From an uncultured virus (IMG/VR IMGVR_UViG_3300042400_001601) (lineage: Duplodnaviria; Heunggongvirae; Uroviricota; Caudoviricetes): a stretch of 64,000 bases of DNA. Below are positions 1 through 64,000 of the stretch, in pieces. The position numbers were made by a program, and so were the translations under genes. The stretch is taken from IMG/VR virus record IMGVR_UViG_3300042400_001601. The stretch is one strand, 5' to 3'. The notes under the pieces are model-generated. The model was not told where the DNA came from, did no database searches, and saw nothing but the letters and a program-made list of their open reading frames with translations. How positions within the stretch are numbered: position 1 is the first letter of the stretch; each line of letters starts with the position of its first letter.

Positions 1-44
1 TTTCTTGAGTCGGTATTCAGCCAATAAATGTCCTTGTTAGTCAT
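1..44 (-). CDS. nrdA: Ribonucleotide reductase alpha subunit, N-terminus only (runs off window)
   Basis: Manual translation from ATG at 44: MTNKDIYWLNTDSR..., resembling the 'YWLN..SR' start of NrdA; directly downstream of nrdB on the same strand. Confidence 0.65.
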   Translation of the reverse strand, partial: MTNKDIYWLNTDSR

Positions 45-75
45 AAAGCGTAAATTCTACTTATAACCGGTTTAA

Positions 76-1047
76 TTAAAATATATCGTCTTCTGAAAAG
101 CTTTGAGACTTTTTTGAATACTCGACAGGGCGAGAGTGAAAGAAGTCGGTCATATTATTACCGAGAAGCTCTTCATTGAACCATTGCGTCTCTTTAAGCA
201 GTTTAGGGTCTGTATCAAAGGCCGCAGGAAAGTTAACTCCGCGGAGAGATTCATTAATACGGTCCTTAATAAACTCTTTAAGGTGGGCGGCAGTAAGACC
301 TTCTTCCTTCACGCCATTGACCATCCAGTCAACAATCTTAGCTTCACTATTATAAGCTTCAATTGCTTCAGACAAAATTCTCTCTTCAAGCTCCTTATCA
401 AAGAGTTCTGGGTACTCTTCTCTAATGGTGTTAATAATCTTCATACCAACAAGAGCGTGTATGTTTTCTTCGTTGCGCGTGTACTTAACTTGCTGGTCGG
501 TGTCTTTGAGAACATTTTTATTACGCGCGAACCAGTTAATAATATAAAACTGGCTCATTAGCGAAACGTTCTCTACGAAAAGCGTAAAGAGAATAATCGC
601 ATAAAGGTATTGCTTTCTAGAATCCTTATAATATCGATGTGTGTACTTCTTGAGATACTTTACACGTCCCTGAATCCATTCAAGCTTAAGATTTTCTTCA
701 AATACATCTTCTAGCTCAAGCACGGTGAGAAGTCTTTCATAAGCGTTATTATGAATGACTTCTGTATTAGCCATAACATATCCAAGATCTTGTAAAGCAG
801 GGTGCGGGAGATTTTCCCCAAGCTTAGCCCAGAAGGTCTTTACTGCGACCTCTATTTGCCCAATAGCTGATAGAGTACGAATAATGATCTCTCTTTCTTG
901 TTCAGTAAGATTAACCTTAAACTGCTGTACGTCGGATTTAAAACTGAATTCTTTATCAGTCCAGAAACCATTATGCATGGATTCAATAAAATCTTCGGTC
1001 CAGGGATAGCGATTAGGCTTACGAGAGATCTGTTCGTCGAAAATCAT
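76..1047 (-). CDS. nrdB: Ribonucleotide reductase class I beta subunit
   Basis: Di-iron motifs EVIHNNAY (radical Tyr), FVENVSL, NEENIH; C-terminal DFFHSRPVEYSK. Confidence 0.95.
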   Translation of the reverse strand: MIFDEQISRKPNRYPWTEDFIESMHNGFWTDKEFSFKSDVQQFKVNLTEQEREIIIRTLSAIGQIEVAVKTFWAKLGENLPHPALQDLGYVMANTEVIHNNAYERLLTVLELEDVFEENLKLEWIQGRVKYLKKYTHRYYKDSRKQYLYAIILFTLFVENVSLMSQFYIINWFARNKNVLKDTDQQVKYTRNEENIHALVGMKIINTIREEYPELFDKELEERILSEAIEAYNSEAKIVDWMVNGVKEEGLTAAHLKEFIKDRINESLRGVNFPAAFDTDPKLLKETQWFNEELLGNNMTDFFHSRPVEYSKKSQSFSEDDIF

Positions 1048-1119
1048 AGGTATATTATTTAGAATAGTGTATACTCTTTTTTCTTATTTTCTCGGTTCAA
1101 AATAACTTTTCTAATTATT

Positions 1120-1890
1120 TCATTTTGAGTTACTATACAGATTTAGCTTTTTAACAATGAATTTTACAATTTCACTACGAACTATATCCTCTTCTGTAAG
1201 ATAAAAAACATGAATACCTTGTTTACGACTTTCTTCATCGTTAAACACATTACACATTTTTTCAAAACCTGACTTACCATTAATATCTGATTGCATAGGA
1301 TCACCACAAACAAAAAGTTTACTGAAATGTCCTACACGAGTTAAAAGAGTGGTAAGTTCTTTAAACGTACTGTTTTGAGCTTCATCCATTATAATGCCTT
1401 TAGCATTCCAGCTTAAACCGCGAAGATACCCTGTAGGTTTGCCGTCTATCCGTTTTTCTTTTATCAATGCATTGACATCTGCTGCAAATAAAAGCTCATC
1501 CAATTTTTCCATTAGTGGCTCAAGATACGGGGTCAATTTTTCTTCAGCATTACCGGGAAGATACCCAAGTTTGTTGTCGCTACTTTCTACTATACTGCGT
1601 ATGTATATTAAATCACTAACTTTTTTAAGATTCATTAGCTCAAGTACAGCTAAAGTAGCTAAAAAGCTTTTACTGCTTCCAGATGGGCCTGAAAGAAATA
1701 TAACTTTAGTATTATTATCTAAAGCTAATTTGAGGAAGTCTTTTTGTTTGTTTGTTAAATCCGGTCTTTGTCGTATAGTTACCGGTCTTTCTAGTTTTTG
1801 GGCCTGATGGACTATTGGACTTTTGTCTTTGGCATTTTCGTTATTGTGAGCTTGTTGTTTCTGTTTCTGTAAACGTTTTTTCTTACTCAT
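1120..1890 (-). CDS. phoH: PhoH-family ATPase
   Basis: GPSGSSKS P-loop, LGYLPG, YLRGLS, IMDEAQN, GDPMQSD, DIVRS motifs. Confidence 0.95.
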   Translation of the reverse strand: MSKKKRLQKQKQQAHNNENAKDKSPIVHQAQKLERPVTIRQRPDLTNKQKDFLKLALDNNTKVIFLSGPSGSSKSFLATLAVLELMNLKKVSDLIYIRSIVESSDNKLGYLPGNAEEKLTPYLEPLMEKLDELLFAADVNALIKEKRIDGKPTGYLRGLSWNAKGIIMDEAQNSTFKELTTLLTRVGHFSKLFVCGDPMQSDINGKSGFEKMCNVFNDEESRKQGIHVFYLTEEDIVRSEIVKFIVKKLNLYSNSK

Positions 1891-1925
1891 CTATTTATAT
1901 TTACTAATAAAGATAAATAATATAT

Positions 1926-2237
1926 ATGTTTAAAAAATTTGATGCTAAAGTTAATAATCTTTTAAAAGAGTTTACAGAGTCTTTTCCAGTGGAAGTACAA
2001 GAAAAGAAAGGGGCTCGCTGTACTAAGGCAACCGGGCAGCAAACATCGACTCGCTCAGATAAAAAATATATGCGCTGTACTCGCGTAGGGGGTAAACTTA
2101 AAAGAGTACATTACGGAGATCCTAATTTACGTATTAAAAAATCGAATCCTAAAAAGCGTAACGCGTTTAGAAAACGTCACAAATGTTCTACTGCTAAACC
2201 TGGCACTCCGAAATTCTTTAGTTGCAAAAACTGGTAA
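1926..2237 (+). CDS. Basic hypothetical protein, probable internal head protein
   Basis: 103 aa Lys/Arg-rich ORF; N-terminus MFKKFDAKVNNLLKE; TAAATA at 1914-1919. Confidence 0.6.
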   Translation: MFKKFDAKVNNLLKEFTESFPVEVQEKKGARCTKATGQQTSTRSDKKYMRCTRVGGKLKRVHYGDPNLRIKKSNPKKRNAFRKRHKCSTAKPGTPKFFSCKNW

Positions 2238-2256
2238 CCTATTTTAAAATAGGTAT

Positions 2257-3354
2257 ATGTATGATTACCTGATTGTTGGTTCAGGTTTATTTGGTTCTAC
2301 GTTTGCATATGAAGCAACAAAACGTGGTAAATCTTGTATTGTTTTAGAAAAGCGAGCACATATAGGCGGTAATGTATATACACGAGAAGATAGTGGTATA
2401 CATATACATGAGTATGGCATACACGTGTTTCATACTTCTAATAAAGAGATTTGGGATTATGTAAATCAGTTTGCTAAATTTAATAATTTTATTAACAGGC
2501 CCCGGGTAAGTTATAAAAATAAAATATACTCGTTTCCTATTAATCTTCTTACTTTACATCAACTCTGGAAAGTTAATACGCCAGAAGAAGCAATAAATAA
2601 GCTTAATGACAGTAAGATTAAAATTGATAACCCCTCTAATTTAGAAGAGTGGTGCTTGTCTGAAATCGGTACAGAATTATATGAAACTTTTATTAAAGGC
2701 TACACGCAGAAACAGTGGATGACTGATCCTAAAAATTTGCCTACTTTTATAATTAAACGCATACCTATACGTACAAACTTTGATGATAATTATTATTTTG
2801 ATACATATCAAGGCGTACCGGAAGGTGGCTATACTCAAATATTTGAAAAAATGCTTTACGGTTCGTGTGTATTACTTAATACAGACTATTTTGCTAACAA
2901 AACTATGTGGGATGCCCACGCTAAAAAAGTTATCTATACTGGCCCTATAGACGAGTATTTCAACTATTGTTATGGAGACTTAGATTATCGCACAACTAAA
3001 TTCGAACATATAAAGTTAGACAAGGTTAAAGACTATCAAGGGGTAGCACAAGTAAACTATACAGACTTAGAAACCCCATATACTCGAATTATTGAGCATA
3101 AGCACTTTGAATTTGGTAAACAGGATTATACAGTTATAACAAAAGAGTACCCTGATGAGTGGTGTAGATCTAAAATACCCTACTACCCAATTAATAATGG
3201 AAAAAACAATGCTCTTTATAAAAAATATAAAGAACGGGCTGACCAAGAAAAGAATATAATTTTTGGCGGTCGTTTAGCTGAATATAGATATTACGATATG
3301 CATCAGGTTATAGGGGCCGCGTTGCATTTAGCTAAACAAGAACTTGATAAATAA
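2257..3354 (+). CDS. glf: UDP-galactopyranose mutase
   Basis: YDYLIVGSGLFG FAD motif, HIGGN, HEYGIHVFH, PYYP, GRLAEYRYYDMHQ. Confidence 0.95.
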   Translation: MYDYLIVGSGLFGSTFAYEATKRGKSCIVLEKRAHIGGNVYTREDSGIHIHEYGIHVFHTSNKEIWDYVNQFAKFNNFINRPRVSYKNKIYSFPINLLTLHQLWKVNTPEEAINKLNDSKIKIDNPSNLEEWCLSEIGTELYETFIKGYTQKQWMTDPKNLPTFIIKRIPIRTNFDDNYYFDTYQGVPEGGYTQIFEKMLYGSCVLLNTDYFANKTMWDAHAKKVIYTGPIDEYFNYCYGDLDYRTTKFEHIKLDKVKDYQGVAQVNYTDLETPYTRIIEHKHFEFGKQDYTVITKEYPDEWCRSKIPYYPINNGKNNALYKKYKERADQEKNIIFGGRLAEYRYYDMHQVIGAALHLAKQELDK

Positions 3355-3386
3355 GAAACCCGCCCATTTCTGGGCGGGTTCTTTTT
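3355..3386. terminator. Probably bidirectional intrinsic terminator between convergent glf and gp23
   Basis: Stem AACCCGCCCA (3357-3366)/TGGGCGGGTT (3371-3380), flanked by A-rich and T-rich tracts. Confidence 0.85.
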
Positions 3387-3411
3387 AAAACACCTCTTAG
3401 GTGTAGTATTC

Positions 3412-4860
3412 TTAGAGGAATACTGACTGCGTACCTGGTGTGAAGGATGTACCTAGACCAGTTACAATGATGAGGTGGTAATAGAGGTTTGCACCAAAGA
3501 TGTGGTCAATGACGCCGTAACGGGTCATTAAGCCTACACGTGGAGCAAAGTCATTAGGACCGATGGTGCGTTGTACCAATACTGGGATGTATGGGCAGTA
3601 AACGATACCAGTGTCATAATACTCAGTACCCTTGTAGCCGAGAAGTGCATACTCAAGAACAGTACCGCGGGTACCTACTTGGTATTGAGCTTCAGTGCGT
3701 GTATCGCGGTAAACGTTGAAACGTCCGCCTACGGTACCAACCTTAGCGATGCCAACAGGTTGTGTGTTGACATTGCCTTGTACTGGGAACCATTGGAACT
3801 CAGGAAGCATTTCAAGCATTGCGCAAACACGTGGGGTAGCAACGATGAAGTTTGCAGCGCCACGACGGTTACGGATAGCAACGCGATTTGCCTCAACGAT
3901 TAAGCGGGCATAGAAGTCGCGATTGCGCTCACCTAACCAACGGCCGTCAGCAGAAACTGGAGACCATACTGAGTAACCCTGACCAAAGCCTGCATTGATT
4001 GCAACTTGGCACATACGGATTACCATTTCACGGTCAATTTCAGCCTGAATTTCGTAGCTCATTGCGTTTGTGAGCTCGTTATCGATGTCGATACCGTTCA
4101 TGTTCTTGAGGTCTTGCTCAAGTTCGACGGACCAACGAGCTGCTAGACGACGGGTACCAGCTTCAACTGCTGTCTTTTCGAAAGCTACAACCATCTGTGG
4201 GATGTTTGAGCTTAATTCGAAGTTAGCAAGAAGATTTGCTACACCCTGGTCGTTTCCAACGATGTTGAAGGCTTCGGAACCGGTGATTGCTGTTGCACCA
4301 CCTGAGAGCCAGCTTGCGGATGTACCGGTAAAGCGGGTGTTAAGGTAGTTCCAACCTACTTCAGTTCCATCAGATGCTACTGTCCAACCCTGTGGGGTAT
4401 TGGAAGCGGCACCGTAAGCGCCGTCTGGACTTGTTGCACCGAGAGGATCTGACTCGTACTTATAGCGGAGAGCGAAGGCTAGGCCTACTGGACCGCTCAT
4501 TGGCTGTACACCTACGATTTCGTTGGTGATAAGCTCTGGGAAAGTACGACGGATCATCGGGATGAGGATCTTTGGTAGGCGAGCGTCACCAGTAGCGTAG
4601 AAGTCGCTAGATGGTCTACCACCAAAGCCCATGGAAGCTGTACTACCGAATACGCCACCGGCGCCTGCAGTGTTACTTGCTTCGTTTAAGCACCACTGCT
4701 CTTGGTTCTCAAGAAGAATGGCGGTATTTAGACGTGTGTGATCGTCCTTGATTGCTGGAGTTGCTTCATCAGCATGATCGAGCAACGGGGCCCACTTTTT
4801 GAGAAGGCTTGCGGCACGATCTTGATTGATGTAAGATTGTGAAGGTTTAACTTGTTTCAT
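3412..4860 (-). CDS. gp23: T4-like major capsid protein
   Basis: KWAPLLD, LLENQE, GVQPMSGPVGLAFALR, WSVELEQDLK, EIQAEIDRE, YCPYIP motifs. Confidence 0.97.
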   Translation of the reverse strand: MKQVKPSQSYINQDRAASLLKKWAPLLDHADEATPAIKDDHTRLNTAILLENQEQWCLNEASNTAGAGGVFGSTASMGFGGRPSSDFYATGDARLPKILIPMIRRTFPELITNEIVGVQPMSGPVGLAFALRYKYESDPLGATSPDGAYGAASNTPQGWTVASDGTEVGWNYLNTRFTGTSASWLSGGATAITGSEAFNIVGNDQGVANLLANFELSSNIPQMVVAFEKTAVEAGTRRLAARWSVELEQDLKNMNGIDIDNELTNAMSYEIQAEIDREMVIRMCQVAINAGFGQGYSVWSPVSADGRWLGERNRDFYARLIVEANRVAIRNRRGAANFIVATPRVCAMLEMLPEFQWFPVQGNVNTQPVGIAKVGTVGGRFNVYRDTRTEAQYQVGTRGTVLEYALLGYKGTEYYDTGIVYCPYIPVLVQRTIGPNDFAPRVGLMTRYGVIDHIFGANLYYHLIIVTGLGTSFTPGTQSVFL

Positions 4861-4932
4861 AACTAAATGTTTGTTTTAACTGACATACCTCAAGTACTTG
4901 ACAGTACTTCAACGTTTGAAATAATACTTATT

Positions 4933-4961
4933 AAAAAAGCCCTCATTTCTGAGGGCTTTTT
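4933..4961 (-). terminator. Intrinsic terminator after gp22
   Basis: AAAAAAGCCCTCA-TTTC-TGAGGGCTTTTT hairpin; a TAAGTA (minus strand, 4925-4930) follows it upstream of gp23. Confidence 0.8.
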
Positions 4962-4982
4962 GCAACTTTTTTATTTAGCTTT

Positions 4983-5930
4983 TTAATAAAGCTTTTTAGT
5001 CAATTCGCTTACGTAGGCTTTTGCAACGAAATCCGCTCCATCAACGTCAGCGGAAGAAAAAGACTTAGATTCGTTAAGTGTTTCTTTCTTTTCAGTACCT
5101 ACATCTACACCTTTCGACTTTGGTGAGGTGGATTCTCTAAGAACCTCAACATCGTCGGATTCTTTCTTATCGTACATTTCAGATACGTAATTAAAGTTTT
5201 CTTTAATTGAACTTAAAGACTTTTCAGAAAGAACACGTTGCATATACTCTTTCTTAGCAGCTGGGAAGTTTTCAAGTTTCTTTTCTAAGAAAAGATTCTT
5301 TTCAGCAACTGCAGCCTTCTCAGTAATAAGTTTAAGTTGTTTTTCGACTTCAGATGTTCTAACATTAGCTTCGTCAATCTGCTTCTTTCCGTCTAGTAGA
5401 GCTTCTTTAATACTTTCGTTTACAAATTCATCACTTAATCCTACAAGGCGCTTTACTTCATTTACAATTTTACGGGAACGAGCATTTTCAGTAGCTTCAC
5501 GAATTTGCTCGGCAGGAATAGCTTTATCAATATAAAGATCGATATAATTTGAAAGCTGTTCAACTAATGTATTCTTAAACTGCTCAGCTTCATTCTTAAG
5601 GGCATTTTCATAGAGCTTTACAAGCTTTACTAGCTTTACACTATGGGTTTCGTCGAGAGTCTGCATAACATGCTGGAACTTAGCAGCATGAGATTCATCA
5701 ATACGCGCCACAATTTTATCTAACTTCTCAGTATGATCGGCATCAATGGCTTCTAATACCTTTTCAAGTTTATTTGCATACTCTTCGTCTTGCTTAACAA
5801 GGGCTGATTCAACGGCTAGTTGTACCTTTTCTTCAGCTTTCTTTTCTACAGCTTCAGCAATGGCCTTGAGGCTTTCCTCGGATAAAAGGTCCTTAGTTGC
5901 TTCCTTTAAAAGATTGGTGATGTCGTTCAT
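4983..5930 (-). CDS. gp22: Prohead core scaffolding protein
   Basis: Acidic coiled-coil protein between the protease and capsid genes; LSNYIDLY motif. Confidence 0.85.
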   Translation of the reverse strand: MNDITNLLKEATKDLLSEESLKAIAEAVEKKAEEKVQLAVESALVKQDEEYANKLEKVLEAIDADHTEKLDKIVARIDESHAAKFQHVMQTLDETHSVKLVKLVKLYENALKNEAEQFKNTLVEQLSNYIDLYIDKAIPAEQIREATENARSRKIVNEVKRLVGLSDEFVNESIKEALLDGKKQIDEANVRTSEVEKQLKLITEKAAVAEKNLFLEKKLENFPAAKKEYMQRVLSEKSLSSIKENFNYVSEMYDKKESDDVEVLRESTSPKSKGVDVGTEKKETLNESKSFSSADVDGADFVAKAYVSELTKKLY

Positions 5931-5976
5931 ATGGTATAGAATTATTTATGGAAACCGGGCTTAGTTTACAATATGT

Positions 5977-6129
5977 TTACTTATTATTTGTAAGTTTAGA
6001 GTTAGCGGTTTGTATACGAGCCTTTAATTTTTCATTAACAACCGCGGATAAAAAATTATTAGCTTCCTTAAAGTTATTGTTTGATACACTTTGTACAAAC
6101 TTAATGATATTAGCTTTTTGTTGGTTCAT
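5977..6129 (-). CDS. Small prohead core protein (gp67/gp68-like), 50 aa, not in ORF track
   Basis: Manual translation MNQQKANIIKFVQSVSNNNFKEANNFLSAVVNEKLKARIQTANSKLTNNK; sits between gp21 and gp22. Confidence 0.6.
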   Translation of the reverse strand: MNQQKANIIKFVQSVSNNNFKEANNFLSAVVNEKLKARIQTANSKLTNNK

Positions 6130-6130
6130 A

Positions 6131-6790
6131 TTACTTTAAACTGTTAATAAACTTAAGAATGTTTTCTCTTAAATACATATCTACGTCTTTACGTGGTAAT
6201 TTAGAAAGAGCGGTTTCGAGCTTATCGTATACTTCTTCAAACCTACCGTCGGTACTAATGATAAAGCTTTTTGACTCTAAAATACCATTAACAAATGCGC
6301 CCGGAGCGGAAGGATCAGCTACCGCATCAACGCAAATAAGTTTCATATTTTTGACGTAGTTAACTCCTCCCTTGTCTTCTAGTTGGCCTAATGCTCGAGA
6401 AGACATACCCATTTTAACACCGTCAAGAATTAAAGATCTCATTATTTCGCCCATTGGGGTGCGAAGTATTTTACTTTTACCTTTAACAATATTATCATCC
6501 ATTCTGAGCTCGGTTACCATATGACATGCGCGTTCGCTGTTTACTGTTGCGCTTTGTGGATGCTCAAGTTCTCCTAACGCGCGGTTTTTAGTGACGAATT
6601 CTTCATTATATCTAGCTACTTCTTTAGCCATTTCATCTCTACTATAAATACGATTGTTGCGGTTTTTTTCATCAGCAACCATATATACACCCGTGATGTA
6701 TATATTAGAAGGCTTGTCCTTATTACCTTCTTCAATAAGAACGTCCAATCCTTCAGTAATAGGGGTTTGAGTAATGAGTTTTAAAACCAT
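6131..6790 (-). CDS. gp21: Prohead protease
   Basis: KNRNNRIY, ALGELEHP, GMSSRALG, DAVADPSAPGA; ATG at 6790. Confidence 0.95.
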   Translation of the reverse strand: MVLKLITQTPITEGLDVLIEEGNKDKPSNIYITGVYMVADEKNRNNRIYSRDEMAKEVARYNEEFVTKNRALGELEHPQSATVNSERACHMVTELRMDDNIVKGKSKILRTPMGEIMRSLILDGVKMGMSSRALGQLEDKGGVNYVKNMKLICVDAVADPSAPGAFVNGILESKSFIISTDGRFEEVYDKLETALSKLPRKDVDMYLRENILKFINSLK

Positions 6791-6846
6791 CAATATTATT
6801 TAGTCAAATTATTGCATTTTCTATGTAGTTTTGTATAATATTGACA

Positions 6847-7902
6847 ATGATAGCAGAAAACGTGACCGCTACAGTTTCTACAAAAGGTCGTTTTAATACT
6901 ACTTTGCCTCTAGTGTTGACGTCGCTTGCAAACCAAACCGTAAAGCCGAGTACGCTGTTTATTTACGATGATAATCCAACTCTAGAGGATTTGCGAAATA
7001 ACGATATATACAAAAATTTATTTACCCTTTTAAATAGAGTCGGTATTAATTGGGAAGTAAAAGTAGGCGGTAGAGTAGGTCAAGTAATTAACCATAACCG
7101 TGCTTTGGAAGAAGTAAAAACAGATTGGATATGGCGGTTAGATGATGATAATATAATGGAAGCTAATACTTTACAAAGATTAAGCGAGTTTGCGTTCAAT
7201 AATACTAAAATTGGCGCAGTAGGACCATTAATACTAGATCCTAAGAATACTTTTGCATATAGCGCATTAGGTTCTAACAAAATAGAAGATATTTTTATAG
7301 GTTTAAATATCCAGTGGATGGAAAAGCATGCTCAGAAAGTAATAGATGTTGATCACTTGCAAGGTAGTACGTTTTTGTTTCGTAAAGAAGCTGGTAAGCA
7401 TGGATATGACTCTAGATTGTCTAAAGTAGGTCACAGAGAAGAAACAATTTTTACCCATGAAATGAAAAGAGCTGGTTGGAGATTGTCAGTATTAACTGAC
7501 GTAAAAACATGGCATATGCGGTACGGAGCAGGGGGTATACGCAGTCAAAATGAAGCTAAGTTTTTTGAACAAGATGAAAAAGTATTTTATGAGTATTTAA
7601 AAAAATGGAAAGTGCCTATAGCTAAGATTAAAGTAATACCTCTAGATGGCGGTATAGGAGATCACTATGCATTCCGTTCAACTGCACTACCTGCAATAAA
7701 GAAAAAATATTTCGATCATAGAATTATTATTGGAGCATGCTATCCTGAAATATTTGAAGAAGATGTAGGAATTGAAATTGTTAGTTTAGCTGAATCTTGT
7801 ATGTTGGTTAATAAGGATGAAAATAATATTTACGCTTGGATGGACAAGCATAATTGGAGTAAAACATTGGGGGAAGCATATAAAACAAAATACACTTCAT
7901 GA
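6847..7902 (+). CDS. GT2 glycosyltransferase fused to a GT9 N-terminal domain
   Basis: WRLDDD DXD-like motif, GHREET; C-terminal GGIGDH motif typical of the GT9 N-lobe; TTGCAT...TATAAT (6812-6839) upstream. Confidence 0.8.
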   Translation: MIAENVTATVSTKGRFNTTLPLVLTSLANQTVKPSTLFIYDDNPTLEDLRNNDIYKNLFTLLNRVGINWEVKVGGRVGQVINHNRALEEVKTDWIWRLDDDNIMEANTLQRLSEFAFNNTKIGAVGPLILDPKNTFAYSALGSNKIEDIFIGLNIQWMEKHAQKVIDVDHLQGSTFLFRKEAGKHGYDSRLSKVGHREETIFTHEMKRAGWRLSVLTDVKTWHMRYGAGGIRSQNEAKFFEQDEKVFYEYLKKWKVPIAKIKVIPLDGGIGDHYAFRSTALPAIKKKYFDHRIIIGACYPEIFEEDVGIEIVSLAESCMLVNKDENNIYAWMDKHNWSKTLGEAYKTKYTS

Positions 7903-8369
7903 AAACAGTTTTGATAAGCCCATACGCGCAACTACTACGAAACGGAAAAGAGAATCCAAAAAACTTTCCTTATTGGATTGAATTAGTTTCGTTATTAAAC
8001 AATAGTGGTTTAAAGTTAATACAAATAGGTGCTAATAAAGACAATTCTATACCAGGTATAATGGATTTCAGGCAAGAGTTAAAATTATCTCAAATAAGAA
8101 AAATTTTAGAAGAATGTGATACATGGATTTCAGTTGATAGCTTTTTACAGCATATGAACCATAATTATAACCGCAAACAAGGGGTTGTAATATTTTCTCA
8201 GTCTAATCCTGACATATTTGGATATAAAGAAAACATTAATTTACTTAAACATAAAAAATATCTAAGAGAGAAGCAATTTTGGCTGTGGGAACAATGCGAA
8301 TACAATAAAGACGCGTTTGTTACTGCTGAAGCCGTGCATGCTGCAGTATTAAAAGTATTACGGATGTAG
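7899..8369 (+). CDS. GT9 (heptosyltransferase-like) C-terminal domain protein
   Basis: KNFPYW, LIQIG, WISVDSFLQH motifs; 4-nt overlap with upstream ORF. Confidence 0.8.
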   Translation: MKTVLISPYAQLLRNGKENPKNFPYWIELVSLLNNSGLKLIQIGANKDNSIPGIMDFRQELKLSQIRKILEECDTWISVDSFLQHMNHNYNRKQGVVIFSQSNPDIFGYKENINLLKHKKYLREKQFWLWEQCEYNKDAFVTAEAVHAAVLKVLRM

Positions 8370-8383
8370 TAAATATTGTAGAT

Positions 8384-9262
8384 ATGGCGACGAATACTAT
8401 TGGCCCTTCTGCATTTTTATCTACAAATTTAAACTCTCGCATAACATCATATGATTTGCTTGCTGAAAGAATATTTTTTCAGCTAGGGGCGCCATTAATT
8501 AATTTAGAAGTAGCTTGTGTCGCTACATATGACTCTATTGCATATGCCTGTGAAATGTACTCTCGATTTGTGCCAGGCACAGAAGAGCTTTTAGTGTTTA
8601 GTAGTGATTTGTACACTTACGGGAAAGGTATAAAGATAGATACATTAATAAACAGTACTTTAAACCCGGAAGTTTCGGCTTTGAGTTCTACTTTTCAGTC
8701 TGGCTGGGATCAAGATTTAGAGACATGGAGAAAAGTACAAGACGTTACTTCTTTCTCTGTAGGCACTAATGAAGGTGTTAATACCCTGTTTACAATAGAA
8801 CAATCATTAGCTCAACAAATGCATTTTGCGTACTCTTTAGGTAGTAAAGCATTTGATGTAATTTCGTGGCATATCTTAAAAGACTGGCTGAAGACACGTG
8901 AAAAAGTCTTCGCGATGCAACCTTATTTTAGATTTGATCCACGTACTCAAGTATTACGTATTACTCCAGATCCTGCTGCGCGAGGGAAAGACCGTTATTG
9001 GGCTATAATTGCATGCAAATTAGAGCGTCCTATTAAAGATCTAGTAAAAGAACGCTGGGTGTTTGAATATGCTAAAGCTTTAGTTAAAATATCACTAGCT
9101 AATACGCGCGGTAAGTATCAAGGTACTGCATTATTTGGTTCAGGTACTATAGCCTATCAGGACTTAATGTCTCAGGGTACTACTGAGAAAAAAGAATTAG
9201 AAGAACAGTTATTGAACGGCAAACAAGAAGATCAAGAGCCTCCAATGTTCTTTATGGGGTAA
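8384..9262 (+). CDS. gp13: Neck protein, T4 gp13-like
   Basis: QLGAPLINLEV and WVFEYAKALVK...RGKY...G motifs of T4-type gp13. Confidence 0.85.
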   Translation: MATNTIGPSAFLSTNLNSRITSYDLLAERIFFQLGAPLINLEVACVATYDSIAYACEMYSRFVPGTEELLVFSSDLYTYGKGIKIDTLINSTLNPEVSALSSTFQSGWDQDLETWRKVQDVTSFSVGTNEGVNTLFTIEQSLAQQMHFAYSLGSKAFDVISWHILKDWLKTREKVFAMQPYFRFDPRTQVLRITPDPAARGKDRYWAIIACKLERPIKDLVKERWVFEYAKALVKISLANTRGKYQGTALFGSGTIAYQDLMSQGTTEKKELEEQLLNGKQEDQEPPMFFMG

Positions 9263-11083
9263 TTATGCTGTTGGTAATGCACTAGCCGGGCCTCCAGCTG
9301 GTTGCGGGCCAGCTGCTGGTGCACCAGCTTCAGCACCACCTGCAGGAGCGCCTCCTTCAGGGGCACCAGCTTCAGGTCCCGGGGTGCCACCAGACGGGCC
9401 TGGTCCGAATGAAGGTATACCCCCGCCGCCGCCCGGCATAGCAGGTGCACCACCGCCACCAGGAGCTGCTCCGCCACCAGCAGTTAAGCCCTCTCGCCAG
9501 TTCGGTCCAGCATTAGTAATTTGATTAAGTTCAAATACAAATGCAGCATCTTTCTTCTGCCACTCTCTATTAGCTTTAACTTCTTCGTCAGTCCAGCCCA
9601 TGAACTTTTTCAATGCGTAAGTCTTAGATACTGCTTCAGTACCAGTTAAATCAGAGAAAGATTTAAACTTAAGCTCTTCAATTTGAGCCTCTCTTGCTAC
9701 ATGGAAATAAGAAGGAGGGTTAAGTGTAATACTAACATCTGACTCTCTAAGTTTATATTGATCCCAAAGGCCTTTTAACTTTAAATGTGTAATGAAGGTT
9801 TCTTTGATAGTTGAAGCAAACTGACGCTGTAATCTAATAATAAGCTTAGCAAATTTAAGTTCTTCTCTAAGAATTTCTGCACCATCAGCAAATTTAGTTT
9901 CAGGATTAAGACGGCTTGTAGGTACTCTTAATGCTTTATAGAGTTTGTTAACAAAATAGTTAAGATCATCTAGCTGACCTAAATTTTGGCCTCCCGCTAA
10001 AGTGGTTACATCGGTGCCGGAGCCATCTGGGCGTTTAGCAAACCAATAACTATCTAACATGCTCTGCGGGTCGTAAACATTAATAGAATTACCTTGTGTA
10101 GAATCATATGTTCTACGAGACCAGTAGGACTGCATTAAGCGTTTAATATAAGCTTCTGCCTTAGGGGCAGGCATATTACCTACGTCTACTTTAAATACTA
10201 AACGCTCTGGCGCTCTTACTAAACGATAAACAACAATACTATCTTCAATAAGAGAAAGTTGCTTATATGCTCTACGAGCTATTTCTATATAAGGAAGACG
10301 AATAGTTTTGTGCTCATTCCAGGTGCCAGAATGAAAATAAGTTACTTGATGGCGGTCTAAAGGTATAAGTTCTTGTTTAGCGGTGTAACGATTATTTGTA
10401 GAAGTGTCAATTACAGGTTTACGTAGCATAAACCCCTTTATTAACATGTTTTGTACGTTATCGTAAATAGGGTTAATGTGCTCAGTGGGAATTTGAACTA
10501 CCCCAATAACACCTGCGTCTTTTTTCTTCTCATTAATTACATTCTCAAAAAAGAGCTCAGCATCTATCAATATAGCTCTAAAATATTCAAATCCCTTATT
10601 TTCGAGATTAAACATTTCTACAATCTGACTAAAATTTTTCTGTAATTCTTTTACAATAATTTCATCTTTGCTATCTGCAACTTTTAAATTAGCGTACTTA
10701 CCTCTTTCGTCTTTTACTAGCATTTCATCGCAAATTTCATCTAGAGCAGCACTAATTTCTGCATAAGAAGCCATAATACGATAATCCGCTAGTCTTTTTG
10801 GTTTATCGGTATCAATTAAAGCGTAAAGAAAATCATGATAGGATTTATTAATAACAATACCATCTAAAGTAGGTATGTTAACGTTATTTTTGTCGTGAGA
10901 TGTTGAAACTGCTTGGTTATAAAGCTTTTCTTTAGCAGAAGAACTTACCTGATAGAAGGTTTCAAATTTAGGGTTAAGACTTTTAATATCCGTAATAACC
11001 TGTGTATTACTTGTATAAGGAAGCTTACTTACAAAGCTATCAAAAGCTTTAGTAAAAAAATTAGGTTTTACGTCGTCGGCCAT
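9263..11083 (-). CDS. gp20: Portal protein
   Basis: LIEDSIVVYRLVRAPERLVFKVDVGNMP, LYKALRVPTSRL, REELKFAK; Gly/Pro/Ala-rich C-terminal tail. Confidence 0.97.
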   Translation of the reverse strand: MADDVKPNFFTKAFDSFVSKLPYTSNTQVITDIKSLNPKFETFYQVSSSAKEKLYNQAVSTSHDKNNVNIPTLDGIVINKSYHDFLYALIDTDKPKRLADYRIMASYAEISAALDEICDEMLVKDERGKYANLKVADSKDEIIVKELQKNFSQIVEMFNLENKGFEYFRAILIDAELFFENVINEKKKDAGVIGVVQIPTEHINPIYDNVQNMLIKGFMLRKPVIDTSTNNRYTAKQELIPLDRHQVTYFHSGTWNEHKTIRLPYIEIARRAYKQLSLIEDSIVVYRLVRAPERLVFKVDVGNMPAPKAEAYIKRLMQSYWSRRTYDSTQGNSINVYDPQSMLDSYWFAKRPDGSGTDVTTLAGGQNLGQLDDLNYFVNKLYKALRVPTSRLNPETKFADGAEILREELKFAKLIIRLQRQFASTIKETFITHLKLKGLWDQYKLRESDVSITLNPPSYFHVAREAQIEELKFKSFSDLTGTEAVSKTYALKKFMGWTDEEVKANREWQKKDAAFVFELNQITNAGPNWREGLTAGGGAAPGGGGAPAMPGGGGGIPSFGPGPSGGTPGPEAGAPEGGAPAGGAEAGAPAAGPQPAGGPASALPTA

Positions 11084-11174
11084 TTAGAATATTTACAATT
11101 ACGTTCTTATTATAAACTATATTTTTAATATTACCAATTCTTAATTGCTAATTTAATTTATGTTATGTTTATTG

Positions 11175-12017
11175 TTAAGTAGTGGTAGGGGTAGGGGTTG
11201 TGGTAGAGGTAGGCGATGGGGTAGGGGTTAAGGTTGTAGTAGTACTAGGGGTTGGAGTGGTAGTCGGTGTTGTAGTATTAGTAGGTGTTACTGTAGGTGT
11301 TGGGGTAGGGGATGGAGACGGAAAAAACCATTTATTAATTAAGTACTGAGAAGATTCTTGTATTTCAAGTGTTGTTAAAATTCTGTTATACACTAATACT
11401 TCAAATATATCCCCGACAAATGATCCTTTTGCAGGTAATAAACCACCAACTCCAAAATAACCTTGGTCTTTAGTAAGAGAAAAATTCCCTGTAAGAGTTG
11501 AATTAGTATAAAACTCTCCTGAATTAGCTGAAGTGAAAGTAGAGCTTATAACATAAGGCTTATCCAGCTCCATTGCGCTAGTAGATTGAGTAGTTACTGT
11601 TCCGCCATAAGTACCCCAGTTAGTAAAGCTTAAATCATTATTATTATCAGTTATAGCTAATATTGTAGCTCCGCATCTGTTATAATTATACCATGAACTA
11701 TACAGCCCCATCCATGTATTGTTCCAAGCCGGGCCACCTCGGCGTGCGCAAATTAATACGGTTAAATTTGTATAATTAAGATAATTTAAAATATTTCTTG
11801 GTGTTAAAACCCCAGTTTTAAACCGAAAAGCCGGTTTATCATATAAAGCATCGTATTTAAGAATACAATCATACCCGTCAATACCATACCACCCTGCTGA
11901 ATCAACAGTGTCTGGTAAAAACGCACCCACTATATTTTGTCCATCAACAAACTGCCCTGAATTTTGTACATACTGGGCGTCTAATTGATTAACTAATCCT
12001 TGAGTTACTAAAGGCAT
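11175..12017 (-). CDS. LamG/concanavalin-like lectin domain protein with Pro-Thr tail
   Basis: FVGDIFEVLVYNRILT...YLINKW motif; terminal (PT)n repeat. Confidence 0.6.
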   Translation of the reverse strand: MPLVTQGLVNQLDAQYVQNSGQFVDGQNIVGAFLPDTVDSAGWYGIDGYDCILKYDALYDKPAFRFKTGVLTPRNILNYLNYTNLTVLICARRGGPAWNNTWMGLYSSWYNYNRCGATILAITDNNNDLSFTNWGTYGGTVTTQSTSAMELDKPYVISSTFTSANSGEFYTNSTLTGNFSLTKDQGYFGVGGLLPAKGSFVGDIFEVLVYNRILTTLEIQESSQYLINKWFFPSPSPTPTPTVTPTNTTTPTTTPTPSTTTTLTPTPSPTSTTTPTPTTT

Positions 12018-12020
12018 AAA

Positions 12021-13133
12021 TTAAACAACTTGTATACCCGACACATAAGGGTATTGTGTGGTAAAATTGGGGTTATATGAACCAGTTGATAATTTTGTAT
12101 AGCCAGCGTCGTTAACAACTATAATATCAAAAAAGCCTGTTGCGCTTGGAGCTTGGTAAGTTATAGTCATTTTATTATCACTAACCACGTAATAATCTAG
12201 CGCTGCTGCTACCCCTGTTAAGGCTGGGTACGAGGCTGAGAGACTAGTTGAAGCTGAAAAAGGATTAATAGTGGTTGTGTTTGCGAACATACCTGAACTA
12301 CCGCTGAGATATACATTATTAGTATGGGTGTACATATCTCCATATATCTCTACTGTACCTGATAGAGATCTTGGCGCAAACCAAGTTGAGCTATACGCTA
12401 CAACAGGAACAGCTGAAATAGTAAAAGATTCAGTTAATTCAGGATTGACTAAATAATCTATATTTTGCGGGGTAGGTGTACCCGAAACAGGGTAAAAATT
12501 TGTATCAATTTTAAATATTCTACCTACAGGGTTTGCATCATACTTAAATAGCCACCCCTTAATTGTGAAGCTTGTGTCGCAAATAACTCGAGTCGGTTGA
12601 GTGCTTTGCTGTTCAATGGGGTAAGTCATTGCAAGACTGCCACTCCATAAAACTTCTGAGCGTATTTCTAGACCCGGCATTCCATCTCTTGTCCACGAAA
12701 TAATAAAATAAGGGTCGCTATATGGAACAAAATTACTAAGAATTTGATCCATATCTGTTTGAAATCTAGTTAATATACTAACGCTAACTTCTATGTTAAC
12801 CGGGACCGGTTGTAAGTTTTTATCTGAAAAACTAGTATTATAAACAGAAGTAGTAGTATTAGTCCAATATTGCCCTTCAAGTTTATTAAAAACTCTATTA
12901 TTATCTCTACTTATAGCTGTAATCCAAAAAGAAATAGCCGGTAAGGTAATATGCTGCGCTTTGTTAACTAAATCATGCAACACTCTCTGCTTAGGGGCAT
13001 ACACATATCTAACAGCGACGTTATTACCAGCAACGCGTGCATTATCATACCGTTTTACTATAGCCCCGTCAAAGGCCTGTAAAAATTGGGTTAATAAATC
13101 CTTTACTTCCCAGTGAAATGTATACTTCTGCAC
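12021..13133 (-). CDS. gp15: Tail sheath stabilizer/terminator, T4 gp15-like
   Basis: YAPKQR, ITLPAISF, PVPVNI, DMDQILSNFVPY, FTIKGWLF. Confidence 0.85.
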   Translation of the reverse strand: MQKYTFHWEVKDLLTQFLQAFDGAIVKRYDNARVAGNNVAVRYVYAPKQRVLHDLVNKAQHITLPAISFWITAISRDNNRVFNKLEGQYWTNTTTSVYNTSFSDKNLQPVPVNIEVSVSILTRFQTDMDQILSNFVPYSDPYFIISWTRDGMPGLEIRSEVLWSGSLAMTYPIEQQSTQPTRVICDTSFTIKGWLFKYDANPVGRIFKIDTNFYPVSGTPTPQNIDYLVNPELTESFTISAVPVVAYSSTWFAPRSLSGTVEIYGDMYTHTNNVYLSGSSGMFANTTTINPFSASTSLSASYPALTGVAAALDYYVVSDNKMTITYQAPSATGFFDIIVVNDAGYTKLSTGSYNPNFTTQYPYVSGIQVV

Positions 13134-13141
13134 ATTATTAC

Positions 13142-14749
13142 TTACATTATACGGTCTAAGAAGTGTTTAGGTAAAATATGTCTATTTTCTATAATAGTTT
13201 TAGCTGAAACACCATCTAATATATAGGTTATACTTTCATCCTCTGCACTTCGTGTGCACCGACCACAAGCTTGAATAAGAGAGATAAACATTTTCATTTT
13301 ATACCATTTTGGATCTACTTCGAAGAGTTTTTTTATTCTCTTACTTGCTAAAGACGGATACGGCATCTTTATAATAACTTGCCATTTACCTAAATCCCCT
13401 TTAAGATCTAGACCCATAGTAAGAGAAGGACTTACGAGAACGGTATCGTCCTTACGAATGCCGTGTTCTTTAATAATAGTTTCGTTAGTAGTACCTTCTT
13501 CTCTGTATAAAAAGCGTTTACCCTTAAGCCTCTTTTGCACAGCTTGGGTAATATTGAAAGAATGAGTATGTATAATACCCTTCTCGCCTTTATGACTTTC
13601 AGCGATAGTGTGTGCAATTTCAACTACATTAGGTAGGTGAGTATCTAGAGTTTTGTAATTAAGAGGGTATTTGCTATGACAATAAATAGGGCTCTTCTTA
13701 GGATCAAAAGTAGAGTCAAACTCAACATACTCAAAATCTTTAATACCTAATGTTTTTGCAAAAATATTCTTATCTACTATAGTCGCGCTCATCAATACAA
13801 TAACGTCCGCGTAATCAAACAAACAATGTGTAAGAGTGTCAATTTTAAGCGGTGTAAAGATAGCTTTTTCCACGTCTTTTTCAATTATATACTGAGTTTT
13901 ATCCCAATGATCAATAATGTTAATAATTGACTCGTAAAGGTCCTTTCTAAACTGCTGTTTAATAAGTTCTATTTTATTATTTTCATATCGAGCGCGTCCT
14001 TTATGCGCTTCAATAACTTCTTTTACAGACTCAGCAAGATCAGTCAACCAACCAAGCGCTTTAGCAGGCGTTTCACTAGTTAATTTATCATATTCAATTC
14101 CATTAACAGTTAATCGCTTGTAATCAATAACAGCTGAGTAGTATTTTACTATTTCGTCTTCTAGCTCTGAACATTCGTCTGCAACAATTATTTGTCGCTT
14201 TTTAAGATGGTCAGGTAGATTAAAAAATGAAGCGTAATTTAGTACCGTGAAGTTTTCAATTAATGCGCTATTACGCGCTTCATAGTACGGACAGCAATGT
14301 TGATCCCAGCATTCTTTTTTCTGCGCTGGAGCAATCAAACACGGAGCGTGCTCTGTAGTAAAGCTAGTATCGACTTCACACTGGTAATTACTCTTACCTT
14401 TAAAAATAGAAGACTCATTAAATAAGTCTTTATACTGATTCTGCAATGCTTTAGTGGTAGTAAGAGCAAACAGCCCGTGAGACGGCAACTTCGCTATAGC
14501 TCCAGCGTAGTCTTCGTCATAAGCATGGTAATTAAATACTAGCTGCTCATAATCTTTATGACAGCAATTAGTAGTATTTGAAAGCGTCTTACTAATAAAC
14601 GACTTACCTGAACCAGTCGGTGCTTGAACTATAATAAATTTTGCGCCTTTATTGACAGCGGCTTCTATTTTTTCTAAGCCCTGTACCTGGTGGCTCCTTG
14701 GTGTAAAGCCGGCAGGAAAATACTCTATCAAAGGCTTAGTAAGTTTCAT
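13142..14749 (-). CDS. DinG/Rad3-family SF2 helicase
   Basis: QAPTGSGKS, DECS, MSAT, QACGRCTR; Cys cluster (YQC...PC...C...CPYY) for Fe-S. Confidence 0.9.
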   Translation of the reverse strand: MKLTKPLIEYFPAGFTPRSHQVQGLEKIEAAVNKGAKFIIVQAPTGSGKSFISKTLSNTTNCCHKDYEQLVFNYHAYDEDYAGAIAKLPSHGLFALTTTKALQNQYKDLFNESSIFKGKSNYQCEVDTSFTTEHAPCLIAPAQKKECWDQHCCPYYEARNSALIENFTVLNYASFFNLPDHLKKRQIIVADECSELEDEIVKYYSAVIDYKRLTVNGIEYDKLTSETPAKALGWLTDLAESVKEVIEAHKGRARYENNKIELIKQQFRKDLYESIINIIDHWDKTQYIIEKDVEKAIFTPLKIDTLTHCLFDYADVIVLMSATIVDKNIFAKTLGIKDFEYVEFDSTFDPKKSPIYCHSKYPLNYKTLDTHLPNVVEIAHTIAESHKGEKGIIHTHSFNITQAVQKRLKGKRFLYREEGTTNETIIKEHGIRKDDTVLVSPSLTMGLDLKGDLGKWQVIIKMPYPSLASKRIKKLFEVDPKWYKMKMFISLIQACGRCTRSAEDESITYILDGVSAKTIIENRHILPKHFLDRIM

Positions 14750-14777
14750 CAGCCTTACATAATAGAGTAGGTTACAA

Positions 14778-15113
14778 TTAATTCAATTTATTAATTGCAA
14801 GTACTGCGTTATAAAATTTGCTGTTTTTAATTTTCGATGTTGATTTTAAATTTACCAGTAATTCAAAATCTTGCTCAGCTAAAGTTTCAAGCCGATAATC
14901 AAAAATAATTTGATTATTTTTTTCTTCTAGAGCAAAAGGAAACGGCACTTCAAAAGTTTCTCTCTTTTTTTCAGTGTTAACAATAAAAGCAATGTAACAG
15001 CCAGACAAACGATAATTGATAAGCTTACCTTTTTTGTAGGGTTTGTTTTTTAAAGAAAATATTACATCTTTAAGAAAGTAAGGTTTAATAGCTTTATCTA
15101 AATTATCATACAT
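14778..15113 (-). CDS. Hypothetical protein
   Basis: 111 aa ORF abutting neighbours in a minus-strand run. Confidence 0.7.
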   Translation of the reverse strand: MYDNLDKAIKPYFLKDVIFSLKNKPYKKGKLINYRLSGCYIAFIVNTEKKRETFEVPFPFALEEKNNQIIFDYRLETLAEQDFELLVNLKSTSKIKNSKFYNAVLAINKLN

Positions 15114-15114
15114 A

Positions 15115-15498
15115 TTATTTGTCCATAAACTGTTGTTTATCAGTTGCAGACATCTTACTTAATACCTCACTGAAGTATTTCCAGAACTCATCCGGAGGGG
15201 TTGTCGGTATAACACTAACCACCTCTACGGATTCTGAAGGTACTAGCCTGTAATCTTGCATAAATATATCCCATGTCAGTACTAATCCTTTTTGTTGAGG
15301 ATTAAACTTAAGTCTACCTGAAGCAGGTTTAAAATTTAATGCTACTCTCCCTTCTGTACTATTTAAGAGTAAAGTATCATTAGTTGCAAGCATTCTACGG
15401 GTAGGGGGTGAGCCGGCAATAGGACGACGCCGTAGAAATCTAAGTTCTACGGCGTTTTTATTAAGTAAAGCTGTTAAAGCTGTTTGGGATACTCTCAT
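15115..15498 (-). CDS. Hypothetical protein (possibly WYL/SH3-like, DUF2693-like)
   Basis: VELRF.R...RRMLAT...WDI...YR pattern. Confidence 0.5.
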   Translation of the reverse strand: MRVSQTALTALLNKNAVELRFLRRRPIAGSPPTRRMLATNDTLLLNSTEGRVALNFKPASGRLKFNPQQKGLVLTWDIFMQDYRLVPSESVEVVSVIPTTPPDEFWKYFSEVLSKMSATDKQQFMDK

Positions 15499-15950
15499 TT
15501 AGTTTCTTCAGGCTCAGCAACACCAAAAATACGGTCTTCGTTTAAGAAGACGATATGTCTAAGATTATTTATGTTGCTAGCCTTTAGACCAAATGTGCTC
15601 GGAAAAATAACGTGCTGGCCTGGTTTAACTTTAGCACGAGGACCTGCTAAAAGCACTTTTGCAACACGCCAAGCTTGCTGAGTAACATTGATAGGTACAA
15701 AAATCCCGCCACGCATAATTTGCGTGCCATCTTCGTTAGTATCAGCAAATTGACACATTAAAATGTCGTCTAATACAGCGGTCAAGCGCCAACTAGCAAG
15801 ATTAAGATCACTACCGGTATAGTCCTCGAGTCGCACCATACCTTTAGTCAAATTAGTACCCACGTCTTCATAAGCCTGAAACGCTTTTTCGCGATCAGAC
15901 TTACTCATATCTTTTGTTGCTTTTTCTAAAGCGATTTCACTTTTTTTCAT
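15495..15950 (-). CDS. groES: GroES-like co-chaperonin (gp31-like)
   Basis: RGGIFVP, AKVLLAGP, VKPGQHVIFP, LNEDRIFG. Confidence 0.85.
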   Translation of the reverse strand: MKKSEIALEKATKDMSKSDREKAFQAYEDVGTNLTKGMVRLEDYTGSDLNLASWRLTAVLDDILMCQFADTNEDGTQIMRGGIFVPINVTQQAWRVAKVLLAGPRAKVKPGQHVIFPSTFGLKASNINNLRHIVFLNEDRIFGVAEPEETK

Positions 15951-16323
15951 TTGGTAAATTTAAATTAAATTGTTCTATATACAAACTTACCTCTCTACTG
16001 GAAATTTCAAGATTGTTAGCAACTTTTTGTATAGTTTGTTTTTGTACGGATTTACTTTCAGTATCTTTCTTCTTCTTTATGTAATTAATACGTTTAAATC
16101 TAGTTTTAGGTACAACACTATGTAGATAGTTAAACCATTCAGAATTACTCTGTAACGTAGACCAATGAACATTGCTTGTCTGGTTAAGCAATACAGTTAC
16201 TTCAGGGGAGTACATACTGCACCATCGCTGCACCAGATACGGCTGAAATTCAGAGTTTTCATCTAAATTAGCCGTATCTGGAGTCTTAGTTTTAAATAAA
16301 ATCTTATTTAAAAAATCAAACAT
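15937..16323 (-). CDS. gp62: Clamp loader small subunit, gp62-like
   Basis: FQPYLVQRWCSM...N...YL...VPK..F..YIKK...EVSLYI pattern. Confidence 0.7.
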   Translation of the reverse strand: MFDFLNKILFKTKTPDTANLDENSEFQPYLVQRWCSMYSPEVTVLLNQTSNVHWSTLQSNSEWFNYLHSVVPKTRFKRINYIKKKKDTESKSVQKQTIQKVANNLEISSREVSLYIEQFNLNLPNEKK

Positions 16324-16904
16324 TAAACGATAACTTTAGTGGTAGCAATAAAAATATTATCTACCATGCTATAAAACTGATGCATTACTTCATTTTGGAA
16401 TTTTACGGTCTGTTCGGGAGAGAGGTTAGTACTAAATGCAAAGGCGGGGGCCTTTTTACCTGCAAGAATGTTAATACCGGTATGACCGATAGCTACATTT
16501 TCTTTAGAATAGGTAATGCTCACAGATGCTTTGCCTTTAGTCTGATGAATACCTCCTTGATTATGATCTGCATGGATCATGATATCGTCTCCTTTCATCT
16601 CAATAGTCTTATTGATTTGCTTATAAAGAATATTAGCAATAGAAGTGTTAAACAGTCGCTGAAAGCATACAGCCCCAAAAGGATCTAGGTTAGGGATCTC
16701 CCAGCAAAAATTTACCATAGATTCGCTATAAATGTAATCTTTTTCGAGTGAATCCTCTAAGTCAATAAGATTCAAAGTAACTTCTACTGGAGCTACAAAA
16801 GAAACAATATTACCAATAGGTAGAGTCTTGTCTCTAAAATACTTGTAAGCAAAACGCTTATGAATAAAAGAACCGTCGTATATTTTTTGATCGTTAATAA
16901 TCAT
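16323..16904 (-). CDS. DUF366-family protein (biotin/lipoate ligase-like fold)
   Basis: YDGS.I...FAY, IDLED, FQRLF, GDD, KASVSI, HTGINI motifs. Confidence 0.7.
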   Translation of the reverse strand: MIINDQKIYDGSFIHKRFAYKYFRDKTLPIGNIVSFVAPVEVTLNLIDLEDSLEKDYIYSESMVNFCWEIPNLDPFGAVCFQRLFNTSIANILYKQINKTIEMKGDDIMIHADHNQGGIHQTKGKASVSITYSKENVAIGHTGINILAGKKAPAFAFSTNLSPEQTVKFQNEVMHQFYSMVDNIFIATTKVIV

Positions 16905-16919
16905 AGTGATATTATACTA

Positions 16920-17606
16920 TTAAATTAAATATTTTCCATTCTTAACTTTGTCTAAAAACCATACTTGGCCTGAAAGCCATTCATCAGTAAAAGAGCGAAG
17001 ACCGTGAGAGTTATGTACAACGTTTATGTCTACTGTACCTAATTTTAATTTTTTGCTGTTACACGTTAAGCTAAAATCTATATCGTAAAAATGAGCTACG
17101 CAAGGGTTAGATTCATCGAAAAATGCCCCGGCTTGATACACTCGCTTAGAATTAAAAGCTAGAAATAGCCCATCAAGTATAAGAACTCTTCCGTGTTTAC
17201 CAAAATAGGTAACAAATGTACCGCTGCCTCCGTCTGATACATGACTAACTTTACCTCTATGGTCTTCTTTAGAGCTCATTAGGTGCCACAGACACGGCTC
17301 AGAAATTTTTGCACTTGAAGTGCCTGCTAGACCGATTACATCATATTTTTCTAAATTGTTATTTATTTTTTCTAACCACCCCTCATCGTTTATCAAAACA
17401 TCATCATGAACAAATACAACATTATAGTCTTCGTCTTTTATCCACTCATTATATTTTTTAGGTAGAGGTTTTGTATTAGAAAATATCTTTACGCACTCTA
17501 TTTCTTTCAAACGCGGAGATTTTAAAATATGATATTTACCGTATCTCTCATTAAGTTCTTTTTCGTTCAAAACTTGAGAACAAAACACTAAAACTGTTTT
17601 TTTCAT
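16920..17606 (-). CDS. GT-A fold glycosyltransferase
   Basis: VFVHDDV, IGLAG, LDGLFLA, HFYDIDFS, VVHNSHG. Confidence 0.85.
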   Translation of the reverse strand: MKKTVLVFCSQVLNEKELNERYGKYHILKSPRLKEIECVKIFSNTKPLPKKYNEWIKDEDYNVVFVHDDVLINDEGWLEKINNNLEKYDVIGLAGTSSAKISEPCLWHLMSSKEDHRGKVSHVSDGGSGTFVTYFGKHGRVLILDGLFLAFNSKRVYQAGAFFDESNPCVAHFYDIDFSLTCNSKKLKLGTVDINVVHNSHGLRSFTDEWLSGQVWFLDKVKNGKYLI

Positions 17607-17875
17607 TAATCGGTAATAATATCGCTTTGAGGTAAATTAGAAAATTTTTCGCAAAGAAGTGCGGTAATCTTATCAGGTACAATAGGTGTGTCTTTATAAA
17701 GATAGATATTATGCAAATTGGGTTTATCGAATTTAACATTAAGACTTTCAGCTAAATTTACCATTTTAATTCTTTGAGCATCAGTATGTTCTGAGCATAC
17801 GTCGGTGCCTGCAGTAAACAGCAAAGACTCTATAATTAATTGGACTTCTTCTAAATTAAAATTAATACTCTTCAT
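17606..17875 (-). CDS. Hypothetical protein
   Basis: 89 aa ORF overlapping the next gene's start. Confidence 0.65.
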   Translation of the reverse strand: MKSINFNLEEVQLIIESLLFTAGTDVCSEHTDAQRIKMVNLAESLNVKFDKPNLHNIYLYKDTPIVPDKITALLCEKFSNLPQSDIITD

Positions 17876-17909
17876 TTCAAGAGTATTTTAAAATATAATT
17901 TTATTAAAT

Positions 17910-18308
17910 CTACTTACTTTTTTTAACCGGTGCAGGGTTAGTCACATTAACCTGATCGAGTTTTTCTAATACTTGTTGTAACAATTCATCGTGTTTATTA
18001 GATGTAAAATGTATAACAAGAGAAGTAAGACTGGATAATAAAGCAGCTACGACTACTGCTTTAAACTGCCAAGACAAATTTGTGCTCTCTAAATTAGTTT
18101 TTTTTATGTTGTCCACGCTTTCGGTTAAATCGTTTAATTGTGCAGTAAGTTTAACATCTAAATGAGATATTTCATTATGAAGAGTTGCAACCTGTTGTAT
18201 AAGACTTGGTTGACCATTACCGTCCCGTACTAATTTGCTAATAGTTTGGAGTTCACTTTTTACGTTAACTATATCTCTATTAATATAATCAATTGCTTCA
18301 TTACCCAT
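17910..18308 (-). CDS. Coiled-coil membrane protein
   Basis: Coiled coil plus hydrophobic segment AVVVAALLSSLTSLVIHF; TATAAATA just upstream. Confidence 0.6.
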   Translation of the reverse strand: MGNEAIDYINRDIVNVKSELQTISKLVRDGNGQPSLIQQVATLHNEISHLDVKLTAQLNDLTESVDNIKKTNLESTNLSWQFKAVVVAALLSSLTSLVIHFTSNKHDELLQQVLEKLDQVNVTNPAPVKKSK

Positions 18309-18316
18309 ACATATAT

Positions 18317-18973
18317 TTATAAAATAAAGTAGGGAGAATTAAAGTTATAACTCTTGATGTATTTTATTTTTGCGTCTCGTGTGTAAAGATTATTATATTT
18401 TATATTAAAAAGCATTTTTTCTTCAAGTGGCTCGCTATTTTCAAACTCTGTTGAAGAAAAGTCTCCAGTAATCCAGTTTACGAATAACGTACATGAATTA
18501 CGAACTAAATAGAGATTCTTAGTACGTGTATTAAACGCCCAAAACGCAAATGTACCTTCTAGTTTTTCGGGACCATTTTCTATACCAAACACATCTAACA
18601 TACGAGGAATAATGCAGCTATCTGTTTTTCCTGCAAAATCTTCTTCAGGATAGTGTTGTTTAGTTAATTTTTCAAAATTACTAATAATACCGTTATGAGC
18701 TACAGCCCAGTCTTTATAGAAAAAAGGGTGATTATTGTCTTCTTCAAAACCTTTAGTTTCTACAGTAGGTCCTCGCGAATGGTAAAGATAATATATTTTA
18801 GTGTAGTTATTTGAACTAAACGGCGTTTTAAAATCCCCTAAAACTTTTTTATAGGCCTGCACCCCTGTATCATCTAGTAACATAGAACCAGAGCTATAAA
18901 AGCCTCTATTAAGGTTATCTTTATAGAGTTTATACGCTCTATCTTTATCAGTTGAGCCTGCAATACCGCACAT
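18317..18973 (-). CDS. Class II (Ntn) glutamine amidotransferase
   Basis: N-terminal MCGIAG, NRG, HSRGPT, HPF, AHNGIISN, TDS. Confidence 0.9.
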   Translation of the reverse strand: MCGIAGSTDKDRAYKLYKDNLNRGFYSSGSMLLDDTGVQAYKKVLGDFKTPFSSNNYTKIYYLYHSRGPTVETKGFEEDNNHPFFYKDWAVAHNGIISNFEKLTKQHYPEEDFAGKTDSCIIPRMLDVFGIENGPEKLEGTFAFWAFNTRTKNLYLVRNSCTLFVNWITGDFSSTEFENSEPLEEKMLFNIKYNNLYTRDAKIKYIKSYNFNSPYFIL

Positions 18974-18976
18974 AAC

Positions 18977-19687
18977 TTAGTATGGCTTACAATCAAATTT
19001 ACTCCACGGTATTTCTTTTGCGTATTTAATTGGGTCTATAGTTTTATTATCTATAAAAGCTTTAATACGCGCTGCGCATGATACGCATTCCCCGCAGGCT
19101 ACTTCTTTACCTTCATAACAAGTATGGGTATGTGCAAAATTAACATTCAAATCAATACCTTCTTTTACAACTCGATCTTTAGACCACGTCATGAATGGAG
19201 CATTTACTTTAATTGTATTTTTACGGTTAAGATTATATACATCATTGACTTTGTTTAGGAACAAAGAAGTACAGTCCCAATAACCAGAAAAGTCATCCGT
19301 TTGCACAGCCCCGTAAAATAAATCATTAGCTCCAATACTTTCAGCCCAGCCCGCAGCGGTTGTTAAAAGCAAAAGATTTCTAAAAGGTACATAACTCAAA
19401 GGCTGAGCGTTACCGATATCTTCTCGAGCCTTAGGAATCTTAAGATCAGTATTAGTAAGAGCGGACATTTTGGATATCTCTCTAAAGAAATCCATATTGA
19501 TGAGTTTATGTTCAGTCACGCCTACGTTTAGAGCTTGTGTTTTTGCACAATCAACTTCTCGGATAATCCGTTGCCCGTAATTAAATGTAATAGCATACAC
19601 TTCATTGTATGCAAGTCGTTTTGTAACATGGTGTAAAAGAATAGTACTATCCATGCCACCTGAAAGGATGACGAGCGCTTTAGACAT
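18977..19687 (-). CDS. queC: 7-cyano-7-deazaguanine (preQ0) synthase
   Basis: SGGMDS, YGQR, YVPFRN, GYWDC, TCY...CGECVSC. Confidence 0.95.
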   Translation of the reverse strand: MSKALVILSGGMDSTILLHHVTKRLAYNEVYAITFNYGQRIIREVDCAKTQALNVGVTEHKLINMDFFREISKMSALTNTDLKIPKAREDIGNAQPLSYVPFRNLLLLTTAAGWAESIGANDLFYGAVQTDDFSGYWDCTSLFLNKVNDVYNLNRKNTIKVNAPFMTWSKDRVVKEGIDLNVNFAHTHTCYEGKEVACGECVSCAARIKAFIDNKTIDPIKYAKEIPWSKFDCKPY

Positions 19688-19745
19688 ATGTTTATAATAA
19701 AATATAACCTTAGAAATTCAAATGTTTTTGATAAATAATAGTATT

Positions 19746-20570
19746 ATGTCAAAGTTTGCAAATACATTTCTTAAATCCCTTAACGAAGAAGCTGAAAAAC
19801 TTCATGGCGGACAAAAAAATATCGATGTAGCAGCTCCTAAAGGCAAAATTACAGGTGCAGATTTTGCGGCTCTTCGCAAAAAGAAAGGTCTAAAGAAAGA
19901 AGGCGGTGGCGGCGGTGGCGGTGGTGGTGGCGGCGGAGGCGGGGGTGGCGGTGGTGGTGGAGGTGGAGGTGGTGGCTCATGGGAAGAAAGTGGTCGTATG
20001 AAACGAGGATTAAAGAAAGAAGAAGCAGAAGGCAATGCATTCAGCAAAGCCGTACAAGACGCAAAAGCGGCTGGCAAAAAACCAGGAGATAAAATTAAAG
20101 TAGGGGATAAGGACGTAACTCTTCGCGAAAAAAATAAAATGGCGGATAAAAAGAAAAAAGCTATGAAGGAGAATTATGAAATGGAAGCGGCGCCAGCTCC
20201 TTCAGGTGGGGAAATGTCTGATGAAGAAGCGTATAAGCGTTCGCTAGACAAAGGCACTAACCCTAGAGACTTTGATGTAGCAGACAATCCTCAGCTTAAA
20301 GTGGACTCCTCAGGGGTTGACGCGGCGCGTAATTGGATTTCTAAATTAGAAGAAATGGCTGACTTTGTAAACGGTACTGGACCGGAAAGCCTTAACTCTC
20401 AAATCAATCAACTTGAAATTAAAAACTCAATACCGTTTCGCGGAGTTGTTCGTCGGGAAGAAAAACGTATTACTAAATTAGCAGAAAACCTCCGCGGTTT
20501 AGCAGAGGTCTTCAAATCAGTCGTAATTACTTCTGAAAAGAAAGTTAAAGACGCTTCTACCCCTCGTTAA
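19746..20570 (+). CDS. Hypothetical protein with 25-Gly tract, probable internal head protein
   Basis: Start set at ATG 19746 (TAAATA at 19732-19737); N-terminus MSKFANTFLKSLNEE. Confidence 0.65.
   Translation: MSKFANTFLKSLNEEAEKLHGGQKNIDVAAPKGKITGADFAALRKKKGLKKEGGGGGGGGGGGGGGGGGGGGGGGGGSWEESGRMKRGLKKEEAEGNAFSKAVQDAKAAGKKPGDKIKVGDKDVTLREKNKMADKKKKAMKENYEMEAAPAPSGGEMSDEEAYKRSLDKGTNPRDFDVADNPQLKVDSSGVDAARNWISKLEEMADFVNGTGPESLNSQINQLEIKNSIPFRGVVRREEKRITKLAENLRGLAEVFKSVVITSEKKVKDASTPR
19902..19976 (+). repeat. (GGN)25 poly-glycine microsatellite
   Basis: GGC/GGT/GGA/GGG codon run, very GC-rich against the AT-rich background. Confidence 0.9.
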
Positions 20571-21258
20571 CGTTTAATTCATTAATAGCTTTAAAGGTCT
20601 CAGGAAATAACCCTTCGAGGCCTTTTTTTATGTCTAGAGCTATTTCTCTATGCTCTTTTTGTGTGCCCTCCGCGCAACGAAGATCAAGATAGTGAATCCA
20701 GCTACGCAAAGTACCTGACATATAGATTCTTGTTTGGGTATTCAGAGGTAGTATGATTCTTGCACATTCTTTTGCAATACCTTTTTCAATTAATGCATTA
20801 TACGCAGCTAATGACGTTTCCTGCGCGACTTTAACAATTTCTTGAAGTTCAGGAGATAGTACAACAGGATCATCTCCTACCTGTCTGTTTGTTTTTCCTT
20901 GCATTCTCCACTCTGGCGCTTCAAGCCTTGTGGCTGTAGCATATCTCTGGCTAAACTCCTGAAACGTAAATGATCTATGGCGTAGAATTTGTGCAGCAAT
21001 AGCTCTAGACGTCCAAATCTCAAAAGTACAACTTACATGCTCAAAGGGGCTCCAATGCTTATGCTTAATAAGATAGCGAATAAGCTTATGACCGGTTTCG
21101 GTGTTCATCTGGTTAGCCGGATTACTTACCCGGGCTATATACACTATAAATTGCTCCGGAGTCATATTGAAATGGCCGTTACCGGGGTGAGGGTTCCTGA
21201 AACCTTCAGGAACCATAGGGACAAACGGCTGAGTGATTGCGATTAATTTTGTTTGCAT
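20557..21258 (-). CDS. thyX: Flavin-dependent thymidylate synthase
   Basis: HWSPFEH, QILRHRSFTFQEFSQRY, TQKEHR. Confidence 0.95.
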   Translation of the reverse strand: MQTKLIAITQPFVPMVPEGFRNPHPGNGHFNMTPEQFIVYIARVSNPANQMNTETGHKLIRYLIKHKHWSPFEHVSCTFEIWTSRAIAAQILRHRSFTFQEFSQRYATATRLEAPEWRMQGKTNRQVGDDPVVLSPELQEIVKVAQETSLAAYNALIEKGIAKECARIILPLNTQTRIYMSGTLRSWIHYLDLRCAEGTQKEHREIALDIKKGLEGLFPETFKAINELNVNEG

Positions 21259-22268
21259 TTGATTTGTGAAAATTTAATTAAACCTTTCATACCTGTATAC
21301 GTATGCTTAACTATTATATTCCAATCTAGTTCATCTTGCTTGGTGTGCACGCATAAATCGTTAATATCTTTAAACCTTTCGAGACCAGCTGGCCATAGAA
21401 AAACTTTTTCTCCTTTATCTAAAAGAGACTTAGTAACATCGTAAGAAGTGCTATCCACCCATTGATTATCAGGTACATATACTAAAGTGTGCATAGGGAA
21501 CAACGTTTGCAGACGCTCTACCTGGCCTTCAGTAGGGTTAATACCAGCCAAGGCTACACTATTGCGTAAAAACATGGCGTCAATAGGGCCTTCCTGTAAA
21601 AATATATACTCAATATCAGGTATAATCTTATCTATATTAAATATACCTTTATCTGAATTGGCTTTAGATAAATACTTAGCTCTATCCTCGTCTACCTTAT
21701 AAAGAGCGCGAGATTGATAAAATTCTATTTTAGCGCCTCCGTTGGGGCTGTAAAACGGAAACACGACTCTATTCTTGTGCGTGTAATCTGTTAAACTTAA
21801 CCACAAAGCTTTAGGACGATTAACAGCAGTATTGAGCCTTCTTTTGTTAATGAAATCTAAAGCGTCTTTGACTGTTACATTTGCGCTATAAAATGAAGTT
21901 TGATTATTATCAAATAAATTTATACTGTCATCGGGCAAACTCTTAGGGTTATATTTTTTGTATACAGAAGAGCGTTTAATAATATCTTCTATGGTGTCTG
22001 TCCGCAATTCGGACTCTGCAAGTATATCTTTTAAAGATAGACCTGTCTGTTCTTTTACAAAACTAAACCCGTCAGTACTAGCCCCGCAATTATGACAGTA
22101 AAGATGATCTTCTTCAGGTATATAAAAAAACCGTCTCTTTTTGCCAGTGCTTTTTCCTTCATGGCAGTACGGACACTCCCCGTTATATGTACCGGTAGTT
22201 TTTTTGAATACTGGACGTTTGCAGTATTGAAAAAAAGTATTGATAACTAAATTTTGAGATATTTGCAC
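21243..22268 (-). CDS. gp61: DNA primase
   Basis: CPYC...CHNC zinc finger; TOPRIM EGPIDAMF, PDN, KDIND. Confidence 0.92.
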   Translation of the reverse strand: MQISQNLVINTFFQYCKRPVFKKTTGTYNGECPYCHEGKSTGKKRRFFYIPEEDHLYCHNCGASTDGFSFVKEQTGLSLKDILAESELRTDTIEDIIKRSSVYKKYNPKSLPDDSINLFDNNQTSFYSANVTVKDALDFINKRRLNTAVNRPKALWLSLTDYTHKNRVVFPFYSPNGGAKIEFYQSRALYKVDEDRAKYLSKANSDKGIFNIDKIIPDIEYIFLQEGPIDAMFLRNSVALAGINPTEGQVERLQTLFPMHTLVYVPDNQWVDSTSYDVTKSLLDKGEKVFLWPAGLERFKDINDLCVHTKQDELDWNIIVKHTYTGMKGLIKFSQIKCKQN

Positions 22269-22287
22269 AGGTAAGTAACTATAGTAT

Positions 22288-22746
22288 ATGGCCTACCCTA
22301 AAAATAACAAGTACTTTCAGGGGCTATACACCCCAATAAATAAAGACAAATACAAAGGCAGTACAAATCCATCCTACAGGTCTTCATTAGAAAAAAACTT
22401 TTTCTTATATTTTGATAAAAATCCAAACGTAGTTGCTTGGGCCAGCGAATCAATAGTTATACCTTATTACAACGATGTAGATAAAAAAGTGCACAAATAT
22501 TATATAGATCTTATAGCTGCAATAAAGAACCCAAACGGGGAAGTACAAAAGTATTTAATTGAATTAAAACCATACGCACAGACCCAGCCACCTAAGCAGT
22601 CTAACAAAAAGAAAAGTAGTACAGTATTGTATGAAAACTTAATGTACCATCAAAATCAGTGCAAATGGAAAGCCGCGCACGAATACGCGGCTAAAAAAGG
22701 TATGAAATTTATTATACTAACCGAAAAATTTCTTACAATTCATTAG
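22288..22746 (+). CDS. gp4: Head completion nuclease, T4 gp4-like
   Basis: KYKG...YRSSLE, WASE, HKYYID, IELKP, NQCKWKAA. Confidence 0.9.
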   Translation: MAYPKNNKYFQGLYTPINKDKYKGSTNPSYRSSLEKNFFLYFDKNPNVVAWASESIVIPYYNDVDKKVHKYYIDLIAAIKNPNGEVQKYLIELKPYAQTQPPKQSNKKKSSTVLYENLMYHQNQCKWKAAHEYAAKKGMKFIILTEKFLTIH

Positions 22747-23275
22747 GATCAAATGTGCTGTCTAGATCCTCTTCGTCATCATAATCGCGACGCATCATAC
22801 GGTCATATTTGCTAGAAAGTTCATCTTTACCAAGCTTGTCAATATCAGACAAAGAAGGTTCTTCTGGCCCTAATTCTCCTGCGCCTGGCTCCATTGAGGT
22901 TTCTTGATCAACAATTGCTTTAACTACTGCTGGGTCAAGATTAAGAGGGGTCTCTTCAGTGCTATCGATTGCAATTGCATCAATAATTTCATCGACTGAC
23001 GCATCTGGGTTATGCGCGATATAGTCCGCGACAGCAAGACGGGTGCGTTCAGTAGCCGGATCTTTACTTAAAGTGCTGATTTCTGGCTCAGCAGACGGCT
23101 TGGAAATAGGGCCTGTAGCTCCAAGTCCAGCTTTCTTGTCTCGTTGCATTTTATAAAACTTATAATGTGGTACTCCAGGATTTTCTACTTTCCACTTTTG
23201 GAATTCTGGATTAGGCTTACGAGCTTCCGGCATGAAGTTCTCGTTAATTTGATTCGCGAGTTTGTCAAATTTCAT
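22733..23275 (-). CDS. Hypothetical protein, probable internal head protein
   Basis: N-terminus MKFDKLANQINE; acidic C-terminus. Confidence 0.6.
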   Translation of the reverse strand: MKFDKLANQINENFMPEARKPNPEFQKWKVENPGVPHYKFYKMQRDKKAGLGATGPISKPSAEPEISTLSKDPATERTRLAVADYIAHNPDASVDEIIDAIAIDSTEETPLNLDPAVVKAIVDQETSMEPGAGELGPEEPSLSDIDKLGKDELSSKYDRMMRRDYDDEEDLDSTFDPNEL

Positions 23276-23295
23276 AATAAGTATGTTATTACTTA

Positions 23296-24006
23296 TTACT
23301 TTTTGTGCAAGTTTTTATTGGATAATCCTAGTTGTTCTGAAAGAAAAGCTTGTTCATTAATGTCTTTAGTGATAAGGCTTTCGCTTTCCCCATAGAATTC
23401 ACACTTCTCATTAATATACATTTTTAACATAGCTATTCTTTCTAGCGGATTACCGTAGATCGGTATAATCGGCGGGCAGTCTTCATTATCGAAGAATTTA
23501 GAGCCGCCTTTTTGCCATGCTTTGTATAGCATTTCAAATAACACACCTATTTCCCCTCTATAAACCGGATCAATATCTCTATGCTCTTTAACAGTTAAAG
23601 TTACATCATTTTCTCTAACTAAAGGAAGATAAAATAAAACAGAATAAAATTTAAGCGCATGTCTAACCGTAATTACGCATTTGTCAATAAAAGCTTCATC
23701 AATATCCGAAGTTTGTTTATCGTATAACCATAAAGAGTAAACCAAATTATCTAGAGGGGTACGGTCGAAAATCATTTTTTTAGATCCAACATTACCCATA
23801 GCTTCGTCAACAAGAAAATTAAGTATCGCTTCCTGAGACTCTTTAGTACCGTGCTTATTAATCGGTAGATTCTTTTCTTTAATTAAATCTCTATAAGTCT
23901 TAGTAGGGCGCTGCAACTGAGGCCATTGTAAAGTCATATCCTCAATAAGAGTACTCTTACCCACACATTGTGTACCAATAACCCCTATCTTTTTTAATTT
24001 TGTCAT
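23296..24006 (-). CDS. P-loop nucleotide kinase-like (AAA_28/NadR-type)
   Basis: GTQCVGKST, FDRTPLDNLVY. Confidence 0.8.
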   Translation of the reverse strand: MTKLKKIGVIGTQCVGKSTLIEDMTLQWPQLQRPTKTYRDLIKEKNLPINKHGTKESQEAILNFLVDEAMGNVGSKKMIFDRTPLDNLVYSLWLYDKQTSDIDEAFIDKCVITVRHALKFYSVLFYLPLVRENDVTLTVKEHRDIDPVYRGEIGVLFEMLYKAWQKGGSKFFDNEDCPPIIPIYGNPLERIAMLKMYINEKCEFYGESESLITKDINEQAFLSEQLGLSNKNLHKK

Positions 24007-24230
24007 TCTAACGACTTAGGCTTTTCCGTATCATTATCAACGTAGTCTAAATGGGCATTTTCAGGTGGAAAATACCCAATACCTTTTGTAAAAAGCTCGA
24101 ACTGTTCGATAAGCTCGGTAAGATTTACATCTCCGCTTAAAACTATCTCAAGCTTGCGCGGTACACTACTACAACTTTCTAAAGTAGGGGATTGCTCAAC
24201 TTCGTATATAAATTTAATTACGGTTTTCAT
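24003..24230 (-). CDS. Hypothetical protein
   Basis: 75 aa; LIEQFELFTKGIGY. Confidence 0.65.
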   Translation of the reverse strand: MKTVIKFIYEVEQSPTLESCSSVPRKLEIVLSGDVNLTELIEQFELFTKGIGYFPPENAHLDYVDNDTEKPKSLE

Positions 24231-24389
24231 TTATATAATTTCTTCCGCTATACCAATAATTTCAGCCAAAATCAATAATAGCCCGCCAGCAACTATATTA
24301 CCCCCTATAAAAGCCGCCCCTGCAATAATACGCAGTATACTTTTAATAATACTAAGCTTAAAATGCCATTCTGGATTAGGTGCTTCCAT
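24231..24389 (-). CDS. Small membrane protein, 52 aa, not in ORF track
   Basis: Manual translation MEAPNPEWHFKLSIIKSILRIIAGAAFIGGNIVAGGLLLILAEIIGIAEEII; fills the gap between neighbours. Confidence 0.75.
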   Translation of the reverse strand: MEAPNPEWHFKLSIIKSILRIIAGAAFIGGNIVAGGLLLILAEIIGIAEEII

Positions 24390-24393
24390 AATT

Positions 24394-25197
24394 TTATACC
24401 TTTAAGGCTTTGTCCCAGATTTGCAAATGCATACGATTGCTAAATTTGAAACAATACTTCTTGCATATCTCAGCTACCACCGGACCGACTTTAAGTAGTT
24501 CCTCTCGAGAGCCGCACATAGGCATAATCCAGACTAACTCGCTAGGTACCGCAACATCAGGATTGTTTACGTACTTTTCTAGTACTTCAGTAAGATCAGA
24601 TTCTTGCTTAGCAACAAATTTAAAGCACGCTCTCTTATCAACAAGATTACGAAGTACATCTGGTTTAAAACGCTTTTCTTCAGGGTCTCCGTTACTAGAG
24701 AGTTTAGGGGACGTGGTATAGGATACAACGCAACCTAGTTGATGCCACATTTCATCTGGCATGATAGTACCATTAGTTTCAAAGTCAATTTTAAGTACCG
24801 GCTCTTGAGGCTCTGCAGCCATAAAGTCGAATTCGTTTTCTAAGTTAAAAAAACCCCAGCGGTCTATAATGAATCTAACAAACTCAATAAGATTCTTTTG
24901 TTGAATAAAAGGCTCTCCACCGGTAAGCTTGAGAATAGCGCCCTGCTTAAGCATCTCATGATAGTCATGCTTTTCAAAAAGCTGGGCTATTTCTTCAAAA
25001 GTCATTCTGTTCTTTTTAGACCAGCTTACATAACTATCACAACCGAAAGGAGCATCCTCACTCTTAAACCCAATACAAGTGAGGTTGCACATAGATAGTC
25101 TCATAAACACAGAAGGATAACCGATGTATCGGCCTTCCCCCTCGAGAGTATAAAAGACAAAATCGTCAGAAAGAAAAAGAGTTTTATCAGCGCTCAT
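24394..25197 (-). CDS. queE: 7-carboxy-7-deazaguanine synthase (radical SAM)
   Basis: TLEGEG, CNLTC...GCDS, LTGGEP, ETNG, SPKL, RMHLQIW. Confidence 0.92.
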   Translation of the reverse strand: MSADKTLFLSDDFVFYTLEGEGRYIGYPSVFMRLSMCNLTCIGFKSEDAPFGCDSYVSWSKKNRMTFEEIAQLFEKHDYHEMLKQGAILKLTGGEPFIQQKNLIEFVRFIIDRWGFFNLENEFDFMAAEPQEPVLKIDFETNGTIMPDEMWHQLGCVVSYTTSPKLSSNGDPEEKRFKPDVLRNLVDKRACFKFVAKQESDLTEVLEKYVNNPDVAVPSELVWIMPMCGSREELLKVGPVVAEICKKYCFKFSNRMHLQIWDKALKV

Positions 25198-25199
25198 AG

Positions 25200-25652
25200 T
25201 TAAATATTAAAGTACTTTTGATAAATTGCACTGTTTTGTTCGTGCTCCCAAACTTCTACTTTTTCACACCAGCAACGATTATCAGTCATATTTCTGACAT
25301 AAGAATCAGCAAGATCGCAGCAAAGCTCAGCAAACTTCTCTATGCCTACCCCGCCATGAAGCACAACTAGTTCAATCATTCCCTTACTCTCAAGTAGGTA
25401 AAAAGTTTCAAGATCAGGATCTTTACCCCATACTACGGTTTTATGATCAAATGTATTTTCAAGATCTCTCTTTAGTTCCTTTAGACCACCAAAATCAACT
25501 ACCCAGTTGTTTTGATCTAGTTCATTGCATACAAACCAAAATTTAGCCTGTAGCCGATAACCGTGAATATATTTGCAATGGCTTTTCGCATGAGGTTGGC
25601 GGAATGCACATGAACCTAGAGGAATTACTTTAGTGGAATAAAATTTGCCCAT
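25200..25652 (-). CDS. queD: 6-carboxy-5,6,7,8-tetrahydropterin synthase
   Basis: HCKYIHGY, WVVDFGGLK, FDH, VWEHEQNSA. Confidence 0.92.
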   Translation of the reverse strand: MGKFYSTKVIPLGSCAFRQPHAKSHCKYIHGYRLQAKFWFVCNELDQNNWVVDFGGLKELKRDLENTFDHKTVVWGKDPDLETFYLLESKGMIELVVLHGGVGIEKFAELCCDLADSYVRNMTDNRCWCEKVEVWEHEQNSAIYQKYFNI

Positions 25653-25690
25653 ACTTATAATAGTATAAAATTAATCTTTAATTTCAACTA

Positions 25691-26044
25691 TTAAAGTAAG
25701 TTATCTATGTTTTTTTCTATCCACAATTCTAAGCTTCGCTCTTCAATATCCGCCGGGCTGCATAAAAATGCATTACTATCTTCTGGATTAAAAAAAATAC
25801 TTTTTTGTAAAGACTTCTTTTCAATAAGCTCATCAAAACTTATATAAATGCGCGCTCTTTTATCTTTTATAACTGTATTGCCTGCGAGTATAACGTATAC
25901 AGAAGGTATTTCTTTAAATTCGTTAATTAACGAGTTATTAGCTAAAAAATCTATAAATTCGTCTTTTTTAGAAGAATCTTTAAAATAAAAAAACAAAGGC
26001 ACGTCATCACTACTATATATTTTGTTGCGGTATTTAACCTTCAC
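25691..26044 (-). CDS. Hypothetical protein
   Basis: 117 aa ORF. Confidence 0.6.
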   Translation of the reverse strand: MKVKYRNKIYSSDDVPLFFYFKDSSKKDEFIDFLANNSLINEFKEIPSVYVILAGNTVIKDKRARIYISFDELIEKKSLQKSIFFNPEDSNAFLCSPADIEERSLELWIEKNIDNLL

Positions 26045-26069
26045 TAGTAATTACTTATAAATATATAAT

Positions 26070-26699
26070 ATGAGACACGGAATTAATAAGAAAATAACTT
26101 TAAATAATGAAGTAGGGCCAATTACCGTGAATATTCCGCCTCCCATACCGGCTCAAGTTCAGACAGTAGAACCTCGAAACACTGCCCTAAGAGGTTCTTT
26201 TAAGGATTTTTATCATAGCGATATCAAATCCTTTGCTCCTACAGGAAGCTCTTTCGTAGAAAGAGCGGCTAACTATATAAAGCGTAATGAAGGAGTAAAG
26301 AATAAAATGTACCGGGATAAGGGGTTTTGGTCTATAGGTATAGGGCATTTAATAACCCCTCAAGAATATAATTTTTATAAAAATAGAATTCTAAGTGACA
26401 AAGAAATTTTAGATTTGTTTAATAAAGATTTGAACAAAAAAATACAATTAGCTAAAAGTCATTTTGGAGCAAAATTTGATTCTTTTTCAGAGAATTTAAA
26501 AATTGCGATTATTGACGGATATTTTAGAGGGGACCTTTCCGGTTCGCCTCGCGCAAGAGAGTTATTACGAAGAGGGAACTACCAAGCAGCTGCAAAAGAA
26601 TATTTGAATAATAAGGAATATAAAGACGCGTTAGCCTCGGGTTCAGGAGTTGCAAAACGTATGCAACGTAATGCTGAAATAATGGCTAGAGAAAATTAA
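26070..26699 (+). CDS. T4-type lysozyme (GH24) with N-terminal extension
   Basis: NEG...YRD..G.WSIGIGHL catalytic region; TATAAATA at 26056-26063. Confidence 0.85.
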   Translation: MRHGINKKITLNNEVGPITVNIPPPIPAQVQTVEPRNTALRGSFKDFYHSDIKSFAPTGSSFVERAANYIKRNEGVKNKMYRDKGFWSIGIGHLITPQEYNFYKNRILSDKEILDLFNKDLNKKIQLAKSHFGAKFDSFSENLKIAIIDGYFRGDLSGSPRARELLRRGNYQAAAKEYLNNKEYKDALASGSGVAKRMQRNAEIMAREN

Positions 26700-27085
26700 T
26701 CTATTTTAGCAGGATTAAGCCTGTTAATAATACTAGCTAGTTTCTTTTCTATTTCAGAAGCATTTTCAATAGTCACTTCATCATCAGCAAACACCCCCAT
26801 ATCAGAATCATCCATAGACTTAGGATCGATTTCTAAGGCTCTTCTAATTAAGTCTACTAAAAACGCCCGACCTGGAGAAGATAACGGCTTAGGTTTTTGC
26901 TCTTTCTCCGGGTCAGGTATATCTGCTGGCATAGGAGCAGGAGCCGGTGCTGCGGGAGGCGCCATGGGAGGCTGGCCCTGAGGGCCACCGGTTTGATCTA
27001 ACCCTGGCGGTGGAGCTGGTGGGGCAGGCTGCTCAGTGAGCAGATCGGTAAATACTCTGTTAACTATAGAATCAAATTTTTTCAT
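26696..27085 (-). CDS. Pro-rich hypothetical protein, probable internal head protein
   Basis: N-terminus MKKFDSIVNRVFTDLLTE. Confidence 0.65.
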   Translation of the reverse strand: MKKFDSIVNRVFTDLLTEQPAPPAPPPGLDQTGGPQGQPPMAPPAAPAPAPMPADIPDPEKEQKPKPLSSPGRAFLVDLIRRALEIDPKSMDDSDMGVFADDEVTIENASEIEKKLASIINRLNPAKID

Positions 27086-27087
27086 TA

Positions 27088-27462
27088 TTAAAGGGTACCA
27101 CCTAAAGGTGAACTAGCACTTGATGTACTCGCGCCTTTTATTGTCGCTTGAAGAGCTTTAATTCTATCATTCATCATCTTTTGTTGAGCTGGAAAATCAT
27201 TCGCAGCTTTTTGTAATGCAGCTAACTCAGCTTGAGCAGCTTTAGCTTGAGCCTCTTTAGCTTTTTTAGCAGCGGCTTGCTGCATGGCTACTACCTTAGG
27301 ATCAACACCCCCTGTAGCTGCTCCTGGTTGAGGTGTTACCGGTAAAGTGCCTGGATTAGCGCCAGCTGGAGTAGATGTAGTTGGTTGCCCGCCCATATTA
27401 TATTCTTCCAACATCTTAAAAAATTTACTCTTGGCTTTAACTTTTTGATAAATCTTATCCAT
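27088..27462 (-). CDS. Ala/Gln-rich hypothetical protein
   Basis: 124 aa; TAAGTA/TAAATA upstream. Confidence 0.65.
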   Translation of the reverse strand: MDKIYQKVKAKSKFFKMLEEYNMGGQPTTSTPAGANPGTLPVTPQPGAATGGVDPKVVAMQQAAAKKAKEAQAKAAQAELAALQKAANDFPAQQKMMNDRIKALQATIKGASTSSASSPLGGTL

Positions 27463-27506
27463 ATTTATTATACTTACTAGTTTCTAACTATTTTGTAAAC
27501 TCTTAG

Positions 27507-27535
27507 TTGATTTTTTTGTATATGATTTTTATAAT
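27507..27535 (+). promoter_or_regulatory. Sigma70-type promoter firing into an ORF-less region (candidate origin promoter)
   Basis: TTGATT (27507-27512)-N17-TATAAT (27530-27535). Confidence 0.6.
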
Positions 27536-27678
27536 CTCTTAGGGGGAGAAAGGAGAGGCTTGTTTACATGGTAATGTAAACGTTTGTATTGTATAAGGTT
27601 CTTTTTGTAGGTAACTTTTTTAAGGCTCACTTCGTTCGCCTTATATACCATATATAATATATATCTCAAGTGGATTTT

Positions 27679-28161
27679 TTAATTAAATGGCTGGATTTTA
27701 TACTTGTCGTGGAATGCAGCCGCCTTTTGTCTGGTGTATTTGCTATAATCAAAATTAAATCTAGTTGTCTTAACCCCTTCTATGATTTCTTTTGACTCTC
27801 CTTTATCGGAGTCAATCCAAACAAAATCTATATTGCCGTAATGTACTATAAACGGGAAATGTTTAGTAATAATGCTTAGATATGGATTCTCTTTAGCATT
27901 GTTGACATAAAAAACAATATTTCTATTATTACCGTTTTCCTTTAAAACATTAAACATGTATTTTGTATAATGATAAAGACGTAGCCGGTCTTTTTCTTTA
28001 TCTTTTAATGTTTCTTCCAATATACCCCAGTCGTTTAATTGCTGGTAGTAATCTTTACTAGCGTTTTCTTCTATCCAAGTAAAATCAATTATTAGAAGAT
28101 TCAGAGCTGTTCTGTAAAAACGCATCACAGTACAGTTTATAGTTATCTTGATTAAGAGCAA
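27679..28161 (-). CDS. Hypothetical protein (start uncertain)
   Basis: ORF overlapping the end of the resolvase gene. Confidence 0.55.
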   Translation of the reverse strand: MLLIKITINCTVMRFYRTALNLLIIDFTWIEENASKDYYQQLNDWGILEETLKDKEKDRLRLYHYTKYMFNVLKENGNNRNIVFYVNNAKENPYLSIITKHFPFIVHYGNIDFVWIDSDKGESKEIIEGVKTTRFNFDYSKYTRQKAAAFHDKYKIQPFN

Positions 28162-28663
28162 CTATAGCTTCTTTGTTCTTTTCAAAAAAGCCTTCCATCT
28201 TAACTATAATATAACAACCCATAGCTGCACTATCCTTTTTAGTGACCCAATAATTTAAATAGCTACCTTCAACTATTAATTTATCTTTAATACTAGAAGG
28301 AAATACTACAAAACCACCTTTACGGTTAATTTTAAATAAAACAAAAGGAATTTTACCAACTACAGATGCTTGCTCAATCCATCCATCGAGTTGTTGGTTG
28401 TTAATAAGTAAACTTTCAAAATTAAAATCTTTATAAAATTTACCTTCAAGAGTTATATGAGATAAAAATCGGGGCAGGATAATGTCTCCTGAAGCTAGTA
28501 ACAGCTGCTCAGGGGTTAGATTTGCAATGCGGTTAGCATTAAACCCACCTACAAACGCGCCACTATTGGGTACTCTTTGAAAATTTACCTTGTATATTGC
28601 AGTAAGATGTTTTGCAATTTCTCGCTCCCAGCTCTTACCTTTATTCTTACTTGCATTAGCCAT
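28085..28663 (-). CDS. Holliday junction resolvase-like PD-(D/E)XK nuclease
   Basis: SKNKGKSWERE, RVPNSGA, GDI, EGK. Confidence 0.8.
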   Translation of the reverse strand: MANASKNKGKSWEREIAKHLTAIYKVNFQRVPNSGAFVGGFNANRIANLTPEQLLLASGDIILPRFLSHITLEGKFYKDFNFESLLINNQQLDGWIEQASVVGKIPFVLFKINRKGGFVVFPSSIKDKLIVEGSYLNYWVTKKDSAAMGCYIIVKMEGFFEKNKEAIVALNQDNYKLYCDAFLQNSSESSNN

Positions 28664-28676
28664 TTCTGACTACTTA

Positions 28677-28937
28677 TTACATCCCGGGAAAACTTCTACG
28701 TATCATCTTACCCTTTTTAAATCCCGGGGGTTTAAATTTAGACTTTTTACCTTTTTTAGCTTTCCCGCCAAATATATTACGAGCATCTTCTGGGGCATAA
28801 AAACCGCCACTCTTACCTATTTGAGTTGGATGAGCTTGACCGGAGCCAAAGGCTGTAGTCGTTGTATTACCTGCGGCACCTGCATCAGCTCCAACATCTT
28901 CTAAAATTTGTTCCATTCTTTTATTGAATTTTTTCAT
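28677..28937 (-). CDS. Small basic protein, probable internal head protein
   Basis: N-terminus MKKFNKRMEQILE; YAPEDAR; basic tail. Confidence 0.65.
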   Translation of the reverse strand: MKKFNKRMEQILEDVGADAGAAGNTTTTAFGSGQAHPTQIGKSGGFYAPEDARNIFGGKAKKGKKSKFKPPGFKKGKMIRRSFPGM

Positions 28938-28973
28938 GTTGATTATTGTATAATATACTTTATACTTAGTAAT

Positions 28974-29375
28974 ATGGAATCATTGGTTTTAGATAATCTT
29001 TTTGATATATATCAGAAAGAAATAGCTGAGGACATTAAAGTCGATGAGTTGTCTTTGAAAGACAAAGCAATGCTAGTCCCTACCATAAAACATAAGTGGG
29101 TAGGTCGGTTAATGAACCACAAAATGCAGCTTAAAAAACTTAATGATACAAAAAAGAAAGCTGTAAAAAACATGATCAGTAAATCGCCTATACCGCTTTC
29201 AAAGACCACATTAGAACAAGCTGCATCAAATGACGAAAACATAATTAAAATACAGGAAAGTATCGATAAACTCGAAACTATTATAGAGTATTTAGAAAAA
29301 GTTGAAAAACTCACAAGTTCTTTAACTTGGGATTGTAAAAATCTTATAGATCTTCAAAAACTTGAGACAACGTAA
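28974..29375 (+). CDS. uvsY: Recombination mediator UvsY-like
   Basis: Helical protein directly upstream of uvsW; C-terminal WDCKNLIDLQKLE; start set at 28974. Confidence 0.75.
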   Translation: MESLVLDNLFDIYQKEIAEDIKVDELSLKDKAMLVPTIKHKWVGRLMNHKMQLKKLNDTKKKAVKNMISKSPIPLSKTTLEQAASNDENIIKIQESIDKLETIIEYLEKVEKLTSSLTWDCKNLIDLQKLETT

Positions 29376-30838
29376 TGAGAGTAGAGTTTAATTACGATCC
29401 TAAGAGAAAAGAAGTTAAAATTGTTTCTGATTTTTTCAGTAACATTAAAGAACGTTTTTCGGTTCGTAATAAAGCCGCTCATTTCAATAAATTTGGCAGA
29501 TTCATGCCGCAAAGAATATATGCAATTACCCCAGCCGGGTATTGCGGGGTCGGGTTGGTACCAGAAATAATAAAGTACCTAAAAACACTAGATATACCCT
29601 TTGACATAGTGTTTAATGGAGATCTTATAAAATTATATAACGATGTACATATAGTTGTACCTGGCCCGATTATAAAAAAATTAAACTGTAATTTTGAGCT
29701 ACGAGATTATCAAACTGAAGCCATAGGTCGCGCGTTAGAACGCGGATACGGTATTATCGAGGTTGCTACCGGGGGTGGTAAAACATTTATTATTTCAAAT
29801 TTAGTATATGGTGCTTTACAATATATAGATTACACTCAAAAAGTATTGATAGTTGTGCCAGATATAGGGTTAGTAGAGCAAACTTATAAAGACTTTACTT
29901 CATATAACTTTCCTATGAAGTTAGTTACTAAATGGACAGGTAGTAATGAACTAGATCCTAATTGTAGAGTTATTATTGCTAATATGGGCATACTTCAATC
30001 AGAAAAATCTGATTTATCTTGGTTTGCAGAGGTAGGTTTTTTAATTGTTGATGAATGCCATAAACTCCGCCGCGGCAATAAAATATGTAAACTTCTCGAC
30101 AAGATACCTACATTAAGACGTATAGGGTTTACAGGTACTCTACCGGAAGACGATATAGATAAATGGAATATATTCAATTATATAGGGCCAGTCATTTACA
30201 AAAAGACCACAACTGAATTAAGAGAAATAGCTGGGGATAAGTATATTGCAAACGCTCAAGCTCTTTCTATAATCTTACAGTACGATAGAGTACCTGATTA
30301 CACGTCAGTTTCGTCAATGCAAAAGTACCGTCTTGAGTTAGATTTTATACATAGTAATGAGTATAGAAATAAAATTATAAAGAATGTTGTTGAGAAACTA
30401 AAAAATAACTGTCTAATTCTGGTTGATCATATTGATCACGGCCAGACTTTGTACAACAATCTAGTTACTATTGAAAACAAACAAGTATACTTTATACAAG
30501 GTAGTGTAGAATTAGAAGATAGAGTAAAGATACAGCAAATGATGGAAGCACATGACAATGTAGTTTGTGTCGCGATAAGCAAAATTTTCTCTACCGGTAT
30601 TTCAATTAAAAATATACACTATATCATGTTTGCAGCTGGTGGTAAGTCAAAGATTAAGACTCTTCAATCAATAGGCCGCGGACTCCGCACTCACGAAAAC
30701 AAATCAATATTAACTTTAATAGATATAGTTGACGATTTAGTTTACGGAAAAGCTCATTATAATAAACGTAAAGAATTTTATGCCCTTGAAAAAATCAAAA
30801 TTACCGAAAAAAACGTTACCGAAGGCAGCCCCGGCTGA
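29375..30838 (+). CDS. uvsW: UvsW helicase
   Basis: LRDYQ, ATGGGKT, DECH, FTGT, FSTGISIKN, QSIGRGLR. Confidence 0.95.
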   Translation: MRVEFNYDPKRKEVKIVSDFFSNIKERFSVRNKAAHFNKFGRFMPQRIYAITPAGYCGVGLVPEIIKYLKTLDIPFDIVFNGDLIKLYNDVHIVVPGPIIKKLNCNFELRDYQTEAIGRALERGYGIIEVATGGGKTFIISNLVYGALQYIDYTQKVLIVVPDIGLVEQTYKDFTSYNFPMKLVTKWTGSNELDPNCRVIIANMGILQSEKSDLSWFAEVGFLIVDECHKLRRGNKICKLLDKIPTLRRIGFTGTLPEDDIDKWNIFNYIGPVIYKKTTTELREIAGDKYIANAQALSIILQYDRVPDYTSVSSMQKYRLELDFIHSNEYRNKIIKNVVEKLKNNCLILVDHIDHGQTLYNNLVTIENKQVYFIQGSVELEDRVKIQQMMEAHDNVVCVAISKIFSTGISIKNIHYIMFAAGGKSKIKTLQSIGRGLRTHENKSILTLIDIVDDLVYGKAHYNKRKEFYALEKIKITEKNVTEGSPG

Positions 30839-31298
30839 AAAAGTAGCGCCACCTAAAAAAGAAAAGAAGTTAAGCGCATCTGCGCAAGCTAAAAAAATTT
30901 ATTATGTAAGCCCTAAAGAGTTTACAGATGAACTTAAAATGTACTATGAGAGTAATGTTATTACCGATAAGCTTGCTTTGATGATAAAAAATATTGCTTA
31001 TGGTTTAGCACATGCCCCTAATTTTATTAATTATACATTCAAAGAAGAAGCAATAGGGGATTCTTTAATAAACATGTTTAATGCCATTAAAGAGAAAAAA
31101 TACAAATTTGACCGTGGCTTTAACCCGTTTTCATACTTTAATTCTATAGCGTTTAACTGCTGGAGATCTCGTATTAAGAAAGAAAAAAGAATGCGAGATA
31201 CGTTAGCAGCTTATCAAGAAGAAGTTTATAGCGTGATCGGCCCGCAAGTAGGAGTTGATGACCCTATAAATCCAATACACAAAAATAATGACATTTAA
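30780..31298 (+). CDS. gp55: Late transcription sigma factor
   Basis: YVS...F, IAYGLAHAPNFINYT, NPFSYF..IAFN...RIKKEK. Confidence 0.9.
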   Translation: MPLKKSKLPKKTLPKAAPAEKVAPPKKEKKLSASAQAKKIYYVSPKEFTDELKMYYESNVITDKLALMIKNIAYGLAHAPNFINYTFKEEAIGDSLINMFNAIKEKKYKFDRGFNPFSYFNSIAFNCWRSRIKKEKRMRDTLAAYQEEVYSVIGPQVGVDDPINPIHKNNDI

Positions 31299-32346
31299 AA
31301 TTTATAACTCTGAAATTGGTATTTTTTCAGACCCACATTACGGAGTACATCGCAACAGTGAAACATGGCATAAGATTGCTTTAGATCACGCGAAGTGGGC
31401 TTGTGAACAATTCAAACAAAGAGGCATAAAAGATATAATAATACCCGGAGACATTTTTCATGATCGCAACGATATTGCTGTTAACACTCTTCACATTGCT
31501 ACTGACATATTCGATATACTTCGCGACTTCAATATCATTATTACAGTCGGCAATCACGACGCTTATTATCGTGATAATTCTACCGTTAACTCCGTCTCCG
31601 TACTTAGAGGCTGGTCTAACATTACTGTTATTGATACTCTTCAAGTTGTTAACCTCCAAGGAAAGACGATAGCTTTTTGCCCGTGGGGTCAAGATATAAA
31701 TGAAGTACCTAAGTGTGACTTAATTGTAGGACATTTTGAAATTAATAGTTTTAAAATGAATTCTTTTAAGGTCTGCACTAACGGTCTTAAATCCGCTGAT
31801 CTTACCAGTAGAGCGCCGCTTACTATTTCAGGACATTTTCATCATAGAGAGGAAAGAAAATACAGCGAAGGTACTATTCTTTATGTAGGTTGCCCGTATC
31901 AGCAAGACTGGGGAGATTATAATACTACTAAAGGGCTTTATATTTTAGATTTAGATACTCTTTCGTACGAGTTTATTGAAAACAATATTTCTCCGCGTTA
32001 CAATAAGATTTATTACTCTGAAATCTTTAGCGGTAAACATACCGCTACAGTTATCAAACAGTTAATTGCAGGCAATATAGTAAAATTTATTATAGATAAG
32101 CAACTAGAACCAAGCTTGGTAGATGCTATTGTACGTAAGTTAGTCTCAGTAAAGCCTGTAGAGCTGACAATAGATTATGACTATACTGAAATTAGTAAAA
32201 TTAATAATGAACTTGCTAATACTAAGAATTTTAGCGTAAGTGTCGAAACTTCTATATCTGAATTTATTGATTTTTTGGACATTAAAGATAAAGATAAAGT
32301 AAAGGCGTACGTTAATGACTTGTATTTACGCGCTAATAAAATATGA
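31288..32346 (+). CDS. gp47: Recombination endonuclease subunit (Mre11-like)
   Basis: SDPHYG, GDIFH, GNHD, GHFE, SGHFH. Confidence 0.92.
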   Translation: MTFKIYNSEIGIFSDPHYGVHRNSETWHKIALDHAKWACEQFKQRGIKDIIIPGDIFHDRNDIAVNTLHIATDIFDILRDFNIIITVGNHDAYYRDNSTVNSVSVLRGWSNITVIDTLQVVNLQGKTIAFCPWGQDINEVPKCDLIVGHFEINSFKMNSFKVCTNGLKSADLTSRAPLTISGHFHHREERKYSEGTILYVGCPYQQDWGDYNTTKGLYILDLDTLSYEFIENNISPRYNKIYYSEIFSGKHTATVIKQLIAGNIVKFIIDKQLEPSLVDAIVRKLVSVKPVELTIDYDYTEISKINNELANTKNFSVSVETSISEFIDFLDIKDKDKVKAYVNDLYLRANKI

Positions 32347-33923
32347 GAGATATGAAACAAACATTAAGTATATACGGGGCTCATGATTGTAGTGCGGTAT
32401 ATATAGATAAAAATGAAGATCTAAAAATATTAGAATATGAGCGTTTAGTTAAAAAGCGTTATGCTGCGTTTTCAGATAAATTAGACACAAGAGAAGGTAT
32501 AGGCTCTAACTTAGAAGAACGAAAAAAATTTTTAAATTATATTAAAGAAACATGTTATCATATCACAAAAGTACTACATAATGAAATTTCAAATACTGAT
32601 ATAGAGTTAATTAAAGATTTTTTTCCAGATGCGACTTTTTTTAAAAAAGACCACCATTTTTCTCATGCAATCTGTGGTTATAGACTATCCGGTTTCAAAG
32701 AAGCAATAATACTATCTATTGACGGTGGCGGTATAGATAGTAATGAAACTGTTTACACTAGAGTCTATCACGCTAAAGATAATGATATTAAAACTGTTGA
32801 GACTTATAATATTAATTTAGGGGTACCTTACAGTTTTATAGCTAGTCCAATCTCTGAAATCAAACCTGGGCCCGACGACAGGTATCATTCTCTTGTATAT
32901 GCAGGTAAAGTAATGGGATTATGCGCATATGGTCAAATAAAAAATGAATGGATAGAGCCGCTTAAAAAATTCTATATAACTAATAATAGTTCAAAGCTGG
33001 GACGAGATATCAATCTTAATCTGTCTTATAATGCTCTGTCTGGGCAATCTGGTTATGATTTAGCTGCAACTTCTCAAAAAGTGTTTGAAGAATATGTGCA
33101 TGCTTTGCTAACTTCTGTGCTTAATCGATTTAATCATGATATAATTTTAGTAGGTGGTTGTGCATTAAACGTACTTTCAAACCAAAAAATTTATTCATGG
33201 CTTAAAAATAATAAGCCAAATATTAAGCTTTATGTACCGCCCAACCCGAACGACTGCGGACTCGCTTTAGGTCAATTTTTAACTGATCACCCAGAAGCAG
33301 TAAAGAAAGCTAATACATATTGCGGTTGGGATATTTTAGATAAAGATAAGTTTACTAACTATATAGAAGAGCGTAAAGCAACACCAGTAACTATTACAGA
33401 GATAGTAAATTTAATTAAATCAGGTAAAATTATTGGTATTATTGATGGTTGTTCAGAGGTCGGACCGCGAGCGCTAGGCAATAGAAGTATTATTTGTGAC
33501 CCTACTCTTTCTGATATGAAAGATGTGCTTAATTTAAAAGTAAAGTTTAGAGAATGGTATAGGCCTTTCGCGCCGGTATGTAGGCTTGAAGATAAAGATT
33601 TATACTTTGAAGAAGCACCAGAAGCAGTTTATATGAGCTATGCTCCGAAAGTAAAAGAAGAATACAGAAACGTACTAAAAGCAATAACCCATATAGATAA
33701 CACTTCAAGACTACAAACAGTCACGGAAAAACAACACAAGTTATTTTACAATATATTAACTGAATTAAAAAACCGCAATCAAATAGCGGTAATATTAAAT
33801 ACTTCTTTTAATATTAGAGGAAAACCCATACTGACCACATTACAAGATGCTTTGTATGTATTAGACAATACGCAACTTGATTATGTTACTTCAAATGGAT
33901 TTTTATTTAAAAAACAATTATGA
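32343..33923 (+). CDS. Carbamoyltransferase (NodU/CmcH family)
   Basis: HDCS, HHFSHA, DGGG, GKVMGL, GGCALN, GPRALGNRS, KFREWYRPFAP, NTSFN. Confidence 0.93.
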   Translation: MRDMKQTLSIYGAHDCSAVYIDKNEDLKILEYERLVKKRYAAFSDKLDTREGIGSNLEERKKFLNYIKETCYHITKVLHNEISNTDIELIKDFFPDATFFKKDHHFSHAICGYRLSGFKEAIILSIDGGGIDSNETVYTRVYHAKDNDIKTVETYNINLGVPYSFIASPISEIKPGPDDRYHSLVYAGKVMGLCAYGQIKNEWIEPLKKFYITNNSSKLGRDINLNLSYNALSGQSGYDLAATSQKVFEEYVHALLTSVLNRFNHDIILVGGCALNVLSNQKIYSWLKNNKPNIKLYVPPNPNDCGLALGQFLTDHPEAVKKANTYCGWDILDKDKFTNYIEERKATPVTITEIVNLIKSGKIIGIIDGCSEVGPRALGNRSIICDPTLSDMKDVLNLKVKFREWYRPFAPVCRLEDKDLYFEEAPEAVYMSYAPKVKEEYRNVLKAITHIDNTSRLQTVTEKQHKLFYNILTELKNRNQIAVILNTSFNIRGKPILTTLQDALYVLDNTQLDYVTSNGFLFKKQL

Positions 33924-34717
33924 AAATTGGAGCTGCAATTATAGCCTGTGATAGAGTAGACTTTACAGAGCAATGTATAGACAGTATACTTGCTAATAAA
34001 CAAGATTTAAATGAACTACTAGTTATTAATGACGGCTTACCGTGGTATTGCAATAAAAATATAGAAATTAAACAAAATTTACCTTCTTATCAAACCGTAG
34101 GTGTTGCTAAAAATAACGGTATAAAAGAATTAATAAATAGAGGTTGTGATCATATATTTCTTATAGAAAATGATATGATTATTAAATCTTCTTCTATTTT
34201 TAAAAAATATATAGAAACTGCTAAAGCTACAGGTATAACTCATTTAAACTTTGGCTATCATGGGCCGGCTAATAGAACTAGAGACTACTCTAAGCCTAAT
34301 CCACGCTATATAGTAGAGTATCCAAAAAATATAAAAGTCGCTTTAAATACACATTCGGTAGGAGCTTTTTCATATTTTGATAAACGCTTTATCGAGGAAG
34401 TGGGTATACACGATACATATTTCAAAAATGCCTGGGAGCATGTTGAGCTTTGTCAGCGCGGTATTAAGAAAGGTTTATTACCTGCTTTTTGGTGGTTTCC
34501 AGATGTAGAAGGTAGTAGCGACTTAATAGAGGAAATACCTCTTTCCATTCAAAAAAGTTCTATTACACATACTGAGGAATGGACAGCAAATATGAAAAAA
34601 GGCGCTGAATATTATAAAAAACAACACGGTTGGATACCCATTCATACTCCAGACACTTCCCTTGATACAGTATTAAACAATCTTAAAATTATTTATAAAA
34701 AATACAAAAGTGTGTAA
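33920..34717 (+). CDS. GT2 glycosyltransferase
   Basis: VINDG, GVAKN, IFLIEND, AWEHVE. Confidence 0.85.
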   Translation: MKIGAAIIACDRVDFTEQCIDSILANKQDLNELLVINDGLPWYCNKNIEIKQNLPSYQTVGVAKNNGIKELINRGCDHIFLIENDMIIKSSSIFKKYIETAKATGITHLNFGYHGPANRTRDYSKPNPRYIVEYPKNIKVALNTHSVGAFSYFDKRFIEEVGIHDTYFKNAWEHVELCQRGIKKGLLPAFWWFPDVEGSSDLIEEIPLSIQKSSITHTEEWTANMKKGAEYYKKQHGWIPIHTPDTSLDTVLNNLKIIYKKYKSV

Positions 34718-35525
34718 CAGTATGATTAAAATACCTCTTAAAGATAAAACTTTCGGTCACTGTTTATATAGTAATAACCCGCAACCCCCCACTTCATTTT
34801 CAAAATTTATAGACTGGGAAAGAAATGTAATAAATGAAAAGACAGTTTATACAGATTTCTGTATAGAAGAGGCTCCCACTAATGCAGTGGTATGGCTTAT
34901 AGAACCAAGAGATTTAATACCTCATATATATTCATACGTAGAAAAAAACGCTTTTAAATTTAAAAAAATCTGGACCCATAACACAGACATTTTACAAAAA
35001 TACCCTCACGCAGTTTTTTTGCCTCTCGGGGGGTGCTGGATAAAAAATGAAGACCAAAAAATTTATAATAAAACTAAATCTTTTTCTATTATTGCTTCTG
35101 GTAAAAGACAGCTTTCAGGTCATAAATTAAGGCATGAAATTATTTTAGCGAGTGATAATAAAATAGATGTGTATGGTAATGGTTATAATCCTATACCATA
35201 CAAATTAGAAGGTTTAAGAGATTACCGTTATCATTTTGCTATAGAAAACTGCAAGAAAGATTTTTGGTTTACTGAAAAACTTATTGACTGTTTAAACACA
35301 GGCACTATACCTATTTACTGGGGCTGTCCTTCAATTCATAAATATTTCAATACAGAAGGTTTTATTATTTTTGACACACTGCCTGAATTAAAAGAAAAAC
35401 TTAAATTATGTACTCCAGAATACTACGAAAGTAGATTACCTTTTATAAAAGAAAATTTCGAACGAGCACAGAATTTTATTTTAGCAGAAGATTGGATATA
35501 TAAAAATAAACTTTATTTAATTTAA
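34710..35525 (+). CDS. GT10 (alpha-1,3/4-fucosyltransferase-like)
   Basis: YRYHFAIEN...WFTEKLIDC...TIPIYWG GT10 signature. Confidence 0.85.
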   Translation: MCNSMIKIPLKDKTFGHCLYSNNPQPPTSFSKFIDWERNVINEKTVYTDFCIEEAPTNAVVWLIEPRDLIPHIYSYVEKNAFKFKKIWTHNTDILQKYPHAVFLPLGGCWIKNEDQKIYNKTKSFSIIASGKRQLSGHKLRHEIILASDNKIDVYGNGYNPIPYKLEGLRDYRYHFAIENCKKDFWFTEKLIDCLNTGTIPIYWGCPSIHKYFNTEGFIIFDTLPELKEKLKLCTPEYYESRLPFIKENFERAQNFILAEDWIYKNKLYLI

Positions 35526-35538
35526 AATTAAATATAAC

Positions 35539-36465
35539 ATGCAAACTAAAATTTTAGTTACTGGTGGTACAGGCATGGTAGGTCGCCATTTAAGAGATTT
35601 AGGTCTTTCTGCAATTTATGTAGGCTCTAAACAAGCAGACTTAACAAAATATAATGAAGTAGATGAATTATTTAATTTTATCAGGCCCACTACTGTAGTG
35701 CATTTAGCTGCAAAAGTGGGTGGTATATTAGATAATATTAAAAACCCTATAAGTTTTTACGAAAACAATATAGATATTAATACAAATGTAGTTAAATGCG
35801 CCTACAAGTATGGGTGTACACGTTTTGTCGGGGTGCTCAGTACTTGTATATACCCCGATAACTTAAATCCAGACTGCTACCCTTTAACAGAAGATAAAAT
35901 ACATGACGGACCTCCAACTATAACTAATTTTTCATATGGTTACGCTAAACGTTGTTTAGATGTACATCTTAAGTGTTATCAAAAACAACATAATTTGCAG
36001 TATAATAGTTTAATACCATGTAATCTTTATTCAGAGTACGATCATTTTGAAGGGGATAAAGCTCATTTCGTGACTAGTCTTGTACGTAAAATAGCCTTAG
36101 CGAAAATCAATAAAAAAGATAGTATAGAACTGTACGGTACGGGTAAGCCTTTAAGACAATTCATGCATGCTGAAGATTTTGCAAGAGCAATTATACAGTA
36201 TACAAAAGGGGAATATTATGCGGATTTAAACATAGCAACACCTGAAGTTTATACTATTAAACAAATAGCTGAAATAGCTCTTGAAGCATGTGATGCAACT
36301 TCTTTAAAAATTAACTGGGATAGGTCTAAGCCTGACGGGCAACACAGAAAAGATGTCACTGATAATAAGTTTAAACAATTTTTTCCACACTTTAAATATA
36401 CTACTTTAAAGGATGGTATAAAGAGAACTTTTGATAATTATTATCATGGTATGGTTATTAAATGA
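35539..36465 (+). CDS. fcl: GDP-L-fucose/colitose synthase (Fcl/ColC-type epimerase-reductase)
   Basis: VTGGTGMVG, HLAAKVGGI, STCIYP, YGYAKR, GTGKPLRQF, PDGQ. Confidence 0.9.
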   Translation: MQTKILVTGGTGMVGRHLRDLGLSAIYVGSKQADLTKYNEVDELFNFIRPTTVVHLAAKVGGILDNIKNPISFYENNIDINTNVVKCAYKYGCTRFVGVLSTCIYPDNLNPDCYPLTEDKIHDGPPTITNFSYGYAKRCLDVHLKCYQKQHNLQYNSLIPCNLYSEYDHFEGDKAHFVTSLVRKIALAKINKKDSIELYGTGKPLRQFMHAEDFARAIIQYTKGEYYADLNIATPEVYTIKQIAEIALEACDATSLKINWDRSKPDGQHRKDVTDNKFKQFFPHFKYTTLKDGIKRTFDNYYHGMVIK

Positions 36466-37624
36466 ATCTAATTTTACTTGGAAGGACCGTCTTAAGATTT
36501 GCGCGTTCTTCTTAAACAAAAAGAAATTCTGGACAATGGCAGATGAGGTCTCAAAATTTGAGACTAGAATGGCTGAGTATGTTGGCAGTAAATATGCTAT
36601 TTTTGTATCGAGTGGCTCAACTGCGAACACTTTAATAGCTATGCACTTAAAAGATAGGTTAAGGGCAGAAGGAAAAAATATCGTTATTTTTCCTTCTACT
36701 ACATGGATTACTTCAGTTTCCCCGTTTCTTAGAGAAGGCTTTACCCCGCACTTTATAGATATTACTTTAAAAGACTTAAGTTTAGATTTAGAAAAACTCG
36801 AAGAATATTTAAAACTTAACTGCAATAAAGTTGCATGTGTATTTGTAACGAGCTTATTAGGTTTCAGTCCAAATATAGATAAACTTTATGATTTAAGTGT
36901 AAAATATGGAGTCAAAATAATGTTAGACAACTGCGAGTCTACTTTCACTCGTTATAAAGAACGTAATATTTCTTTTTATTTTACCTCTACTACTAGTACA
37001 TATTTTGGTCATCAAATACAAAGTGTAGAGGGCGGTTTTGTGTTTACAAACTGCAAAAAAGAAAGGGATTACTTTCTTATGGCCAGAAATCACGGAATGG
37101 TACGCAGTCTTTCTACGGAAGAAGATAAAATTCCTTTCCGCAATCTAGATGTTGATAGTCGTTTTGATTTTAATTTATTAGGAAATAATTTTAGAAATAC
37201 TAATATTAACGCATACATTGGTCAGTTAGACATTAAAAGAGCAACCAAATATACTAAAAAAAGAAAAGAATTGTATAGTTTTTATTTAGATAAAGTAAAA
37301 AATATTTCCCTTTTACAAACAATTGAAATGAGAACAGGATTATACGAAGATGTACCTTTTTCTTTTCCTATAATTTTTACCGAAGGTGGAATAAAAAAAG
37401 ATATTGAAACCCGGGTACTCGGTGCAGATATTGAAACTAGGCCTATTATTTCAGGCAATCTTTTAAGACAAACTTGTCTTAAAGAAATTGCAGATGCTAG
37501 GTCTTTTCCAGTAAGCGATTTTATACATAAAAATGGTTTTTATGTAGGGCTACATAATAGAGTTACTAAAAAACACGTTACTGAGCTTGTAGAAATTCTA
37601 AAAACCGGCCTGTCATATTTTTAA
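36446..37624 (+). CDS. colD: PLP-dependent GDP-4-keto-6-deoxymannose 3-dehydratase (ColD-type; DegT/DnrJ fold)
   Basis: VSSGSTAN, DNCES, YFGHQIQSVEGG (His at the usual PLP-Lys position), RNHG, ETRPIISGN. Confidence 0.8.
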   Translation: MVWLLNESNFTWKDRLKICAFFLNKKKFWTMADEVSKFETRMAEYVGSKYAIFVSSGSTANTLIAMHLKDRLRAEGKNIVIFPSTTWITSVSPFLREGFTPHFIDITLKDLSLDLEKLEEYLKLNCNKVACVFVTSLLGFSPNIDKLYDLSVKYGVKIMLDNCESTFTRYKERNISFYFTSTTSTYFGHQIQSVEGGFVFTNCKKERDYFLMARNHGMVRSLSTEEDKIPFRNLDVDSRFDFNLLGNNFRNTNINAYIGQLDIKRATKYTKKRKELYSFYLDKVKNISLLQTIEMRTGLYEDVPFSFPIIFTEGGIKKDIETRVLGADIETRPIISGNLLRQTCLKEIADARSFPVSDFIHKNGFYVGLHNRVTKKHVTELVEILKTGLSYF

Positions 37625-38428
37625 CCAACTCTCTGGTATTACATCTTTGGGATCAATAACACCTTCATAGGCAGGTCCAAACCATTTTTTAGGCCCGACC
37701 ACTATTTTTTTAGGGTTAATATTTAACCAAGCAGCCCACCAGCTAAATGAACTGTTAGCTATTATGTTATGCGCGCACATACTCATTGCACACATATCTT
37801 CAAAAGGATTAGTAAGCGTAGAAAAAAATACTCTTGAATCTTGTGCAAAAGCTTGTTTGCACCATTCAATATCATCAGAGAAAATTAAATAATATTTAGT
37901 TTTAATTGACTTACAAGCTTTTATATAATACTCCTGCGGCATAAGTGGGTGATGTTCTTGTTTATGTACGTAATCCCCTCTACGTAAATGTAAGGAGGTC
38001 GTATTTTCAGGCTCTATATTTAACTGCTTAAACAATTGCACAGCTTGTTCCTTAATTTCAGGCTTGAATTGAAAATTGTCTATAATGTAATTTTTATTAT
38101 GAATGAAATATTTTTCACTTTGAAAATAGCCAGCTAAATCAGTATTATCAGGCTGTTCTAGTACTTTACTATCATAATGAAACCAGCGCTCATTATAAAC
38201 GTTTAATTTCATCTGGCCTAGTTCTTCTATAGTTATAGAAGGAGTTTTAATAATAAAACCTTCTGCTATAGATCTGTTCATACAATTATAATTAATATCA
38301 AAGTATGAAGGCCTTAAAGGAATTTTTACTTCATACCCTTTACTTTTACCTAAAGACAATAAAACTGCATACTGAAACATAGAATTGCCTATGTTACCGT
38401 GCACCCCCAATTTAGAGTATGTTATCAT
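37613..38428 (-). CDS. GT11 alpha-1,2-fucosyl/colitosyltransferase
   Basis: GNSMFQYA, GYFQSEKYF, HLRRGDY, FSDD, NSSFSWWAAWL; start set at 38428. Confidence 0.9.
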   Translation of the reverse strand: MITYSKLGVHGNIGNSMFQYAVLLSLGKSKGYEVKIPLRPSYFDINYNCMNRSIAEGFIIKTPSITIEELGQMKLNVYNERWFHYDSKVLEQPDNTDLAGYFQSEKYFIHNKNYIIDNFQFKPEIKEQAVQLFKQLNIEPENTTSLHLRRGDYVHKQEHHPLMPQEYYIKACKSIKTKYYLIFSDDIEWCKQAFAQDSRVFFSTLTNPFEDMCAMSMCAHNIIANSSFSWWAAWLNINPKKIVVGPKKWFGPAYEGVIDPKDVIPESWLKI

Positions 38429-38439
38429 TTTAAAAAAAA

Positions 38440-39192
38440 TTATTCTATCCAATTCCAATTTTTAATTTCTTGTTTTAATTCTTCTTTAGTTAATTTTGAA
38501 ACTCTGTTGTATTCATTTAAGTTAGAAGCAATATATGGATTGTGGTTATAAGAAGTATCTTTTCTTTCATGAGTTAAGTGCAATAAAGGATCTGAGACTC
38601 TACCAAACTTATAACCAAGTCGGCTGAATCTTGTATAAATTTCATTATCTTCATACCCCAGCCCTTTAAAGTTTTCGTTGGCGCCACCGCCCTCCCAAAA
38701 AACAGAAGCATTAAAAAAGACCGCTCCACCAACTGAATGCGGGTTAAATAAAGTGCAATGCTCTAAAGTAACATGTTCTGTACTTGCTGTACTTTTAATT
38801 TTTTCATGAAATTGTTTAGGTACATCGTAAAACCGACCATCATATGGATAAACAATATCAGCATCCTTATTCATAATAATTTTTGTAGCTTTTTTAAGCT
38901 GGTTAGGAGTAAACAAAACGTCTGCATCATAATGCGCGATTATAGAGGTTTTCGCGTATTTTGCAGCTAAATTTACACCCCGTTGCCTATTAAAAAATTC
39001 TTCTGTTTTACAAAAAACGTACCCGCAGTTGTATTTATTTGCTAATTTAGGGGATACGTCTTGCTCACAAAGCACAATATTTGTGTCAAAGTTGGTTTGC
39101 AAATATGGGATAGTAATATCTAAATTTTTAACTCTATCTTCACTATCTACTTTAATTGCAATTAAAAATGTAACGTTTTTTAAGTCTACCAT
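38440..39192 (-). CDS. GT2/GT7-like (galactosyltransferase-type) glycosyltransferase
   Basis: HYDADV, GGANENFKGLGYED; start set at 39192. Confidence 0.8.
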   Translation of the reverse strand: MVDLKNVTFLIAIKVDSEDRVKNLDITIPYLQTNFDTNIVLCEQDVSPKLANKYNCGYVFCKTEEFFNRQRGVNLAAKYAKTSIIAHYDADVLFTPNQLKKATKIIMNKDADIVYPYDGRFYDVPKQFHEKIKSTASTEHVTLEHCTLFNPHSVGGAVFFNASVFWEGGGANENFKGLGYEDNEIYTRFSRLGYKFGRVSDPLLHLTHERKDTSYNHNPYIASNLNEYNRVSKLTKEELKQEIKNWNWIE

Positions 39193-39240
39193 ATTTTTAT
39201 TTACAGTAGATTTAAAATTATTACACTCTAATATTAGCAT

Positions 39241-41064
39241 ATGCGGTATATTCATTTTAAGAGGCTTAAAGCTACTAATTTTCTTTCTATTGGTAAGAAG
39301 CCTGTTGAAGTTGTATTCCGTCCCGGTCTTAATATTATTACCGGCCGTAATTTTGATAAAGCTGATCGAGCTAACGGAGTAGGCAAATCAACTATTGCAG
39401 ATGCAATGCATTTTGCATTGTATGGAAGCACCATAAGAGAACTAAAGAAAGAAAACATAGTAAATGATCAAGCCCCGGATAGTCTTTGTGAAGTAGAACT
39501 CGAGTTTGTTTGCATACAAGGAGAAACTAGTAACACTTATAAGATAGTAAGAACGCTCAATCCAACCAAATGTTATCTCTTTATGAACGATCAAGAAATA
39601 ACTCGTTCAGGGGTACCGCAAACTACTGAGTATATTGTTGATATAATTAAAACTTCTTCTGAAGTTTTCCAGAATAGTGTAGTAATGACTATTAACAACA
39701 CTGTACCTTTTATGGCGCAGAAAAAAGTTGAAAAGCGCAAATTCATTGAAGGCATACTCGGGCTTGAAGTGTTCGGTAATATGCTGCTTTTTGCACGTCA
39801 TGACTACAATGAAACCAAACGTAATCTAGAAGTAGAAACAACTAAATTTGAAGAGATAAATCGCTCTTTACAGGATAATATAAAACAAAAAGAACTTTAC
39901 GACGCAAACAAAGAAAAGAGACTTGAAACGCTTAAAGTACGTCAAACTAATAATAGTAATGAGCTTTTTCTGCTTAAAGAAAAATTAGATAAGTTTGAGC
40001 CGGTAGATAGTGAAGCTAAAGCAAAACTAGAAGAAGAGCTTAAAAATTTTACTAATGCTAAAAAAATATTAGCCGGAAATTTGCTAGAAACGGAAAGACT
40101 TATTACCGAGGCTAACACCCATATTAAAATTAATACCGATCGTAATAAAAAAATAAAAAAAGTAAACAGTCTATGCCCCCATTGCGGAAAAGATTTGGCC
40201 GAAGCTGTCAATACTCAATACGAAAAAGATAAAAATGATTGTATAAGAGAAATTGAAAAGTACGAAGAAGTACTAAAAACTAATACCCCTAAACACAAGG
40301 ATATTACTAGTAAAATTAGTAAATTAGAAGAAAATTTAATTAAACTGCAAAACAGGTTTAACGAGTTTGTTATACGCAAAAAAGAAATAGAAAATATAAA
40401 TTCAAGAATTACCCAGTTAGACGCATGGCAACAGCAACTATCTATAGATATAGACAATCTTAATAAGGATTCAAATAATTTTGAAAAGATTATTCTAGAT
40501 ATAACGTCCCGCATAAACGAAACCAAAACTGGTATAACCGCTTTGCAGACACGTATTGAAATAATTGAAAACGCTAAACTAATAGTTTCAGAAGAAGGAG
40601 TAAAATCCTATATAGTTAAGAAGATTATTGAAGTATTAAACACTAGATTAGGGTTCTACTTGAAAAAACTTGAAAGTAACAGTATTGTGCGTTTTAATGA
40701 GTTTTTTGAAGAAATTATTACTAACGAGCGAGGCAAAGAATGTAGCTATTTTAATTTTTCAGGAGCTGAGCGTAAGGCTATAGATCTAGCCATGCTTTTT
40801 ACTTTTCAGGATATAAGAAGAGCACAGGCTCAAGTATGTCTTAATTTATCTATGTTTGACGAGCTTTTTGACTCGTCTTTGGATGAAAAAGGTATTGAGT
40901 TAGTACTTGATATTCTTAAAGAAAGAGTAGATAACTATAATGAAGCTATTTATATTATTTCTCACCGTAAAGAAAGTAAAAAGTACTGTATAGGCGGAGA
41001 AATAATCTTCTTAGTAAAGAAAAACGGCATTACCACACGAACAACTAACTATGACTTATCCTAA
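39241..41064 (+). CDS. gp46: Recombination ATPase subunit (Rad50-like)
   Basis: NFLSIG, NGVGKS, CPHC zinc hook, FSGAE, DELFDSSLD, ISH. Confidence 0.95.
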   Translation: MRYIHFKRLKATNFLSIGKKPVEVVFRPGLNIITGRNFDKADRANGVGKSTIADAMHFALYGSTIRELKKENIVNDQAPDSLCEVELEFVCIQGETSNTYKIVRTLNPTKCYLFMNDQEITRSGVPQTTEYIVDIIKTSSEVFQNSVVMTINNTVPFMAQKKVEKRKFIEGILGLEVFGNMLLFARHDYNETKRNLEVETTKFEEINRSLQDNIKQKELYDANKEKRLETLKVRQTNNSNELFLLKEKLDKFEPVDSEAKAKLEEELKNFTNAKKILAGNLLETERLITEANTHIKINTDRNKKIKKVNSLCPHCGKDLAEAVNTQYEKDKNDCIREIEKYEEVLKTNTPKHKDITSKISKLEENLIKLQNRFNEFVIRKKEIENINSRITQLDAWQQQLSIDIDNLNKDSNNFEKIILDITSRINETKTGITALQTRIEIIENAKLIVSEEGVKSYIVKKIIEVLNTRLGFYLKKLESNSIVRFNEFFEEIITNERGKECSYFNFSGAERKAIDLAMLFTFQDIRRAQAQVCLNLSMFDELFDSSLDEKGIELVLDILKERVDNYNEAIYIISHRKESKKYCIGGEIIFLVKKNGITTRTTNYDLS

Positions 41065-42226
41065 TTTCGGCAATGTATTTGGAGCTCCGCAACTACCATT
41101 TGGCGTACCAGCTGTCGGTAACCCTATGGTCAACGCAGCACCTCAACAGGTTATGCAACACGGTGGGATGCCTAACGGCTTAGATCGAGCTATTAGTTTT
41201 GCTGCCGACCATCAAGGTTGCGGGTTCTGGAGAATGCATTGGCCGGAATTACTAATTAACGGGCAGCAACTTGGAATTATTAACAATAATAATTTCATGA
41301 TTTTGCAAGAGAACTTTTATGGTGGTATTAAGAGCGTACGTGTTCAAAGACAGGTAACCCCTACTCAGCTGCAATTTGTAAAGTTTTTAAGAGAGCTTTC
41401 TAATAAAACTAACAAATTTAAAATTTATTACGAAATTGATGATGTTATTTTTCCAGAAGATATTCCTGTGTATAACAAGGCTCGAGAGGCATTTGTAGAC
41501 CCAGTTATAGGGGCTACAGCTATAGAAATAATGAAACATTGCGATATGATTACTACCCCGACTGCCTACATGTCTCAGTATTATCAAAAAAGAAGCGGGG
41601 TACCTGCAATAGTACTACCTAATTATATACCTAAGTTTTGGCTAGATAGATTTTATACAAAATCTAAAATAGTTGAAAATTTTGATAGAAATAGAAAGCG
41701 GCCACGGGTAGGTTATGTCGGTAGCCCTACTCATTTCAATATTGCAAAATTACCCGGGGTTCAAGATGACTTTAAAGGTATTGTAGAAGTTATTATTAAA
41801 ACAGTAAAAAACTTTAAATGGGTGTTGATGGGGGGTCTCCCACAAGAACTTGAACACTATGTGCGTACCGGAGAAATTGAATACCAGCCCTGGGCTCGTA
41901 TTTTTGATTACCCTTCAGTCTATGATAGTTTGAATCTTAATGTAGCTATTGCACCTATTCAAAATAATCCTTTTAATCTGGCAAAAGCTAATATTAAATA
42001 CATTGAAGCAGGGGCGTTAGGTATCCCGTGTGTATGTCAAGATCTCGAGCCGTATAAAATTGCTCCTTTGCGTTTTAACACAGGGGATGAAATGATTGAT
42101 AAAATTAAAAAATTGACTTCTGATAGAAAAACTTACCTCACCGAATCTGATAATGCCCGCAAAGTTGCATGTAAATACTGGCTGGAAGATCATATTGATG
42201 AGTACGTAAAGCTATATTTTACTTGA
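41051..42226 (+). CDS. GT-B fold glycosyltransferase
   Basis: GCGFWR, YEIDD, VGSPTH, IAPIQNNPFN.AK.NIKYIE. Confidence 0.8.
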   Translation: MTYPNFGNVFGAPQLPFGVPAVGNPMVNAAPQQVMQHGGMPNGLDRAISFAADHQGCGFWRMHWPELLINGQQLGIINNNNFMILQENFYGGIKSVRVQRQVTPTQLQFVKFLRELSNKTNKFKIYYEIDDVIFPEDIPVYNKAREAFVDPVIGATAIEIMKHCDMITTPTAYMSQYYQKRSGVPAIVLPNYIPKFWLDRFYTKSKIVENFDRNRKRPRVGYVGSPTHFNIAKLPGVQDDFKGIVEVIIKTVKNFKWVLMGGLPQELEHYVRTGEIEYQPWARIFDYPSVYDSLNLNVAIAPIQNNPFNLAKANIKYIEAGALGIPCVCQDLEPYKIAPLRFNTGDEMIDKIKKLTSDRKTYLTESDNARKVACKYWLEDHIDEYVKLYFT

Positions 42227-42236
42227 ACTTTATGTA

Positions 42237-42258
42237 AGGTCATACGACAATATGACCT
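42237..42258 (+). promoter_or_regulatory. Perfect 8-bp inverted repeat abutting the polymerase start (candidate operator)
   Basis: AGGTCATA-cgacaa-TATGACCT then ATG at 42259; overlaps the -10 of TTGAAC-N17-GACAAT. Confidence 0.55.
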
Positions 42259-44823
42259 ATGTACCGTAACGTTTATTATAGCTCTCGAGACGGGTTGATC
42301 CATCTCTTTACTTGGAATGATAAAGGAGAGCGAGTTATCAAGAAGATGGCATTTCAGCCGTATTTTTACGTTGAGACGAATTCTGATAACGTAGACGCTG
42401 TATCTATCTTTAATACTAAACTAAAGAAAAAGGTTTTTCGCAATAGTTTTGATCGTAATAAAGCTGCGCAAGATGGAGCTATCAAGCGGCTTTACCATAA
42501 TATTCAAGTAGAGCAGCAATTTTTAATAGATCAATTTAGTGAACAATACGATAAACCCGAATTTACTGCTAACCCTATTAAGGTGTGTTTTCTGGATATC
42601 GAAGTATTCAGCCCTGATGAATTTCCGGAAGCTAAAGATGCAAAGCACCCTATCAATCTAATTACCATCTATGATAATTTATCTAAAACGTTTTACACAT
42701 GGGGAACTAAGCCGTATACCTCTAAGCGTCAAAATGTAGTATATACAGAATGCTCGAGCGAAGCCGATCTTCTAGAAAAGTTTTTAGAGTTTTGGGAGAA
42801 TGGGTATTACCCGGACATTCTATCAGGGTGGAATACGGACTTTTTCGATTTTCCGTATTTAATTAACCGTATTACTAACTTACTCGGGGAAGATGCCGCA
42901 AAGCGGTTATCCCCGCTTAAGAGTCTGTGGTGCCGGAAAGGTATTTTTGTAAAGGGTCAAGAACTAGACCGCTGGTATATTCATGGCCTTGCAGCTATGG
43001 ACTATCTTGAAGTCTACAAAGGTTTCGCTCGCGGGTTGCTTGAGTCATATGCTCTCAACTTTGTTGCGCAGCACGAGCTAGGAGAAGGTAAGTTGGCTAT
43101 TAACGCAACTAATCTAGCTACTCTTTCAGAGTCTGATTGGAATAATTTTGTAGATTATAACATTCAAGACGTTGACCTACTTGTGCGTATGGAGAACAAG
43201 CTTCAATTCTTTAAGATTATACGTATGTTAGCGTATAAGGGATTAACTAATTTCGAAAGCGCGCTTGGTAAAGTCTCTATTGTAACTGGCTGCGTCTCCC
43301 TAGAAGCCCGTAAACATGGTATGGTTATACCTACGTTTGTAGAAGGGCCCACAAGAGAAGCTATTGAAGGAGGTTATGTAAGAGATCCTGAACGAGGTCT
43401 TAAGACTGCTGTAGTTAGCTACGATGCTAACTCACTATATCCTAATACTATCATTACTCTTAATATCTCCCCCGAAACTAAGGTAGGTAAAATTGTTAGT
43501 AGAGATAATGAAAATACCAACATACTTTTAACGAGTGGTAAAGAGTATAAATTACCTAATGCTAAGTTTGAACAATTTGTAGCTTTGGAAAAACTGGCTA
43601 TTTCTAAGGCTAATGTGTTATACACTCAAAAGAAGAAAGGAGTTGTGCCTTCTCTTATTGACGGGCTATATGCAGAACGAGTTGCTAACAAAAATCAGTA
43701 CGTAGAGTATAAGAAAAAACTCAGTAAGTTAATTCCAGATACTGATGATTATAGAGCGTGTAAGACTTTTATGGAAAGAGCGGATACTATTCAATACGTT
43801 ATCAAAATTTTGCTTAATTCTATTTATGGTGTTTTTGCTAATAAATTTTCTCCTATTTGCGATAGTGATCATGCTGGGAGTATTACTCTCACGGGGCAAT
43901 CTGTGGTTAAACAAGCAAGTGTTATCCTGGATGAATATGCTAAAACAAGACATAGTATTGGGACTTCTCTTACTATTTACGGGGATACTGACAGTACTCA
44001 CATTACTATACAGCCTATACTCGATAAGTTAAAATTAAAAATATTTCAGAATAATAAAGTTACGCCTGAAGGGTTAGATCTTATTGATAAAGATATGGGG
44101 ACATATCTTAATGATGAGATTAAAAAGTGGTCTGCTTCAGAGTTCAAATCAGTCGATCCTCGTTATTTCTTTAAACGAGAATCAATTTGTGATGTAGGGG
44201 TGTACCTAGAAAAGAAGCGCTATATTATTCACGTACTCAATGATGAAGGGGCAGACGTAAATAAGTTTAAATACGTAGGTGTCGAGATTGCTCGTTCTAC
44301 CACACCTAAAAAAGCTAAAGAACTTATTAAGAAAGTAATTGAAACGTCCCTAGTAATGCAGGACCAGATTAATGCTAATAACCTTTACAAGCAAACCTAC
44401 GAAAGCTTTAAGAAATTACAAATTGATGATATAGCTATTAGAGGGGGGTTAAGTGATTTAGAAAAGTATGAGAGTAAATGTGAGTACCCTTTTAAAATTG
44501 CTAAAGGCACTCCTAATCACGTAAAAGGTGCAATTTACTTTAATCACCTACTTAGAAAGATGGGTTTAGATACAAAATACGAAAAAATTACTTCAGGGGG
44601 TAAGGTTAAAAAGATTTACGTTGCTCCTAATCGTTACCAAATCGATACGCTTTGCTATACCGCAACCTACCCAGTAGAATTTACTGAGTTTCAGGTAGAT
44701 TATATTGAAATGTTTGATACACTTATTAAACCGCCTATCTTAGCAGTTTATGAGGCTATTGGTTGGCGACTGCCCGATGTTGTTAATGAATCTGAAACCG
44801 ATCTTTTTTCTTTATTCTCATGA
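42259..44823 (+). CDS. gp43: Family B DNA polymerase
   Basis: LDIEV, GWN...FDFPY, YNIQD, DANSLYP, KILLNSIYG, YGDTDS; uninterrupted. Confidence 0.97.
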   Translation: MYRNVYYSSRDGLIHLFTWNDKGERVIKKMAFQPYFYVETNSDNVDAVSIFNTKLKKKVFRNSFDRNKAAQDGAIKRLYHNIQVEQQFLIDQFSEQYDKPEFTANPIKVCFLDIEVFSPDEFPEAKDAKHPINLITIYDNLSKTFYTWGTKPYTSKRQNVVYTECSSEADLLEKFLEFWENGYYPDILSGWNTDFFDFPYLINRITNLLGEDAAKRLSPLKSLWCRKGIFVKGQELDRWYIHGLAAMDYLEVYKGFARGLLESYALNFVAQHELGEGKLAINATNLATLSESDWNNFVDYNIQDVDLLVRMENKLQFFKIIRMLAYKGLTNFESALGKVSIVTGCVSLEARKHGMVIPTFVEGPTREAIEGGYVRDPERGLKTAVVSYDANSLYPNTIITLNISPETKVGKIVSRDNENTNILLTSGKEYKLPNAKFEQFVALEKLAISKANVLYTQKKKGVVPSLIDGLYAERVANKNQYVEYKKKLSKLIPDTDDYRACKTFMERADTIQYVIKILLNSIYGVFANKFSPICDSDHAGSITLTGQSVVKQASVILDEYAKTRHSIGTSLTIYGDTDSTHITIQPILDKLKLKIFQNNKVTPEGLDLIDKDMGTYLNDEIKKWSASEFKSVDPRYFFKRESICDVGVYLEKKRYIIHVLNDEGADVNKFKYVGVEIARSTTPKKAKELIKKVIETSLVMQDQINANNLYKQTYESFKKLQIDDIAIRGGLSDLEKYESKCEYPFKIAKGTPNHVKGAIYFNHLLRKMGLDTKYEKITSGGKVKKIYVAPNRYQIDTLCYTATYPVEFTEFQVDYIEMFDTLIKPPILAVYEAIGWRLPDVVNESETDLFSLFS

Positions 44824-45629
44824 TTAAAATCTCACACGAATCCCCTCTTAGTATGCTTGAGATCTCTCGGACATACAACGATTATGACTATGCTCTGGTA
44901 CATCTTTTCGAGACTAACCCTGAGTATTTTTCTTTTTTTAAAGAAAGTTTAAAGTTAAACCGAACTGTTCTTCTAGATAATTCTATTTTTGAACTCGGTG
45001 TTGCTTTCGAAACAAAAAAATATATTAATTGGATTAATAATTTGGAGCCTACAGAGTATATTATACCCGACGTACTTGAAAATTGCGATAAAACCATTCA
45101 AGAAGCAAAATACTGGATGGGTGGTGCAATTTTTTCTTGTTATAGTGATTCTGTACCGATCGGAGTTATACAAGGTAAGACCTATGCAGAATTTGTTAAA
45201 TGCTACACTGCTTTAGATTATTTAGGGGTAGAGAAACTAGCTATTTCCTTTGATTATAGTTACTATTTAACGGTTTTTCCGCATCCTAATAAATGGGTAA
45301 GTTATGCCATGGGAAGAGTGATGACTCTAAAAAGACTTTTGGACGATGGTGTCATTAATACCAAGAAGCCACACCACCTACTTGGCTGCGCACATCCTCG
45401 CGAATATAGTTTTTATAACGATCCCTCTTTTAATTGGATCAAGACTTTAGATACTTCATCTCCTATTGTACACGGTATTAAGAAAGTAGGTTATGGAGAT
45501 CTTTTTGCAAACTGGACAAAAGAAAAAACTAAACTCGTCGACCTACTAGATTGTGTTCCCGATGAAGAGCAAGAACAATGGATAGCAGAAAATATAAGAG
45601 ACTTTAGAAAGTTTGTCCATAATGGATAA
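44820..45629 (+). CDS. dpdA: TGT-fold guanine transglycosylase-like protein (DpdA-like)
   Basis: LDNSIFE, PDVL, GVIQG, HLLG, LDTSSP mirror TGT motifs; context of que genes. Confidence 0.65.
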   Translation: MIKISHESPLSMLEISRTYNDYDYALVHLFETNPEYFSFFKESLKLNRTVLLDNSIFELGVAFETKKYINWINNLEPTEYIIPDVLENCDKTIQEAKYWMGGAIFSCYSDSVPIGVIQGKTYAEFVKCYTALDYLGVEKLAISFDYSYYLTVFPHPNKWVSYAMGRVMTLKRLLDDGVINTKKPHHLLGCAHPREYSFYNDPSFNWIKTLDTSSPIVHGIKKVGYGDLFANWTKEKTKLVDLLDCVPDEEQEQWIAENIRDFRKFVHNG

Positions 45630-45855
45630 GACGATTGAAACTTTAACTGAAATTGTACGAATTAATTATCCACATTTATTAGACGGAGATACAAAAATAA
45701 TCGACTATTGCTTTTGGAACGCAACAAGCAATAAAGAATTACCCGTCAAAAAACTAGAAAATGTTAAATCCTATAAACTTACCCATGACAATTTTGATTT
45801 AGTGCTTGTAATTTTTTTCAGTGATAATACAATAGGTTTTAGATTAAAAATATGA
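45613..45855 (+). CDS. Hypothetical protein
   Basis: 80 aa ORF overlapping both neighbours. Confidence 0.6.
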   Translation: MSIMDKTIETLTEIVRINYPHLLDGDTKIIDYCFWNATSNKELPVKKLENVKSYKLTHDNFDLVLVIFFSDNTIGFRLKI

Positions 45856-46445
45856 AAAAAGACTTTTACTGGAAAGCGCTTTTTTCTCAAAGCGGGTCTG
45901 AGATACTAGAGGTTTCAACTCGAGTTGGGCGCTTCCCGAATGCAATTATTACTAACAAGCCTTTAGAAGATATGGATCGTATTAATCCTAGACTTCTAGA
46001 GTTAGCTTTTGATCGGTTTATTTTTATTTCTCAAAAGCCATCGATAGAGGAATACAAAGAATCTATTAGACGGGCTGATATGGTAACATTACACGGTTTT
46101 TTACGTATTTTACCTTCTCAAATTTGTGGCCGTTATAGGATTTTTAATGGTCACCCAGGCCTTATTACTAAGTTTCCTGCGCTTAAAGGTAAAGATCCTC
46201 AGAAAAAAGTTTGGGATAACTATGCAAATACACCATACAAGCTTCATGGACATGTTATACATGAAGTTATACCTGAAGTAGATGCTGGTAAGGTTGTTTC
46301 TGAAAAACAGTTTTATAGCGAAAACATCTATACCGATTTTAATAATATCGATTCTTATATTGCTAAGCTGCACAGTCTGGCAATTGAAAATTGGGTTGAG
46401 TTTATTAAAAAACGTATTATACTAAATAATTCTTATGCGAAATAA
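45852..46445 (+). CDS. PurN-like formyltransferase (candidate DpdN, preQ1 formyltransferase)
   Basis: LFSQSGS, GFLRIL, NGHPGL, LKG, HEV..EVDAG. Confidence 0.8.
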   Translation: MKKDFYWKALFSQSGSEILEVSTRVGRFPNAIITNKPLEDMDRINPRLLELAFDRFIFISQKPSIEEYKESIRRADMVTLHGFLRILPSQICGRYRIFNGHPGLITKFPALKGKDPQKKVWDNYANTPYKLHGHVIHEVIPEVDAGKVVSEKQFYSENIYTDFNNIDSYIAKLHSLAIENWVEFIKKRIILNNSYAK

Positions 46446-47004
46446 TTACAAAGCATGTATTTGTGGTGCGCATTCTCAAGGTAAAACTACATTAGTTAAT
46501 GCTCTTAAAAAAGAAACTTTTTTAACGAGTGAATGTCATTTTTCCTTTCGTACCAATCTTACAAGGGGTTTGAAAGACTTAAACATACCTATTAATGAGA
46601 ACGGCACGTCTTTGACACAATACTTAGTCATGGCAAGGCATTTAGAATATGCTACTGCTCCAGGTAATTGGATTTTAGATCGCGGAGCTTTAGATGGCAT
46701 TGCTTATACGGGGTATTTTTACGAAAAAGAACAAGTAAAAAAGGAAGTATATGAAGCTGCTGTAGAAATATATAGAGATGTAATTAAGTTGTATGACAAG
46801 ATTTTTTATATTGTACCTGAGTTAAATCTAGAAGATGATGGGGTACGTAGTACAAATAAAGAGTTTTTTGAAAGCGTGGTTAAGCAGTTTGAGTTCTACG
46901 TTAAGCATAACTCTATGCCTTCTGACAAATTTAAATTCGTTATGGGCTCTAAACAAGAGCGAGTAGAAACTGTAATTAATGAAATTAAAAAAGACTTTCA
47001 ATGA
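46435..47004 (+). CDS. P-loop nucleotide kinase-like (AAA_28-type)
   Basis: GAHSQGKTT, LDRGALDGIAY, EDDGVR. Confidence 0.8.
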   Translation: MRNNYKACICGAHSQGKTTLVNALKKETFLTSECHFSFRTNLTRGLKDLNIPINENGTSLTQYLVMARHLEYATAPGNWILDRGALDGIAYTGYFYEKEQVKKEVYEAAVEIYRDVIKLYDKIFYIVPELNLEDDGVRSTNKEFFESVVKQFEFYVKHNSMPSDKFKFVMGSKQERVETVINEIKKDFQ

Positions 47005-47927
47005 ATACTAATAATATCGATAAAGTACTCGGTCAAAGAGTAGATTCTCCTACTACCTATACGCCCGATATTCTCGTACGAGAAGAGCGTCAACGTAACC
47101 GTACATATCTTAATATCCAGAATCAAAACCTGCCATTCGTGGGTTATGATATATGGAATGGTTATGAGTGTAGTGCAATGACTGAAAACGGATTGCCTGT
47201 CGCGTGCGTAGCTAAAGTTGTTTATACTGCAACTAATCCTTATATCGTCGAATCTAAGTCAATGAAGCTATATTGGAACGGTTTTAACATGCAGCCTATG
47301 GGTAAAACTGTAAAGGAAGTTCTTAAAAATATTAAGACTACTGCAGAAAAAGATCTTAGCGCTCTTCTAGAGACTGACGTAAAAGTCCAGTTGTTCTCTC
47401 AAGTACTCAACGATAATATTACTGAAGATTACGTATCATCTAGAGCTCGCTGGGAAATTAAATATACCAACGACTGTTGGGGTACTCTTGAAACTCTGCC
47501 CGGCGCGGATAAAATTAAGTTTGAGGTTTTTAACGAAGATTCTAACTTACTTGAAGTTTACTCTGAGGAAAAAGAAGGGTTCGATTATTTTAGAAGCTCC
47601 TTACTTCGCTCTAATTGCAAGATTACTAAGCAGCCTGACTCAGGAGACATTTATATCTATTATAAGGGTAATTACAAGATAACCCCTTACTCTCTTCTTA
47701 AGTGGATCGTTTCATTTCGGAATGAATGTCACTTTCACGAAGAAATTTGTGAAGCAGCGTATAAGCGTCTCTGGGATGTATTGCACCCTAAGGAACTTCT
47801 TGTAACTTGTTTCTATGCCCGGCGTGGTGGTTGGGATATTGTACCGACTCGTGCTAATAAAAAGAGTCTGCTTGATAAAGACCTTATTAACCCCAAGTCT
47901 CCTTATTTTAAGTTCCCTCGTCAATAA
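47001..47927 (+). CDS. queF: NADPH-dependent preQ0 reductase (bimodular QueF)
   Basis: VESKSMKLYWN, SNCKITKQPD, FHEE, YARRGG. Confidence 0.93.
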   Translation: MNTNNIDKVLGQRVDSPTTYTPDILVREERQRNRTYLNIQNQNLPFVGYDIWNGYECSAMTENGLPVACVAKVVYTATNPYIVESKSMKLYWNGFNMQPMGKTVKEVLKNIKTTAEKDLSALLETDVKVQLFSQVLNDNITEDYVSSRARWEIKYTNDCWGTLETLPGADKIKFEVFNEDSNLLEVYSEEKEGFDYFRSSLLRSNCKITKQPDSGDIYIYYKGNYKITPYSLLKWIVSFRNECHFHEEICEAAYKRLWDVLHPKELLVTCFYARRGGWDIVPTRANKKSLLDKDLINPKSPYFKFPRQ

Positions 47928-47962
47928 CTTGATATTAACTAAAAACACTATAATATAACTAT

Positions 47963-48310
47963 ATGGACAATAAAATCATTGTATTTCTTGATAATATTCA
48001 GCGTACTATCGTAGCCACGCTTGTATCTGATAATGGTACTAGTATTACCGTTACTAAGCCTGCTATTCTTAATGTGAGCCCTACCCCTGAAAAGAAGCTC
48101 CAGGTGCAGCTGTATCCAGTTATCTTTAGAGAGTTTCTGAAGGATAGAGATGTTTTTCCTACCTGGACTTACAGCAAGACTGCGGTTACTACAACCGACA
48201 GCCTAGATCTCGAGCCTAACTTGATTCTTCAGTATAATGAGATGTTTAAGGTAGTTAAGAACGAGCCTGCTCCTACTATCAAGCTGTTCGACGCAGACGA
48301 GAACAACTAA
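47963..48310 (+). CDS. Hypothetical protein
   Basis: 115 aa upstream of uvsX; TATAAT at 47949-47954. Confidence 0.7.
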   Translation: MDNKIIVFLDNIQRTIVATLVSDNGTSITVTKPAILNVSPTPEKKLQVQLYPVIFREFLKDRDVFPTWTYSKTAVTTTDSLDLEPNLILQYNEMFKVVKNEPAPTIKLFDADENN

Positions 48311-48311
48311 T

Positions 48312-49448
48312 ATGGCTCGTAAAAGCAATAACGAAGAAACCAAGGTCTCCAGCCTCAAGGACATCTTTGAGGCTGTAGATGCTTTAAATGCTGATGCATC
48401 TTTACTTTCAGAAGAAAATTCTCTATCTATTGTTAATGATTGGATAGACACCGGTTCATATGCTCTCAATGCTATATTTTCTGGCTCACTCTACGGCGGA
48501 GTACCTGTCGGTCGTATTACTGGGTTTTCTGGCCCTTCTGGGGCTGGAAAGACACTTATCATTAACAAAATCATCGCTAATGCTCAAAAGAAGGGCTATT
48601 TTGCGGCTATATGGGATACCGAAGCAGCTGTCGATCGTCAATCTGCTGAAGGTGTTGGTATTGACGCTAAAAGAGTCAAGTATTATCCTGTTGAAACCGT
48701 AGAAGATTGTCGCAACCAAATTGCGACTTTTCTAGATAAAATCATTGCTGCAAAAGATCCTAATCTCAAAGTTATTATTGCTATTGATAGTCTAGGTAAT
48801 CTTGCCAGCGCTAAAGAGCTACGAGATGTAACTGAAGGTAAGGACGCAGCAGATATGGGCACAAAGGCAAAAGCGATGAAATCTATGATGCGCGCTCTTA
48901 CCTTTAAAGCAGCTAAGGCACGCGTGCCTATTCTGTTTACTAATCATATCTACGATAATCCTACATCTATGTACCCTGAACTAGTTAAAAAACAGTCTGG
49001 TGGTTCAGGTCCAGTCTATCTTGCATCTCTTCTTGTACAGTTAGCCACACGTAATGAAAAGATTGATAAGAACGAAGATCAGGAAGCTATCGGAGTTGCA
49101 CATAATGTTAGTGGTGTAACGCTATCAGCAATGACAGTAAAGAACCGATTCGTGCCTCCCTTTCTCAAGGCTGAACTTTATAACAATTTCCGTACCGGCC
49201 TATCCCGTTATGCAGGATTGGCTGATATGGCGATTGCTATGGGAGTCGTGACCGGAGATAAAACCTATACTCTAGGTACTGATAAGATCGGTTATAGAAA
49301 AAACTGGGAAAACGACACAGAGTTTTGGGACAAAAAAGCGCTACCTCTCCTTGAAAAAGCTTTCAAGGAGAAAGTTTGCTACGGTAACGCTGCTATTGAC
49401 AGTACGGACGAAACGTTAGAAGCGGAACCAGAAGAAACAAATACCTAA
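48312..49448 (+). CDS. uvsX: RecA-like recombinase
   Basis: DTGSYALN, GPSGAGKT, DTEAA, IDSLGNL, TNH, SGGSG. Confidence 0.95.
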   Translation: MARKSNNEETKVSSLKDIFEAVDALNADASLLSEENSLSIVNDWIDTGSYALNAIFSGSLYGGVPVGRITGFSGPSGAGKTLIINKIIANAQKKGYFAAIWDTEAAVDRQSAEGVGIDAKRVKYYPVETVEDCRNQIATFLDKIIAAKDPNLKVIIAIDSLGNLASAKELRDVTEGKDAADMGTKAKAMKSMMRALTFKAAKARVPILFTNHIYDNPTSMYPELVKKQSGGSGPVYLASLLVQLATRNEKIDKNEDQEAIGVAHNVSGVTLSAMTVKNRFVPPFLKAELYNNFRTGLSRYAGLADMAIAMGVVTGDKTYTLGTDKIGYRKNWENDTEFWDKKALPLLEKAFKEKVCYGNAAIDSTDETLEAEPEETNT

Positions 49449-49451
49449 AAT

Positions 49452-49479
49452 AAAAGCTAAGGGCAACCTTAGCTTTTTT
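49452..49479 (+). terminator. Intrinsic terminator after uvsX
   Basis: AAAAGCTAAGG-GCAA-CCTTAGCTTTTTT. Confidence 0.85.
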
Positions 49480-49502
49480 AGTTTATACACTATAATAATG
49501 CT

Positions 49503-50846
49503 ATGAAGAAAGAAACCCTTCGAGTTAATACTGATTTCTTTGAGAACATCGTGGCATGTCAGTGTTTAACTAATTCGTACTATGCATCTTTAGTTTTTGA
49601 CCATCTTAACCCAGAAAATTTTAAAAACGCGGGTAACAAACTAGTAATTACTATTATTAAAGATTTTTTCGGTAAACGTAGAACTTTACCTACTCTTACC
49701 GAAATTAAGACTTATCTATCAAAGCAGGAAGACCTTAAACTTTTTAAAGAAACGGTAACTACCTATAAGCAATACGACACTAATGTCAATATTGACGAGC
49801 TTATTGCTAATACTGAAATTTTCTTTAAAGAAAGAGCGGTTTATAATACAGTACTTAAAATAGTAGATGATGTTACTAATGAACGTTCAGACTATGGTAA
49901 ATTCTTAAGCTGGTTTGAACGAGCCTGTAATATTACTCTAGTAAATGATATTGGGCTAGATTTTTACGGAGATTACGAAAGAGTAATCAGAGAGCTGAGT
50001 GTACAAAACGAAGTAATACCAACAGGCTGGAACTTTATAGACAGTAAAATCGGAGGAGGGCTAATGAAGAACGGACGCGCTCTTTATTTATTTCTTGGTC
50101 CTACCAACGTAGGTAAGAGTATATTTTTAGGTAATGTAGCTAGTAATATGGCTCAAAGAGGTCTTACTACCGTGCTTATTTCCCTTGAAATGCCTGAAAT
50201 GATGTATGCAAAAAGAATTAGTAGCCACCTTTCAAAAATACCAATTAATAATATACAAGAGCAGACTTCTTCACTAGAAACCTTCTTTAAAGAGAACGTA
50301 GAGACTCATAAACGTAAGCTTATTATTAAAGAGTTTCCGCCTAAAAGCGTTACAGTCGGAGGTATTAAAGCATATATAGAGTCTCTTGTAAAAGCAGGTA
50401 TAAAGCCTGAGGTGTTAGTAATTGATTATTTGGGTCTTATCAAATCCAATGACGGAGATAATTCATACTCGCAAGGTAAAGCTGCAGCAGAAGAGCTTAG
50501 AGCATTGTCATATTATTTTAATATGCCAGTAGTAAGCGCTATACAGACTAACAGAGAAGGTATGGAGAATCCAAGCCTAGATACAGTGTCAGAGTCTTTA
50601 GGTGTAGCATTTACTGCAGATGTGGTGTGGTCTATTCATCAAGAAGAAGGAGATCAAGAACTGGGCATAATTAAAGTCGGAGGTATTAAGAACCGTTTAG
50701 GACCTAAACATGGGGCCACAGCAATGCGTATTGATTATACTACTCTTTCGCTTTCTGAAGAAAAAGATTATATAGGATTAACCAAGAACGGGGAAGATTC
50801 TAATGAAATATCTAATTTAGAAGCAAAACTGGAAAAACTTTCGTAA
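49503..50846 (+). CDS. gp41: Replicative DnaB-like helicase
   Basis: GPTNVGKS, SLEM, IKEFPP, IDYL, QTNR, SES, KNRLG. Confidence 0.95.
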   Translation: MKKETLRVNTDFFENIVACQCLTNSYYASLVFDHLNPENFKNAGNKLVITIIKDFFGKRRTLPTLTEIKTYLSKQEDLKLFKETVTTYKQYDTNVNIDELIANTEIFFKERAVYNTVLKIVDDVTNERSDYGKFLSWFERACNITLVNDIGLDFYGDYERVIRELSVQNEVIPTGWNFIDSKIGGGLMKNGRALYLFLGPTNVGKSIFLGNVASNMAQRGLTTVLISLEMPEMMYAKRISSHLSKIPINNIQEQTSSLETFFKENVETHKRKLIIKEFPPKSVTVGGIKAYIESLVKAGIKPEVLVIDYLGLIKSNDGDNSYSQGKAAAEELRALSYYFNMPVVSAIQTNREGMENPSLDTVSESLGVAFTADVVWSIHQEEGDQELGIIKVGGIKNRLGPKHGATAMRIDYTTLSLSEEKDYIGLTKNGEDSNEISNLEAKLEKLS

Positions 50847-50862
50847 CTAGCTAAATAGACAA

Positions 50863-51774
50863 GTGGATCCAAAGAAGATATTTGTTTTTACAGACTCCGA
50901 CTTAGACGGAGCGGCCAGTCTTTTAACCTTACACTGGGCTCTAAAAGCCAACCCTGGCGATATAAAATTCCATACAGTTACAGTTTCAAATTTTAGAAAA
51001 GAATTTTTACTTTGGGCAGCAGAGAACAGTATAGAGAACTACGATGCGGTATATTTTTTGGATCTAGATACAAGTACAAGTTTTGACTTAATTGATAGCA
51101 AAAAGTCTATTATTATAGATCACCACGAAACACACGATACAAGCAAATATAAAAATGCTACAACTAATGTTGTGGTTACGTCCTCTTGTGCGAAGTTACT
51201 CTATTTACATTTTAAAGACAAACTAACGTCTTTAAATAACGAGCAAAAATATTTAATAGCGTTAGCTAATGACTATGACAGTTATGCCTTTAAACTGCCT
51301 GAGTCATATAATCTTAACTGTGCCTTTTCAAACTCTCAAAAAACACTAGGTAAGAACAAGACCTACAAATTTTTAGAACGTTTTTATAATGGTTTTACCG
51401 GGTTTACCTCATTAGAAAACAATATTATAAAAGAATATGTAACCGGTAGAGATGCAGCTATATCTACTTTACAAATCTATTCAGGCAATGTACCTATAAG
51501 CAAGCAAAACTTACAGATTACCGGGACAATGGGTACCAAATATATAAACGATATTTGCGACCATCTTCTTAAAACTTATAATTCAGATATCGTATTTTTT
51601 GTTAACACAAATAGTTCTCACGTTTCTTTTAGAAAAAAGAAAACTTGTAATGTAAATTTAGCTAAACTAGCTGAGTTTTTATGTGGTGGTGGCGGCCACG
51701 AATACGCAGCTGGTGGAAAGATCACGGAAAAATTTATGAATTTTTCTAAACAATTGTCCCTAATTACAGCTTAA
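50863..51774 (+). CDS. DHH-family phosphoesterase
   Basis: DSDLDG, LD, IDHH, GGGHEYAAG. Confidence 0.9.
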   Translation: MDPKKIFVFTDSDLDGAASLLTLHWALKANPGDIKFHTVTVSNFRKEFLLWAAENSIENYDAVYFLDLDTSTSFDLIDSKKSIIIDHHETHDTSKYKNATTNVVVTSSCAKLLYLHFKDKLTSLNNEQKYLIALANDYDSYAFKLPESYNLNCAFSNSQKTLGKNKTYKFLERFYNGFTGFTSLENNIIKEYVTGRDAAISTLQIYSGNVPISKQNLQITGTMGTKYINDICDHLLKTYNSDIVFFVNTNSSHVSFRKKKTCNVNLAKLAEFLCGGGGHEYAAGGKITEKFMNFSKQLSLITA

Positions 51775-51775
51775 C

Positions 51776-52072
51776 ATGTCTGGAGTAATTGGAGCATTAG
51801 AACAAGCTGTTGTAGATAATCCTTTAGATAGTCTAACTAAGGATGAAACAGAATATGAAATTTTAAAATTTTGTTCTTTTTGCTCTATATTGCATAACAA
51901 AAAATTAAACAACGTCACCGTGTTCACTCTTATTGTCAAGAACAATATCTACAAAAAGATATTCATGAAACTAATACAAGTTGACAATGAAAAAGAAGCG
52001 TTTATTGTGTTTTTAAAGTATAATTCAAATTTATGCCGTAGCAAAGTTGTACGAGAGGTATTAAAATCATGA
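51776..52072 (+). CDS. Hypothetical protein
   Basis: 98 aa ORF in operon. Confidence 0.65.
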   Translation: MSGVIGALEQAVVDNPLDSLTKDETEYEILKFCSFCSILHNKKLNNVTVFTLIVKNNIYKKIFMKLIQVDNEKEAFIVFLKYNSNLCRSKVVREVLKS

Positions 52073-52078
52073 AGGCTA

Positions 52079-52720
52079 ATGAACGCACCTTACATTTACA
52101 ATACCTACTTAAGCGTATCGCGAGGGCTTCAGAACAAGCCATGGCGTGCTCGTAAAGATTTTGACGGGTTTGATATTACAATCGACGGAGTAGCTTGTAA
52201 AAAATTAGAACTTTTTTTCAAGAAATTTCCGCAGATAGACGTAAAAGAGTTTTTTAATGCTCCTTATCTCATCTATAAAGACGAGCAGCATTTTCCTTTA
52301 AAATTTTACACAACCCAGAAAGCAATCGCGGTATATTCAGCAGTACAAAAGCAAAAATTAGAAGAATCCCCTGACACTCAAAATCAGATTGATAATATTA
52401 AGAAAAGCCTCAAACATATTGGGTTGACATGTTTAGAGCGTAAAATAGCCTTCGATAGATACTGCTTCGAGAAAAACGGATACACGTATACCCCGATTAT
52501 TGATTACAGTAATAAACTAATTAACATTTACGTACTGATTAAGTTGCCTTCTTTCGATAGTATGATAAACTCTTTTAACCTTCAAGATAAGGAGCTTTAC
52601 CTAAAAAACATACACAATAGCATTGGTAAGTTTAAACTGCGATTGAATATGTCTACTAGAGCAAAGAACCTAATTGACGAAGGTTTCAAAATACTAACCA
52701 AAAATACTCAAAATTACTAA
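52079..52720 (+). CDS. Hypothetical protein (possible gp59-like helicase loader by position)
   Basis: 213 aa basic helical protein directly upstream of gp32; function inferred from synteny only. Confidence 0.5.
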   Translation: MNAPYIYNTYLSVSRGLQNKPWRARKDFDGFDITIDGVACKKLELFFKKFPQIDVKEFFNAPYLIYKDEQHFPLKFYTTQKAIAVYSAVQKQKLEESPDTQNQIDNIKKSLKHIGLTCLERKIAFDRYCFEKNGYTYTPIIDYSNKLINIYVLIKLPSFDSMINSFNLQDKELYLKNIHNSIGKFKLRLNMSTRAKNLIDEGFKILTKNTQNY

Positions 52721-52722
52721 TT

Positions 52723-53667
52723 ATGAAACCTACATTTAATACCAATATGTTCGAAAGCATTAAGAGCGCGCTCGAAAATGCTAAAAATAAGCAAGGAGAC
52801 GGCGCTAGTTATAAGAATATTCTGCAAATTGCAGCACCTGCTACTTACGTGGTGCGTTTGCTTCCTAACGTTAAGAACCCTGCTGAGACGTTTTTGCATT
52901 ATTATCATCACGGCTGGAATAGTATCTCCACTGGCAAGTACTTTAGTGTAACTTCTCCGTCGACTTGGGGAGAGCGGTGCCCTGTAAGCGAGCTTTACTT
53001 TAAGATCCTTCGCGAGGGCAGTGATGAAGAGAAGAACCGTGCTAAGGAACATCTTAAGCGTAAGGAAAACTGGATGGTTAATGTTTATGTTGTAAGCGAT
53101 CCCAAAAACCCTGATAATAATGGTACTGTTAAGGTTCTTCGTTATGGCCGCCAACTCAATAAGATTATTGAAGCGGCTATCAATGGAGATGATGCGGCGG
53201 AGTACGGCGCTAAGATTTTTGATCTTAGCGAGAATGGATGCAGTCTACGTATTAAAGCTGAGCTTGTTTCGGACAAGCCAGGTGCCCCTAAGTACCCTAC
53301 GTATACCGCGTCTAAGTTTCTTAGCCCTGCTGCTATCGATGGTATTGATGAAGACAAGATCAATGAGGTCTATAATAACATCTACGATCTACAGACCTTT
53401 TTGGATCACAAATCAGCTGATGAGTTGAAAGAGGTTATTAATGTACACTTCTACGGTCAGGAGGCTGCTGCAGCGGCACCAGCGCCTGAGGTTAAGGCTA
53501 CAGAAGACGTAGAGGAAGATGTCCCTTATGAAGCTCCTAAGCCTGTTGTTAAGCCTGTAGCAGCTACTCCCAGTCCAGTTAAGGCTGCCCCTAAGACTGA
53601 AGTAAAGAGCACTAAGTCGAATGATGAAGCAGTAATGGCTATTCTCAACGGCTTGGAAGATCTTTAA
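52723..53667 (+). CDS. gp32: Single-stranded DNA-binding protein
   Basis: VRLLP, HGW, CPV, NVYVVSDP..P.NNG, Y..SKF; acidic tail ending LEDL. Confidence 0.9.
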   Translation: MKPTFNTNMFESIKSALENAKNKQGDGASYKNILQIAAPATYVVRLLPNVKNPAETFLHYYHHGWNSISTGKYFSVTSPSTWGERCPVSELYFKILREGSDEEKNRAKEHLKRKENWMVNVYVVSDPKNPDNNGTVKVLRYGRQLNKIIEAAINGDDAAEYGAKIFDLSENGCSLRIKAELVSDKPGAPKYPTYTASKFLSPAAIDGIDEDKINEVYNNIYDLQTFLDHKSADELKEVINVHFYGQEAAAAAPAPEVKATEDVEEDVPYEAPKPVVKPVAATPSPVKAAPKTEVKSTKSNDEAVMAILNGLEDL

Positions 53668-53670
53668 GAT

Positions 53671-54198
53671 ATGACTGAACAGCAAAGAAGAGAACAAATT
53701 ATGAAAATGAGGCAGCAGGCGCAAGGGCCTGCTGCGCCCTCTCTTTCTGATGCTGATGCTATGAAAATGGCAGGCAGCACCAACGGGCTCACGCAAGAGC
53801 AAATGATTGCTATTGCTATGTTTGGCAAAGTGGTGCAAAATGATGTAAACACAATTAAAAAAGCTGGATTGGGTGATATGAAAGTCAGTGATGTGGATAT
53901 GTCTAAAGTCATGCCTTCAGGTATTGCTAAAGCTGCCGGTATGGTTATTCCTCAAATACCGGCAGCTATGCCTGTTAATCCGCCTGTAGTACCAGTAATG
54001 CCGCAAATGGCTTTACCTTTAGTGAGTCAGCCTGTTGCAGCTAATTCCGACTCTCAATTAGAGTTTAATTTTGACAAAAAAGCTCGTTACGAAGATATTA
54101 TTGAACATATTGAAAAACTAGAAAAAAAGCTTATTATGGTTAATGAAAAGCTTGATCTTCTTCTAGAAGATAAAAAAAAATTAGTAACGAACCCATAA
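53671..54198 (+). CDS. Hypothetical protein
   Basis: 175 aa, Met/Pro-rich with C-terminal coiled coil. Confidence 0.65.
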   Translation: MTEQQRREQIMKMRQQAQGPAAPSLSDADAMKMAGSTNGLTQEQMIAIAMFGKVVQNDVNTIKKAGLGDMKVSDVDMSKVMPSGIAKAAGMVIPQIPAAMPVNPPVVPVMPQMALPLVSQPVAANSDSQLEFNFDKKARYEDIIEHIEKLEKKLIMVNEKLDLLLEDKKKLVTNP

Positions 54199-54199
54199 T

Positions 54200-54934
54200 A
54201 TGGAACTTAAACTGGTTAAGAAAGATTTTGCAGATAACTTCTTAAATGTTATTAGCAAAACAGTCGACATTGCTTCTATTAAAGCAAATTCAAACGGTAT
54301 TTATACGGTTTGTAATAAACCCGATACTAGTATTATCCTTCTTGGCAAATACAATACTCCCTTAGATCTTACTGAAGAGGTTACTCTTAATATAGGAGAT
54401 ATTAAAAAACTATTAAGAGTGGTAGATTGTATTGAAGACGAAAATGTTGTATTTAAGATTAATAGTAATAATCTTACCTACAAATCCCCCAGTGTCCAGT
54501 TTAAGTACCACTTTTTAGATGATTCTATTGTACCTAAAGTTTCTCTTAAAAAAGAGAAAATAGAAAATCTAGAGCTTGATACTTTCTTTGATCTTGACTA
54601 TAAAAAGTTTCAAGAGATTCTTAAGGCTAGTTCATTTACTACTGATACTAATAAAATTTATATTTTCGGTCAACCTGATGGTTGCTATTGCGAACTAGGA
54701 GACAAAGAAAAAAGCAATACCGATAGCATTGTACTTAAGATTTGTGATACAATAGAAGGACAGCCTTTGTCTCACGTAATACCGTTTAATCTTGATATTT
54801 TTAGAGTGATATCTGGTATACGCTTCGAGAGAGCGCGTATCGGTATTAATCTTAAGTTTAAAGTGCTTTCTTTTTTTATTAAACCAACTAACGAGACAGA
54901 ATTTAAATTTATTATTTCGGGTCTAGTTAAGTAA
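54200..54934 (+). CDS. gp45: Sliding clamp, gp45-like
   Basis: 244 aa; IGDIKKLL, FKYH motifs and clamp-like size in the replication cluster. Confidence 0.75.
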   Translation: MELKLVKKDFADNFLNVISKTVDIASIKANSNGIYTVCNKPDTSIILLGKYNTPLDLTEEVTLNIGDIKKLLRVVDCIEDENVVFKINSNNLTYKSPSVQFKYHFLDDSIVPKVSLKKEKIENLELDTFFDLDYKKFQEILKASSFTTDTNKIYIFGQPDGCYCELGDKEKSNTDSIVLKICDTIEGQPLSHVIPFNLDIFRVISGIRFERARIGINLKFKVLSFFIKPTNETEFKFIISGLVK

Positions 54935-55272
54935 TGGCTAATAAAATTACAACACAGAGTTATTTTATAAAACGACTTAAAGATAGCGGTTATGTCGTTT
55001 ATAAAATATTTGACGAGTATAATGAAGCTGATCCCCGCTCGTGGACTGTTATGATTGATCCAGGTAATGCATCTATTTTTTGTACTTGTTACGTGAACGA
55101 TCAATCTATGTTTGGAGAGACTTATTTTGAAATCTACGATGGTGGTCAATATATACCTGAAAAGTTTAAGTTGAAGACAGATTCAATTGAGGTTATAATA
55201 AGCTATTTAGTTAAACATGGAATCAATAACAAATCAGACAACTACAACAGCAAGTCGAATTCAAACATATAA
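54934..55272 (+). CDS. Hypothetical protein
   Basis: 112 aa, coupled to gp45. Confidence 0.7.
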   Translation: MANKITTQSYFIKRLKDSGYVVYKIFDEYNEADPRSWTVMIDPGNASIFCTCYVNDQSMFGETYFEIYDGGQYIPEKFKLKTDSIEVIISYLVKHGINNKSDNYNSKSNSNI

Positions 55273-55282
55273 TTTTACCAAT

Positions 55283-55945
55283 ATGAGCAAAAACGGTCTA
55301 CAACACCCCCTTCTGCCTACTGCTAATAGTAGTATGCTTGTTAGTGATAGCGAGAAGAAGGAGATTATTGAAAAAGCGGCTATAGCTTATGAAGGCTTTC
55401 TTGATGCTCTACGCATAGACTGGCGCAACGATGTAAATAGTGCGGACACACCTCGTCGTGTCGCTAAGTCTTATGTTTGCGATCTTATTAAGGGCTGCTA
55501 TGAAGGACCCCCTAAGATCACTACATTTCCTTCTGATGGATATGACGGTATTGTAAGTCAAATGAATATCCCGGTTACGTCTATGTGCTCTCATCACCAT
55601 CTTGCTTTTACTGGTGTAGCGCATGTTGCTTATATCCCTGATAAAAACGGTCAAGTTATTGGACTTTCTAAATTAAATCGCATTGTTGAACATTATGCAC
55701 GTAGGCCTCAAATACAAGAAGGACTGACAGTGCAGGTACATAATGCTATTAATGAACTCTGTAAGGGTAACCAAGGGGTTGCCGTTGTTCTTAAGTGTGC
55801 ACATACTTGCGCATGCCATCGCGGTGTAAAACATCACGGTTGTTCTATGATCACTTCGAAGCTTTCCGGTAGTTTTATGAACGAAGGGGCAGCTCGCAAA
55901 GAGTTTTACGATTTTATTGCTTCTGCAGAGCGTAGCAGTAAATAA
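55283..55945 (+). CDS. folE: GTP cyclohydrolase I
   Basis: DTPRRVAK, SMCSHHH, GLSKLNR, RPQIQE, HTCACHRG; start set at 55283. Confidence 0.95.
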   Translation: MSKNGLQHPLLPTANSSMLVSDSEKKEIIEKAAIAYEGFLDALRIDWRNDVNSADTPRRVAKSYVCDLIKGCYEGPPKITTFPSDGYDGIVSQMNIPVTSMCSHHHLAFTGVAHVAYIPDKNGQVIGLSKLNRIVEHYARRPQIQEGLTVQVHNAINELCKGNQGVAVVLKCAHTCACHRGVKHHGCSMITSKLSGSFMNEGAARKEFYDFIASAERSSK

Positions 55946-55950
55946 TATAA

Positions 55951-56409
55951 ATGGCTGATACAAATAAAGAAGCAGCTAAGCAAAAAAGCAAAAAACAGTC
56001 TAAGAAAAAGACTGTTACTACAAGTATAGCTCAAACTTCAGAGGTAGTAGGGGGGTCTTCTTTGTCGACACAAAGTTCCCCTCTTACTGCTACTGGGTTA
56101 ACTGATAACGATCAAAGACGCTTGCAAGAAATGGTAATGCTTGCAAATATAGAGTATAATAAAATTAAAAACAAAATAATAAAAGAAAAACGACGGGAAA
56201 TTGAGTCACTAGACGGCCAAATTAAAGAATTCTTAGGGCCTTACATGCTTATTGGCTATGACTTAAATAATAACCCGGTTGAAATTGTATCAGCTAATAC
56301 TGCCGCAGAAAACGACGCGTTGCTTGAACGTTTTAGAAGGGTAATGTTTAAGATCAATCAAAATATTACCAATTCCAATGGCGATGACCCGTTTGGCAAC
56401 AGTAATTAA
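55951..56409 (+). CDS. Hypothetical protein
   Basis: 152 aa; TAAATA at 55939-55944. Confidence 0.65.
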   Translation: MADTNKEAAKQKSKKQSKKKTVTTSIAQTSEVVGGSSLSTQSSPLTATGLTDNDQRRLQEMVMLANIEYNKIKNKIIKEKRREIESLDGQIKEFLGPYMLIGYDLNNNPVEIVSANTAAENDALLERFRRVMFKINQNITNSNGDDPFGNSN

Positions 56410-56740
56410 GCACTTAAAGCTCTTTTTCCTTCCAAAACACCGGTTTATATATGTAGTTTTGGAAGGAAGGCTTAAGGGAGAGTGGTTAGTTAAAGTAAAA
56501 CAAGAAAAAGACTCGATTATTTTCTTCTCTTTACCCGATAAACATATAAGAACTGTAAAAAAAGCAGATTTTGACTGGGGTATTGCAAATAAAATACTAG
56601 AACCAGTTGACGTTTTGCCCAAAAGCGTGTACAATGTTTGTATAGCTGAGTATAACCATAAAAAAACCAATGTCGACCTCAACAATTCTACTAATCGATG
56701 GGAACAACACCTTGCACAGGACGCATTGGGTAGCAAATAA
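56378..56740 (+). CDS. Hypothetical protein
   Basis: 120 aa ORF overlapping neighbours. Confidence 0.55.
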   Translation: MAMTRLATVIKHLKLFFLPKHRFIYVVLEGRLKGEWLVKVKQEKDSIIFFSLPDKHIRTVKKADFDWGIANKILEPVDVLPKSVYNVCIAEYNHKKTNVDLNNSTNRWEQHLAQDALGSK

Positions 56741-57590
56741 CAATGGACGCCAGTTAATTAATTCAAAAGGGGAAAATGTTGGTTGTCTTTTCACTTTTTT
56801 AAAGACTATTAAGTCTTACGCAGAGCAGTTTAATACAAGTGATATCTACATAGCCTGGGATCGTAAGCTAACTAACGAGGTTAACTTCAGAAAAGAACTT
56901 ACCGACGGTAGCTATAAGGGAAACCGTGATCACGAACGTAATAAAAACGTATATGACAGCATGAACCCTGTTATTGAAGCTACCGCTGCTTTAGGAATTA
57001 AAAATATATTCCCTGGTAAGCTAGAAGCTGATGATGTAATTGGATGGCTTGCTAGTAATTTAACCGGTAAGAAGGTAATAGTAAGCGTGGATAAAGATTT
57101 TATCCAACTTATCTCTGAAAACGTAAGCTATTACAACCCTATTAAGAAATTCTTAATAGACGTCAATAATTTTTCAGAACACTACGATATGTCCCCTAAA
57201 GAATTTCTTTATTATAAAGCTATTATAGGGGATATTTCAGATAATATTACTGGTATTGAAGGTTTTGGTAAGGTTAAAGGTGTAAAACTTGCAAAAGCAT
57301 TCGAAGCTAACGACGAAGACACTATAGCACCGTATAAAGAACAGGTTTATAACAATCTTAAACTTATAGACTTGACTTATGGGGTTAAATCTTTTCCGGA
57401 AGAGGTAAAGCTCTATAATGAGCAGCTTGTTACACTTAAGAACACTCACCCTGAATTCGTTAAATTTAAAGAAATTTGCGAAAACTATGAGTTTGCATCT
57501 ATAATTGATAAAATGCCGAGTTGGCAACGAGTTTTTAATCAAAAAAACACTGCGGATGTTTTGACCGAGTATTTTAAAGTGTTCTCGTAA
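56670..57590 (+). CDS. rnh: T4 RNase H-like 5'-3' exonuclease/flap endonuclease
   Basis: LIDGNN, YKGNR, EADD, SVDKDF.QL, GDISDNI.GI.G.G. Confidence 0.92.
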   Translation: MSTSTILLIDGNNTLHRTHWVANNNGRQLINSKGENVGCLFTFLKTIKSYAEQFNTSDIYIAWDRKLTNEVNFRKELTDGSYKGNRDHERNKNVYDSMNPVIEATAALGIKNIFPGKLEADDVIGWLASNLTGKKVIVSVDKDFIQLISENVSYYNPIKKFLIDVNNFSEHYDMSPKEFLYYKAIIGDISDNITGIEGFGKVKGVKLAKAFEANDEDTIAPYKEQVYNNLKLIDLTYGVKSFPEEVKLYNEQLVTLKNTHPEFVKFKEICENYEFASIIDKMPSWQRVFNQKNTADVLTEYFKVFS

Positions 57591-57599
57591 GTATAGTAT

Positions 57600-57791
57600 A
57601 TGTATACTACAGTAGCTCCGCGGCCAGAAACATGCAATACGTGCGGTCAACCATCAGTTCATCCGAAAGTTATGAAAATAACACGTGGTACGCAGATAGT
57701 AACTGAAGCGCATTGGATTTGTTCTAGATGTTCTAATAGATTTAAGATTGGAACCCTAAGTATAGAAGAGCGTGAAAAGAAGAAAAACTAA
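57600..57791 (+). CDS. Small zinc-ribbon protein
   Basis: CNTC...CSRC; TAAGTA at 57588-57593. Confidence 0.7.
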   Translation: MYTTVAPRPETCNTCGQPSVHPKVMKITRGTQIVTEAHWICSRCSNRFKIGTLSIEEREKKKN

Positions 57792-58170
57792 AAAACTCTT
57801 AGACGAAGCTTCGTATTACACTGGAGCCTACAGTGGCCAGCAATCTCCTGAAACAGTTTCAGCGTATGAGTTTGCAAAAGATAGTGTTCCTACGCTGAAT
57901 AAACTAGGAACTCTAAAAGACCAGAAACCTGGCATACCCACTCCACAAGAATTACCGTTTCCAATGCAAGATTCGGTAAGAGAGCTTGCAGATTTATATT
58001 TAAAAGCTCAAGATCTACGTAACAAAGCAAGAAATGCCGAAGCTCTTCCACTTTTTAAGAACAAAAAAGAAGAACTTGATGTGTTCCGTCGTCAGCTTAA
58101 CGGTATAATGGTAACTTGCAAGAAATTAGCAGCGCAGTTAGACAACTTTACTCTTGCACCTAAGCAATAA
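57772..58170 (+). CDS. Hypothetical protein
   Basis: 132 aa ORF. Confidence 0.65.
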   Translation: MKRRKTKKLLDEASYYTGAYSGQQSPETVSAYEFAKDSVPTLNKLGTLKDQKPGIPTPQELPFPMQDSVRELADLYLKAQDLRNKARNAEALPLFKNKKEELDVFRRQLNGIMVTCKKLAAQLDNFTLAPKQ

Positions 58171-58191
58171 GTCTCTTTAATACGCGTCATC

Positions 58192-58617
58192 ATGAATGAC
58201 TCGTTAAAAGTATTCCTTATATCATCAGTAAAAACAGCATTAATTTCCGGGGTTATTGCAGGAATTGCGTTTTTACTCAGTGGAAATATTATTGTTTGGT
58301 TTGTGGTAGGTATGGCTTCGCAGTATGTACTGTTCTACTTGCTTAATAGCTATCTAGAATATAAAGTTGTACGGGACTCTCGGGTGTTTCAGCTAAAAGA
58401 AGCTGAAATTATGGCGCAAAATACCGTCACAGTAGAATGCGCGTCGTGTAAGAAAGAAAGCGAAGTATTAGTTAAGTTTGGACAATCAAATTATTACACC
58501 TGCGGTCATTGTGATACAAAAAATTCTATATTTTTATTTGCAGAAACTGCAGTAACAACCGAACCTAAATACGACTCTACTCCTGCTATCAATACTTCTT
58601 CTACAAATGGACTCTAA
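58192..58617 (+). CDS. Membrane protein with C-terminal zinc ribbon
   Basis: Two hydrophobic helices then CASC...CGHC. Confidence 0.7.
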   Translation: MNDSLKVFLISSVKTALISGVIAGIAFLLSGNIIVWFVVGMASQYVLFYLLNSYLEYKVVRDSRVFQLKEAEIMAQNTVTVECASCKKESEVLVKFGQSNYYTCGHCDTKNSIFLFAETAVTTEPKYDSTPAINTSSTNGL

Positions 58618-58900
58618 TACTAATACAAAAAATATTTCGATGTATGAATTTGCCCGCTGGGCTGCACTGCTTGAAGCGGTCGATATTATCGCGGAAAAAT
58701 GTGAAGACCGCGGAATCGATTTTGATAGCCCAGAAGGAATAAAATACATTAAACCTCTCGATATACAGGATTATGTTAATAACAGAACCGACACTTTGAT
58801 AATGAAAATTAAAACTGCTCGTAACATTGAAAAGAATCTTATGAGTATCAAACAACTACAAATTGAGAAACAACTAAAAACCTTAGAAATAACTGAATAA
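58607..58900 (+). CDS. Hypothetical protein
   Basis: 97 aa ORF in operon. Confidence 0.65.
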   Translation: MDSNTNTKNISMYEFARWAALLEAVDIIAEKCEDRGIDFDSPEGIKYIKPLDIQDYVNNRTDTLIMKIKTARNIEKNLMSIKQLQIEKQLKTLEITE

Positions 58901-58902
58901 TT

Positions 58903-59100
58903 ATGGCATACTCAGCTAGACAGACTCCTGCAAACGGTATACAAGTGTTTGATGCCTTAACAGGCACACCGCATTTTTATATTTCTACTATAAATCGCAA
59001 AGTCCATTCGTTTTTCATAAATGGTAACACACTTACAATTTCATTCGAAAACAACGTAACCGAAATCTGGGACCTCACTAAACGCTATAAAATTCGATGA
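58903..59100 (+). CDS. Hypothetical protein
   Basis: 65 aa ORF in operon. Confidence 0.6.
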   Translation: MAYSARQTPANGIQVFDALTGTPHFYISTINRKVHSFFINGNTLTISFENNVTEIWDLTKRYKIR

Positions 59101-59345
59101 TTAATTCTGGCTATTACATAGTAGATAAATCTATTAAGTATATGAACGCTAGAAACCCTCTAGAAGAAGGGCTTTTCTATGACGGAGACAAGAACTGGTC
59201 TCGTAACCCCAATCACGCTAAGGTTTACGGTACAGCTGAATTGGCAATAGAAAAAGCACGGGATTTACAGAAGGAGGGGCCCGTTAAAGTGCTATATATC
59301 GAAATTAACGGTACTAACGTAGGAGTAGGAGAGATCCAATTCTAG
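59097..59345 (+). CDS. Hypothetical protein
   Basis: 82 aa, 4-nt overlap with upstream ORF. Confidence 0.6.
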   Translation: MINSGYYIVDKSIKYMNARNPLEEGLFYDGDKNWSRNPNHAKVYGTAELAIEKARDLQKEGPVKVLYIEINGTNVGVGEIQF

Positions 59346-59361
59346 TTTCATAAGTATCTGC

Positions 59362-59724
59362 ATGAAGATAGTTGTACCTTTAGTACAGTTCCAACAGCAA
59401 CTCAGGATATTTCATTGGCAAACCGAGAGTTACGCTCAACATAAAGCTTTAGGTAAAGCATATGAAGCCCTTGATGCCTTAATAGATGGTTTTGTTGAGA
59501 CGTTTATGGGCAAATACGGGCGCTTGAAATCGACCGAAGGCAACTATACTATTACTCTTAACAATCTAGAAGGTAATGATATTAATAAAACTATTGATGA
59601 ATTTATCACTTATCTAGAAACGTACGAGAGCGAACTTGAAGAAAGTGATACTGATCTTTTCAACATTAGAGATGAAATGAAAGGTCAATGTAACACGTTA
59701 AAGTATCTATTGACATTAAAATAA
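59362..59724 (+). CDS. Ferritin/Dps-like four-helix protein (DUF5856-like)
   Basis: FHWQT..YAQHKAL...Y...D.FVE..MG...NIRDEM...LKYLL. Confidence 0.8.
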   Translation: MKIVVPLVQFQQQLRIFHWQTESYAQHKALGKAYEALDALIDGFVETFMGKYGRLKSTEGNYTITLNNLEGNDINKTIDEFITYLETYESELEESDTDLFNIRDEMKGQCNTLKYLLTLK

Positions 59725-59773
59725 TAATTTAAGCTTGCTTTTGAGCCAAAATAGCTCAAAATGAATAGCTTAA

Positions 59774-60355
59774 ATGAAAGTTGTACAGCCAGACGCTAAA
59801 ACTAGTCTTCTTCTCAACCGTAACTACCAAGCTTTTGCTTTTTGTTCGGCTAGAGCGGCGATCCGTCATTTTATGACTGGTAAAGTAAAAGGGCTAGATG
59901 CAGAAAACAATACTCACGAATTTGATACCTGGTCCACTCCTTATGTTCAACTTCATGCAGATCAGCCCGCTCTACGTAGTGCAAGTCAAACATGGGCTAT
60001 ACCTACTGTTTTAGTTTGTACCAATCATTTCGGTTTTCACCCTCGCAAAGGAGACAACGTTTCGCTAAAAAATCTTTTTAATATCTATAAAGGTACTTGC
60101 CAGTTTTGTTTAAAGCCGATACCATTCAGTCATGCTACTAAGGACCACCTTTATCCAAAATCTAAAGGCGGTACTAATCACGATTTTAATATGGTTCTAG
60201 CATGCCGTAAATGTAATAGCGAGAAAGATAACATCTTTCCTTACTATGATATTAACGGTAACGAGGTAAAACCACGTAAGTTAATGCATTCCGGTGTGTT
60301 CATTCCAGATATCCAAGATGTTAGAGAAGAATGGAAACCTTTCCTTTATATGTAA
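59774..60355 (+). CDS. HNH endonuclease
   Basis: LLLNRNY, CQFC, DHLYPKSKGG, N.V.ACRKCN..K. Confidence 0.9.
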   Translation: MKVVQPDAKTSLLLNRNYQAFAFCSARAAIRHFMTGKVKGLDAENNTHEFDTWSTPYVQLHADQPALRSASQTWAIPTVLVCTNHFGFHPRKGDNVSLKNLFNIYKGTCQFCLKPIPFSHATKDHLYPKSKGGTNHDFNMVLACRKCNSEKDNIFPYYDINGNEVKPRKLMHSGVFIPDIQDVREEWKPFLYM

Positions 60356-60363
60356 AAAAGTGC

Positions 60364-60407
60364 TTGACTTTAAGAGAAAAAGTACCATTATATGTAAATA
60401 TTAAATA
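60364..60407 (+). promoter_or_regulatory. Putative promoter region of leader/tRNA operon
   Basis: TTGACT (60364-60369) with CATTAT (60386-60391); two TAAATA boxes (60395-60400, 60402-60407). Confidence 0.55.
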
Positions 60408-60411
60408 ACAA

Positions 60412-60498
60412 ATGATCAAATCCATAACCAGTTCAACAATTAATCCAGCACAATGCGATACATTCGCCTGGGTTCATTATGAACTGGGCAGGGTTTAA
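60412..60498 (+). CDS. Putative attenuator leader peptide (28 aa, contains all 20 amino acids)
   Basis: Manual translation MIKSITSSTINPAQCDTFAWVHYELGRV*; stop codon lies inside the antiterminator arm. Confidence 0.75.
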   Translation: MIKSITSSTINPAQCDTFAWVHYELGRV

Positions 60499-60555
60499 AG
60501 CAAATTTTCTAACGAAAAACTTTAAACCCTAGGCCTTAAAAACCTAGGGTTTTTT
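60490..60555 (+). terminator. Mutually exclusive antiterminator / intrinsic terminator (attenuator)
   Basis: AGGGTTTAAAG (60490-60500) pairs with CTTTAAACCCT (60520-60530); AAACCCTAGG (60524-60533) pairs with CCTAGGGTTT (60543-60552), T-tract to 60555. Confidence 0.85.
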
Positions 60556-60781
60556 AATGCGAGCTGCCGCTAACCAAGCAGCCAAGACGTCTTATAAGAG
60601 GCATCCAAACCGGCGAATAAAAAGCCGATAGGGGTGAGATCAATAAGTTCTTTATTAGATGAAATAGAGCGGCCCCGGACGCTCTTTAAAACAATTCGCC
60701 GGGCCTTTTTCCTGCCTGCACTGAAGTCTGGGTCCATATCCAGGAAGCAGCAATGCTCTAGGTGCAGCGTGGGACTATTTT

Positions 60782-60856
60782 GCCTCTATAGCACAGTGGT
60801 AGTGCAACAGTTTTGTAAACTGTAGGTCGTTGGTTCGAATCCGACTGGAGGCTCCA
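60782..60856 (+). tRNA. tRNA-Thr(TGT)
   Basis: Cloverleaf; ACAGT-TT-TGT-AA-ACTGT; GGTTCGAATCC; encoded CCA. Confidence 0.95.
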
Positions 60857-60871
60857 TTTTCAACGACTCGT

Positions 60872-61243
60872 TTATACAGCATTGTATGCTGTGTTGTAAT
60901 CTCGATTTTTATTTTGAAGCAATCTATATAAAACTTTGTCGTTCCCCGTTTGTTTTACTTCAGCATCATTTATATACTTATTTACAGTGTTGTAATCTTT
61001 ATTAAGCCAAGCAATAGTACCTAAATAGTATTTTACTATACCTTGAGAATCGTCGGTTTTAGCTTGGGTAGCTGCTTTATTCATCATAGATATAGCTTCT
61101 TGCGTTTTACCTTGAATAGCTAATTCTTGAGCAGCATGCCAAGTGTCTAGTGAAGGAATATTTAGCGGGTTAGTGTTACCCGTATAATTTTCGATTAACG
61201 ATGAAAGATACAAATTTACCCTTTTATCAAATTTCATATACAA
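60872..61243 (-). CDS. Hypothetical helical (TPR-like) protein antisense within the tRNA array
   Basis: 123 aa; MKFDKRVNLYLSSLIE N-terminus; TAAATA directly upstream. Confidence 0.65.
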   Translation of the reverse strand: MYMKFDKRVNLYLSSLIENYTGNTNPLNIPSLDTWHAAQELAIQGKTQEAISMMNKAATQAKTDDSQGIVKYYLGTIAWLNKDYNTVNKYINDAEVKQTGNDKVLYRLLQNKNRDYNTAYNAV

Positions 61244-61251
61244 TATTTATT

Positions 61252-61343
61252 GGAAGCGTGGGTGAGTGGATAAAAATCGCTTGTCTTGAAAACAAGAATC
61301 GGTGATGAGCCGGTCGTAGGTTCGAATCCTACCGCTTCCGCCA
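61252..61343 (+). tRNA. tRNA-Ser(TGA)
   Basis: GGAAGCG/CGCTTCC acceptor, CTTGT-CT-TGA-AA-ACAAG, long variable arm, GCCA end. Confidence 0.92.
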
Positions 61344-61348
61344 ATTTT

Positions 61349-61547
61349 GCGCGAGGGGTAACCAATAGTCGGTTCTTCAATGGGCCAGTACCCTGAGTGG
61401 GCTGAGAAATACCAAGCACAAACAGGAAACCCGTGCCGGACTAGTACGGAAGTAGGAAGAGATGCATCTCGCTCCCTACAAGTCGGGGTTGGACGAAATT
61501 GCTTGGGGCTCTAAGAAGGTAAGGTTGACAGCCTCCCTCGCGCGCCA
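61349..61547 (+). ncRNA. Unidentified structured RNA with tRNA-like acceptor stem and CCA end
   Basis: GCGCGAGGG (61349-61357) pairs with CCCTCGCGC (61535-61543), followed by GCCA; several internal stems; spaced like a tRNA between Ser and Tyr genes. Confidence 0.75.
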
Positions 61548-61552
61548 TTTTT

Positions 61553-61637
61553 GGGAGTATGGCACAGCGGCAACTGCAGGAGACTGTAAATCTCCCGCCT
61601 TCGGGCTTCATTGGTTCGAGTCCAATTGCTCCCACCA
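61553..61637 (+). tRNA. tRNA-Tyr(GTA)
   Basis: GGAGA-CT-GTA-AA-TCTCC, variable arm, ACCA end. Confidence 0.95.
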
Positions 61638-61643
61638 CTTTAA

Positions 61644-61725
61644 GCGGACGTGTCGTAATGGTAGCCGAGATGGTCTTAGAAGCCATTGCTTATGCGTGTG
61701 GGTTCGAGTCCCTCCGTCCGCACCA
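61644..61725 (+). tRNA. tRNA-Leu(TAG)
   Basis: GCGGACG/CGTCCGC acceptor, ATGGT-CT-TAG-AA-GCCAT, ACCA end. Confidence 0.92.
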
Positions 61726-61744
61726 CTTTAAAATAAATATTATT

Positions 61745-62026
61745 ATGAAAACACTAGCATTGCTTATTATTAGTTTGACTATGACCGGCTGCTACGCATC
61801 CCCGGTTATTCGTGGCCCTCGAGTAATTGTTGTTGATCCGCATCCTCGGGTAATTATTGTTGAACCAGCTCCTCGAGTAATTGTAACGAGAGAATACCCT
61901 CGTTATCCTAGTGTTTCGTGGCATATTGATGTAAATTTTGGACGGGGTCACGGTCATGGCCATGTTTACGGCCCTATTCGTGGTCATTCGAATCCTGGCA
62001 TTTGGCGTCACTATCGCCATTGGTAA
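61745..62026 (+). CDS. Small lipoprotein with PRVIV repeats and His/Gly/Arg tail
   Basis: MKTLALLIISLTMTGC lipobox-like signal; TAAATA at 61734-61739. Confidence 0.7.
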   Translation: MKTLALLIISLTMTGCYASPVIRGPRVIVVDPHPRVIIVEPAPRVIVTREYPRYPSVSWHIDVNFGRGHGHGHVYGPIRGHSNPGIWRHYRHW

Positions 62027-62029
62027 TTT

Positions 62030-62117
62030 GGAAGGATGGCTGAGCGGCCTATAGCAGAAGTTTACTAAACTTCCGAAGAGCAATCTTCCGGGGGTTCGAA
62101 TCCCTCTCCTTCCGCCA
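62030..62117 (+). tRNA. tRNA-Ser with anticodon ACT (A34)
   Basis: GGAAGGA/TCCTTCC acceptor, G discriminator, long variable arm, GAAGT-TT-ACT-AA-ACTTC. Confidence 0.88.
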
Positions 62118-62119
62118 TC

Positions 62120-62196
62120 GCGCCAGTGTCGTTGAAAGGCTAAACTACTGTTTGCAAAACAGTTACATGCAGGTTCGATTCCTGTCTGGCGCTCCA
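62120..62196 (+). tRNA. tRNA-Cys(GCA)
   Basis: GCGCCAG/CTGGCGC acceptor, U discriminator, ACTGT-TT-GCA-AA-ACAGT; weak D-arm. Confidence 0.85.
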
Positions 62197-62201
62197 TTTA
62201 T

Positions 62202-62278
62202 GGCGATTGTAGCTCAATGGTCAGAGTATTCGATTGTGATTCGAAGGGTTGCGAGTTCGAGTCTCGTCAGTCGCCCCA
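62202..62278 (+). tRNA. tRNA-His(GTG)
   Basis: Encoded G-1, C discriminator, TTCGA-TT-GTG-AT-TCGAA, CCA. Confidence 0.93.
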
Positions 62279-62316
62279 AATATTTGATTTAGAACGTATC
62301 TAAACTAAATTTTAAT

Positions 62317-62991
62317 ATGAGTTTAGTTTTTGAAAAAATACTACCTTTAGTTAATAAAATTACCGAAAAATTTAATTTGGTATCATATGAAATTACAGAA
62401 GAAGGTATTAAGGATTACGACTGGTATAATAAAATTTTTTATTCTTTTAACAAATTTAGAAGAGCTCATATAGAAGTTCTAGATCGTAGAGAACAAAACA
62501 ATATGTGGATAATGCATACCACCGTTTTTCCGCATTTAGATGATGATGCGCCTATATTTGGTTTCGATATAATTTGTACAGGTAATAAGGTGTCTGGAGT
62601 GTTTCATGATCTATCTATTACAACTAACCCTAACCATCCATTACAGGTAAACTTTAAAAAACTAGTTAGTAATTTAACTTGGAAAAGAGAAAGAGAATTA
62701 CCCGAATGGGGCAAAGCAATTTTTTCGGAAGATATGATCGCCGCAGGTGGAAGTAATACTGAACAAGAACTACAGCAAATAGTGGATGTCTGTTTAGAAA
62801 GCTTAGATGTTTATTTGAGAAACATAGGAGCTACAAATTTTCCAAGTCCAATTTCATCCAAAGAAATGCAGAATAGATATTGCAAGTATCAAAAGATGAA
62901 TCCATACCCAGTTAAGATGTTAACTAATTTTGGATTGACAGAAGAGCAGGCTCGTCAGTTTGTTGAAAAACATCTCTTTCCTGAAGTTTAA
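62317..62991 (+). CDS. Ferredoxin-dependent bilin reductase (PcyA/PcyX family)
   Basis: FRRAHIE, MH...FP, PIFGFD, FHDLS, RELPEWG..IFS, QNRYC..QK.NP. Confidence 0.88.
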   Translation: MSLVFEKILPLVNKITEKFNLVSYEITEEGIKDYDWYNKIFYSFNKFRRAHIEVLDRREQNNMWIMHTTVFPHLDDDAPIFGFDIICTGNKVSGVFHDLSITTNPNHPLQVNFKKLVSNLTWKRERELPEWGKAIFSEDMIAAGGSNTEQELQQIVDVCLESLDVYLRNIGATNFPSPISSKEMQNRYCKYQKMNPYPVKMLTNFGLTEEQARQFVEKHLFPEV

Positions 62992-63014
62992 TCCTTTTTT
63001 CTGTAAATATTGCT

Positions 63015-63620
63015 ATGAAATATATAGCAATATTTTTTGCATTATTACTAACTAGTTTTGCACAAAATTTAAAAGTATCTACTAAGACTACAAACTACAC
63101 TCTAACCACTAATGACACTAACACTCTTATTGCATTTATGAGTGTTAATGCCCCCTTAGTGAGAATGACTGTACCTTCAGAAACGTCTTCAAGAAATACC
63201 TTTCCTACCGGGGCTAGAATATACGGTACATCTTTAACAAACTCGATAGTTCACATAACCGGTTCATCAGGCGTGACAATTATAAGTCCTGAAAACTCAT
63301 TTCGTAGTAAAAACTATGGTTCAAGATGGGAGCTTATAAAATTATCAAAGAATATGTGGTTACTTGAAGGAGATTTATATTCCTTAGAAATGAATGCTTT
63401 TATTGGAGATGATGTAGTAATAAAAGCAGTTGTTGATGCCGATGCTACAGGTCCTTTCATTTATAAGTGGTATAAAAATGGAGTACTAATACCGGATGCT
63501 ACTTTTGCTAGTTTAAAACTTAATAATATAGACCTTTCAACTTCTGGAAAGTATTATGCCATAGTAAGTAATAGAGCAGGTTCTTACACGGGAGAAACGA
63601 CTACTTTAATAGTTAGATAA
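63015..63620 (+). CDS. Secreted/virion protein with C-terminal Ig-like domain
   Basis: Signal-like N-terminus; YKWYKNG...SGKYY..VSN.AG. Confidence 0.7.
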   Translation: MKYIAIFFALLLTSFAQNLKVSTKTTNYTLTTNDTNTLIAFMSVNAPLVRMTVPSETSSRNTFPTGARIYGTSLTNSIVHITGSSGVTIISPENSFRSKNYGSRWELIKLSKNMWLLEGDLYSLEMNAFIGDDVVIKAVVDADATGPFIYKWYKNGVLIPDATFASLKLNNIDLSTSGKYYAIVSNRAGSYTGETTTLIVR

Positions 63621-63638
63621 CTGCATAAGTATATTAGT

Positions 63639-63995
63639 ATGAAAAAACTAATATCTGCTATATTCGCAAGTATTGTATTGACCTCTGCAGTAGTAGCGCA
63701 AGTCGCGCCCGTACCTAACCCAGATGTCTCAGAGACAGTACTAACAAATACAAAAGTTACTTTGACAGCCACTGCTGATGGTACAGCCCCAATTACATAT
63801 GCTTGGTTCAAGGGTACTACCCAAGTAGCAACAGGCTCTACTCTAGTTTTTAATAGTATTCAAACTGCCGATGCAGGGGTATACAAGGCTGTAGCTACTA
63901 ACCCAGGCGGTTCAACTGATAGTAATCTCGCAACGCTTGTTGTTATTACCCCAGTTGCTCCTTTCAATGTAAAGATTACTATTACTAAGGGTTAA
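63639..63995 (+). CDS. Ig-like domain protein with signal peptide
   Basis: GTAPITYAWFKG...DAGVYKAVATNPGGS. Confidence 0.75.
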   Translation: MKKLISAIFASIVLTSAVVAQVAPVPNPDVSETVLTNTKVTLTATADGTAPITYAWFKGTTQVATGSTLVFNSIQTADAGVYKAVATNPGGSTDSNLATLVVITPVAPFNVKITITKG

Positions 63996-64000
63996 TTTTT

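Follow-up and report, generated by a model that had tools for sequence, protein, structure and literature searches.

We found that a 28-codon open reading frame containing all 20 amino acids lies between a promoter and a tRNA array in an uncultured tailed phage. Sequence comparison and RNA folding make it reasonably likely that this one-of-each leader is part of a ribosome-mediated attenuator of the trp type, which would measure the transit time of the ribosome, would have no specificity for any single amino acid and would gate an operon of phage RNA genes. On this reading, the phage probably makes a conserved RNA and tRNAs when ribosomes slow. Judged by comparative and folding evidence only, the element is probably a conserved and well-formed ribosome-mediated attenuator with a one-of-each leader, and the original prediction from this DNA, that of an attenuator acting as a general sensor of the tRNA pool, is partly supported.

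The window analyzed here, a stretch of 64,000 nucleotides, is part of a genome represented by a single contig of 119,783 bp (36.7% G+C). The genome encodes 22 tRNAs with 21 anticodons, which are arranged in three clusters, all on the plus strand, and seven of the tRNA genes are located 3' of the leader (Table 1). A tmRNA is also encoded by the genome, which may therefore carry a wider module that keeps ribosomes running.

Table 1 Features of the putative attenuator and the downstream RNA genes in the window
Feature	Position	Strand	Basis
Promoter TTGACT-16-CATTAT	60364–60391	+	Promoter scan; hexamers conserved in relatives, with constant spacing to the ATG
Leader ORF, 28 codons, all 20 amino acids	60412–60498	+	ATG column invariant and frame open in 10/10 aligned sequences
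Segment 1, AAATCC, putative anti-antiterminator (partner, GGGTTT of segment 2)	60418–60423	+	Terminator-forced folds
Long imperfect hairpin within the leader ORF, codons 6–26	60428–60487	+	Folding compared with shuffles
Segment 2, AGGGTTTAAAG, antiterminator 5' arm, codons AGG GTT TAA	60490–60500	+	All 11 pairs invariant in 10/10 sequences
Segment 3 (60520–60530 pairs with segment 2; 60524–60533 pairs with segment 4)	60520–60533	+	Pairing and folding
Segment 4, terminator 3' arm (60543–60552), and T tract (60550–60555)	60543–60555	+	Terminator alone, -13.7 kcal/mol
Conserved RNA, ~155 nt, between terminator and tRNA-Thr	60556–60710	+	8-sequence alignment A3
tRNA array: Thr(TGT), Ser(TGA), Tyr(GTA), Leu(TAG), Ser(ACT), Cys(GCA), His(GTG)	60782–62278	+	

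The leader ORF encodes MIKSITSSTINPAQCDTFAWVHYELGRV, that is, 28 residues of 20 amino-acid types written with 26 different codons, including all three codons for Ile, and its residues 8–27 hold 18 types; our recount agreed with the original prediction in each of these figures. No residue occurs more than three times, and the composition is flattened to approximately one of each. The probability of finding 20 types in 28 residues is 4.3e-4 under uniform usage, and with the codon usage of this phage the number was reached in 10 of 200,000 draws. Among real 28-residue windows of the proteins of this genome, which hold 13.6 types on average, only 1 of 31,466 contains 20 types (P(≥18) = 0.8%). Moreover, the leader ORF is the only one with 20 types among the 855 ORFs of 20–40 residues in the 119,783-bp genome, where the runner-up has 19 types in 34 residues. 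At least 4 of the 16 small ORFs next in diversity overlap tRNA genes, and spurious ORFs arising from structured, GC-balanced RNA tend to be diverse. We therefore used shuffles preserving the leader's own composition and shuffles preserving its hairpin. Both kinds yielded about 14–15 types, and none of 5000 structure-preserving shuffles of the window leader reached 20.

Relatives of the element, all of them on uncultured phage contigs, were obtained by way of the HNH gene upstream and by two DNA patterns. The complete leader was present on 13 other contigs, giving 10 distinct peptides (Table 2), and one version (L010/L007) stood upstream of a tRNA array in a phage whose HNH protein is just 54% identical. 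The layout common to the relatives consists of a promoter, an ATG, a frame of 25–32 codons, an in-frame hairpin, the two arms, a terminator, an RNA of ~155 nt and tRNA genes. Alignment A2 contains 10 sequences and leaves out L001 (the same sequence as the window), L004 (sharing its leader with L003), L002 (truncated at 60422), L005 (carrying a deletion) and L007/L010 (found later). Within it, the ATG, AGGGTTTAA and ACTTTAAACCCT are invariant, and the interior of the ORF is highly variable, with indels; the nucleotides ATGATCAAATCCA in the region of segment 1 are conserved among the relatives whose peptides begin with MIKS.

Table 2 Leader peptides of the window and its relatives
Source	Peptide	Residues	Amino-acid types
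Window (=L001)	MIKSITSSTINPAQCDTFAWVHYELGRV	28	20
L003 (=L004)	MIKSITSSTINPVQCDTFAWVHYELGRV	28	20
L079	MIKSTTNSTINPQRSDVYAWEHCELVRV	28	18
L074	MIKSTSVEQFNPRGINTAWTYCDTSCRV	28	18
L078	MIKSTSVEQFNPRGIHTAWTCCDTR	25	18
L006	MIKSITVEQFNPRGIPTAWTYCDTR	25	18
L042	MQTISSVQKFFTGIQTPAENNDWSYCRV	28	18
L075	MQTICNITKWSTLPEQSGNVTPYANIHRV	29	18
L076 (=L080)	MITTCNISKWSTSPEQTGNVLPYAST	26	16
L010 (=L007)	MTTIWSITSKLQRRPSEAFYGNLPICDYLGLE	32	18

Conservation of the ORF and of its residue diversity in homologous loci, on which the original prediction had staked its refutation, was indeed observed. Frame 1 from the invariant ATG contains no stop in any of the 10 aligned sequences, and the remaining five frames mostly contain 1–4; in L010/L007 the three forward frames contain 0, 3 and 3 stops. 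The probability of such an open frame under shuffling is 0.13–0.22 per sequence. The peptides hold 16–20 types, so that high diversity is shared by the relatives, while the strict 20 of 20 is limited to the window's lineage. The stop codon is either a TAA inside the arm, a TAG abutting the arm or, in L010, a TAA 6 nt behind it, and a terminating ribosome would cover the antiterminator arm at every placement seen. Since two of the three frames stop in the arm anyway in most variants, once a frame reaches it, the open frame is a stronger argument than the position of the stop.

The same observations bear on an alternative in which the ORF is incidental and the transcript is an untranslated structured RNA, either a small RNA of ~155 nt with its 3' end at the terminator or a 5' leader with processing or stability hairpins. 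Small-RNA genes usually have such a layout of promoter, hairpins (three here) and terminator, at the RNA level the arms do not vary, and diverse spurious ORFs do arise from structured RNA in this genome. We nevertheless regard this alternative as unlikely, given that the frame stays open from the invariant ATG in every lineage despite heavy change and indels, that its diversity exceeds that of both composition- and structure-preserving shuffles, and that Trp and Cys are always present.

One relative, L005, has no equivalent of 60425–60549, whereby the hairpins and the terminator are lost and the same promoter and ATG lead straight into the conserved RNA and tRNAs. From this deletion, the element is therefore dispensable, and L005 is a natural version without it. 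Further searches were conducted for relatives. When 60340–60790 was compared with 50,697 phage records by blastn, nothing matched. In viral contigs, a 16-mer from the downstream RNA occurred at 30 loci, of which 5 match the region (four known contigs and the L042 contig) and the rest are due to chance; a 17-mer at the start codon occurred at 28 loci, mostly unrelated genes starting with MIKS. The first scan of viral contigs with the two arms gave L042 beside contigs already known, and later arm scans of viral contigs and genomes gave no new relatives, the matches (at least 121 in genomes, and three viral contigs of ~171 kb) being unrelated hairpins. In four sequencing runs (contigs, probably of DNA, from one study), relatives cover 60302–60424 and 60516–60680, not 60442–60512, at 88% likeness.

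The make-up of the leader peptides is kept while their sequences diverge. Only 3 of 28 residues are identical between the window and L042, and 9 of 28 between the window and L074. For the 10 peptides, structure-preserving shuffles gave means of 13.9–15.6 types, with P(≥observed) of 0/5000 for two peptides and 0.004–0.13 for the rest; L080, with a peptide identical to that of L076, was excluded from these shuffles as well as from the composition shuffles and the hairpin z-scores. When the differing sites of peptide pairs were redrawn from the amino-acid frequencies of the phage, 14.7–15.3 types were expected, compared with 18–20 observed (P = 0/20,000 to 0.04 for distant pairs and 0.20 for the close pair of the window and L079). 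The P values for the leader peptides are not independent, because the lineages are related. Trp and Cys, which account for 1.2% and 1.0% of the residues in phage proteins, are present in all eight peptides tabulated for residue content and also in that of L010, and the commonest phage residues, Leu, Lys and Gly, are reduced to 0.2–0.5 fold in the leaders.

A functional peptide of 25–32 residues with its own terminator, unrelated to the control of tRNA genes, would likewise show a conserved open frame, a promoter and a terminator, and Trp, Tyr and Cys do recur near the C-terminus in several versions. Such a peptide is, however, very improbable in view of a sequence that is almost unconstrained between lineages, a changing length, the lack of a hydrophobic stretch and a Trp residue that shifts between the hairpin arms along with its CCA complement. 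Moreover, the conserved MIKS N-terminus and RV C-terminus coincide with RNA pairing segments; Lys-Ser (AAATCC) can form pairs with GGGTTT, and the arm itself encodes Arg-Val-stop. This coincidence fits a leader of which the translation, not the product, would matter.

As for the promoter, the scan alone was not above chance (16 found in the region, compared with 18.0 expected). The predicted promoter is, however, one of three genome copies of an extended motif, TTGACTTT..GTACCATWAT, and we judge it to be real because the other two copies directly precede tRNA-Cys and tRNA-Val of the third cluster, at ~21–24 nt on their 5' side. Because these two later tRNA groups have promoter copies of their own, the element would gate the first cluster at most, and the first tRNA is itself preceded by the conserved non-tRNA RNA; the original proposal that the element switches on the tRNA genes has to be amended in both respects. 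Of the three clusters, the first alone is preceded by a leader. The leader ORF starts 21 nt 3' of the -10 hexamer in an AU-rich region without a Shine–Dalgarno motif, a feature that would also suit an untranslated RNA. However, a Shine–Dalgarno motif (GGAG/GAGG/AGGA) precedes only 3 of 122 long ORFs of the phage, compared with a background of 6.5%, and its absence is no argument against translation, since the genes of this phage are generally without it. In addition, most folds leave the first ~30 nt, with the ATG, unpaired.

The RNA following the terminator is more conserved than the leader. Alignment A3 (8 sequences) gave 28 consensus pairs, 3 of them with compensatory changes; the fold of the single sequence is not unusual (z = -0.6), and no Rfam match was found for this RNA. 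In all 8 loci with enough sequence, tRNA-Thr(TGT) comes next, with further tRNAs after it. The 3' end of the conserved RNA forms a GC hairpin with a T run in the consensus fold, whereas the single-sequence fold pairs this segment over a long range; a second terminator-like hairpin may thus lie at the end of the conserved RNA, before tRNA-Thr.

Two alternative helices form the core of the predicted switch. AGGGTTTAAAG (60490–60500) is the exact complement of CTTTAAACCCT (60520–60530), and AAACCCTAGG (60524–60533) pairs with CCTAGGGTTT (60543–60552), after which a T run extends to 60555. The helices are mutually exclusive, as 60520–60533 can pair either with 60490–60500 or with 60543–60552. Both had been proposed originally, and sequence comparison and folding bore out the perfect complementarity of the former and the overlap of the terminator with the antiterminator arm. 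The intrinsic terminator predicted at the sequence level has a 10-bp stem (-13.7 kcal/mol) and a T6 run; the terminator scan was limited to loops of 8, and the plus-strand loop is 9, so that the scan listed the stem on the minus strand only.

The fold of 60395–60565 is far more stable than those of shuffled sequences (z = -5.5; 0/200 shuffles as stable), and so is the interior of the in-frame hairpin of the window (z = -5.1; 0/300). This hairpin, at 60428–60487, replaces the smaller pause hairpin supposed earlier at 60466–60489. It is predicted in every relative, each time from a different sequence, with z-scores of -1.4 to -6.2 in 9 variants; no shuffle of 300 was as stable in 5 of the 9, and 33 of 300 were for L079. 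The consensus fold of six leaders of the MIKS type recovered only 4 pairs of the hairpin and no compensatory change, because alignment of the hypervariable interior loses the structural register, and the argument for the predicted in-frame hairpin is its stability in each single sequence.

When the terminator was forced, the GGGUUU of the arm paired with the AAAUCC of codons 3–4 at the base of the in-frame hairpin, and the element would therefore have the full four-segment design with 1:2, 2:3 and 3:4 pairings, as in trp. Thus, the geometry of the trp/his type assumed at the outset holds for the alternative helices and their near-equal energies, and it now includes the anti-antiterminator pairing of AAATCC (60418–60423) with GGGTTT, which had not been described. 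The forced antiterminator and the forced terminator differ by 0.3–3.5 kcal/mol in all 9 close variants; L006, with a contig that stops within the T tract, was not among them. In the distant L010, the antiterminator is the better of the two states, by 5.5 kcal/mol.

For a transcript ending with segment 3, the predicted probability of the 2:3 pairing was 0.94–0.98 in 9/9 variants, and a modeled ribosome footprint at the stop gave the full terminator in 9/9 variants and also in L010. The footprint was further stepped along the leader in an equilibrium model of 7 variants (L003, L006 and L080 excluded). With the A-site at the last few codons, P(terminator) was 0.79–0.96 in 7/7 variants. Modeled stalls further up raised the antiterminator; the rise was strong in the window, L078 and L079 and modest in L042, L074, L075 and L076, and stalls at codons 15–20 of the window caused no shift. 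Late stalls would thus still lead to the terminator, as had been supposed for the last four or so codons, although the stretch comprises the last 5–6 positions in the model.

The terminator stem covaries (CCCTAGG/CCTAGGG, CCCTAAG/CTTAGGG and CCCTTAAG/CTTAAGGG), with one pair switched between G-C and A-U in a compensatory way in 5 of 10 sequences; the stem of L042 is re-registered. The arms of helix 2:3 show no variation in 10/10 sequences, and covariation therefore provides no support for the 2:3 pairing; the invariance of the arms fits a three-way constraint.

Collectively, the following course of events may be proposed. RNA polymerase would start ~14 nt 5' of the ATG, and a ribosome would load on the AU-rich leader. 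An undelayed ribosome, having read all 28 codons, would sit on AGG GTT TAA and cover segment 2, so that segment 3 would pair with segment 4 and transcription would end at 60555. A late ribosome, or one stalled further up, would break the in-frame hairpin, the base of which holds the pairing of segments 1 and 2; the freed segment 2 would then pair with segment 3, no terminator would form, and read-through would proceed into the conserved RNA, as its first product, and the tRNA genes. Because the leader has about one codon per amino acid and no run of a single residue, the quantity measured would be the overall transit time, set by whatever charged tRNA or step of translation limits it and not by one amino acid. 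In this scheme, we infer the translation of the leader, the coupling of transcription and translation, termination and the signal slowing the ribosome, for which decay of the host tRNA pool, tRNA-cleaving defenses and starvation are candidates.

What such an attenuator would sense can be read in two ways. Tentatively, it may be a universal meter of translation supply, in which the long hairpin would let a ribosome held up at nearly any codon produce one and the same structural result and the tRNA operon and the conserved RNA would be switched on, on demand, by a failing host tRNA pool (through host shut-off, starvation or tRNA-cleaving nucleases). In the other reading, which we consider less likely but still a serious competitor, the same attenuator would be a feedback homeostat for the phage's own tRNA supply and not a general sensor of the host pool, in which accumulating tRNAs would let the leader be read fast and turn the array off. 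Of the 21 anticodon species of the genome, 19 have a codon in the leader, as the homeostat would require, although the leader's share of decodable codons (21/28) is near that of the whole genome (68%). As to the seven downstream tRNAs, for all of which codons had been reported in the leader, ACA, TCA, AGT, TAT, TGC and CAT stand as described, while CTG would be read by the anticodon UAG through U:G wobble only.

When synonymous codons were redrawn for an unchanged peptide, the total of decodable codons was above the null in every variant; the P values were 0.014–0.44 for decodable codons and 0.011–0.97 for anticodons covered. A match of the leader codons to the phage's own tRNAs was rejected as the primary explanation, the signal being weak once the peptide is fixed. 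Thr (2.1 fold) and Ser (1.45 fold) are the most enriched common residues of the leaders, and their tRNAs are the first two of the array in most loci. In the pooled leaders, the codon counts of which are not independent, ACA or ACG encodes Thr at 21 of 30 positions (35% in phage genes) and TCA encodes Ser at 8 of 21 (17%); all 3 Thr residues of the L010 leader are encoded by ACA. This bias, which favors the codons of the two leading tRNAs of the array, is suggestive. However, Leu and Tyr are depleted in the leaders although both belong to the first cluster. Ala occurs in all eight tabulated peptides and Phe in five, and the genome has neither tRNA-Ala nor tRNA-Phe; in L076, tRNA-Phe directly follows tRNA-Thr, yet the leader has no Phe. 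We favor the general meter of transit time, because the match to the phage's own tRNAs is weak and because the leaders contain Ala and Phe without corresponding phage tRNAs.

The trp, his, leu, thr, ilvGMEDA and pheA attenuators have a short leader ORF, pairings 1:2, 2:3 and 3:4 and an intrinsic terminator before the regulated genes, and in enterobacterial leader-peptide attenuators the stop codon is sited so that the terminating ribosome covers segment 2. By sequence and folding, the phage element resembles those of the trp/his type in its short leader ORF between promoter and regulated genes, its exclusive helices, its terminator and a stop masking the antiterminator arm. It differs from them in that the leader has no run or enrichment of regulatory codons but about one codon per amino acid, the regulated genes are RNA genes instead of those for biosynthetic enzymes, a long hairpin within the ORF separates segments 1 and 2, and the antiterminator is predicted to be favored in the growing transcript without a ribosome. 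T-box riboswitches sense tRNA charging and choose between antiterminator and terminator upstream of translation-related genes, binding the tRNA directly without a leader ORF; the phage element would make the same choice, but has a leader ORF. The Rfam models of the Trp, His, Leu and Thr leaders and of the T-box gave no match in 59500–63000 (E ≤ 1) or in 60340–60800 (E ≤ 10).

Closer parallels in sensing are found in antibiotic resistance. According to the cited accounts, read-through in bmrB-bmrCD of Bacillus subtilis needs translation of the leader and was lowered by codon optimization (PMC4191407), and the ermC leader, without amino-acid specificity, detects an overall slowing of translation (PMC2965389). 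As far as these accounts go, the phage leader would resemble both in lacking amino-acid specificity and in a leader speed that picks between stem-loops, whereas bmrB and ermC answer ribosome-targeting antibiotics and control resistance genes, ermC acts on translation, for neither do the accounts report a one-of-each composition, and tRNA genes are not under the control of either. Our literature search, with subscription journals outside its coverage, found no account of a regulatory device placed before tRNA genes, of an attenuator for phage tRNA genes or of a leader with all amino acids.

The reasons for which phages carry tRNA genes and the ways in which they use them are being actively studied, and among the roles proposed in the cited accounts are codon compensation, making up for a host pool in decay and evasion of tRNA-cleaving defenses (PMC10264068, PMC11555353, PMC11464382, PMC11726456). 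If the attenuator reading is true, phage tRNA expression would depend on how translation stands, attenuation would extend its logic from "one amino acid" to "any amino acid", and the element would be a compact, portable sensor of translation capacity.

An extended promoter motif, TTGACTTT..GTACCATWAT, occurs in three copies, at window position 60364 and at 88135 and 89571 of the single-contig phage genome (G000:C1). Since RNA genes lie downstream of every copy, the motif suggests a promoter class dedicated to the stable RNAs of the phage. Beyond the window, the third tRNA cluster contains a tmRNA gene, which was detected with RF00023 at 103.5 bits (E = 2.5e-40) and called in agreement by ARAGORN, and immediately after tRNA-Val lies a sequence that matches the Pistol ribozyme family slightly over its gathering score (39.8 versus 34.5 bits).

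Features in and around the tRNA clusters (window positions unless prefixed G000:C1; L210, second label for the same sites)
Feature	Position	Location	Basis
Conserved RNA, ~155 nt	60556-60710	From terminator toward tRNA-Thr	Alignment of 8 sequences
70-nt stretch	60711-60781	5' of tRNA-Thr	Comparison with relatives
ORF, 123 residues	60872-61243, minus strand	Between tRNA-Thr and tRNA-Ser	
GC-rich segment, ~200 nt	61344-61552	Flanked by tRNA-Ser and tRNA-Tyr	
ORF	61559-62026	Between tRNA-Leu and tRNA-Ser	
tRNA-Ser, anticodon ACT	62030-62117	Window tRNA array	
tmRNA, full-length	G000:C1:88439-88842 (L210 4440-4843)	Beyond window	Rfam RF00023, ARAGORN
Pistol ribozyme family match	G000:C1:89706-89757 (L210 5707-5758)	Beyond window	

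The RNA following the terminator is more conserved than the leader, shows three compensatory pairs among the eight aligned sequences, and matches no Rfam family. Its 3' end may be formed by a GC hairpin with a T run; alternatively, the RNA may be closed through long-range pairing of CCGGCGAAT with ATTCGCCGG.

Between this RNA and tRNA-Thr, the 70-nt stretch is missing from related phage contigs including L005 and L042, and a longer, different insert occupies its site in L004. The GC-rich segment, which may be closed by a stem (GCGCGAGGG/CCCTCGCGC) and has no match in Rfam, looks like an insertion: relatives lack it, with 63 nt in its place in L005, and contigs of two sequencing runs, probably of DNA (X1 and X3), join 61347/8 to 61548/52, skipping the intervening segment. 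The genes for tRNA-Thr and tRNA-Ser are adjacent in L042 and L074, and in the window they are separated by the minus-strand ORF, whose sole match is a faint one to a repeat family. The inner part of the other ORF, which is without a Pfam match, looks like a small lipoprotein: it has the signal-like MKTLALLIISLTMTGC, after which come PRVI repeats and a tail rich in His and Gly. In the neighboring tRNA-Ser the wobble position is occupied by A, which is unusual; this tRNA is kept in L003 and L005.

The bilin reductase gene (62317-62991) has its closest cultured match in Pelagibacter phage Mosig (33% identity). Across the whole genome, Shine-Dalgarno motifs precede only 3 of 122 long ORFs and start regions are G-poor and A/T-rich, features that give a hint about the host.

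What the first reader, a model, noticed from the sequence alone, without database searches (positions are those of the whole stretch)
61349..61547. ~199-nt tRNA-mimic-ended ncRNA of unknown class within the tRNA array
Seen: a 9-bp terminal stem plus G-CCA, positioned like a tRNA (5-nt spacers on each side) but about 2.5 times longer and without a canonical T-loop. Internal helices: CCAAGCA/TGCTTGG (61412-61418/61500-61506), CCGTGC/GTACGG (61431-61449), and GTAGG/CCTAC (61452-61479) enclosing the palindrome GAGATGCATCTC. Established: T4 encodes CCA-ended stable RNAs (species 1 and 2) of unknown function in its tRNA cluster. Inference: a processed stable RNA, possibly aminoacylated or a decoy for host tRNA-targeting defences, co-induced by the attenuator.
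Basis: partly seen in the sequence, partly recalled or inferred. Interest (0 to 1): 0.7.

Follow-up and report, generated by a model that had tools for sequence, protein, structure and literature searches.

The report
New tRNA-shaped RNA in phage tRNA array
Between two tRNA genes of an uncultured lake phage related to T4 lies a real, conserved 199-base RNA gene that has a tRNA-like end but a quite different folded body; it fits no catalogued RNA family and its job is unknown.

Summary
The element is real. Window 61349-61547 (+) sits 5 nt after tRNA-Ser and 5 nt before tRNA-Tyr. It has a 9-bp G+C-rich terminal stem and an encoded G-CCA, and neither ARAGORN nor Rfam matches it.

The stem plus CCA alone is not beyond chance, and folding energy is unremarkable (z -1.4). 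Relatives give the proof. Copies lie on 16 further contigs, and 14 copies were aligned (12 distinct sequences, five sequence types). All are in tRNA arrays of uncultured lake T4-like phages, in differing slots. Of 57 proposed pairs, 20 change on both sides and stay paired (0 of 500 shuffles reach this).

The fold is a four-way junction:
- an almost invariant acceptor-like stem;
- a D-like hairpin;
- a T-position hairpin that has a 3-4 nt loop, not a T-loop;
- a long arm ending in a conserved three-way junction, one of whose loops pairs with the D-like loop.

Contigs from four RNA libraries cover the element but not the flanking coding DNA.

It is not homologous to T4 RNA C/D, tmRNA, RNase P RNA or ROOL/GOLLD. 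Most likely it is cut out like a tRNA and acts as a stable RNA through its conserved core. Aminoacylation, decoy and attenuator roles remain untested.

The parts
61349..61357 (+). P1, 5' strand of the terminal (acceptor-like) stem, GCGCGAGGG
   Evidence: Read. 8 of 9 pairs never vary in 12 distinct sequences and one shows G-C to G-U. L140 has one extra U-G pair.
61360..61374 (+). P2, D-like hairpin AACC-AAUAGUC-GGUU. Loop bases 61366-61370 (UAGUC) pair with 61439-61443.
   Evidence: C-G to U-G in 4 sequences. The loop complements the P5 loop; L140 has GUGGU with ACCAC instead.
61375..61378 (+). P3a, 5' strand (CUUC), base of the long arm; pairs with 61515-61518
   Evidence: 3 of 4 pairs change on both sides. 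2 of 4 do so in the MAFFT alignment that was not fitted to a model.
61384..61404 (+). P3b 5' strand (61384-61386) and a variable side hairpin, followed by an A-rich linker (61405-61411)
   Evidence: The hairpin is kept with a different sequence in types B and C. It is missing in L188 and remodelled in L140. The A-rich run is kept in all.
61412..61417 (+). P3c, 5' strand CCAAGC; pairs with 61501-61506
   Evidence: 4 of 6 pairs change on both sides.
61418..61429 (+). 5' side of the large internal loop (…ACAGGAAA); sequence conserved
   Evidence: ACAGGAAA is invariant in the 11 sequences.
61430..61433 (+). P4, 5' strand CCCG; pairs with 61484-61487 (CGGG)
   Evidence: Invariant in types A-D. All 4 pairs change on both sides in L140, GAGC/GCUC.
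61436..61449 (+). P5 hairpin CCG-GACUAGUA-CGG. Loop bases 61439-61443 (GACUA) pair with the P2 loop.
   Evidence: 1 of 3 stem pairs changes on both sides. In the loop-loop helix, 1 of 5 pairs changes on both sides and 1 on one side, with 100% of cells paired.
61452..61479 (+). P6: GUAGG/CCUAC around an inner stem GAGA/UCUC with loop UGCA; the inner 12 nt are a perfect palindrome
   Evidence: outer stem 2 of 5 pairs change on both sides, inner stem 2 of 4. The UGCA loop is kept in all types, L140 included.
61484..61500 (+). P4 3' strand (61484-61487) and the 3' side of the large internal loop (…UUGGACGAAAUU); sequence conserved
   Evidence: UUGGACGAAAUUGC is invariant in the 11 sequences.
61501..61518 (+). 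3' strands of P3c (61501-61506), P3b (61507-61509) and P3a (61515-61518)
61522..61534 (+). P7, hairpin in the T-arm position, AGGUU-GAC-AGCCU. It is not a T-loop; the loop is GAC, AAC or AAA, and GAAA in L140.
   Evidence: 1 pair changes on both sides, 1 on one side.
61535..61547 (+). P1 3' strand CCCUCGCGC, discriminator G (61544) and encoded CCA (61545-61547)
   Evidence: 10 of 12 distinct sequences encode N-CCA; the discriminator is G, A or T; L187 and L195 lack a full CCA.
61252..61343 (+). Upstream neighbour tRNA-Ser(tga), CCA encoded; the spacer is 61344-61348
61553..61637 (+). Downstream neighbour tRNA-Tyr(gta); the spacer is 61548-61552

Best explanation
This is the gene of a discrete, structured, non-coding RNA of a previously uncatalogued family. 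It is carried as a cassette in the tRNA arrays of one lineage of uncultured freshwater T4-like phages.

Shown:
- The RNA folds as a four-way junction.
- A 9-10 bp acceptor-like stem ends in N-CCA, and a short hairpin directly abuts it (no linker base).
- A D-like hairpin and a long arm make up the other two branches.
- The long arm ends in a sequence-conserved three-way junction (P4/P5/P6).
- The P5 loop is complementary to the D-like loop.

Inferred:
- The RNA is transcribed with the neighbouring tRNAs.
- Host RNase P frees its 5' end, and the 3' tRNA-end machinery (trimming, and CCA repair where the CCA is not encoded) frees its 3' end.
- The tRNA-like minihelix therefore serves as a processing and stability handle.
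- The nearly invariant acceptor end and the conserved core are the working parts. They most likely bind a conserved host or phage macromolecule of tRNA or translation metabolism.

The identity of that partner is unknown.
For: Placement:
- The element sits 5 nt from a tRNA on each side, on the tRNA strand.
- All 22 tRNAs and the tmRNA of this phage encode CCA, and most are followed by T-rich spacers, as this element is.
- The base before the 5' end is T in every copy whose 5' flank was printed.

Family:
- Homologs were found on 5 IMG/VR contigs and 11 metagenome contigs besides the window's own record.
- Every locus also holds tRNA genes. The slots differ: Ser-X-Tyr, His-X-Trp, X-Trp, and after tRNA-Lys.

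Structure:
- In a MAFFT alignment of 11 sequences, 6 of 52 pairs change on both sides.
- In the 14-row model-fitted alignment (12 distinct sequences), 20 of 57 pairs change on both sides and 99.4% of cells pair. 0 of 500 shuffles reach this, and slid controls give at most 6.
- The divergent L140 copy matches the whole model at 56 bits, E about 1e-13.
- G-U pairs would be A-C on the other strand, which fixes the strand as +.

Selection:
- Nucleotide identity to relatives is 79.5-98%, within the range of the neighbouring tRNA genes (72-100%).
- The nearby DUF5856 gene is 68-78% identical.
- G+C is 55% against 36% for the window.

Expression hint:
- In 4 of 4 RNA libraries laid, contigs cover the element. 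None covers 61000-61310 or 61744-61900.
- Two contigs, from two studies, consist only of its interior: 61367-61542 and 61375-61543.
Against: - No experiment shows a discrete transcript or its ends. Contigs cannot show ends, strand or level, and one RNA contig runs on into tRNA-Tyr.
- Folding energy is not exceptional (z -1.41).
- The stem plus CCA alone is within chance.
- 15 of the 20 pairs that change on both sides rest on the single divergent sequence L140, in an alignment fitted to the model.
- The loop-loop pairing has only one change on both sides, and it could form between molecules rather than within one.
- The family is narrow. It was found in 0 of 10 larger related virus records and in none of the other loci searched with the models.
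- Nothing identifies a binding partner.
Confidence: 0.6

Rival explanations
1. The RNA acts through its 3' end. Either an aminoacyl-tRNA synthetase charges it, so that it serves as a non-ribosomal amino-acid donor or competitor, or it soaks up host enzymes or toxins that act on tRNA acceptor ends.
For: - The acceptor stem, the 2-nt linker and the D-like stem are almost invariant, even in L140, while other helices covary freely. That suggests sequence-specific recognition of this end.
- The first 7 bp match the phage's own tRNA-Gly(gcc) and tRNA-Cys(gca) acceptor stems at 6 of 7 positions each.
- CCA is encoded in 10 of 12 distinct sequences.
Against: - The discriminator is G, A or T, and 2 of 12 distinct sequences lack a full CCA.
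- There is no T-loop, no anticodon-like loop with U33 and no G3-U70.
- Many tRNAs begin GCG, so a 6-of-7 match is weak.
Confidence: 0.15
2. The RNA assembles into dimers or larger homo-oligomers: a small counterpart of ROOL and GOLLD, which are also encoded near phage tRNA islands. The loop-loop pairing (D-like loop with P5 loop) and the palindromic UGCA hairpin would form between molecules.
For: - The self-complementary UGCA loop is kept in all five types. It sits in a 12-nt palindrome in types A-D and an 8-nt palindrome in L140.
- Predicted dimers gain 16.7 kcal/mol (types A-D) or 10.1 kcal/mol (L140) over two monomers.
- In a tRNA-like stacking of the junction the D-like loop points away from the long arm, so an intramolecular contact would need a sharp bend (my inference).
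- In ROOL, a kissing loop first read as tertiary turned out to be quaternary (passages read in PMC12286853).
Against: - Any palindromic hairpin gives a favourable cofold energy.
- Covariation cannot tell pairing within a molecule from pairing between molecules.
- At 199 nt the RNA is far smaller than ROOL or GOLLD, and Rfam shows no relation to them.
Confidence: 0.1
3. It is a cis-acting part of the polycistronic tRNA precursor, such as a folding insulator or an entry or measuring site for processing nucleases. It would have no role once it is cut out.
For: - It is always inside arrays and directly abuts a tRNA on at least one side.
- The same genome has a Pistol ribozyme hit directly after tRNA-Val, so these arrays do carry processing elements.
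Against: - It moves between slots with different neighbours.
- About 80 nt of its core are nearly invariant in sequence, far more than an insulator needs.
- L140 lacks it in the Ser-Tyr slot, where those tRNAs sit 63 nt apart.
Confidence: 0.1
4. It is a decayed tRNA gene with an insertion in the anticodon arm: a pseudogene, or an intron-bearing tRNA.
For: - The cloverleaf-like layout.
- AGUCGGUU in the D-like arm and GGUU…CC in the T position resemble tRNA D-loop and T-arm sequences. This resemblance is recalled, not tested.
Against: - Covariation and near-invariance extend across the 'insert'.
- No anticodon loop would remain after removing any segment.
- No group I or group II intron hit at E<=10, and about 135 nt is shorter than the smallest group I introns I recall.
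- RNA-library contigs hold the 'insert' unspliced.
Confidence: 0.03

Closest known systems
Phage T4 RNA C and RNA D (species 1 and 2 stable RNAs; rnaC, rnaD)
   Same: - They are encoded inside the tRNA cluster of a T4-type phage, on the tRNA strand, a few bases from tRNA genes.
- They are longer than tRNAs.
- RNA C has a tRNA-type T arm, and CCA is encoded at the end of RNA D.
- Their roles are unknown (passage read in PMC3014915).
   Different: - No sequence or structure homology: the family model scores RNA C at 0.4 bits and RNA D at -0.2 bits.
- The topology differs. This RNA has a 9-bp closing stem, no T-loop, a three-way-junction core and a loop-loop pairing.
- The sizes are 199 nt against 139 and 119 nt.
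tRNA (Rfam RF00005)
   Same: - Four-way junction.
- G+C-rich acceptor stem followed by N-CCA.
- 2-nt linker to a 4-bp hairpin with a 7-nt loop.
- Slot and spacers like those of the neighbouring tRNAs.
   Different: - 9-10 bp acceptor stem.
- No G18G19-type D loop, no 7-nt anticodon loop, and a 3-4 nt loop where the T-loop should be.
- About 140 nt in place of the anticodon arm.
- Not called by ARAGORN or by the Rfam tRNA model.
tmRNA (tRNA-like domain joined to another domain)
   Same: A tRNA-like acceptor end is fused to a large non-tRNA domain, and the gene lies in a tRNA array. This phage has its own tmRNA there.
   Different: - G3-C70, not G3-U70.
- No T arm, no tag reading frame of the usual kind, and half the size.
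- No tmRNA or permuted-tmRNA hit.
ROOL and GOLLD RNAs
   Same: They are phage or prophage RNAs often encoded near tRNA islands. Their function is unknown, and kissing loops are central to their architecture (passages read in PMC12286853).
   Different: They are said there to be far larger; GOLLD members often exceed 800 nt. They lack a tRNA-like CCA end, and no Rfam match to either occurs here.
YrlA (bacterial Y RNA-like, tRNA mimic)
   Same: A non-coding RNA with a tRNA-like module; some are phage-encoded (abstract and listing of PMC4201824).
   Different: As I recall, YrlA carries real T and D arms at the far end of a Ro-binding stem, not a CCA-ended closing stem. No YrlA hit lies on this element.

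Membership tests
tRNA | Recognised by tRNA detectors (cloverleaf with 7-bp acceptor stem, D loop, 7-nt anticodon loop, T-loop) | tested here: not met
   ARAGORN makes no call and Rfam RF00005 gives no hit at E<=10 over 61349-61547. The hairpin in the T position has a 3-nt loop.
tRNA | Acceptor stem closed by the 5' and 3' ends, followed by a discriminator and CCA | tested here: met
   9-bp stem, then G, then CCA. 10 of 12 distinct family sequences encode N-CCA.
tmRNA | Match to tmRNA models; G3-U70 alanine identity pair; T arm; tag reading frame | tested here: not met
   No ARAGORN or Rfam tmRNA or permuted-tmRNA call on the element. Pair 3-70 is G-C. The phage's true tmRNA lies elsewhere.
T4 RNA C / RNA D | Stable non-tRNA RNA encoded within the tRNA cluster of a T4-type phage | tested here: inconclusive
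   Location is met. Stability and discrete ends are only hinted at by RNA-library contigs.
T4 RNA C / RNA D | Sequence or structure homology to rnaC or rnaD | tested here: not met
   The family model, run with filters off on the T4 tRNA region, scores rnaC at 0.4 bits and rnaD at -0.2 bits. blastn against 50,697 phage records finds no match.
ROOL / GOLLD | Match to the Rfam models | tested here: not met
   No hit at E<=10 in the window region or at E<=1 in five homolog loci.
Self-cleaving ribozymes (pistol, hammerhead, twister, hatchet, HDV-like) | Match to the Rfam models | tested here: not met
   No hit on the element. The search does work in this genome: a Pistol hit was found after tRNA-Val.
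RNase P RNA | Match to any Rfam RNase P model (P4 pseudoknot and conserved regions) | tested here: not met
   No hit at E<=10. P4 here is a nested helix, not a pseudoknot.
RNase P substrate (tRNA-like minihelix) | Cleaved by RNase P at the base of the acceptor stem | not testable with these tools
   Inferred only, from the stem-plus-hairpin stack, the T at position -1 and the N-CCA.

The most novel reading that the evidence does not exclude
This would be a new class of tRNA-shaped phage RNA. A tRNA-processing handle with an invariant Gly/Cys-like acceptor stem carries a conserved three-way-junction module. The complementary loops (D-like loop with P5 loop) and the palindromic UGCA hairpin join copies into a defined homo-oligomer. 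Alternatively, the acceptor end is charged or captured by a host tRNA enzyme or defence toxin. Either way it would be a small, tractable relative-in-kind of ROOL and GOLLD, and a working answer to what the non-tRNA RNAs of T4-type tRNA clusters do.
Probability: 0.2. Interest if true: 0.8.

Novelty: new variant of a known kind. Interest (0 to 1): 0.6.

Why it matters
Small stable RNAs that are not tRNAs have been known in the T4 tRNA cluster since the 1970s (from my recall), and their roles are still unknown (PMC3014915, passage read). ROOL and GOLLD show that phage tRNA islands hold elaborate RNAs, also of unknown function.

This family adds a compact case of about 200 nt with good covariation. 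It has a clear two-part design: a tRNA-like handle with an invariant end, and a conserved core locked by a loop-loop pairing. At that size the RNA could be made in vitro and tested for RNase P cleavage, CCA addition, charging, oligomer formation and protein binding.

It also shows that tRNA arrays of lake T4-like phages are mosaics. Non-tRNA cassettes move between slots as tRNA genes do.

Tried and rejected
**Chance pattern matches**
- L037, found by the stem pattern, is G+C-rich DNA that shares only the two stem strands.
- L186 lies in coding-like DNA with no tRNA gene nearby.
- L203 and eight bacterial contigs, L208-L215, gave no model hit and hold no tRNA.
- The 24-nt blast matches in L013, L015 and L017 have weak E-values (0.18-0.64); the L017 match, the only one checked, lies inside a 957-aa reading frame.
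- A core pattern found nothing in genome contigs.

**Known families**
- T4 RNA C/D: a shared 8-mer and a similar 5' hairpin in RNA D looked suggestive by eye, but the model gives no score.
- tmRNA, RNase P RNA (an 'AGGAAA plus helix' resemblance to conserved region I, recalled), a sarcin-ricin-like UAGUACG (not conserved in types B-D), group I intron, hammerhead-like CUGA…GAAA, YrlA and ωRNA of the nearby HNH gene (193 aa, an ordinary HNH). None is supported by Rfam.

**Searches that found no further members**
- The structural scan for other N-CCA-closed long stems in relatives' arrays found nothing convincing.
- Models R1 and R2 found no further member beyond L140 over the 171 and 175 held sources searched or in 10 larger related virus records.
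- Such absences in fragments prove little.

**Other dead ends**
- Cofold energies cannot show dimerisation.
- The catalogue of viral candidate RNAs in PMC10690425 reports lengths of 29-151 nt (passage read). A search of its supplements for two motifs and two contig numbers found nothing, but files 1, 2 and 4 could not be searched. So a fragment of this RNA may already be listed there.
- Earlier notes of this scan hold no look-alike sequence.

Full report
**What is at the coordinates.** Window 61349-61547 (+) lies between tRNA-Ser(tga) (61252-61343) and tRNA-Tyr(gta) (61553-61637), with 5-nt spacers ATTTT and TTTTT. Its first nine bases pair perfectly with 61535-61543, followed by G and CCA. 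ARAGORN calls seven tRNAs in the window and nothing here. Rfam gives only the seven tRNAs at gathering score, and no hit on the element at E<=10.

The minimum-energy fold is a cloverleaf-like four-way junction. It has a terminal stem, a 4-bp hairpin with a 7-nt loop, a long arm, and a 5-bp hairpin with a 3-nt loop where a T arm would be.

On its own this is not compelling:
- The energy has z = -1.41, and 17 of 200 shuffles fold at least as well.
- Perfect stems of >=9 bp followed by N-CCA occur 7 times in the window. Random sequences gave a mean of 3.4 and a maximum of 6 in 30 trials.

**The genome.** The window is part of a 119,783-bp IMG/VR virus record, estimated 57% complete. It is a T4-like myovirus:
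- Structural and replication genes: gp23, gp20, gp15, a family-B DNA polymerase, UvsX-, UvsY- and UvsW-like proteins, a gp41-like helicase, gp32 and RNase H.
- 7-deazaguanine pathway genes.
- A bilin reductase.

No cultured phage is close: the best gp32 matches are at or below 31% identity. The record carries 22 tRNA genes and a tmRNA, all with encoded CCA and mostly T-rich spacers. DNA runs that hold the stretch are labelled lake water.

**Relatives.** blastn against 50,697 phage records found nothing. The collection scans gave these copies:
- Near-identical copies, 98%: L038 and L039.
- An 83.6% copy between tRNA-His and tRNA-Trp: L144.
- Copies on 11 of 11 metagenome contigs that matched a 20-base pattern, 79.5-98% identical.
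- A much more divergent copy, found by a covariance model built from 11 sequences: L140:7830-8011, just before tRNA-Trp, at 56 bits, E about 1e-13, matching the full length of the model.

Besides the window's own record, that makes 16 contigs. Fourteen copies were aligned, giving 12 distinct sequences in five types:
- A: the window's type.
- B: the L144 type.
- C: L195.
- D: L188, which lacks the side hairpin.
- E: L140.

Every locus also holds tRNA genes, but the slot differs.

The models found no further member beyond L140 over the 171 (R1) and 175 (R2) held sources searched, and none in 10 larger related virus records, 4 of them at least 90% complete. Eight bacterial contigs and one viral contig that matched a loose 5' pattern are chance matches. 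The family is therefore narrow and patchy.

**Structure.** The MAFFT alignment of 11 sequences, not fitted to any model, already shows 6 of 52 consensus pairs with changes on both sides. I then used the model-fitted alignment that includes L140 and added the loop-loop helix:
- 20 of 57 pairs change on both sides.
- 99.4% of cells form standard pairs.
- 0 of 500 shuffles reach any of the five measures.
- Sliding the partners by 1-3 columns gives at most 6 such pairs and at most 47% pairing.

| Helix | Pairs changing on both sides |
|---|---|
| P3a | 3 of 4 |
| P3c | 4 of 6 |
| P4 | 4 of 4 |
| P5 | 1 of 3 |
| P6 outer | 2 of 5 |
| P6 inner | 2 of 4 |
| P7 | 1 of 5 |
| Loop-loop helix | 1 of 5, plus one wobble-compatible change |
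| P1 | 0 of 9 (8 never vary, 1 G-C to G-U) |
| P2 | 0 of 4 |

Two caveats apply. 15 of the 20 pairs that change on both sides rest on L140 alone. And a fitted alignment leans towards its own structure.

The loop-loop pairing is UAGUC with GACUA in types A-D. In L140 it is GUGGU with ACCAC, shifted by one column.

About 80 nt of the core are nearly invariant in types A-D. This stretch includes ACAGGAAA, the P5 loop, P6 with its UGCA loop, and UUGGACGAAAUUGC.

**Selection and mobility.** Nucleotide identity of the element to relatives is 79.5-98%. That is within the range of the flanking tRNA genes (72-100%), and the nearby DUF5856 gene is 68-78% identical. Identity levels jump from gene to gene along the array, so the arrays are mosaics of cassettes.

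**Expression.** Four RNA libraries from three studies were laid on 61000-61900.
- Contigs cover the element in all four runs.
- None covers 61000-61310 or 61744-61900, which argues against DNA carry-over as the source.
- Two contigs, from two studies, consist only of the element's interior: 176 nt at 61367-61542 and 169 nt at 61375-61543.
- One contig runs on into tRNA-Tyr, and one runs in from tRNA-Ser.

Contigs cannot show ends, strand or abundance. This is a hint of a stable RNA, no more.

**How it most likely works.** The following steps are inferred:
- The 9-10 bp stem directly abuts the P7 hairpin with no linker, so the two probably stack on each other (inferred). With a T before the 5' end and N-CCA, this makes the kind of minihelix that RNase P and the 3'-end and CCA enzymes accept (established knowledge, recalled).
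- The RNA is probably excised from the array transcript like its neighbours, and protected like a tRNA.
- The near-invariance of P1, the linker and P2, while other helices drift, points to sequence-specific recognition of that end.
- The invariant core points to a second recognition surface or a ligand site.

What it binds is unknown.

Against charging stand the variable discriminator (G, A or T) and the loss of CCA in 2 of 12 distinct sequences. The first 7 bp match the phage's tRNA-Gly(gcc) and tRNA-Cys(gca) stems at 6 of 7 positions each. That is a weak lead.

The conserved self-complementary UGCA loop, together with the geometry of the loop-loop contact, leaves homo-oligomerisation open.

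**Comparison with known RNAs.** It works like the T4 RNA C/D kind: non-tRNA stable RNAs of T4-type tRNA clusters, with roles unknown (PMC3014915, passage read). It is not homologous to them. It shares with tmRNA only the idea of a tRNA-like end joined to another domain. It shares with ROOL and GOLLD only the genomic setting and the use of kissing loops (PMC12286853, passages read).

Earlier notes of this scan list several other uncatalogued kissing-loop RNAs in phage tRNA arrays. None is a sequence look-alike of this one. Those notes are unchecked leads, not support.

I found no description of this family in four full-text searches. The alignment files of PMC10690425 could not be searched.

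**Verdict.** This is a real, new family of structured RNA with a tRNA-like handle. The function is unknown and the distribution is narrow. Interest 0.6.

Noticed in passing
G000:C1:89706-89757 (L122:5707-5758), outside the window: A Pistol self-cleaving ribozyme hit (39.8 bits, gathering score 34.5) lies directly after tRNA-Val in the same phage's tRNA array.
   Followed up: no
G000:C1:88439-88842 (L122:4440-4843), outside the window: The phage encodes its own tmRNA inside the tRNA array (Rfam 103.5 bits). Two relatives, L003 and L004, carry a permuted tmRNA upstream of the bilin-reductase gene.
   Followed up: partly
window 60364-60781: A leader lies before tRNA-Thr. It has a promoter-like site (60364-60391), mutually exclusive hairpins ending in a T-run (about 60490-60557), and then a stretch of about 220 nt. 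That stretch is conserved in L142 (97.7%), L140 (88.9% over 153 nt), L144 and L063, and matches no Rfam family. A 20-base motif from it occurs in 13 IMG/VR contigs: 7 have tRNA-Thr right after it, and 6 have no tRNA within 3 kb.
   Followed up: partly
window 62030-62117: tRNA-Ser with the unusual anticodon ACT (A at the wobble position). It is kept in L140, L187, L188, L193 and L195, while L063 has tRNA-Ser(gct) instead.
   Followed up: no
L063:20048-20154; L144:8716-8822 and other gaps in relatives' arrays: Relatives' arrays hold other non-tRNA, tRNA-like inserts that no tool names. One is about 107 nt, with a G3-U70-type acceptor stem and a true T arm. Another ends in a T-arm-like hairpin plus CCTTCCTC-A-CCA.
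   Followed up: partly
window 60872-61243 (-): A 123-aa reverse-strand reading frame splits the array between tRNA-Thr and tRNA-Ser. The gap is about 200 nt shorter in L039. A promoter-like site at 61215-61244 (+) precedes tRNA-Ser.
   Followed up: no
window 54201-54510: An 11-bp perfect inverted repeat, about 300 nt apart, turned up in the stem scan on both strands.
   Followed up: no
window 62317-62991: A ferredoxin-dependent bilin reductase gene (Pfam E 1e-19) lies directly after the first tRNA block of a lake T4-like phage.
   Followed up: no
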